Below are positions 1 to 20,921 of a stretch of 20,921 bases of DNA, in pieces. Within the stretch, counting starts at the first letter, position 1. The number at the start of each line of letters is the position of its first letter. The notes under the pieces are model-generated. The model searched no databases, was not told where the DNA came from, and saw nothing but the letters and a program-made list of their open reading frames with translations. The DNA comes from an uncultured bacterium. Its GTDB lineage: Bacteria; Schekmanbacteria; GWA2-38-11; J061. The translations under genes were made by a program, and so were the position numbers. Location: the NCBI GenBank assembly GCA_964549305.1, contig CAZJVM010000045.1:1-20921 (forward strand), in the 5' to 3' direction.

Positions 1-131
1 CCTTTTGCCGCTACAAGAGGATATGCTCTCGTATAAGATGATGATATATAAAGATTGTCTTCCTCTAAAAACTTTTTAGCTTTTTTCCCCGGAATACTTT
101 TTTTGGCAACTCCTCTTTCTGGCTTCTTCAT
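1..131 (-). CDS. 5' part of a class-III PLP aminotransferase (4-aminobutyrate/acetylornithine aminotransferase family); runs off the window edge
   Basis: Not in the ORF track. ATG at 131 with AGGAG RBS at 140-136. Translates MKKPERGVAKKSIPGKKAKKFLEEDNLYISSSYTRAYPLVAAK, matching the typical 'PGxKA...D..YIS.SY.R.YPLV..G' N-terminus of GABA-aminotransferase-like proteins. Confidence 0.75.
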   Translation of the reverse strand, partial: MKKPERGVAKKSIPGKKAKKFLEEDNLYISSSYTRAYPLVAAK

Positions 132-193
132 ACTACTCCTTTCGAAGTTAAAAAAACTCCATAAGTATGGCAATGCCGAAAATAATTAGCCGC

Positions 194-1348
194 TCATTTA
201 AAAGCTCTGAGTCCCAAAACTTTTTCGCCGATTATCAGTTTTTGTATCTGAGATGTTCCCTCGTATATCGTGGCGACTCTCGCGTCCCGCAAATATCTTT
301 CTGCAGGGAAATCATTGCTATAGCCGTATCCGCCGTGTATCTGAATAGCGCTGTTTGCAGCCCTGACGGCAGATTCACTGGCGTAATATTTGGCTATGGA
401 GCTTTCAAGAGAGCTGTCTTTGCCTCTGTTTTTAAGGTCTGCGGCGCGATAGACAAGAAGGCGCGCGGCATCTCTTTCCACAACCATCTGCGCAATCATA
501 TCCTGAATGAGTTGAAAAGATCCGATGGGTTTGCCGAATGCTTCCCTTTCACGGGCGTATTTAACGCTCGTGTCTATACAACCGTTGCAGATTCCAACGC
601 ATCCCGCGGCAACGCTGAATCTGCCGTTATTCAGGGAATTCATTGCGATACTGAAACCTTCGCCGGGATTTCCCAGGAGGGTATTTTCATCCAGTTCAAT
701 ATCTTCAAATGTGAGAGCGGAAGTATTGCTTGCGCGCAATCCGAGTTTGCCCTCAATGTCGTAACTTGTATAACCTTTTGACGAAGTATCCACTATAAAC
801 GCTGATATACCTTTTGTTTTGTTCATTTCATCCGTGCGGGCAAAAACTATTGCAATGTCGGCGACTCCTCCGCTTGAAATCCACATTTTATTGCCGTTTA
901 GTATCCACTTGCCGCATTTGTTTACAGCGCGTGTTCTGAGATTTGATGCGTCGCTTCCGGCATCCGGTTCCGTAAGGGCAAAGCATCCGATTATTTTTCC
1001 CTTTGCAAGCAGAGGAAGGTATTTTTCTTTTTGTTCTTTTGTTCCGTAGTTCAGTATTACATAGGCAACAAGAGAAATTTGTACGGAAACTGTGGTCCTT
1101 AGTGATGAGTCACCGCGTCCTATTTCCTCTGTTATAAGGGCATATCCCGTGTAATCGAGTCCTTCTCCTCCGTATTTTTCGGGAATGGTACTTCCCAGGA
1201 GTCCAATCTCCGCCATTCTGTTTATCAATTCGCGGGGAAAACGCTTTTCTTCGTCATTTTTTTTTGCCTGAGGTATGATTTCCTCGTCTGCAAATTTCTT
1301 CGCGAGATTTTTAACGGCAATATGTTCTTCTGAAAATTCAAAGTTCAT
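194..1348 (-). CDS. Acyl-CoA dehydrogenase (FAD-dependent), glutaryl/butyryl-CoA dehydrogenase-like
   Basis: Motifs GCFALTEPDAGSD, LNGNKMWIS, KLGLRAS, AIQIHGGYGY and IYEGTSQIQ (catalytic Glu); 384 aa; AAGGGGG RBS upstream. Confidence 0.95.
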   Translation of the reverse strand: MNFEFSEEHIAVKNLAKKFADEEIIPQAKKNDEEKRFPRELINRMAEIGLLGSTIPEKYGGEGLDYTGYALITEEIGRGDSSLRTTVSVQISLVAYVILNYGTKEQKEKYLPLLAKGKIIGCFALTEPDAGSDASNLRTRAVNKCGKWILNGNKMWISSGGVADIAIVFARTDEMNKTKGISAFIVDTSSKGYTSYDIEGKLGLRASNTSALTFEDIELDENTLLGNPGEGFSIAMNSLNNGRFSVAAGCVGICNGCIDTSVKYAREREAFGKPIGSFQLIQDMIAQMVVERDAARLLVYRAADLKNRGKDSSLESSIAKYYASESAVRAANSAIQIHGGYGYSNDFPAERYLRDARVATIYEGTSQIQKLIIGEKVLGLRAFK

Positions 1349-1552
1349 TGTAATCGCCCCCTTATTATTTTCTTACTAATTATTAAGAAATAAAACCAGA
1401 TATTTTGTATTGTTTTTTTTAACGATAATATTAGTGTGTTTACCTGTTATAAATATGTATGAATAAATTTGAATATTGTTCAAATATTTAAACTAATAAT
1501 ACTTTTATTTAAAGTATATGAGTCCAAAATAACGATATATGTGTTTTTTTCG

Positions 1553-1582
1553 TTGAAATTAAATAGTGCTGTAATGTATAGT
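1553..1582 (+). promoter_or_regulatory. Possible sigma-70 promoter for the ORF at 1659
   Basis: TTGAAA(1553-1558)-N18-TATAGT(1577-1582). The region is very AT-rich, so a chance match is possible. Confidence 0.3.
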
Positions 1583-1658
1583 CGCATTTCATTTTTATTT
1601 AGAAAATTGGTCTTTTATTGACAGTGAGAGAATTTATATTTAGACGGAATAATCTATA

Positions 1659-2120
1659 ATGATTGAGAAAAATGGCGGTAAAAACAAATCCAATGACTTT
1701 GTCCTGAAAATAATTATCTTCTTTACCATAGTAATAGCTTCAACAACCCCATTTATCATATTTTATTTAGTGCAGGACGGAAATGCAAGATGCGAAAACT
1801 GTTTTATCGAAAGTATAGGCATTAATGGAATGACTGCCATAATAAAAATAGACGATGATATTGAAAAAGATGCTTATTTTTTAGCCGGCGACAAAATAAG
1901 CGTAACGCCTTTTGAGTCGAATGAGAAGAATACATCATTGATTGGGGTCGTTATAAATAAAAAGTATATGGAAGAACCGGTGGAAGAAAACTCAACAAAA
2001 GCAAAATCTTTTTGTATTTCCGTCAAGATTGATGAAAACCGCTATAAATCCCTTCGTATTGGTGAAAGAGTAATCATATGCAAAGCGGACACATTCAGGC
2101 CTTTGAGAAGTTTCTTCTGA
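1659..2120 (+). CDS. Hypothetical protein, single N-terminal TM anchor plus probable beta-rich extracytoplasmic domain
   Basis: 153-aa ORF; basic N-terminus, then hydrophobic FVLKIIIFFTIVIASTTPFIIFYLV; it is the main ORF filling this gap. Confidence 0.7.
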   Translation: MIEKNGGKNKSNDFVLKIIIFFTIVIASTTPFIIFYLVQDGNARCENCFIESIGINGMTAIIKIDDDIEKDAYFLAGDKISVTPFESNEKNTSLIGVVINKKYMEEPVEENSTKAKSFCISVKIDENRYKSLRIGERVIICKADTFRPLRSFF

Positions 2121-2142
2121 TTTTTTAAAGTGAATCGAAATT

Positions 2143-2172
2143 AAAAAGGGGCGCTTTTTCAAGCACCCCCTT
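2143..2172 (-). terminator. Rho-independent terminator (minus strand)
   Basis: Minus-strand RNA AAGGGGGUGCUU-GAAA-AAGCGCCCCUUUUU: GC-rich stem with G-U wobbles, GNRA tetraloop and U-tract. On the plus strand the wobbles become A-C mismatches, which favours minus orientation. Confidence 0.85.
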
Positions 2173-2370
2173 AGGCAGGAGTCAGGAACCAATCTCACTT
2201 CTTTACTACCAATAGTCATCTACGGGGAAAACATCACCTGCCACTATTTGCAGACAGGAGACAACCTCAACTCTTCATTTCTCGGCTATCATCATTTCTC
2301 GTCAGCGGTTTGCTCGGTCTCATCATCAGGAATATCATCATCAACTAACGGTTGCCATCTGACTGCTGTC
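2143..2370 (-). ncRNA. Candidate sigma-54-dependent small RNA (~230 nt), family unknown
   Basis: Bounded by a sigma-54 promoter (2380-2396) and a terminator (2143-2172) in the same orientation. No convincing ORF between them; internal repeated motifs. Confidence 0.6.
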
Positions 2371-2379
2371 TATAATATA

Positions 2380-2396
2380 TGCATAAATCGTGCCAA
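2380..2396 (-). promoter_or_regulatory. Sigma-54 (RpoN) -24/-12 promoter
   Basis: Minus strand TTGGCACGATTTATGCA against consensus TGGCACG-N4-TTGCW; exact GG-N10-GC spacing; intergenic. Predicted +1 near 2369-2370. Confidence 0.8.
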
Positions 2397-2420
2397 AAAA
2401 ATGAATTATTTATGGAATAT

Positions 2421-2433
2421 TAAATTATTGAAA
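2421..2433 (-). promoter_or_regulatory. IHF-like binding site
   Basis: Minus strand TTTCAATAATTTA against WATCAANNNNTTR (1 mismatch), about 30-40 bp upstream of the -24 element, the usual IHF position in sigma-54 promoters. Confidence 0.55.
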
Positions 2434-2488
2434 TATAAGGAATAAATAAGATGGGAGAAAATGAGTGTTTTAAGAAAAGGGGACATAA

Positions 2489-2505
2489 ATGAGAAAAATT
2501 CTCAT
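2489..2505. promoter_or_regulatory. Perfect inverted repeat; candidate enhancer-binding-protein site (UAS), or hairpin after coaBC
   Basis: ATGAGAA-AAA-TTCTCAT, flanked by ACAT...ATGT; about 120-135 bp upstream of the predicted sigma-54 start. Confidence 0.5.
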
Positions 2506-2519
2506 ATGTGACAAACGAC

Positions 2520-3737
2520 TTATTGTTTGGACCTATTTTTTTTTGTCCTTATCCGGTGAATTCTGTCGAGGATAATATCTGCAATATCCTCTTTCGACAG
2601 TAAATCTAATTTTTCCGGTTTGCTGTTTTTTTTGAGAATTGTGACAATATTGGTATCTGATTCAAAACCCGCGCCCATTGCCGTTATGTCATTTGCAACA
2701 ATGATGTCGCAATTCTTTTCTTTTAGTTTTTTTGCCGAGTTCTTCCGCAGATCATCGCTTTCAGCGGAAAACCCAACTATTATCTGATTTTTTTCCTTCT
2801 TCGCGCCTAATTCCTTCAGAATATCGGCATTTTTCTTTAATGTAAGGTTAAGCTCTTCATTTTTTTTCTTGATTTTTTGTTTTGATGTTTTTTCCGGAGA
2901 AAAATCTGAAACTGCCGCCGATTTTATAATTACTGAAGATTTCTTTGCTTTTTCGATGACTTTGCGCCTCATATCTTTCGCGCTTGTCACTTTGATTGTA
3001 TTTACGTTTTCAGGTGAGGCGATGGATACAGGACCACTGATAAGGGTAACGGATGCACCTCGCTGTACAGCTTTTTTCGCGATTGCATATCCCATTTTTC
3101 CAGACGACGGATTACTGATAAACCTGAAAGGGTCAATATGTTCTCTTGTAGGTCCTGCTGTTACAAGAATTGTCTCACCTTTAAGGTCTTTTTTTTTTAG
3201 AAGAATCTTGCTGACAGAGTTTACTATTGTTTCAATATCCGCAAGTCTCCCCGTACCCCTGTCACCGCAGGCAAGTTCGCCCTTTCCCGGAGGTATGAAC
3301 TTTACTCCTAACTTCTTCAGTGTTTGTATATTATTCTGAACTACGGGATGTTCATACATCTTCGTATTCATCGCGGGCGCAATGACAACTTCCCCCTTGT
3401 AGGAAAGAAAGAAGGTGGAAAGAAAATCATCGGCGATTCCATTCGCGAATTTTCCTATGATATTGGCTGTGGCAGGCGCTATCAAAAGAATATCAGTTTC
3501 TTTGTTCAACGCGATATGCGCAATTTCAGTCTCTGACGGTTCGTCAAACATTCCCGTTATAACACTTTGAGAAGTAAGGTAGCGAAGAGTGAGCGGAGTG
3601 ATGAATCTGCCGGCATTTTCAGTCATCACCGCTTTGACGGACGCGCCTTTTTTTAAAAATTCCCGGGCAATATCGCATGCCTTGTAAGCGGCAATTCCTC
3701 CAGTGATTCCCAGAGCTATTTTTTTCCCTTTAAGCAT
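2520..3737 (-). CDS. coaBC: Bifunctional phosphopantothenoylcysteine decarboxylase / phosphopantothenate-cysteine ligase
   Basis: GITGGIAAYKA, APATAN, PAMNxxMY, LACGDxGxGRL, TAGPTRExIDPxRFISNxSSGKMG, AAVSDF, GFxAE, VAND. Start placed at ATG 3737 (MLKGKKI). Confidence 0.97.
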   Translation of the reverse strand: MLKGKKIALGITGGIAAYKACDIAREFLKKGASVKAVMTENAGRFITPLTLRYLTSQSVITGMFDEPSETEIAHIALNKETDILLIAPATANIIGKFANGIADDFLSTFFLSYKGEVVIAPAMNTKMYEHPVVQNNIQTLKKLGVKFIPPGKGELACGDRGTGRLADIETIVNSVSKILLKKKDLKGETILVTAGPTREHIDPFRFISNPSSGKMGYAIAKKAVQRGASVTLISGPVSIASPENVNTIKVTSAKDMRRKVIEKAKKSSVIIKSAAVSDFSPEKTSKQKIKKKNEELNLTLKKNADILKELGAKKEKNQIIVGFSAESDDLRKNSAKKLKEKNCDIIVANDITAMGAGFESDTNIVTILKKNSKPEKLDLLSKEDIADIILDRIHRIRTKKNRSKQ

Positions 3738-3770
3738 AATTAACAATTTTTCGGTGAGTACGTTTTGCGG

Positions 3771-4271
3771 TTATTCGATTATTATAATTGAATCACCGGC
3801 ATTAACCGTATTTCCTTCTTCCGCGTTGATTTCCTTCACGGTGCCATTTGCCGTTGCCTTCAACTCATTTTCCATCTTCATCGCTTCTATTACTATAAGT
3901 CCCGTGCCTGCTTCAACTTCATCGCCTTCCTTTACGAGGATTTTTACGACTTTGCCCGGCATAGGCGCTTTGATTTGCTGTTTTCCCTGAAAACCGCCCT
4001 TGTCTCTTCTGAATCTTCTTGCCGAACCTTCTTCAAAAACGTCCACAGAAAAGGTTTCGCCGTTTAAATCGACCGTATAGCTTTTATTTTCGTTTTTAAT
4101 GTTTACAAGATAGGATTTGTTGCCAATGATTATTGATAACAATTCCTCTTTGAGAGAAACAGCATCAGCATTGATGTACTCATCGTTGTCGATGATAATT
4201 TTAAACCCCGATTCTGTTTTTTCAACAACAACTGAATGTTCTTTTTCTCCAATTACAATATCAAATAGCAT
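3771..4271 (-). CDS. Biotin carboxyl carrier protein of an acyl-CoA carboxylase, with N-terminal beta-rich (BT-like) domain
   Basis: C-terminal biotinyl domain APMPGKVV...EAMKMENE containing the biotinylated Lys. Confidence 0.93.
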   Translation of the reverse strand: MLFDIVIGEKEHSVVVEKTESGFKIIIDNDEYINADAVSLKEELLSIIIGNKSYLVNIKNENKSYTVDLNGETFSVDVFEEGSARRFRRDKGGFQGKQQIKAPMPGKVVKILVKEGDEVEAGTGLIVIEAMKMENELKATANGTVKEINAEEGNTVNAGDSIIIIE

Positions 4272-4289
4272 TTGCCTTGTTATCCTGAA

Positions 4290-5792
4290 TTATAAGCGGT
4301 TGCCCCACATCTGCCATTTGCCGGCAATCTTCCAGGGGCTTTTGTCTTTGCGCTCCGGACTGTGATAAATGGATTCTTCATCGAGTTTTTTCATCGCGCT
4401 TATTGCGGCGGAAACAATTGCCACCTTTGAACCTTCTTCAGAGTAATCGTTTTTGTGTTCGATAAATCTTTCGATGAAATTCGTGTATGTTTCTCCCTTT
4501 ACGAAGTGCTCGTTTGAAATGATTTTCTTGAGGAAGGGGATAGTGGTGTTTATGCCCGTAATAGTATATTCCGTCAATGCTCTTAGCATTCTGAGGCGCG
4601 CTTCCTCCCGGTTCTTGCCCCATACAACGAGCTTGGAAATGAGAGGGTCGTAATGAACTGAAACCTGATATCCCGAATAAGCGCAGGAATCAAGCCTCAC
4701 ACCGCAACCGCCCGGAGTCCGCATGCTGTAAATGGTTCCCGGTGAAGGAAGAAAATTGTTGTCGGGATTTTCCGCGTAGACCCTGCACTCCATAGAAGAA
4801 CCGTTTTGTATCAAATCTTCCTGGCTGAAAGATATGCTTTCACCTGCCGCAATCTTTATTTGCTGCTGGACAAGGTCAACTCCCGTAACTATTTCGGTTA
4901 TGGCGTGTTCCACCTGAAGACGGGTGTTCATTTCGAGAAAGTAAAAATTCTTTTTTTCGTCAACGAGAAATTCGATCGTTCCCGCGCTCGTATAACCTAC
5001 GGCTTTGACGATTTTCAGAGCTGCCTCTCCCATCTTTTGGCGCATCTCTTCGTTTAAAAAGGGTGAAGGGGTTTCTTCAATAATCTTTTGGTGGCGCCTC
5101 TGAATCGAGCATTCCCTCTCAAAGAGGTGGACACTGTTTCCCTTTTCGTCTGCAAGCACCTGCACTTCGATATGGCGCGGATTTTCAATATATTTTTCTA
5201 TATAAACCGTTTCATCGGCAAATGCGGACATCGCTTCCGAGCGCGCCGCCCTGAGAGATGAGAGCAGGTCTTCCTTCTTGTTTACAACCCTCATACCTTT
5301 GCCGCCTCCGCCTGCCGCGGCTTTTACCATTACGGGGAATCCGATTTTTTCCGCGATTGAAAGCGCTTCGTCATCGGTAGCGTTTTCAGTAGTGCCGGGG
5401 ATAACGGGAATTTTCAGACCGGTTATGAATTTTCTGGCAAATGTTTTGTTTCCCATCTTCTCGATTACTTCAGGGGAAGGGCCTATAAATTTAATATTTT
5501 TTTCAGCGCATCTTTTGGCGAATTCTCCGTTCTCCGACAAAAACCCGTAACCGGGATGGACAGCGCCGGATTTGCTTTTAGCCGCAACATCAAGAATTTT
5601 ATCTATATTGAGATAACTCTCTCTCGATGGTGCAGGACCTATGCAGTATGCTTCGTCTGCATATCCCACGTGAAGGGATGTTCTGTCTGCTTCTGAAAAA
5701 ACGGCTACGCTTTTAATCCCCATTTCATGACAGGCGCGGATTATCCTAATCGCGACTTCTCCCCGGTTTGCCACTAATATCTTTGAAAACAA
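4290..5792 (-). CDS. accC: Biotin carboxylase subunit (acetyl/propionyl/methylcrotonyl-CoA carboxylase family)
   Basis: KILVANRGEVA, HPGYGFLSEN, GGGGKGMR, RECSIQRRHQK, FLEMNTRLQVEH, ECRVYAE, YDPLISKL; TTG start with GAGGAG RBS. Substrate specificity cannot be determined. Confidence 0.93.
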   Translation of the reverse strand: MFSKILVANRGEVAIRIIRACHEMGIKSVAVFSEADRTSLHVGYADEAYCIGPAPSRESYLNIDKILDVAAKSKSGAVHPGYGFLSENGEFAKRCAEKNIKFIGPSPEVIEKMGNKTFARKFITGLKIPVIPGTTENATDDEALSIAEKIGFPVMVKAAAGGGGKGMRVVNKKEDLLSSLRAARSEAMSAFADETVYIEKYIENPRHIEVQVLADEKGNSVHLFERECSIQRRHQKIIEETPSPFLNEEMRQKMGEAALKIVKAVGYTSAGTIEFLVDEKKNFYFLEMNTRLQVEHAITEIVTGVDLVQQQIKIAAGESISFSQEDLIQNGSSMECRVYAENPDNNFLPSPGTIYSMRTPGGCGVRLDSCAYSGYQVSVHYDPLISKLVVWGKNREEARLRMLRALTEYTITGINTTIPFLKKIISNEHFVKGETYTNFIERFIEHKNDYSEEGSKVAIVSAAISAMKKLDEESIYHSPERKDKSPWKIAGKWQMWGNRL

Positions 5793-5967
5793 CGGTATCT
5801 CCTCTCTCTCACAGGTTCCATATTCTACGGTTTAGAGTCTATATGAAGGCATAGTATTTATCAACTTAAAAAACTTCAGGAGAAGGATGAAAAAAAATCT
5901 TTTTAATCAAAATTATGTTATTTATAATAAGTATAAATTATTAAAAAAAAGTAAGGAGAGACGAGAG

Positions 5968-6708
5968 GTGAATGATGTAAAAAGAGATGGGGGGAAGCTT
6001 ATATTTGCCCTTGATGTGGAGTGCTTTGACGATGCCGTAAAATGGGTCGTTATGCTGAAAGAATACGTAAAACTGTTTAAAGTCGGAAAGCAGCTTTTTA
6101 CTGCCTGCGGACCGGATATAGTGCGTGAGATTGTCAGAAACGACTGCAATGTTTTTCTTGATCTTAAATTTCACGATATTCCCAATACCGTGGCGTCTGC
6201 CTCAATGGAGGCGGCGAAACTTGGCGCTTCTATAATAACTGTACACGCATCGGGAGGAAGAAGAATGATTGAAGACTCGAGAAAAGCCCTGAATCTCATG
6301 AAAGAAAAGGGGATGAAAGAGATTCCTCTGATTGCGGCGGTGACAGTTCTTACAAGCATTTCCGATGAAGACCTTTCCGATATAGGATGCGTGTCGGCAC
6401 CGCGCGAGCAGGTTTTAAGGCTTGCCCGCCTTGCGGTGGAAAGCGGCGCAGATGCCATAGTTTGTTCGCCTCTTGAGATATCGTTTCTTCGCGATTCTCT
6501 TGGGGACGGCTTTAAAATAATTACGCCGGGAATAAGAAAGGGAAATGCCGGTGATGACCAGAAAAGGGTTATGTCAGCCCGAAATGCAGTAGAAGCGGGA
6601 GCGGACTTCATTGTTGTGGGAAGGCCTATCAGAAATGCCGTTGACCCTGTAAAAGAGGCGCGGAAAATCGCGGAGGAGATAAGCGCTGTTTCCTCTTTTC
6701 AGCAGTAA
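5968..6708 (+). CDS. pyrF: Orotidine-5'-phosphate decarboxylase
   Basis: LIFALD, FKVG, FLDLKFHDIPNTV, VTVLTS, TPGIR, DDQKR, VVGRPI. Start re-assigned to GTG 5968 with AAGGAG at 5953-5958. Confidence 0.97.
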   Translation: MNDVKRDGGKLIFALDVECFDDAVKWVVMLKEYVKLFKVGKQLFTACGPDIVREIVRNDCNVFLDLKFHDIPNTVASASMEAAKLGASIITVHASGGRRMIEDSRKALNLMKEKGMKEIPLIAAVTVLTSISDEDLSDIGCVSAPREQVLRLARLAVESGADAIVCSPLEISFLRDSLGDGFKIITPGIRKGNAGDDQKRVMSARNAVEAGADFIVVGRPIRNAVDPVKEARKIAEEISAVSSFQQ

Positions 6709-6741
6709 GGGAATAAATCTTTTATAACAAGTGAGACCAAT

Positions 6742-7731
6742 ATGTCTGAATTAAGGAAAGAGCCCGTTAGCAGAAGATGGATATTGGTAGCGCCTGAAAG
6801 AAAAAAAGTAAAGGGAAGTGACGGGGCATCCGGTTCTGCGGATAGATGCCCTTTTTGCATTGGCAACGAAGATATGACTCCCGGTGAAATCGAAAGATGG
6901 AAAAGCGAAGGCAACGTGGACAGTGAATGGGATATGAGAGTAATTCCGGACAAATTCGCACTGCTTGGAAGAGAAAAGGGAATGGGAAGAAAGGGGTTGG
7001 GTATTTATGATGTAATGAACTCCGTGGGATATCATGAGCTTTTGGTGGAAACCGCATCGCATACGGATACGTGGTGGGATTATGATCTCCCTCATATGGA
7101 AAAAGTTCTTGAATTATGCAGAGACAGGTTCAGAAAATTTAAGGGAGAAAAGGAAATAAAGCATGCCACATTTGTTAAAAGCCACGGAATATCGGCGGGA
7201 CACTCACCGCATTCCCACTCACATCTCCTGGGACTCCCCTTTGTGGTAAAGCGTGTGGAAGAAGAGGTAAAAAGCGCCGACGATTATTTCAGTATGAAGG
7301 ACAGATGCATATATTGCGACATTCTTTCCGAAGAAATCAATGTTGGGGCGAGAGTAATTTATGAAAATGCAAAATTTATCGCTTTCACTCCCTTTGCGTC
7401 GAGATTTCAATTCGAGACTTGGGTCGTGCCTAAATCACACGAATCAGATTACTCAGCTATCGACAAAAACTCTCTTTCATTTTTGGCAGACGCTTTAATG
7501 GTTGTCTTTAAAAAGATACATTGTCATCTCGACAATCCTCCTTTCAGCATCGCTCTTCACACATCACCCTTTAAAATATCAGACAGTGCATCCTACCACT
7601 GGCACTGGGAATTGAAACCGACTTCCCTTGATATGGCCGGTTTTGAATGGGCTACGGGACTCTATATGAATAAATATCTTCCCGAGGAAGCGGCTGAACT
7701 TCTCAGAAAAGCCGATCCTGCAAGCATTTAA
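6742..7731 (+). CDS. GalT-like (galactose-1-phosphate uridylyltransferase / HIT superfamily) protein with divergent active site
   Basis: MSELRKEP..RW, CPFC.GNE..TP.EI, G.HE..VET..H, RCIYCD, PFASRF.FETW, YHWHWE, AGFEWATG. The catalytic motif reads HSHSH instead of HxHxQ. Confidence 0.85.
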   Translation: MSELRKEPVSRRWILVAPERKKVKGSDGASGSADRCPFCIGNEDMTPGEIERWKSEGNVDSEWDMRVIPDKFALLGREKGMGRKGLGIYDVMNSVGYHELLVETASHTDTWWDYDLPHMEKVLELCRDRFRKFKGEKEIKHATFVKSHGISAGHSPHSHSHLLGLPFVVKRVEEEVKSADDYFSMKDRCIYCDILSEEINVGARVIYENAKFIAFTPFASRFQFETWVVPKSHESDYSAIDKNSLSFLADALMVVFKKIHCHLDNPPFSIALHTSPFKISDSASYHWHWELKPTSLDMAGFEWATGLYMNKYLPEEAAELLRKADPASI

Positions 7732-7853
7732 TACGAGGTTGCCTTTAGGTAGTTTTAATTTTAAAGGGTGTTAATTTCTTCGGCTGTTGAAGTTGATATA
7801 TTGTCATATTGAACTAATATATTTATATGCGGCAGGAGGGGAACGGGAAAAAT

Positions 7854-8279
7854 ATGAGCGAAAAATTTTACCAAATTATCGATCACACAGCTGACACGGG
7901 GTTTGAAGTTAGGGCGGAGAACAAAAAGGAATTGTTTACCCGCTCGGCTTACGCCCTCACCGATTTTATGGTTGATTTAAAAAGTATAGATGAAAAAGAA
8001 GAAATAAATGTTTCTTTATGCGACAGCATCGATATGGAGTCTCTTTTTTTAGCCTGGCTTGGTGAAATCCTTTACCTTTTTGATACAAGGGGGTTTCTTA
8101 TTTCCAAAGTTAATAAAATAAGTTTTCGCGGCAATGAAGCAAATGCCCTGTTTGCAGGCGAGAAATATGATGCGTCAAGACATAGTGTAAAAACGATATT
8201 TAAATCCGCCACATATCACAATTTGAAAGTTGCGAAAGAAGGCAATGAATGGATTGCCCGCGTTATACTGGACGTTTAA
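7854..8279 (+). CDS. Archease (RtcB cofactor)
   Basis: N-terminal DHTAD, C-terminal KSATYH and terminal ILDV; directly upstream of rtcB. Alternative ATG at 7827. Confidence 0.93.
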   Translation: MSEKFYQIIDHTADTGFEVRAENKKELFTRSAYALTDFMVDLKSIDEKEEINVSLCDSIDMESLFLAWLGEILYLFDTRGFLISKVNKISFRGNEANALFAGEKYDASRHSVKTIFKSATYHNLKVAKEGNEWIARVILDV

Positions 8280-8330
8280 TATTCATTAACTTTTCCTGAT
8301 TATTATCTTTCTTTAGGGAGATAAGTCTCT

Positions 8331-9776
8331 ATGAAGCAGAATAACCTTGAACGGATTTCGGAAACCAAATGGAGAATTGGGCGTCAGGGAAATATGAATG
8401 TGGACGGGATTGTCTATTCCGGCGCGTCAATGATTGAAGATGTTTTAAAGGATGAAGCGTTAACGCAGGTGTCCAATGTGGCGTCACTTCCCGGCATTCT
8501 GAAGGCATCCTTCGGGATGCCCGATATCCATCGGGGGTACGGTTTCCCGATCGGCGGTGTTGCCGCTTTTGACATCGATTCGGGCGTAGTCTCTCCGGGG
8601 GGCGTGGGATATGACATTAACTGCGGCGTGCGTCTTTTAAGGACAAACCTTTCACGCGATGAAATTCAATCCCGCCTCAAAGAATTGGCGGCAATCCTCT
8701 TTAAAGAAATACCATCGGGAATAGGTTCGAAGAGGCAGGACTTAAAGCTCAAAGGAGGAGACTTAAAGAAAGTCCTGAAAAAAGGGGCAAGATGGGCCGT
8801 TGAAAATTCTTTCGGTTATAATTCCGACGCCCAATGCATTGAAGACGGCGGTATGATGAAAAATGCCGAACCCGAACTTGTGAGCGCGAGAGCCCTTGAA
8901 AGAGGGCATAATCAGCTTGGCACGTTGGGTTCAGGAAACCATTTTATAGAGGTGGGTTATGTTGATGAAATATATGATGAAAAAGCCGCGGAAATATTCG
9001 GAATTTCCCGGGATTCGGTTACCGTTATGATTCATTCCGGCTCAAGGGGGCTCGGTTATCAGGTTTGTGATGATTACATAAAGGTTATGCGGAAGGCGAC
9101 GGGTAAATACGGGATAAAAATAGAGGACAGACAGCTTTGCTCGGCACCTGTAAAATCCGGGGAAGGAAGAAATTATCTATCCGCGATGGCTTGTGCTGCA
9201 AATTATGCGTTTGCAAACAGACAGATTATGTCACATTTTGTAAGAGAGGTGTTTAAGAAATTTTATAGTATTTCTGATTCAATGCTCGGTATGACTCTTG
9301 TCTATGATGTAGCTCACAACATTGCTAAAATTGAAAAACATTCAGTAGATAAAAAAATCAGGGAGGTATGTGTGCACAGAAAGGGTGCCACAAGAGCATT
9401 TCCCGCAAGCCACGGCGATGTGCCGGAAAAATATGCCAACGCGGGACAACCTGTCCTGATTCCCGGAGATATGGGCACCTGCTCTTTTGTGCTTAAGGGA
9501 ACCGTGAAAGCTATGGATGAAACTTTCGGAAGCACCTGCCACGGCGCGGGAAGGGTTTTGAGCAGAAACGAGGCAAAAAGACGGGGACGGGGAAGGCGCA
9601 TAGATGAAGAGCTTGAAAAGAAAGGAATTGTAGTCATTGCCGCAGGTAGAAACACGCTTCTCGAAGAGATGCCCCCGGCATATAAGGATATATCCGAAGT
9701 CGTAGATGTTGTCCATAAGAGCGGTATAAGTTTGAAAGTTGCGAAACTGCGTCCTCTTGCAGTTATTAAAGGCTAA
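8331..9776 (+). CDS. rtcB: RNA-splicing/repair ligase RtcB (long, archaeal/eukaryotic-like type)
   Basis: MPDIHxGYGFPIGGV, GVGYDINCGVR, LGTLGSGNHF, HSGSRG, DVAHN, VHRKGAT, PGDMG, STCHGAGR (guanylylated His) and terminal IKG; 481 aa; GGGAGA RBS. Confidence 0.97.
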   Translation: MKQNNLERISETKWRIGRQGNMNVDGIVYSGASMIEDVLKDEALTQVSNVASLPGILKASFGMPDIHRGYGFPIGGVAAFDIDSGVVSPGGVGYDINCGVRLLRTNLSRDEIQSRLKELAAILFKEIPSGIGSKRQDLKLKGGDLKKVLKKGARWAVENSFGYNSDAQCIEDGGMMKNAEPELVSARALERGHNQLGTLGSGNHFIEVGYVDEIYDEKAAEIFGISRDSVTVMIHSGSRGLGYQVCDDYIKVMRKATGKYGIKIEDRQLCSAPVKSGEGRNYLSAMACAANYAFANRQIMSHFVREVFKKFYSISDSMLGMTLVYDVAHNIAKIEKHSVDKKIREVCVHRKGATRAFPASHGDVPEKYANAGQPVLIPGDMGTCSFVLKGTVKAMDETFGSTCHGAGRVLSRNEAKRRGRGRRIDEELEKKGIVVIAAGRNTLLEEMPPAYKDISEVVDVVHKSGISLKVAKLRPLAVIKG

Positions 9777-9795
9777 CCTTTTGGGAGGTATTTTT

Positions 9796-10305
9796 ATGGC
9801 TAGAAGCGGACAATACCCCGGAAAGTCCTACAGAAAAAACGACCACTTGCCCGGCGACCCGTATATGAACGAAAAGTTAAGTTCCGGCAAGGTAGTATGC
9901 CCTCGCTGTTACTCTTTTTACATTAACAAGCGATGGCATAAAGATGATAAGAAGCTAAATAATCTTTTAAAAGATAAAGAATTTACACATTCGCTTTGCC
10001 CTGCCTGCAAAAAAACAAAAGATAAATTTCCTCAGGGAATCGTCACCCTCAGGGGGCAATTCTTCGCCGAGCATCGCGATGAAATATTGAGACTTGTCGC
10101 CAATGAAGAAAAAAAAGCAGTTGCCTTCAACCCTCTGGACAGAATAATAGAAATAAAGAACAACGGGAGTCAGGCGGTAATAAGCACAACCAGCGAAAAG
10201 CTTGCTCAAAGAATAGGAAAGGCGGTAAAAAGGGCGTGCAACGGAACAATAAGATATTCATGGTCTGTGGAGAACAAAATGGCAAGGGTTTGTTGGGAAA
10301 GATAA
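9796..10305 (+). CDS. BCAM0308-family / NMD3-like Zn-finger protein
   Basis: DPY, CPRC...RW, LCPAC...D.FP.G.VTL.G, NPL.RI, TT.EKLAQRIG.A, RV.WER. Start re-assigned to ATG 9796 with GGGAGG at 9783-9788. Confidence 0.8.
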   Translation: MARSGQYPGKSYRKNDHLPGDPYMNEKLSSGKVVCPRCYSFYINKRWHKDDKKLNNLLKDKEFTHSLCPACKKTKDKFPQGIVTLRGQFFAEHRDEILRLVANEEKKAVAFNPLDRIIEIKNNGSQAVISTTSEKLAQRIGKAVKRACNGTIRYSWSVENKMARVCWER

Positions 10306-10337
10306 AATATACAAATATTAAATAACGGAGAGTGTCT

Positions 10338-11495
10338 ATGTTTCATATTGCGACGGAAAGCGAAATAGAGGAAGGAAAGATAACGGATGTCTATTTTGAA
10401 AGAACCTGCGAGATTATAGAGAAAAAGGGAATAGACAAAAATGTTACCGCTGAAATAGTATGCAGACACTTTCCGGATGAGAGGGAATGGGCGGTGCTTG
10501 CGGGAATGGATGAATGTCTGAGTCTTCTCTCGAAACTAAATGTCAATGCGAGGGCACTTCCCGAAGGAAGTTTTTTCAGGGAGAATGAGCCGGTTATTGA
10601 AATTGAAGGAATGTATTCTCAATTCTGTAAATATGAAACGGCTATTCTTGGGCTTATTTGCCAGGCATCGGGCATTGCCACAAGGGCGTCGTCCTGCAAA
10701 ATGGCGGCGGGTAAAAAAGATGTGTTGAGTTTCGGGGCAAGGAGAATGCACCCCGCAATAGCCATGATGATTGAGAGAAGCGCTTTTATAGGAGGATGCG
10801 ACGGCGTTGCGGTAATCAAATCGGCGGAGGAAATAGGCCTGGATGCTTCCGGAACGATGCCCCATTCATTGGTGATTTTGGCAGGCGATACCGTTGAGGC
10901 GGCAAAGTTATTCGATGAAGTTATAGACCCTGAAGTGAAAAGGGTAATACTCATAGATACGTTCAATGATGAAAAGGTGGAAGCCATAAGAGTGGCGAAA
11001 GCGCTTGGAGAGAAGTGTTTTGCCGTGCGCATCGATACACCCCGAAGCAGGCGGGGCGATATTAAAGAAATAATAAAGGAAGTCAGGTGGGAGCTTGATC
11101 ATATTGATTCGGCAAACATTAAAATATTTGTAAGTGGGGGAATCACTGACAGGATTATTGCGGAATTAAAAGAGATTGCCGACGGATTTGGTGTGGGGAC
11201 TTTCATCAGCAACGCCCCTGTAATAGATTTTTCTATGGATATCGTGGAAGTGAATGGCATTCCGATGGCGAAGAGAGGGAAACTGTCAGGGAAAAAGTCT
11301 GTCCTGTACTGTCCTTCCTGCGGCGCAGTTGATGTTGTGGCTAAAAGAAGAGGGGAGATGAGATGCAGATGCGGGGATATAATGAATGAGAAACTTCTTC
11401 CCGCGATTGAAAAAGGAAAACGGATTACGGAAGAGAAAAGCTCTGACTCTATAAGAAAAACAGTTCTTGAAAACCTCAAAAAATACAGCTTTTAA
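10338..11495 (+). CDS. pncB: Nicotinate phosphoribosyltransferase (short archaeal-like type, C-terminal Cys cluster)
   Basis: TDVYF, YETAILG, SFGARRMHP, GTMPHS (phospho-His), LIDTF, VRIDTP, IFVSGG, GFGVGT, AKRGK. ATG 10338 has GGAG 7 nt upstream; alternative GTG at 10332. Confidence 0.9.
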   Translation: MFHIATESEIEEGKITDVYFERTCEIIEKKGIDKNVTAEIVCRHFPDEREWAVLAGMDECLSLLSKLNVNARALPEGSFFRENEPVIEIEGMYSQFCKYETAILGLICQASGIATRASSCKMAAGKKDVLSFGARRMHPAIAMMIERSAFIGGCDGVAVIKSAEEIGLDASGTMPHSLVILAGDTVEAAKLFDEVIDPEVKRVILIDTFNDEKVEAIRVAKALGEKCFAVRIDTPRSRRGDIKEIIKEVRWELDHIDSANIKIFVSGGITDRIIAELKEIADGFGVGTFISNAPVIDFSMDIVEVNGIPMAKRGKLSGKKSVLYCPSCGAVDVVAKRRGEMRCRCGDIMNEKLLPAIEKGKRITEEKSSDSIRKTVLENLKKYSF

Positions 11496-11527
11496 ACAAT
11501 TATGTTTTAAAAGAGGAGGGATAAGGA

Positions 11528-11758
11528 ATGAAAGAAAAAACTATAGAGGAAAAGTTGAAATTTTTTGAAAAAGCCTTTGATTTGCAGGAAAAGGAATCGG
11601 AAAAGATACGACTCGAACTTGTCGCTGAGATTGATATGCTGAAGATAAGGTTTAGAGCGTTGAAAGAGCTTTTAAAGGAAATAACTGCGGAAGATGAAGG
11701 ACGTTACGAGGAAATAGAGGAAAAAATCTTAAGAGAAGTCAATCCAAATACATTGTAG
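11528..11758 (+). CDS. Small acidic, helical/coiled-coil hypothetical protein (76 aa)
   Basis: Strong RBS GAGGAGG; fits the gap between pncB and hsp20; E/K/L-rich. Confidence 0.8.
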   Translation: MKEKTIEEKLKFFEKAFDLQEKESEKIRLELVAEIDMLKIRFRALKELLKEITAEDEGRYEEIEEKILREVNPNTL

Positions 11759-11833
11759 GTTTTTTATTTTTTATTGTTGAGTAAAAAATACAAAACTGCT
11801 AATCAATGAATAAATTGTTAAATTGGTAAAACG

Positions 11834-12265
11834 ATGGATAAACACGATAAATGGCCCTTTCCTTTCGGCGATAACGAATTGAGCGATATGCTGGATAATT
11901 TTCAGAATTTTATGCACTATTCCCGTTATGCCCAGGAGATTGAATGGAAACCAGCCATCGATATTTTCGAATATGGCAAAGAAACGGTCATACTTGTGGA
12001 AGTCGCGGGTGTAAGTGAAAAGGATATAGACGTAACCTACAAAAACGGCTTATTGAAAATATCCGGCGCGCGCGCAGATGAGGAAGTTAAAGGCGCCACA
12101 AAGATAGGTCATCTTGAAATCGAATACGGAAGGTTCGAGAGAGTGGTCAAACTGAGTGAAAGCGTTGACGTGGATAATATAAGCGTAACATTGAAAAACG
12201 GTATTCTGAAAATCATCGTTCCCCTAAAAGAAGTTAAAAAAAAGATTGATGTAAAAAGCGAATAG
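11834..12265 (+). CDS. Hsp20/alpha-crystallin small heat-shock protein
   Basis: WKPAIDIFE, EVAGV..DI.V, L.ISG.R, EI.YG.FER.V.L, NGIL.I.VP. Confidence 0.93.
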   Translation: MDKHDKWPFPFGDNELSDMLDNFQNFMHYSRYAQEIEWKPAIDIFEYGKETVILVEVAGVSEKDIDVTYKNGLLKISGARADEEVKGATKIGHLEIEYGRFERVVKLSESVDVDNISVTLKNGILKIIVPLKEVKKKIDVKSE

Positions 12266-12305
12266 TTTTTTCTTATGCAGTCAGCATTTATATTCCAGAG
12301 GATAA

Positions 12306-14693
12306 GTGATGGAAAAAATTGACGGCAACAGTATGAATATCAAAACCGACGAGGAATATCTCAAGATAATTCCGGAAACTTTGCCTGTGCTCCCGCTGAA
12401 AGATGTAGTGGTATTTCCCGGGACAGTTGTTCCACTGGTAATTGCGGGAAAAGAATCGATCAAACTAATAGATGATGCTTTAATCGGGGCCAAACTTATT
12501 GCCCTTTTCTTAGATAGAAACAGGGAAGGCAATAACTCCGAACCTCAATTGGCGAAAATGGGCACCGTTTGCCATATCGTGAAAATGCTTCGCCTTCCCG
12601 ATGAAAGCGTGAGAATACTTGTACAGGGTATGGGGAGATGTACAATCAGTAACATTAATCAGGTTTCCCCGTACATAAAGGCCTCTGTGAGCATTGTTAA
12701 AACAAAGCCTTCCGAAAGCAAAGATATAGAGGCGCTCAAAGCGAATCTCGTAAATAAATTTTCGAAACTCATATCTAAAATACCTTATCTGCCCGACGAA
12801 CTTCAGATAATGATAATGAACATAACCGACCCCGCGAGGGTTTCCGACCTTATTGTTTCGAGTCTTAACATTCCCATGGAGGAGAAGCAGTCCGTCCTTG
12901 AAATCAGAGATGTGCGTAAAAGAATTACGACGGTAACGGGAATTGTTGACAAGAATATTGAAGTCGTGGAACTGGGCTCAAAGATTCAGCAGGAGGTGAA
13001 AACGGAAATTGACAAGGGTCAGCGTGAATTCATTCTTCGCCAGCAACTTAAGGCGATTCAAAAGGAGTTGGGGGAAAAGGATGAAAAAACCCTTGAAATC
13101 GAGGAGCTTGAAAAGAAGATTCTCGAATCCGGAATGCCGGAAAGAGCCATGGATGAGGCAAAACGAGAACTTGACAGGCTGAAAAACATCCCCATCGAAT
13201 CGGCTGAGCATACCGTTGTAAGGACTTATCTTGACTGGCTCGTAATGCTCCCCTGGATTGACGGTACTGAAGACAATCTGGAAATCCCGAGAGCAAGAAA
13301 AATACTCGATGAAGACCATTACGGACTTACAAAAGTAAAGAACAGAATTCTTGAATTTTTGGCGGTAAGAAAACTGAAAAATGACTCAAAGGGGCCTATT
13401 CTATGTTTCGTCGGTCCTCCCGGCACCGGAAAGACATCTTTGGGAAAATCCATAGCGCGCGCAATGGGAAGAAAGTTTGTAAGAATGTCTTTGGGCGGTG
13501 TGCGCGATGAGGCGGAGATGAGAGGGCACAGACGCACATATATAGGCGCTATGCCGGGAAGGGTAATTCAGAATATAAAAAACGCCGGCAAAAACAATCC
13601 TGTTTTTATGCTCGATGAGGTTGACAAGCTCGGTTCGGATTTCAGGGGCGATCCTTCGTCGGCGCTTCTCGAGATACTTGACCCTGAACAGAACAATTCC
13701 TTTGTGGATCACTATCTTGACGTTCCTTTTGACCTGTCGCAGGTGATGTTTGTGACAACGGCAAATGTTCTCTATTCCATTCCCGCGCCGCTTCTTGACA
13801 GAATGGAAGTCCTCGAGCTTACCGGATACACGGAAGAGGACAAGGTGAAAATAGCAAAAAAGTATCTTGTTCCAAGGCAGAAAAAGGAAAACGGACTAAA
13901 AACGAAAGATATAAAGTTCACTCAGTCCGCGTTGGTAAACATCATACGTGGATATACGCGGGAAGCAGGACTGAGAAATCTTGAAAGGGAAATAGGTTCC
14001 GTTTGCAGAAAAGCGGCAATGTCAATAACCGAAGGGGCTAAAACTTCCATAAATGTCGGGAGTGAAGACCTTCAGGATTATCTCGGTCCGGTAAAGTTCT
14101 TCTCGGAACTCGCGGACAGGATAGATCAGCCGGGTATTGCCGTGGGACTCGCGTGGACGCCTGTGGGAGGAGAAATACTTTTCATAGAATCTACTTTAAT
14201 GAAGGGCAAGAAGGGACTCACGCTGACCGGTTCGCTTGGCGATGTAATGAAGGAATCAGCCATTGCCGCATTAAGCTGTTTAAGGTCAAACACTAAATCT
14301 CTGGGAATTGACGAGGATATATTCGATAAGAGCGACATTCATATTCACGTGCCCGCGGGAGCGATTCCAAAGGATGGACCCTCTGCCGGAATAACGATTG
14401 CCACATCTCTCTATTCGCTCTTTTCCGGAAAAACCGTCAGGTCTGACCTTGCCATGACGGGAGAGATTACTCTTCGCGGAAAAGTGCTTCCTATCGGAGG
14501 GGTGAAAGATAAAGTCCTTGCCGCGCACAGGGCGGGCATAAAAGTCGTAATACTGCCTGCTAAAAACGAAAAGGATATGGTGGATGTCCCTGCCGATGTC
14601 AAAAAGAAGATGAAGTTCGTTTTTGTTTCAAATATCGATGAGGTATTTGAAACGGCATTCAGGAAGGGCAGGGCGCGAAAGAAGAAAAAATAG
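12306..14693 (+). CDS. lon: ATP-dependent protease La (LonA)
   Basis: N-domain LPVLPL..VVVFP, Walker A GPPGTGKT, RGHRRTYIGAMPG, Walker B MLDEVDK, PKDGPSAG (catalytic Ser), GGVKDK (Lys). GTG 12306 or ATG 12309. Confidence 0.98.
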   Translation: MMEKIDGNSMNIKTDEEYLKIIPETLPVLPLKDVVVFPGTVVPLVIAGKESIKLIDDALIGAKLIALFLDRNREGNNSEPQLAKMGTVCHIVKMLRLPDESVRILVQGMGRCTISNINQVSPYIKASVSIVKTKPSESKDIEALKANLVNKFSKLISKIPYLPDELQIMIMNITDPARVSDLIVSSLNIPMEEKQSVLEIRDVRKRITTVTGIVDKNIEVVELGSKIQQEVKTEIDKGQREFILRQQLKAIQKELGEKDEKTLEIEELEKKILESGMPERAMDEAKRELDRLKNIPIESAEHTVVRTYLDWLVMLPWIDGTEDNLEIPRARKILDEDHYGLTKVKNRILEFLAVRKLKNDSKGPILCFVGPPGTGKTSLGKSIARAMGRKFVRMSLGGVRDEAEMRGHRRTYIGAMPGRVIQNIKNAGKNNPVFMLDEVDKLGSDFRGDPSSALLEILDPEQNNSFVDHYLDVPFDLSQVMFVTTANVLYSIPAPLLDRMEVLELTGYTEEDKVKIAKKYLVPRQKKENGLKTKDIKFTQSALVNIIRGYTREAGLRNLEREIGSVCRKAAMSITEGAKTSINVGSEDLQDYLGPVKFFSELADRIDQPGIAVGLAWTPVGGEILFIESTLMKGKKGLTLTGSLGDVMKESAIAALSCLRSNTKSLGIDEDIFDKSDIHIHVPAGAIPKDGPSAGITIATSLYSLFSGKTVRSDLAMTGEITLRGKVLPIGGVKDKVLAAHRAGIKVVILPAKNEKDMVDVPADVKKKMKFVFVSNIDEVFETAFRKGRARKKKK

Positions 14694-14695
14694 CT

Positions 14696-15643
14696 CTAAT
14701 TCCTCTTTTTTCCCTTTAGAAATATTGCGGTCTTTTCGGCAATAAACTTTGCGGCATCACGGGCGGAATATTCTTTCATTTCAATCCATATAATTTCGTC
14801 ATATTTTCGAAACCAGGTCATCTGCCGTTTTGCGTAATCACGAGTTGATTTTTTTACTTTATTTACGGCATCGTCAAAGGTGATTTCGCCTTTAATGTGT
14901 GAAATCATTTCCCTGTATCCGATTGCCCTGAATGCGTTTATATTTCTGCCTTCATATTTTTTAAAAATATTCTTTGCCTCTTCGTAAAGCCCTGCCCCGA
15001 CCATCAAATCAACGCGTCTGTCTATGCGTTTTATCAGCTCTTTTCTTTCTCTTTTGAGGCAGAAGAAAAGGCACTTATATGGAACTTCCGAAAAGCGGTG
15101 TTTTTTGTGAATTTCGGAAATTGGCCTCCCCGTACCGTAATAAACTTCAAGCGCTCTTTTTATTCTCTGCGGGTCATTGGGGGAAATATTTTTTGCCGAA
15201 ACAGGGTCTTTTCTTTTTAATTCATTAAAAAGCGATTCCAGGCTCATCCCTTTGAATCTTTCCCAAATATCTGTTTCCTGCGGATTATTCTTTGCCAATT
15301 CAGGCGCAAGCCCTTTTGTGAGAGCTTTTATGTATAAACCGGTACCTCCGCAGATTATGGGAATTTTGCCTTCTTTTGATATATCCGTGATGGCTTTTCC
15401 GGCACTATCACGGAATTGTCCCGCTGAATACCTTTCATCGGGGTTTATTATATCTATGAGGTGGTGCCTGACTTTTTTTCTTTCCCGTGGCGAAGGTTTA
15501 GCCGTGCCAATGTCAAGTGTCCTGTAAACCTGCATGGAATCGGCGGAAATTATTTCACCGTTCAGCAATTCTGCAACCTTCATGGCGACATCGCTTTTGC
15601 CGCAGGCGGTTGGTCCCGCGATGATTATTATTTTAGTGTTCAT
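14696..15643 (-). CDS. miaA: tRNA (adenosine-37-N6)-dimethylallyltransferase
   Basis: GPTACGKS, ISADSMQVY, DIGTAKP, HHLID, GGTGLY, RALEV, AIGYRE, YAKRQMTWF. Confidence 0.97.
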   Translation of the reverse strand: MNTKIIIIAGPTACGKSDVAMKVAELLNGEIISADSMQVYRTLDIGTAKPSPRERKKVRHHLIDIINPDERYSAGQFRDSAGKAITDISKEGKIPIICGGTGLYIKALTKGLAPELAKNNPQETDIWERFKGMSLESLFNELKRKDPVSAKNISPNDPQRIKRALEVYYGTGRPISEIHKKHRFSEVPYKCLFFCLKRERKELIKRIDRRVDLMVGAGLYEEAKNIFKKYEGRNINAFRAIGYREMISHIKGEITFDDAVNKVKKSTRDYAKRQMTWFRKYDEIIWIEMKEYSARDAAKFIAEKTAIFLKGKKRN

Positions 15644-17712
15644 TTTTTCAAATGGAAAAGATATTTTGGGGATATAAAATCTCTTTTGCCGGAAGGCATT
15701 TTCCAGCAGACTACAAACCCCGGATTACGCGGATTTTTGATTTCCGCCTTCAAAATGTGAAAACCCTTTTCAATCTCCGGACCAAATACTTCCGCACCGT
15801 GAATCCTTTCATAGGGTTTGATAAGTTCGTCGTCGATGAAAAACTTCGTATCTCCGTCTGCAAGCATATAGATTTCGTATTTTCCCCTTTCGGGAGTTTT
15901 AAGGATTGTCGAAATGCGGATTGATATTGTGCCTTCGGGAAGTTTCTCCTCATCGAGGAGTGCTGTAGTGTGAATATTTCTCGTCTTTATGATTTTATCT
16001 TCAGGTAAGCTTATGTAACTTACGCTTACAGGGGAATAATTGCCGAACTTTTCCAAGTTTTTCGCGGCAAAAAGGTATGGCGATTCATAAAGGGACAACA
16101 ACCTCACATCGTCGAGGGTTGTGGTGTACCCGGGAGTAAGAAAATTGTAATAAAACCATTCGAGCTTTCTGAAAACGCCCTGCCTCGAATTTAACAGCAG
16201 ATAGTCATAGCTTTGTGAAAAGGTAAAGGCATCATCTGTTGACAGAGAATTGTCAAGAAGGCGTTTGCCAACCATACCGTTTTCATTATAAAATACAAGT
16301 TGCCTTGATTTTAAGGGAAGTCCGCCATAAAGTATTTGTTTGTGCGCATATTTATCTTCCAGAACATCCAAAAACTTTTTGTTGAATGCGTCGCCCCAAT
16401 AAGTGGTTTCAAAACCTGCTTTGTTCGCGCCTCTTATTCCTCCTGTAAAAATATTGTAATAGGATAATTCAAAGGGATGTATTCCCGTAAGCGCAAAAAA
16501 GGGGAAAGACAGATACAGAAGTATTAATGCCGTTTTCCAGACATTGCCTTTGATAAAAGAGGTAAGAAAATAGTCAATTCCTATGCCCGATACGCAGGCA
16601 ATAAAGGCGAAAGCGGGAAGGAAAAGCCGCACGCCGTCATATTTAGGAATTCCCGGCGCCGAAGCCACTGCAATCATAATTACGGCATTTAAAAGAAGAA
16701 GAAGCGCAATGCTCCATCCCTCTTCAGTATGGACTCCGTTGTTTTTTACTATGTTTATGTTTTTTTTAATAATAATTGCCGTACCGTAAAAGAAGGCAAC
16801 GAGAATTAACGGCGGGATAGTTATAGAAAGCATTACGGGCACATAATGCCACGGCATCGTAGATGAAAGAGTTTCGCCGAGATAATATGTTTTTTTGAAA
16901 TTAGTGGAGAGGTCGCCTATCTGATCGCCTTCGAAACCCAACATTCTTGAAAATGTGTCATACCACAACCAGGGCCAGGAGAGTATGAAAACGGGAAGGG
17001 AAAAAAGCCCCGCGGAAATGGTGTTGTTTCGTATTCGCGAATCTTTTGTCAATACAAACCACGTCAACAGGGCAACAGGAATCAACGCCGCGTGAATCTT
17101 AGTTGAAAGCGCGAGACCGAAAATAAACCCTGTGGCAAGAGCCCATTTTTTGTTATCAAGTCCACGTATAAATGAGTAGATTGTGATAAACCACATTGCC
17201 GACACGGGAGTGTCAAGGGCGAATATATGCGCGTGACCGAATACTCTCGGAATAAGCGCGAATGAAAACCCGGAGAGAATGCCCGCGCGAATTCCAAAAA
17301 ATCTTGAGATAATGAGGAATATAAGCATTACTTCCAGCGAGAAAAAAATTGCCGAAGGCATCCTGTATGCCCGCATTTCTCCCACAAAGGGAGTAAGAAG
17401 TTTCCACGAAATGCCTCCGAGAATCCGCGCGAATGGCGGGTGCCAGTTGATTCTTCCACCGTCTGAAATTGCTTCGAAATATTTGTCTATTACCGGTCTG
17501 GATACAAAAGTGAAATCCCCTGATAAAATATCGTTTATGGCAAGATTAGTCCATTCCACATATATTCTCGCGGCGTCATCATTAAGATAAATTTCGTCCC
17601 AGGTGATTCCAATGTCCTTTTGAGTGACGCTTACCGAAACAAGCGCCAAAAAAAAGAATGCAATAGCAATTGCCCTGCGGTTTCTTTTTTCAGCTGAAAA
17701 TGTTTCTTCCAT
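15640..17712 (-). CDS. GT-C fold membrane glycosyltransferase (PMT_2/GT39, ArnT-like) with C-terminal PA14-like domain
   Basis: Many TM segments; TWDE and HPP in the first loop, GLAxxTK, YD..R, LSYYN...GG, ETTYWG. C-terminus resembles PA14 (L..P..G.Y....AD......ID, G.H, W..P). Confidence 0.85.
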   Translation of the reverse strand: MEETFSAEKRNRRAIAIAFFFLALVSVSVTQKDIGITWDEIYLNDDAARIYVEWTNLAINDILSGDFTFVSRPVIDKYFEAISDGGRINWHPPFARILGGISWKLLTPFVGEMRAYRMPSAIFFSLEVMLIFLIISRFFGIRAGILSGFSFALIPRVFGHAHIFALDTPVSAMWFITIYSFIRGLDNKKWALATGFIFGLALSTKIHAALIPVALLTWFVLTKDSRIRNNTISAGLFSLPVFILSWPWLWYDTFSRMLGFEGDQIGDLSTNFKKTYYLGETLSSTMPWHYVPVMLSITIPPLILVAFFYGTAIIIKKNINIVKNNGVHTEEGWSIALLLLLNAVIMIAVASAPGIPKYDGVRLFLPAFAFIACVSGIGIDYFLTSFIKGNVWKTALILLYLSFPFFALTGIHPFELSYYNIFTGGIRGANKAGFETTYWGDAFNKKFLDVLEDKYAHKQILYGGLPLKSRQLVFYNENGMVGKRLLDNSLSTDDAFTFSQSYDYLLLNSRQGVFRKLEWFYYNFLTPGYTTTLDDVRLLSLYESPYLFAAKNLEKFGNYSPVSVSYISLPEDKIIKTRNIHTTALLDEEKLPEGTISIRISTILKTPERGKYEIYMLADGDTKFFIDDELIKPYERIHGAEVFGPEIEKGFHILKAEIKNPRNPGFVVCWKMPSGKRDFISPKYLFHLKK

Positions 17713-17727
17713 AGTTTTTATAATTGC

Positions 17728-19212
17728 TTAAGGTGAATTGGAATTGGAAGAAAAGAGATAAAAGTTTTCATTACGAAATGTCCCGTTCCACTTTTTATAC
17801 TCTTTCAAAATCGGGTATTCCTCTTCTTCCATTGTCACAAAAAGCTCTGCGCCTTTATGAATGAAACTTTCAATATCATTCATATTCGTTAACTCATTTT
17901 TTCGTATATACCACCCCCGTCTGTCTGAAAGGTAAAAAAGCGCAGGCAGAGGTGTCTTATCCGGAGTACCGCAGACTGCTATCAAATTTTCTTTTTTGGA
18001 ATTACCGGCGATAAACCGCGCCATTTCAAGAAGTCGGTTATCCTTTTTATACAATCCGCCTTCAATGTATAAATCTCCCGTGAGCGCTAAATAACTTCCC
18101 GATACCAATGCGAATATGAAAATCAGAAGGGTGAAGGCGGTTTTAAGTTTTATCTTCATAAGGTTGTGCTTAAGGGGAATGATTGCCTTACCGGTGATAA
18201 TAGCGAAAGGAGGCAGAAAGGAAATCAGGTAATAGTCGTGGGCATAAAATCCCACAGAGACTGCGACTGCAATGAGAGGAAGAAGAATAAGCCAAAGATA
18301 GATAAAACGGTTTTTCTTCATTCCATTATTCAGGAAAATGCCCGCAAGGAAAAAAATCAGACCGAAAGGGGTGAGGATGAGATAGAAAACGCGCCTGAAG
18401 ATTTTTTCATAGAACGACCAGTTCACCAGGTCTGAATAAGTCCCGAATTTTAGAAATCCTCCGGAGAATATGCCGAAGGTTATCCCCGTATCAAGATAAA
18501 TAAAATAAGCGTGGGCATACCAAATTATTGGTGGCAGAAGCGAGATTAGCGAGAAAATAGCGGCATTTTTTAACGTTTCTTTTCTTTTGTTTCCCCTGTC
18601 GATTATTATGAGAAACAACGGGAGAAGGAGAAAAAGCACGAGCACTTTTATGAGAAGCGCGAAAGCGAATGAGAAGGACGAAAGAATAAGAAATAACCTT
18701 TTTTCGCTTTTCTGCCATTTAAGCAAAAGGAAAAATGATAAAAGAATGAAAAAAAGCAAAAGGGATTCAGGCATAAAAGTGCGGTAGTAATAAACTGACA
18801 TAGGCGAAACCGAAAAGATGAATGCCGAGGCGAGACCTGCAGTGCCGTCATACATAATTTTCCCTATGAGAAATATGAGAAACGCTGACAGAGGGTAAAG
18901 CATAACGGAAAAAAATCTTCCCGCCTTAAAATCAATGCCCTTTACGCGGTAAATGAGGGATACGGAATAGGGGAAAAGGGGAAATTCACTCTCTACGAAT
19001 CCTTCGCTGTTCCCCCCCCAGTCAATCTGCGGATAAAGTATTGAAGTACCGTTTCGGTAAAAATTTCTTGCCATCGATGCGGTGTCGCACTGCCTCCATT
19101 CCTGATGGTCAACAGGAGGTGAGTCGACTTTATACAACCTCGCGGCAACTCCCAAAATCAGGATAATGGTTAAAAACGCCACTGTTGCTATCTTATTTGC
19201 TGATTCATTCAT
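17728..19212 (-). CDS. GT-C fold membrane glycosyltransferase (PMT_2/GT39, ArnT-like)
   Basis: WRQCDTA.MARNF, PQIDWGG...G.VESEFP, YRTFMPE, HDYY; many TM helices. Confidence 0.85.
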   Translation of the reverse strand: MNESANKIATVAFLTIILILGVAARLYKVDSPPVDHQEWRQCDTASMARNFYRNGTSILYPQIDWGGNSEGFVESEFPLFPYSVSLIYRVKGIDFKAGRFFSVMLYPLSAFLIFLIGKIMYDGTAGLASAFIFSVSPMSVYYYRTFMPESLLLFFILLSFFLLLKWQKSEKRLFLILSSFSFAFALLIKVLVLFLLLPLFLIIIDRGNKRKETLKNAAIFSLISLLPPIIWYAHAYFIYLDTGITFGIFSGGFLKFGTYSDLVNWSFYEKIFRRVFYLILTPFGLIFFLAGIFLNNGMKKNRFIYLWLILLPLIAVAVSVGFYAHDYYLISFLPPFAIITGKAIIPLKHNLMKIKLKTAFTLLIFIFALVSGSYLALTGDLYIEGGLYKKDNRLLEMARFIAGNSKKENLIAVCGTPDKTPLPALFYLSDRRGWYIRKNELTNMNDIESFIHKGAELFVTMEEEEYPILKEYKKWNGTFRNENFYLFSSNSNSP

Positions 19213-19292
19213 TCTTATAAATAATTTTTATGGAATGATATATAATAACAGATAAAGAAATTATTATTGAAAATAAAAAAGGCGCTTTTCCT

Positions 19293-20441
19293 ATGAAAGT
19301 TGCGTTGGTTACGCACGAAACATTCTTTCCTGTCAAAGGCGGGGGGACGATAAGGGTTTTGGAAATTGCCCGGGCATTCAGGAGAAAAGGGCATAAGGTA
19401 AAAATTTATGCTCCCTACGGGCACACCTACAATGGCGAAACTGAAGTTACTACGGGTATAGAGTATCGCGGTATATGCAATATTGAAAGATTCAAAACAA
19501 AAAACAAGGAAGCCGCGTACATAAGGTTTATTCTGAAAACTTCTCTTATCCTCCTTTTTGAAAAGTATGACTTTCTCTTCTCACATATTGCCGTTGCCGG
19601 TGCATCGGCGGTGCCATCGAGAATTTTGAAAAAATGTCCTTCGCATATAGACCTCGATGATATAATTTCCGGATTGTCTTCCATGGTTGTTGTTAAAAAT
19701 GTTATTCCCCTTTTTGAATCCTTCATTCCCCTTTTCTTTGATTCAGTATCATGTATGTCAAAGGCGCTCGCGAAAAATGTTTTGACGCGCCGCAGTGATA
19801 ATGTGCATATTGTGCCGCACGGAGCGGATTTGAAGCTTTTTAAACCTGTTGAAAAAAGTGTAAGAGAAAAAGGGCATTTTGTTTTTTCGGGAGGCATGGA
19901 AGCGCACGACGGAATTGACCTTATTTTAAATGCCGTAAATCTGCTTAAAGAGAAATATCCATTCATCAGGGTTACGATAATAGGCGACGGAAGCAAACTT
20001 GAAGATTCAATTACGTTATGCGGAAACCTCGGGCTAAAGGAAAACATCTACTTTACGGGATGGCTTAATCACGAAGAAGTGCCTTCCTTCCACAGACGCG
20101 CCTGCGCGGGACTTATATGCGATAAAAAAGCGCCTGCAACGGAAGTTGCCCTTGTTGTGCGCGGCGTGGAATATATGGCTTCCGGCATTCCTGTAATTGC
20201 TTGCGATAATGAAGGGAATAAAGAGCTCGTAACGGAAGGTGAAAATGGCCTTTTTTTTAAAAGCGGAGACCACATTTCACTTTCGCGGAAGATGGAGTGG
20301 ATAATCTCCAATCCGGAAGAAGCGCAGAATATGGGAAACAATGGAAGAAAATACGCTGAGGAACATTTTTCGTGGGCAAGGAACGCGTCGCGAATAGTTG
20401 AAATATGTGAATCGACTTATTCAACCTATGAAACAAGGTGA
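19293..20441 (+). CDS. Glycosyltransferase family 4 (GT-B)
   Basis: FFP..GGG, GH.V, VPHGAD, IIGDG, FTGW, EYMASGIPVI, G.NG, MG.NGR, FSW. Confidence 0.92.
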   Translation: MKVALVTHETFFPVKGGGTIRVLEIARAFRRKGHKVKIYAPYGHTYNGETEVTTGIEYRGICNIERFKTKNKEAAYIRFILKTSLILLFEKYDFLFSHIAVAGASAVPSRILKKCPSHIDLDDIISGLSSMVVVKNVIPLFESFIPLFFDSVSCMSKALAKNVLTRRSDNVHIVPHGADLKLFKPVEKSVREKGHFVFSGGMEAHDGIDLILNAVNLLKEKYPFIRVTIIGDGSKLEDSITLCGNLGLKENIYFTGWLNHEEVPSFHRRACAGLICDKKAPATEVALVVRGVEYMASGIPVIACDNEGNKELVTEGENGLFFKSGDHISLSRKMEWIISNPEEAQNMGNNGRKYAEEHFSWARNASRIVEICESTYSTYETR

Positions 20442-20517
20442 TGATTTATAAATTAGTCACTCTGTGCAAAAGAGCAATGACAGCGAATAAAAACTAAAAG
20501 GATTTTGTCTTTTTAAA

Positions 20518-20921
20518 ATGTATGTGACCTTTACAATAGATTGCGAAAGCCCTTTAGATGAAATCCACTTTGAGGATTCTGTATTTGCCGAAATATCGGG
20601 TAAAGATTACGGAGTAGGGCTTATCTCCGACACATTGCAAAAAGCCGGTTTCAGGGGCAGTTTTTTTGTTGATACCTGCGCGGAAGATTTATTTGGCGAA
20701 GAGATTGTATTAAAAACCGCGCGTCTTCTTTCGCAAAAAAATCAGGATGTGCAGATTCACGCGCATCCCCAAAAGGGTGAATTTTGCCAAATAAGTGACA
20801 ACGGGAAACGAAGAATTATTGACAGGGGATGCAATCTTATTTTTAAAGCAACGGGGAAATTGCCCTCTGCCTTCAGGGCAGGCAGTTATATGATGGATGA
20901 AGAAAGTTTTCCTCTCTTAAA
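20518..20921 (+). CDS. Polysaccharide deacetylase (NodB/CE4-like), truncated by the window end
   Basis: Not in the ORF track. Open from ATG 20518 to the end: MYVTFTIDCE...G.RGSFFV...QDVQIHAHP...FRAGSY, with CE4-type motifs (TxDxE, metal-binding His pair, FRAG). Confidence 0.85.
   Translation, partial: MYVTFTIDCESPLDEIHFEDSVFAEISGKDYGVGLISDTLQKAGFRGSFFVDTCAEDLFGEEIVLKTARLLSQKNQDVQIHAHPQKGEFCQISDNGKRRIIDRGCNLIFKATGKLPSAFRAGSYMMDEESFPLL

Follow-up and report, generated by a model that had tools for sequence, protein, structure and literature searches.

Small RNAs whose genes are switched on by sigma-54 and an activator couple the sensing of one signal to control at the post-transcriptional level, and GlmY, CrcZ and Qrr are, to our knowledge, the known cases, nearly all of them from Proteobacteria. 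The question raised by the present locus is whether the interval directly behind coaBC in a 20,921-nt contig of an uncultured member of the Schekmanbacteria (the whole stretch analysed, hereafter the window) holds a gene of this kind. An earlier note on this DNA had read the interval as a complete sigma-54 transcription unit devoid of a protein gene, and had proposed a signal-controlled regulatory RNA of a family that it did not recognise. The present analysis supports this reading: the promoter elements and the fold are conserved in the family, while a conserved ORF is lacking. The interval (minus strand, 2369–2143) is probably an independent gene, the product of which would be a regulatory, non-coding RNA about 227 nt long; judging from the sequence, this RNA would be controlled by sigma-54, an activator and IHF, and would represent an undescribed family.

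The unit lies on the minus strand directly after coaBC, the stop codon of which occupies positions 2520–2522 on the same strand; the candidate upstream transcript on this strand is accC-accB-coaBC. At its other end, the unit adjoins a gene on the plus strand (1659–2120), which is convergent, as had been claimed, and real, as a homologue is found in a sister species (E-value, 4e-11). An Atlas look-up of its 153-aa product returned small LcnD/HlyD-like clusters only. The next gene on the minus strand, that of an acyl-CoA dehydrogenase (1348–194), starts about 800 nt beyond the RNA unit. This distance bears on the idea that the interval is a 5′ leader or a riboswitch-like attenuator controlling a downstream minus-strand gene. 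Attenuators typically show this succession of promoter, structured RNA and terminator, but with a real convergent gene lying in between, a downstream neighbourhood that differs in a related genome, and no match to any riboswitch family, such a role is hardly probable.

The elements that precede the putative RNA gene are as follows:

2481..2513, minus strand: candidate upstream activator site, a 33-bp dyad (TGTCA-N4-TGAGA-N5-TCTCA-N4-TGTCC), read from the sequence and conserved; predicted to bind protein
2421..2433, minus strand: IHF-like site TTTCAATAATTTA between the dyad and the promoter, at −64, matched to the pattern WATCARNNNNTTR; putative binding site
2380..2396, minus strand: sigma-54 type −24/−12 promoter TTGGCACGATTTATGCA, identified by sequence pattern, weight-matrix rank and conservation

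The palindrome reported previously at 2489–2505 (ATGAGAATTTTTCTCAT, read from 2505 to 2489) is present as placed, and turned out to be the core of the larger dyad, which begins 7 nt past the coaBC stop codon and spans −144 to −112 relative to the inferred transcription start. In a genome-wide search with the idealised dyad, this site was the single close match (2 mismatches over 25 specified bases), the next best having 4, and no second copy of the dyad was found in the genome. A dyad-like site with 5 mismatches near an activator gene on contig C42 was rejected, as it lies inside a histidine kinase coding region. No gene for an enhancer-binding protein is located within the window. The IHF-like site was also found where it had been described, with one mismatch to WATCARNNNNTTR; at up to one mismatch, this pattern has five matches in 205 nt of the same genome.

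The promoter, previously described as near-consensus, has GG and GC at the −24/−12 spacing (GG-N10-GC) and departs only once from TGGCAC-N5-TTGCW. Genome-wide, the sigma-54 promoter pattern yielded 72 matches versus 5 for the reversed control, and when sites were scored with a weight matrix derived from 48 further sigma-54 promoters of the same genome, TTGGCACGATTTATGCA came 8th out of 130. Among the other 71 matches, 48 have an ORF of at least 100 aa starting within 120 nt. The same core occurs in two other promoters, on contigs C83 and C155; their upstream sites differ, and they lead to protein genes. No sigma-70-like match was detected on the minus strand upstream of the RNA. As for base composition, the 227 nt of the RNA stretch have a G+C content of 46.3% versus 25.3% in 2370–2519, in agreement with the earlier remark on a more GC-rich stretch behind the promoter. 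The presence of rpoN and ihfAB had been suggested as a check of the proposal; the genome does contain rpoN (209 bits) and three genes of the HU/IHF family, together with about 16 enhancer-binding proteins (15 scoring over 234 bits, and another with 138 bits).

The phylum is represented by five species genomes in all. The whole unit was found directly downstream of coaBC in all three genomes of the family (G000, which carries the window, G001 and G002), and in neither of the two genomes of the sister family (G003 and G004), one of which is only 70% complete. Between G000 and G001, CoaBC is 73% and the convergent neighbour only 25% identical, yet the RNAs share about 70% identity and contain blocks without a single difference. 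A different gene follows the unit in G002, where the linkage between coaBC and the RNA is nevertheless retained. Conservation of the promoter in relatives had also been named as a check, and the promoter, the IHF-like site and the dyad are all kept in G001 and G002. The dyad starts at −144 in both G000 and G001, and at −146 in G002; the IHF-like site, on the same strand, lies at −64, −64 and −65, respectively, with one mismatch to the pattern in G001 and none in G002; the first base of TGGCAY is at −26 in every case. The spacers between these elements are not conserved. The homologous RNAs are 233 nt (G001) and 247 nt (G002) in length.

Between coaBC and position 2172, no terminator-like site was found apart from a weak one within the RNA (2256–2235). 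The stretch therefore doubles as the 3′ end of transcripts from coaBC, a point that the earlier note had not raised, and read-through coaBC transcripts should carry the RNA at their 3′ end too. The stretch might then serve mainly as the 3′ untranslated region of the accC-accB-coaBC transcript, with a stabilising role or as the precursor of a processed GlnZ-like RNA, and with the sigma-54 site minor or silent; the constant position of the RNA behind coaBC, even where the downstream neighbour is different, is consistent with this. The release of RNAs from 3′ ends has precedents, such as GlnZ, described as an RpoN-dependent RNA released from the 3′ end of glnA (PMC9731577). The RNA studied here resembles GlnZ in that it lies at the 3′ end of a metabolic gene on the same strand and shares the terminator of that gene. 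We know of no promoter behind the coding region that belongs to GlnZ itself, whereas here a complete promoter with activator and IHF-like sites stands between the stop codon and the RNA, which argues for independent transcription. Moreover, a mere 3′ end would need no −24/−12 boxes, IHF-like site and dyad held at fixed distances over a family-level divergence while the spacers drift, and the conserved block and helix P1 (see below) begin within 2 nt of the start deduced from the promoter rather than at the coaBC stop codon. On balance, it is improbable that the stretch is chiefly a 3′ end, and this role and that of a free-standing RNA gene are not exclusive.

The predicted transcript and its parts, numbered from the inferred start (RNA nt), are as follows:

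2143..2369, minus strand: predicted transcript of about 227 nt; start from promoter geometry, end at the terminator U-tract
2350..2367, minus strand: 5′ strand of helix P1 (RNA nt 3–20), pairs with 2249–2266
2249..2266, minus strand: 3′ strand of helix P1 (RNA nt 104–121), from comparison of three sequences
2267..2349, minus strand: purine-rich loop closed by P1 (RNA nt 21–103), GAUGA/GAGA-rich and GG-free, from composition compared with shuffles
2237..2242, minus strand: 5′ strand of helix P2, GGCAGG (RNA nt 128–133), pairs with CCUGCC at 2174–2179
2223..2235, minus strand: block GAUGUUUUCCCCG (RNA nt 135–147), candidate C-rich pairing segment, identical in G000 and G001
2174..2192, minus strand: block UUGGUUCCUGACUCCUGCC (RNA nt 178–196), without differences between G000 and G001; the final six bases form the 3′ strand of P2
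2143..2172, minus strand: intrinsic terminator, a 12-pair hairpin (2172–2145) with a GAAA loop and U5, −19.7 kcal/mol

The inferred start, A2369, is located 12 nt past the C of the −12 GC, coincides with the beginning of a conserved AYAGCA block, and precedes the first P1 pair by 2 nt. At the other end, the GC stem with GAAA loop and U-tract of the earlier description proved to be a strong hairpin with a U-tract on the minus strand only, and changes on both sides were observed in 6 of its 9 modelled pairs among the three genomes. The terminator scan gave 3 sites versus 0.8 ± 1.1 in shuffles. The locus shows the sequence features of sigma-54/activator/IHF-controlled small RNA genes as a class: a promoter along with rpoN, a dyad and an IHF-like site (these two as conserved sequence features only), and a predicted non-coding transcript with a terminator.

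The layout of P1, P2 and terminator emerges each time one of the three sequences is folded on its own. The covariance model (R1) was built from G000 and G001 only, because MAFFT misaligned G002 when applied to all three RNAs; G002 was aligned to the model afterwards. The covariation anticipated in relatives was found in the form of a four-helix fold common to the three genomes, in which 11 of 31 pairs are changed on both sides, these counts being drawn from an alignment fitted to the model and from three sequences, two of them from one genus. In this alignment, 95.7% of 93 cells pair; none of the 500 shuffles reached such values, a control that is not to be read as a probability, and slid controls were 34.6–54.7% paired with 0–2 pairs changed on both sides. 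RNAalifold gave 32 pairs, 11 of them compensatory. Helix P1 comprises 16 pairs in two segments, and 5 of the pairs are changed on both sides among the three sequences. Helix P2 is invariant in all three genomes, so it gives no covariation evidence. The block GAUGUUUUCCCCG is absent from G002, which retains GUUACUGAC and CCUGCC of the block UUGGUUCCUGACUCCUGCC. Taken as predicted structure, the comparison shows a shared two-domain RNA, in which the P1-closed loop is followed by a second domain closed by P2 and then by the terminator hairpin; within the genus of G000, the second domain is likewise shown to carry C/U-rich blocks that are predicted to be single-stranded.

The folding energy of the RNA as a whole is not unusual (z-score, −1.55; 17 of 200 shuffles fold as well), and in the A+T-rich upstream region IHF-like and palindromic strings are common, as the five pattern matches mentioned above illustrate. 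Both facts would suit a chance assembly of motifs in a functionless intergenic region. Such an assembly is already strongly disfavoured, and its probability appears to be minimal, given that position and sequence are conserved where the neighbouring protein has diverged so far, that the helices show compensatory changes, and that the promoter ranks high. The arrangement of the motifs exceeds chance expectation because of the promoter counts, the promoter rank, the terminator scan and the conservation in two other genomes.

The R1 model matches the G002 copy end to end (28 bits; E-value, 1.8e-6). This copy was missed at first look, and the genome-wide R1 search revealed no further credible one. 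BLAST of the RNA against the five genomes of the phylum found, beyond self, G001 only, plus short promoter look-alikes; by BLAST and covariance model searches, the RNA is present in a single copy per genome. In G003 and G004, a looser pattern produced only one-mismatch chance matches, around which unfiltered R1 scored at best 15.3 and 13.3 bits, with no copy of the RNA. When R1 was run over 82 coaBC loci (80 from other phyla and those of G003 and G004), no full-length match was obtained; 12 weak partial matches were seen, nearly all to the loop part. Absence from the sister family and from the 80 coaBC loci of other phyla indicates that the range of the RNA is narrow. The strict pattern of promoter plus 5′ end was found in no stretch of the genome contig collection, which may omit the phylum's own records. 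Its sole match among metagenome contigs (L019), in a collection with the same possible omission, was rejected as an unrelated sigma-54 promoter before a protein gene. Among the sequencing runs listed as containing the stretch, none is recorded as RNA. Logan contigs from four runs (80% likeness) contained no variant in the RNA, with 2064–2293 uncovered; neither result bears on expression.

The loop closed by P1 is 83–98 nt long in the three genomes and consists of 64–69% purines. GAUGA occurs 14 times in the three loops (5, 5 and 4) versus 6.95 ± 1.98 in dinucleotide shuffles, GA 54 times versus 28.5 expected, and AUG 21 times versus 6.2 expected. Conversely, GG is found once versus 18.9 ± 3.1 expected and GGA not at all versus 7.5 ± 2.2 expected; GGA is also missing from the whole G000 RNA. 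The loop of G002 is unalignable, yet its make-up is the same as that of the others. Because the loop is almost free of GG, it offers no GGA sites of the CsrA type. The RNA is similar to CsrB, RsmY and RsmZ in its repeated short motifs on a structured scaffold, and CsrA is encoded in the genome; the absence of GGA sets it apart, and a CsrA sponge of the CsrB/RsmZ type was rejected since these defining motifs are missing.

The abundance of AUG in the loops raises the question of coding potential. A very small protein might be encoded in the interval, for instance by an acidic reading frame running across the GAU repeats, which would make the RNA an mRNA or a dual-function molecule; translation of frame 1 indeed gives short and acidic peptides in each of the three genomes, and one of the indels between G000 and G001 measures 3 nt. 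However, no conserved ORF was found in the RNA interval, and the peptides differ in all three genomes. The first AUG yields only MATVS before a stop codon, as had correctly been stated, and MATVS is lost in G001. The acidic frame in G000 has no ATG, GTG or TTG before its stop, the other indels are 1 nt, and the differences that separate G000 from G001 do not cluster at third positions. The only ORF of at least 50 aa in G000 lacks a Shine-Dalgarno start, runs through the terminator and is unconserved. Furthermore, about 79% of rough gene calls have a Shine-Dalgarno sequence (the picking of starts favoured such motifs), and the loops, being nearly GG-free, have none. A small-protein gene was rejected, as no conserved ORF with a ribosome-binding site was found, and a coding function of the interval is very unlikely.

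With regard to known RNA families, a search of the whole window against Rfam 15, whose models cover Qrr, GlmY/GlmZ, CrcZ, CsrB/Rsm, 6S and riboswitches among others, gave no match at gathering score and, in keeping with the view that the family is unrecognised, nothing meaningful below it. At E-values up to 10, just C/D-box snoRNA models appeared (10.6–20.3 bits versus cut-offs of 35–54). A box C/D guide RNA was rejected, since the scores are below cut-off, no L7Ae-family gene is present, UGAUGA and CUGA lack the required spacing, and the host is bacterial and possesses sigma-54. For the copies in G001 and G002, the search gave only noise and nothing at gathering score. The match of mmgR / suhB (RF00519) was limited to the 3′ end of the G001 copy (20.8 bits, E-value 0.039, versus 41 bits needed) and was rejected; the G000 and G002 copies had no match to this family.

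If the RNA gene operates as its elements suggest, sigma-54 RNA polymerase would sit at the −24/−12 promoter and fire only when a signal-activated enhancer-binding protein, one of the approximately 16, is bound at the dyad centred near −128. A protein of the IHF/HU type at −64 would bend the DNA, bringing activator and polymerase together, and transcription would halt at the intrinsic terminator. With the signal on, the GA-repeat loop may soak up an RNA-binding factor or pyrimidine-rich RNA.

Several described systems are comparable. CrcZ, with its A-rich motif, and CrcY sequester Crc/Hfq. In Pseudomonas, their genes are described as having a sigma-54 promoter, upstream sites for the activator CbrB and an IHF site between them (PMC6296734). 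The present RNA shares with CrcZ/CrcY the combination of sigma-54 promoter, upstream activator site and IHF site, the repeated short purine-rich motif left unpaired, and titration, which is only proposed here. In contrast, its motif is GAUGA/GA-rich and GG-free, Hfq is missing, its roughly 227 nt include a P1-closed loop, and no sequence or model similarity exists. GlmY acts as a decoy for RapZ. In Enterobacteriaceae, glmY is described with GlrR sites more than 100 bp upstream, these being three TGTC-N10-GACA motifs, with IHF sites and with sigma-54 (PMC4152352). The promoter logic is alike, as would be the function as a small RNA decoy proposed here; unlike in GlmY, there is one 33-bp dyad in another layout, no overlapping sigma-70 promoter, no Rfam match and no adjoining activator gene. 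Qrr RNAs depend on Hfq and are considerably shorter than the present RNA. In Vibrio, they are described as small RNAs controlled by LuxO and sigma-54 (PMC10162802). Control by sigma-54 and an activator and a terminator end are common to both, and pairing with mRNA start regions is the alternative mechanism for our RNA; on the other hand, its genome lacks Hfq, and it has a single copy per genome and no Rfam match.

Searches of the genome for Hfq, ProQ, RRM and L7Ae proteins found none. The RNA would be a well-delimited sigma-54 small RNA from a barely sampled phylum that lacks the usual RNA chaperones and makes extensive use of sigma-54, with about 16 activators and around 50 promoters in a genome of 2.9 Mb. 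Provided that the RNA is real, we tentatively favour the GA-repeat loop as a titration platform over a base-pairing role, by analogy with CrcZ and GlmY and at somewhat less than even odds. We know of no GAUGA-binding factor. That the loop is a new type of decoy, titrating an undescribed regulator with a preference for GA/GAUGA steps in place of GGA or A-rich motifs, is a speculative and rather unlikely extension. Were the decoy reading true, a new RNA–protein regulatory pair would be at hand, a counterpart of CsrB–CsrA or CrcZ–Hfq/Crc, whereas just another base-pairing RNA would be an ordinary addition to the catalogue. With predictions at single-base precision for its promoter, start, end and fold, the RNA lends itself readily to testing, and the GG-free GA-repeat loop is a concrete bait for a global RNA-binding factor of such bacteria.

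Base pairing of the 3′ domain with mRNA ribosome-binding sites without Hfq is possible, again if the RNA is real, although doubtful, and the titration and base-pairing roles may also occur together. Exact 10-mers complementary to the conserved blocks are scattered over the genome with no pattern. For the 3′ block (RNA nt 168–196), duplex energies with 2530 predicted translation-start regions resemble those of shuffles (654 versus 278–678). For the segment GAUGUUUUCCCCG, 216 of the 2530 start regions pair at −16 kcal/mol or below versus 49–114 in 10 shuffles, an excess that could reflect its C-run meeting G-rich Shine-Dalgarno sequences.

Downstream of coaBC, the minus strand carries the complete sigma-54 transcription unit that the earlier note had described at 2143–2505 as a candidate small RNA. 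Its coordinates and description proved correct, as the dyad, IHF-like site, promoter, GC-richer 227 nt, terminator and convergent neighbour are all in place:

3746–2520, minus strand: ORF containing the coaBC 3' end (DFP and Flavoprotein domains)
2513–2481, minus strand: 33-bp dyad TGTCA-CATA-TGAGA-ATTTT-TCTCA-TTTA-TGTCC, beginning 7 nt past the coaBC stop codon
2433–2421, minus strand: IHF-like site TTTCAATAATTTA, inside an A+T-rich spacer
2396–2380, minus strand: sigma-54-type promoter TTGGCACGATTTATGCA, as read from the sequence
2369–2143, minus strand: inferred RNA of 227 nt, 46.3% G+C versus 25.3% in 2370–2519
2172–2143, minus strand: terminator, a 12-pair hairpin with GAAA loop and five U (-19.7 kcal/mol)
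1659–2120, plus strand: convergent gene

Only on the minus strand does the U-tract lie 3' of the hairpin, and no sigma-70-type match was found upstream of the RNA on the same strand. The convergent gene is real, as its homologue in the congeneric sister species G001 shows (only 25% identity, E 4e-11). Its 153-aa product has an N-terminal membrane anchor and belongs to no Pfam family; as no more than a lead, language-model features liken it to small LcnD/HlyD-like proteins (score 0.94).

The source genome (2.94 Mb, 41% G+C, completeness rating 100%), of which the window is contig C45, contains rpoN (209 bits) and three HU/IHF-family genes, the machinery that the earlier note had proposed to confirm, together with 15 enhancer-binding proteins above 234 bits and one at 138 bits. 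The promoter pattern TGGCAY-N5-[TAC]TGCW matches 72 times genome-wide, versus 5 in the reversed control, and an ORF of at least 100 aa begins within 120 nt of 48 of the 71 other matches. By a weight matrix trained on those 48, the RNA-unit promoter ranks 8 among 130 sites above 12 bits. Unlike the 48, it leads into no coding gene: the nearest downstream ORF of at least 50 aa starts at +149, lacks a Shine-Dalgarno sequence and passes the terminator into the convergent gene. With such numbers, sigma-54 use is very heavy for a 2.9 Mb genome (examples are C30:2689, C127:1869 and C14:33409), and many of the ~16 enhancer-binding protein genes adjoin a sigma-54 promoter.

Only five species genomes represent the phylum in the genome collection. 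The conservation in relatives that had been suggested as a check was observed, since the unit, including its promoter, is kept after coaBC in both G001 (same genus) and G002 (another genus of the family). In G001 (CoaBC protein 73% identical), the DNA shows 68% identity across 385 nt, with perfect blocks at the dyad, IHF-like site, promoter, first bases and several further places of the RNA, and around the terminator. BLAST gave no match in G002 (CoaBC 62% identical); the equivalent place there nevertheless has a sigma-54 promoter with ACAGCA behind it, then a region rich in GAUGA, the pair GGCAGG...CCUGCC and finally a terminator, followed by a different downstream gene from that in the source genome. 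The upstream elements take the following positions, counted from an inferred start 12 nt past the C of the -12 GC.

Upstream elements in the source genome, G001 and G002, respectively
TGGCAY start: -26, -26, -26
IHF-like site: -64, -64, -65
IHF-like site, mismatches to WATCARNNNNTTR: 1, 1, 0
Dyad start: -144, -144, -146

The spacers separating these elements show no conservation among the three genomes. No second copy of the dyad was found in the source genome: compared with the idealised form, the unit's dyad is mismatched at 2 of 25 specified bases, the runner-up at 4 and ten sites at 5. Its single occurrence points to a dedicated protein as the activator, and no enhancer-binding protein gene was found within the window. 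Based on established sigma-54 biology and the GlmY and CrcZ precedents, an activator on the dyad, assisted by an IHF/HU bend at -64, would open the sigma-54 complex on one signal, and transcription would stop at the terminator; the reports on GlmY (PMC4152352) and CrcZ (PMC6296734) provide the models for this control.

The two sister-family genomes, G003 and G004, have no RNA unit behind coaBC; in its place is a convergent gene with a sigma-54 promoter that encodes an 85-aa protein. The convergent promoter (L018:1074–1445, plus strand; L017, minus strand from 885) has an upstream inverted repeat of the TGTCGGAAATTTAGACA type and in G003 precedes the 85-aa ORF; the C83:385 promoter of the source genome, described below, also has such a repeat upstream. 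No RNA copy was found elsewhere in G003 or in G004 (only 70% complete), after coaBC in 80 loci of other phyla, or when two public collections were scanned with strict patterns. Within these searches, the unit is limited to a single family, where it occurs in all three genomes.

The absence of a protein gene, as first proposed, held: the short MATVS frame is lost in G001, and ORFs of at least 8 aa share no peptide among the three RNAs. The indels between the two congeneric RNAs are 3, 1 and 1 nt long. An acidic frame across the GAU repeats is present in all three RNAs; the source-genome version lacks ATG, GTG and TTG codons, and directly ahead of the start site there is a stop codon. Shine-Dalgarno-like sequences are entirely absent from the three loops. 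Judged by these features, the unit appears to be non-coding.

Rfam 15 gave no match over the window at gathering score, in keeping with the initial statement that the family was not recognised. Under lax thresholds only box C/D snoRNA models appeared (10.6–20.3 bits, below their cut-offs), because of UGAUGA and CUGA strings; a kink-turn reading would also lack its partner, as the genome has no L7Ae-family protein. Identity with mmgR was likewise rejected (G001 copy, 20.8 bits versus a cut-off of 41), and the G002 copy produced noise only. The claim that the RNA is undescribed rests on Rfam, as word-based literature searches cannot show whether a sequence is in print. Its kind, a sigma-54/activator/IHF-controlled small RNA, is known, but it shares no detectable sequence or structure with known members, and its effector motif is possibly new. 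Sequenced species of its phylum number five.

Folded singly, the three RNAs (227, 233 and 247 nt) revealed one common layout, in which helix P1 (nt 3–20 with nt 104–121) closes a long loop, helix P2 (GGCAGG/CCUGCC) closes ~57 nt, and the terminator follows. The promoter-inferred start lies 2 nt ahead of the first P1 pair, at the base where conservation of the RNA begins. When a covariance model of the P1/P2/terminator structure was made from the source genome and G001, it aligned the G002 RNA over its full length (28 bits, E 1.8e-6, 37 kb searched). In this model-fitted alignment of three sequences, two of them close, 95.7% of 93 cells are paired, and the covariation sought at the suggestion of the earlier note is seen as both-side changes in 11 of 31 pairs (five in P1 and six in the terminator; P2, being invariant, has none). 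None of 500 shuffles was as good, and sliding the partners by 1–3 columns left 34.6–54.7% paired with 0–2 both-side changes; RNAalifold returned the same four helices (32 pairs, 11 compensatory). The folding energy of the whole RNA is ordinary (z -1.55). In the centroid fold, the P1 5' strand (AGCAGUCAG) is also able to pair with the conserved 3' block CUGACUCCUG (window 2369–2350 versus 2192–2174 and 2266–2249), so the RNA may have two alternative conformations.

The P1-closed loops (83, 86 and 98 nt) consist of 64–69% purines. GAUGA occurs 14 times in them (5, 5 and 4) versus 6.95 ± 1.98 in dinucleotide shuffles (0 of 300 as high), and UGAUGA 10 times versus 3.4. Against mononucleotide shuffles, GG occurs once (18.9 ± 3.1 expected), GGA 0 times (7.5), GA 54 (28.5) and AUG 21 (6.2). 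The G002 loop is unalignable with the other two yet equal in make-up: composition is kept rather than sequence. The loop is predicted to be unable to pair with C-rich parts of its own RNA and has neither ribosome-binding sites nor sites for CsrA, which the genome encodes. By this comparison, the family-wide constant of the RNA is a scaffolded, apparently unstructured repeat platform, a hallmark of titrating RNAs, so that a decoy role, given a real RNA, is tentatively favoured.

Somewhat less likely is that the 3' domain pairs with start regions independently of Hfq; the two roles may also act together. Searches of the source genome revealed no gene of the Hfq, ProQ/FinO, RRM or L7Ae families. 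The segments GAUGUUUUCCCCG and UUGGUUCCUGACUCCUGCC are identical within the genus. Among 2530 roughly predicted start regions, 216 pair with the first 3' block (GAUGUUUUCCCCG) at -16 kcal/mol or below, versus 49–114 in ten shuffles; the second block (654 versus 278–678) is not outstanding. The first block is absent in G002, where only GUUACUGAC and CCUGCC are kept.

Transcripts of coaBC, which lacks its own terminator, should run on and finish with this RNA. A 3'-end origin comparable to that of GlnZ (PMC9731577) is only a partial rival, being compatible with transcription from the unit's own promoter, and a real, independently transcribed regulatory RNA is the probable reading of the locus.

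Another promoter with the identical core TTGGCACGATTTATGCATAT is found at C83:385 (minus strand) of the source genome (locus L010). It has a different upstream element, present twice (ACTRTCGGATTTTTGAACACTT), and a ~270-nt leader before the first ATG. It could represent either a long leader under regulation or another non-coding unit; the contig ends nearby. Elsewhere in the window (7827–10305, plus strand), genes for archease and RtcB RNA ligase and a small ORF that weakly matches the NMD3 family stand in a row as an RNA-repair cassette, with no sigma-54 pattern match in front, in contrast to the RtcR-controlled operon of enterobacteria.

What the first reader, a model, noticed from the sequence alone, without database searches (positions are those of the whole stretch)
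2272..2343. Tandem AUGAUGA / CUGA motifs (box C/D or k-turn-like) and a 10-nt direct repeat in the 5' half of the candidate RNA
Seen (minus strand): uugAUGAUGAuauucCUGAUGAUGAgaccgagcaaaccgCUGAcgagaaAUGAUGAuagccgagaaAUGAAGA. This has three perfect RUGAUGA (2341-2335, 2326-2320, 2295-2289), one AUGAAGA, two CUGA (2329-2326, 2305-2302), and CGAGAAAUGA twice at a 17-nt period. Established: RUGAUGA and CUGA are the box C and D motifs that form k-turns bound by L7Ae-family proteins, and bacteria are not known to have C/D guide RNPs. Inference: most likely a multi-site protein sponge or scaffold (L7Ae-like YbxF/YlxQ, Hfq or another protein). The C-14 nt-D'-C' spacing resembles an archaeal guide but may be coincidental.
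Basis: partly seen in the sequence, partly recalled or inferred. Interest (0 to 1): 0.7.

Follow-up and report, generated by a model that had tools for sequence, protein, structure and literature searches.

The report
Sigma-54 small RNA with GAUGA-rich loop
The box C/D-like motifs are real letters but belong to the purine-rich loop of a previously uncatalogued bacterial small regulatory RNA, not to an archaeal-style guide RNA.

Summary
They lie in the loop of a stand-alone minus-strand RNA gene of about 230 nt. The gene has a sigma-54 promoter (2395-2379), a predicted start near 2369 and a terminator (2172-2145). Homologues sit downstream of coaBC in 3 of 5 genomes of this small phylum.

Two covarying helices enclose an 83-98-nt loop. 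In 3 of 3 genomes this loop is purine-rich, almost free of GG and about 55-60% unpaired. What is kept there is GAUGA (5, 5 and 4 copies), with shifting positions. CUGA (2, 1, 0) and the C-spacer-D'-C' layout are not kept.

L7Ae, Hfq and ProQ hit 0 of 5 genomes. Fibrillarin and Nop5 are absent from this genome. Rfam gives only far sub-threshold snoRNA hits. Substitutions show no codon periodicity.

Verdict: the box C/D reading is refuted. A new sigma-54-driven small RNA family is well supported. My best guess for the mechanism is a multi-site platform or sponge for an unidentified binder; this is inference only. Interest is moderate to low.

The parts
2481..2513 (-). Inverted repeat TGTCAY-N20-21-ATGWCM, about 100 nt upstream of the promoter. 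It is a candidate enhancer (bEBP binding site) and could also act as a weak coaBC terminator hairpin.
   Evidence: Kept in all 3 homologous loci. In G002 it is not followed by a U run. No second copy lies upstream of another sigma-54 promoter in the genome. Its function is inferred.
2379..2395 (-). Sigma-54 promoter TGGCACGATTTATGCAT (the -24 GG and -12 GC elements).
   Evidence: It matches the genome's own set of 33 TGGCAC-N5-WTGCW sites. It is conserved in G001 and G002. rpoN is present, and there are 23 Sigma54_activat matches, 16 of them at E <= 3e-40.
2138..2369 (-). Predicted small RNA transcript of about 230 nt. The start is inferred from promoter geometry (+/-3 nt) and the end from the terminator.
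   Evidence: Mean column identity to the G001 homologue is 82%. The covariance model finds the G002 homologue full-length at 27.1 bits, E 2e-6. No shared ORF and no codon periodicity. No Rfam family reaches its gathering score.
2359..2366 (-). P1, 5' strand (GCAGUCAG).
   Evidence: It pairs with 2257-2250. 2 of 8 pairs show changes on both sides among the 3 sequences.
2350..2356 (-). P2, 5' strand (GGCAACC).
   Evidence: It pairs with 2266-2260. 3 of 7 pairs have changes on both sides, and 100% of cells are paired.
2267..2349 (-). GA-rich loop of 83 nt, free of GG. It contains the whole finding (2272-2343): 5 GAUGA, 3 AUGAUGA, 2 CUGA, and CGAGAAAUGA twice.
   Evidence: Mean unpaired probability is 0.55.
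2260..2266 (-). P2, 3' strand (GGUUGUC).
2250..2257 (-). P1, 3' strand (CUGUCUGC).
   Evidence: There is one U-U mismatch in this genome.
2237..2242 (-). P3, 5' strand (GGCAGG).
   Evidence: Sequence-invariant in 3 of 3 genomes. Pairing probability is 0.38, 0.99 and 1.00 in the three RNAs.
2180..2236 (-). Interior of the 3' domain, with the C/U-rich stretches GAUGUUUUCCCCG and UUGGUUCCUGACU.
   Evidence: Identical within the genus but not alignable to G002 except for CUGAC.
2174..2179 (-). P3, 3' strand (CCUGCC).
   Evidence: Invariant in 3 of 3 genomes.
2145..2172 (-). Intrinsic terminator hairpin followed by a U run.
   Evidence: 12 pairs, 6 of them G-C. 6 of 9 modelled pairs have changes on both sides.

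Best explanation
Shown or strongly supported:
- The motifs lie in a stand-alone gene for a structured non-coding RNA of about 230 nt on the minus strand.
- The RNA is transcribed from a sigma-54 promoter (2395-2379), probably under an enhancer-binding activator that uses the inverted repeat at 2513-2481. It ends at an intrinsic terminator (2172-2145).
- Its 5' end pairs with an internal segment in two covarying helices, P1 and P2. These close an 83-98-nt loop that is purine-rich, almost free of GG and mostly unpaired. A second domain, closed by the invariant GGCAGG/CCUGCC helix P3, precedes the terminator.
- The AUGAUGA, CUGA and CGAGAAAUGA elements are local forms of the loop's GA-dominated composition. 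The unit that evolution keeps is GAUGA (4-5 copies per loop, with shifting positions), not the box C/D layout.

Inferred mechanism:
- On induction by its sigma-54 activator, the RNA displays several single-stranded GAUGA sites as a multi-site platform. This platform titrates or scaffolds an as yet unidentified single-strand RNA binder. It would work like CrcZ or CsrB, but with a different motif and partner.

My odds:
- real sigma-54-dependent small RNA: about 0.85
- C/D resemblance coincidental: about 0.95
- sponge or scaffold mechanism: about 0.35-0.4
For: Promoter:
- It matches 33 like sites in the genome and is conserved in G001 and G002.
- rpoN and many activator genes are present.

Terminator.

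Homologues:
- They lie at the same place downstream of coaBC in 3 of 3 genomes of the family.
- The G002 copy was recovered full-length by a model built only from the other two (27.1 bits, E 2e-6).

Structure:
- 96.7% of 90 cells are paired, and 11 of 30 pairs have changes on both sides.
- 0 of 500 shuffles reach these values, and slid controls give 33-53% paired.
- P1, P2 and P3 probabilities are 0.92-1.00 in G001 and G002, and 0.36-0.38 in this genome.

Loop:
- GAUGA occurs 5, 5 and 4 times and is the top shared 5-mer.
- The sum is 14 against 7.06 in dinucleotide shuffles (P 0.002). Any 5-mer reaches a minimum count of 4 in 1 of 3000 shuffles.
- GG dinucleotides number 0, 1 and 0 although G is 23-29% of the loop (P <= 0.002 each).
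- The loop is 55-60% unpaired.
- Loop sequence diverges (31 of 82 aligned positions within the genus) while motif content stays. Known sponge RNAs behave this way (recalled).

Not coding:
- Substitutions per codon phase are 10/28, 11/26 and 10/28, and no ORF is shared.

The anti-motif UCAUC is not enriched at crude start sites: 0.057 against 0.114 per 65 nt.
Against: - There is no expression evidence and no mapped RNA ends.
- Only 3 sequences from 2 genera are available. The structural alignment was fitted to the model, and G000 and G001 are close kin, so both the covariation and the motif statistics are overstated.
- No candidate binding protein was identified. L7Ae, Hfq and ProQ hit 0 of 5 genomes. 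An RRM protein is present only in G002. CsrA is present, but its GGA motif occurs 0 times in all three loops.
- GA positions show a phase bias in G000 and G001 (11 of 18 and 12 of 19 in one phase). A coding ancestry would also give this.
- In this genome P1 carries a U-U mismatch, and the helices have only 0.36-0.38 probability.
Confidence: 0.4

Rival explanations
1. It is an ordinary trans-acting, base-pairing small RNA. The conserved C/U-rich stretches of the 3' domain (GAUGUUUUCCCCG, UUGGUUCCUGACUCCUGCC, which are anti-Shine-Dalgarno-like) or the GA-rich loop pair with mRNAs. The GAUGA repeats would then be spacer or composition, or redundant seeds.
For: The longest identical unpaired stretches within the genus lie in the 3' domain: 13 nt and 20 nt. 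CUCCU is complementary to Shine-Dalgarno sequences (established knowledge). UCCUGCC and GGCAGG are invariant in 3 of 3 genomes while the other helices covary, which suggests a sequence-level constraint.
Against: - The 3' domain interior is not conserved in G002.
- CCUGCC is paired in P3 with probability 0.38-1.00.
- Complementarity of both candidate seeds to 2333 crude start regions is no better than for shuffled seeds.
- The single 12-nt match is not kept in G001.
- UCAUC is depleted, not enriched, at start sites.
- No Hfq or ProQ chaperone is found.
Confidence: 0.3
2. It is a box C/D-like or k-turn RNP. RUGAUGA and CUGA form k-turns bound by an L7Ae-family protein, possibly guiding 2'-O-methylation.
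For: The motif letters and a C-14 nt-D'-6 nt-C' spacing exist in this genome. All 16 sub-threshold Rfam hits in the region are C/D snoRNA families.
Against: - Those hits score at most 17.2 bits against gathering scores of 36-75, with E 0.26-10.
- CUGA counts are 2, 1 and 0 in the three loops.
- C' is lost in G001 (AUGGUCA), and G002 has no C-D arrangement.
- L7Ae hits 0 of 5 genomes. Fibrillarin and Nop5 hit 0 of 1.
- The guide-like spacer is not conserved. Its exact complement occurs only at its own locus in the assembly.
Confidence: 0.02
3. The GAN repeats are codons of a small acidic peptide (DDDIPDDETEQTADEK-like), or of a decayed gene fragment.
For: GA positions are phase-biased in G000 and G001 (11 of 18 and 12 of 19). 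One frame reads acidic residues in both, and a 3-nt indel is in frame.
Against: - Substitutions are even over the three codon phases (10/28, 11/26, 10/28).
- In this genome that frame has no ATG, GTG or TTG between the in-frame TAG just upstream of the predicted start and its stop. I read this from the and translations.
- A 1-nt indel breaks the frame within the genus.
- G002 has no phase bias (7, 6 and 4) and no matching ORF.
- The 5' part of that frame consists of covarying helix strands.
Confidence: 0.05
4. It is a CsrA-sequestering RNA of the CsrB/RsmZ type.
For: A CsrA gene is present. The RNA has a repeated purine motif that contains GAUG.
Against: GGA, the core of CsrA sites (recalled), occurs 0 times in each of the three loops. 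GG itself is avoided.
Confidence: 0.03

Closest known systems
CrcZ/CrcY of Pseudomonas (CbrB/RpoN-driven Hfq-Crc sponge)
   Same: Both are stand-alone small RNAs induced through a sigma-54 activator, and both carry several copies of a short purine-rich single-stranded motif that sequesters an RNA-binding protein. For CrcZ I read passages of PMC5113210 (several A-rich AAnAAnAA motifs; induction of PcrcZ by CbrB) and the abstract of PMC4063720.
   Different: The motif here is GAUGA, not AAnAAnAA. No Hfq gene is found in 0 of 5 genomes. The repeats are enclosed by a covarying long-range helix. There is no sequence or Rfam relation. Binding is not shown.
CsrB/RsmZ family (CsrA sponges)
   Same: Both show repeats of a short motif in a fast-evolving body, and a CsrA gene is present in this genome.
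   Different: There is no GGA in any of the three loops. The promoter is sigma-54 type. GacA/UvrY control of the Csr/Rsm RNAs is recalled, not checked here.
Archaeal box C/D sRNAs
   Same: In this one genome the letters RUGAUGA and CUGA occur with a 14-nt spacer and a D'-6 nt-C' arrangement.
   Different: The boxes and spacing are not conserved. L7Ae, Nop5 and fibrillarin are absent. All Rfam C/D models score far below threshold.
Other sigma-54-dependent small RNAs (GlmY/GlmZ, Qrr, NrsZ, Pxr)
   Same: All are sigma-54 promoter plus terminator-bounded small RNAs. For GlmY/GlmZ I saw only the listing and abstract of PMC3045617. Qrr, NrsZ and Pxr are recalled.
   Different: There is no sequence or structure similarity. 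The lineage is different and the partners are unknown.

Membership tests
Box C/D guide sRNA / k-turn RNP | Box C (RUGAUGA) and box D (CUGA) conserved in homologues | tested here: not met
   Only the first RUGAUGA keeps its place in G001. The second and third become AUGCCGA and AUGGUCA. CUGA counts in the loops are 2, 1 and 0.
Box C/D guide sRNA / k-turn RNP | Score at or above the gathering threshold of a C/D covariance model | tested here: not met
   There are 16 hits at E <= 10, all C/D families. The best is 17.2 bits against a gathering score of 50, and the lowest E is 0.26. None reaches a gathering score.
Box C/D guide sRNA / k-turn RNP | Genes for L7Ae, Nop5 and fibrillarin | tested here: not met
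   L7Ae hits 0 of 5 phylum genomes. Fibrillarin hits 0 of 1 and Nop 0 of 1. This genome is 100% complete by marker genes.
Box C/D guide sRNA / k-turn RNP | Guide complementary to rRNA or tRNA | tested here: inconclusive
   No 16S rRNA is in the assembly. The exact complement of the 14-mer occurs only at its own locus, and the 8 hits with 2 mismatches are chance-level. The spacer differs by 4 substitutions and 1 indel in G001.
Sigma-54-dependent transcription unit | -24 GG and -12 GC elements with correct spacing, conserved, with rpoN and bEBP genes in the genome | tested here: met
   TGGCACGATTTATGCAT is one of 33 such sites in the genome. It is conserved in 3 of 3 loci. rpoN is present. There are 23 Sigma54_activat matches. 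Promoter activity itself was not tested.
Stand-alone bacterial small RNA gene | Own promoter and intrinsic terminator, no coding signal, conserved structure | tested here: met
   The next gene is convergent, so the RNA is not a leader. Expression is not shown.
CrcZ-type Hfq sponge | AAnAAnAA motifs and an Hfq partner | tested here: not met
   The motif is GAUGA. Hfq hits 0 of 5 genomes.
CsrB/RsmZ-type CsrA sponge | Multiple GGA motifs | tested here: not met
   GGA occurs 0, 0 and 0 times in the three loops. A CsrA gene is present.
Y RNA / Ro RNP | Ro (TROVE) protein gene | tested here: not met
   TROVE hits 0 of 1 genome. The idea was raised only because archease and RtcB lie 5.5 kb away.

The most novel reading that the evidence does not exclude
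In a small uncultured phylum where I found no Hfq, ProQ or L7Ae gene, this RNA would be the RNA half of a new protein-sequestration circuit. A sigma-54 activator switches on an RNA whose helix-enclosed, GG-free loop presents 4-5 GAUGA sites to a so far unknown RNA-binding protein. That would define a new motif-protein pair for global post-transcriptional control.
Probability: 0.3. Interest if true: 0.6.

Novelty: new member of a known kind. Interest (0 to 1): 0.35.

Why it matters
If the sponge reading holds, the GAUGA loop is a ready-made bait for finding the global RNA-binding regulator of a lineage in which none of the usual small-RNA chaperones was found. It would also add a structurally distinct example to the few sigma-54-controlled sponge RNAs. 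As it stands, it is one more uncatalogued, lineage-restricted sigma-54 small RNA. It also shows that box C/D-like letters can arise from GA-rich composition alone.

Tried and rejected
- **Sequencing runs.** No RNA holder was listed. Four runs were laid, and only fragmentary near-identical contigs appeared, none on the RNA body. This gives no information on expression or variation.
- **More homologues.**
  - blastn in 41 genomes gave one long match, G001.
  - blastn across the phylum gave 2 of 5 genomes.
  - An 18-nt seed pattern in genome contigs gave 15 hits in unrelated phyla, and 0 of 15 match the model.
  - A coaBC-anchored metagenome scan gave 80 loci with at most 52% identity, and 0 of 80 match.
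  - The whole-genome model search of the phylum missed even the true G002 copy, so its blanks for G003 and G004 are weak.
  - The pattern GGCAGG..TCCTGCC gave 11 sites in G003 and G004. None has a sigma-54 promoter within 260 nt upstream, and 0 of 9 loci match the model.
- **Alternative hairpin.** P2 3' strand pairing with GGCAGG, as a switch: pairing probability is 0.00 in all three RNAs. Dropped.
- **Paralogue at C13:29734.** It lies inside a 467-aa ORF. Chance.
- **Regulon mates sharing the upstream inverted repeat.** None found.
- **Long complementarity of the RNA elsewhere in the genome.** None found.
- **Target scans.** The RNAduplex scan timed out. Lighter scans gave chance-level results.
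- **75-aa minus-strand ORF 1992-2219.** It starts inside the RNA, and G001 has a stop after 1 codon at that place (read). Rejected.
- **Plus-strand ORF 2248-2445.** This is the antisense of a purine-rich strand. No codon periodicity.
- **Literature.** For GAUGA + sRNA + sigma54, none of the 8 listed papers holds GAUGA.

Full report
**1. Observation**

- AUGAUGA lies at 2341-2335, 2326-2320 and 2295-2289.
- AUGAAGA lies at 2278-2272, and CUGA at 2329-2326 and 2305-2302.
- CGAGAAAUGA occurs twice, 17 nt apart.

The 10-mer repeat is beyond chance: 2 copies against 0.10 expected, with 0 of 100 shuffles reaching 2.

The clustering of GAUGA is also beyond chance. The genome averages 0.16 GATGA per 90 nt, and only 10 loci carry 5 or more in 90 nt. 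By eye the other loci are acidic coding repeats or tandem arrays.

CUGA is not enriched locally: 2 against 0.89, P 0.19.

**2. Context**

The finding lies in the 399-bp gap between coaBC (2520-3746, minus; Pfam DFP and Flavoprotein) and a convergent 153-aa ORF (1659-2120, plus; no Pfam family). That ORF has a 25%-identical counterpart in the same-genus genome.

On the minus strand the gap holds three elements.
- **An inverted repeat at 2513-2481.**
- **A sigma-54 promoter.** TGGCACGATTTATGCAT at 2395-2379 is a near-consensus sigma-54 promoter.
- **An intrinsic terminator.** A strong one lies at 2172-2145.

The promoter call is credible in this organism.
- The pattern TGGCAC-N5-WTGCW occurs 33 times in the genome, and most of these sites, as printed, lie a short way upstream of a Shine-Dalgarno sequence and start codon.
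- rpoN is present.
- There are 23 Sigma54_activat matches, 16 of them at E <= 3e-40.

Promoter geometry puts the start near 2369, which gives an RNA of about 230 nt. The next gene downstream is convergent, so this is not a leader.

**3. Homologues**

The organism belongs to a phylum with only 5 species genomes in the collection.
- blastn finds one homologue, in the same genus: G001, 69-70% identity. Over the transcript the mean column identity is 82%.
- Following synteny downstream of coaBC revealed a diverged copy in the second genus of the family, G002. It has the same layout: inverted repeat, sigma-54 promoter, GA-rich body, GGCAGG...UCCUGCC and terminator.
- A covariance model built from G000 and G001 only recovers the G002 copy full-length at 27.1 bits, E 2e-6.
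- I found nothing in the other family of the phylum (G003, G004), where the sequence downstream of coaBC is different.
- I also found nothing in 15 pattern hits from other phyla or in 80 metagenome coaBC loci.
- The whole-genome model search missed the true G002 copy, so absence from G003 and G004 is not shown.

**4. Structure**

All three RNAs fold with the same architecture.
- The 5' end pairs with an internal segment in two helices, P1 (AGCAGUC/GACUGCU type) and P2 (GACAGCC/GGUUGUC type). These close a loop of 83, 86 and 98 nt.
- A second domain is closed by GGCAGG/CCUGCC (P3).
- The terminator follows.

On the model-fitted 3-sequence alignment:
- 96.7% of 90 cells are standard pairs.
- 11 of 30 pairs have changes on both sides: P1 2, P2 3, P3 0 and terminator 6.
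- 0 of 500 shuffles reach these values.
- Sliding the partner by 1-3 columns gives 33-53% paired.

Caveats: there are only three sequences, two of them close kin, and the alignment was fitted to the structure.

Thermodynamic probabilities of P1, P2 and P3 are 0.99-1.00 in G001, 0.92-1.00 in G002 and 0.36-0.38 in this genome, where P1 has a U-U mismatch.

**5. What the loop keeps**

The finding (2272-2343) lies wholly inside the loop (2349-2267).

Composition:
- Loops are 63-69% purine.
- About three quarters of the Gs are followed by A: 18 of 24, 19 of 25 and 17 of 23.
- GG is nearly absent, at 0, 1 and 0 copies (P <= 0.002 each under mononucleotide shuffles).

Motif content:
- The top shared 5-mer is GAUGA, at 5, 5 and 4 copies.
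- The sum of 14 compares with 7.06 in dinucleotide shuffles (P 0.002).
- Any 5-mer reaches a minimum of 4 in all three loops in 1 of 3000 shuffles.

Positions are not kept.
- Within the genus 31 of 82 aligned loop positions differ.
- The G002 loop is essentially unalignable except around GAGAC.
- The 10-nt direct repeat is degenerate in G001.
- The loop is 55-60% unpaired in the ensemble.

**6. Box C/D reading**

This reading is refuted on every testable defining feature.
- Only the first RUGAUGA is conserved in place in G001. The 'C' box before the guide becomes AUGCCGA and the C' box AUGGUCA.
- CUGA counts are 2, 1 and 0.
- The 14-nt spacer has 4 substitutions and an indel within the genus.
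- All 16 Rfam hits at E <= 10 are C/D families. They score at most 17.2 bits against gathering scores of 36-75, and nothing passes at gathering.
- L7Ae hits 0 of 5 genomes. Fibrillarin and Nop5 hit 0 of 1.

rRNA complementarity could not be tested properly, because no 16S rRNA is assembled.

**7. Coding reading**

One frame reads DDDIPDDETEQTADEK, and GA positions are phase-biased in G000 and G001. Several points argue against coding.
- Substitutions are even over the codon phases (10/28, 11/26, 10/28).
- No ORF is shared by the three genomes.
- In this genome the frame has no canonical start between an in-frame TAG and its stop.
- A 1-nt indel breaks the frame.
- G002 shows no phase bias.
- The 5' part of that frame is made of covarying helix strands.

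I put coding at about 0.05. A coding ancestry of the sequence cannot be excluded.

**8. Mechanism**

Retention of motif content with turnover of position, in an open loop held out by a conserved helix and under an inducible sigma-54 promoter, is how protein-sequestering RNAs look. CrcZ, for example, has several AAnAAnAA motifs, is induced by CbrB and titrates Hfq/Crc (passages of PMC5113210; abstract of PMC4063720). I therefore favour a multi-site platform or sponge for an unidentified binder, at about 0.35-0.4.

The usual partners are excluded.
- Hfq and ProQ hit 0 of 5 genomes.
- An RRM protein is present only in G002.
- Ro hits 0 of 1.
- CsrA is present, but GGA occurs 0 times in each loop.

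The main rival, at about 0.3, is a base-pairing small RNA that uses the C/U-rich 3' domain. That domain is identical within the genus over 13 and 20 nt. It is not conserved in G002, and its candidate seeds match 2333 crude start regions no better than shuffled seeds do. The one 12-nt match is not conserved. The anti-motif UCAUC is depleted at start regions.

None of this is decisive. No binding, target or expression was shown.

**9. Novelty**

The RNA family is absent from Rfam. A literature search for GAUGA with sRNA and sigma54 listed no paper holding the motif (top 8 of 363 seen).

The kind is familiar, however: a sigma-54-driven, terminator-ended small RNA studded with a short repeated motif. 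Earlier unchecked notes of this scan describe several analogous RNAs in other uncultured lineages, with CUUC, AAN, UUCCCCGA and GCUUAG repeats.

I therefore file it as a new member of a known kind, with moderate to low interest.

Noticed in passing
window 7827-9776 (+), and 9739-10305 (+): An archease gene is directly followed by RtcB RNA ligase, then by a 188-aa ORF with a weak NMD3-family match. I saw no sigma-54 site upstream of them, and there is no Ro gene in the genome.
   Followed up: partly
G000:C147:47-120 and G000:C143:132-246 (same genome, other contigs): Near contig ends there are short arrays of a ~23-nt unit, GGATGATGAC(G/A)CAAT(A/G)GGGCGCC. A hairpin whose stem contains the complement TCATCCGG precedes them, and both copies follow a shared GTTCGGGGAATCCAGTTTTT segment. 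This is a separate GAUGAUGA-bearing repeat element of unknown nature.
   Followed up: partly
L042 (G004) about 3310 to 2900 on the minus strand; L043 (G003) about 1074 onward on the plus strand: In the other family of the phylum, a sigma-54 promoter with a TGTC-N-GACA dyad upstream points towards the 3' end of coaBC. In G004 it is followed by a C-rich, apparently non-coding stretch (CCUCCCUUUCCCCUUUUUU...). In G003 it is followed by what looks like a protein gene.
   Followed up: no
window 1659-2120 (+): The convergent 153-aa protein has a hydrophobic N-terminal segment. It has no Pfam family and is only 25% identical to its same-genus counterpart, whereas CoaBC next door is 73% identical. It is a very fast-evolving small protein.
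   Followed up: partly
window 19616 (-): A second TGGCAC-N5-ATGCA site lies inside the plus-strand glycosyltransferase ORF, about 400 nt upstream of the minus-strand PMT-family gene at 17728-19212. It is probably chance.
   Followed up: no
G000:C83:363-386 (-) and G000:C155:1933-1954 (-): Two other sigma-54 promoters are nearly identical to the one of this RNA (TTGGCACGATTTATGC..). The C83 site is followed, in the 60 nt printed, by AT-rich sequence without an obvious start codon. It could be another sigma-54 small RNA.
   Followed up: no
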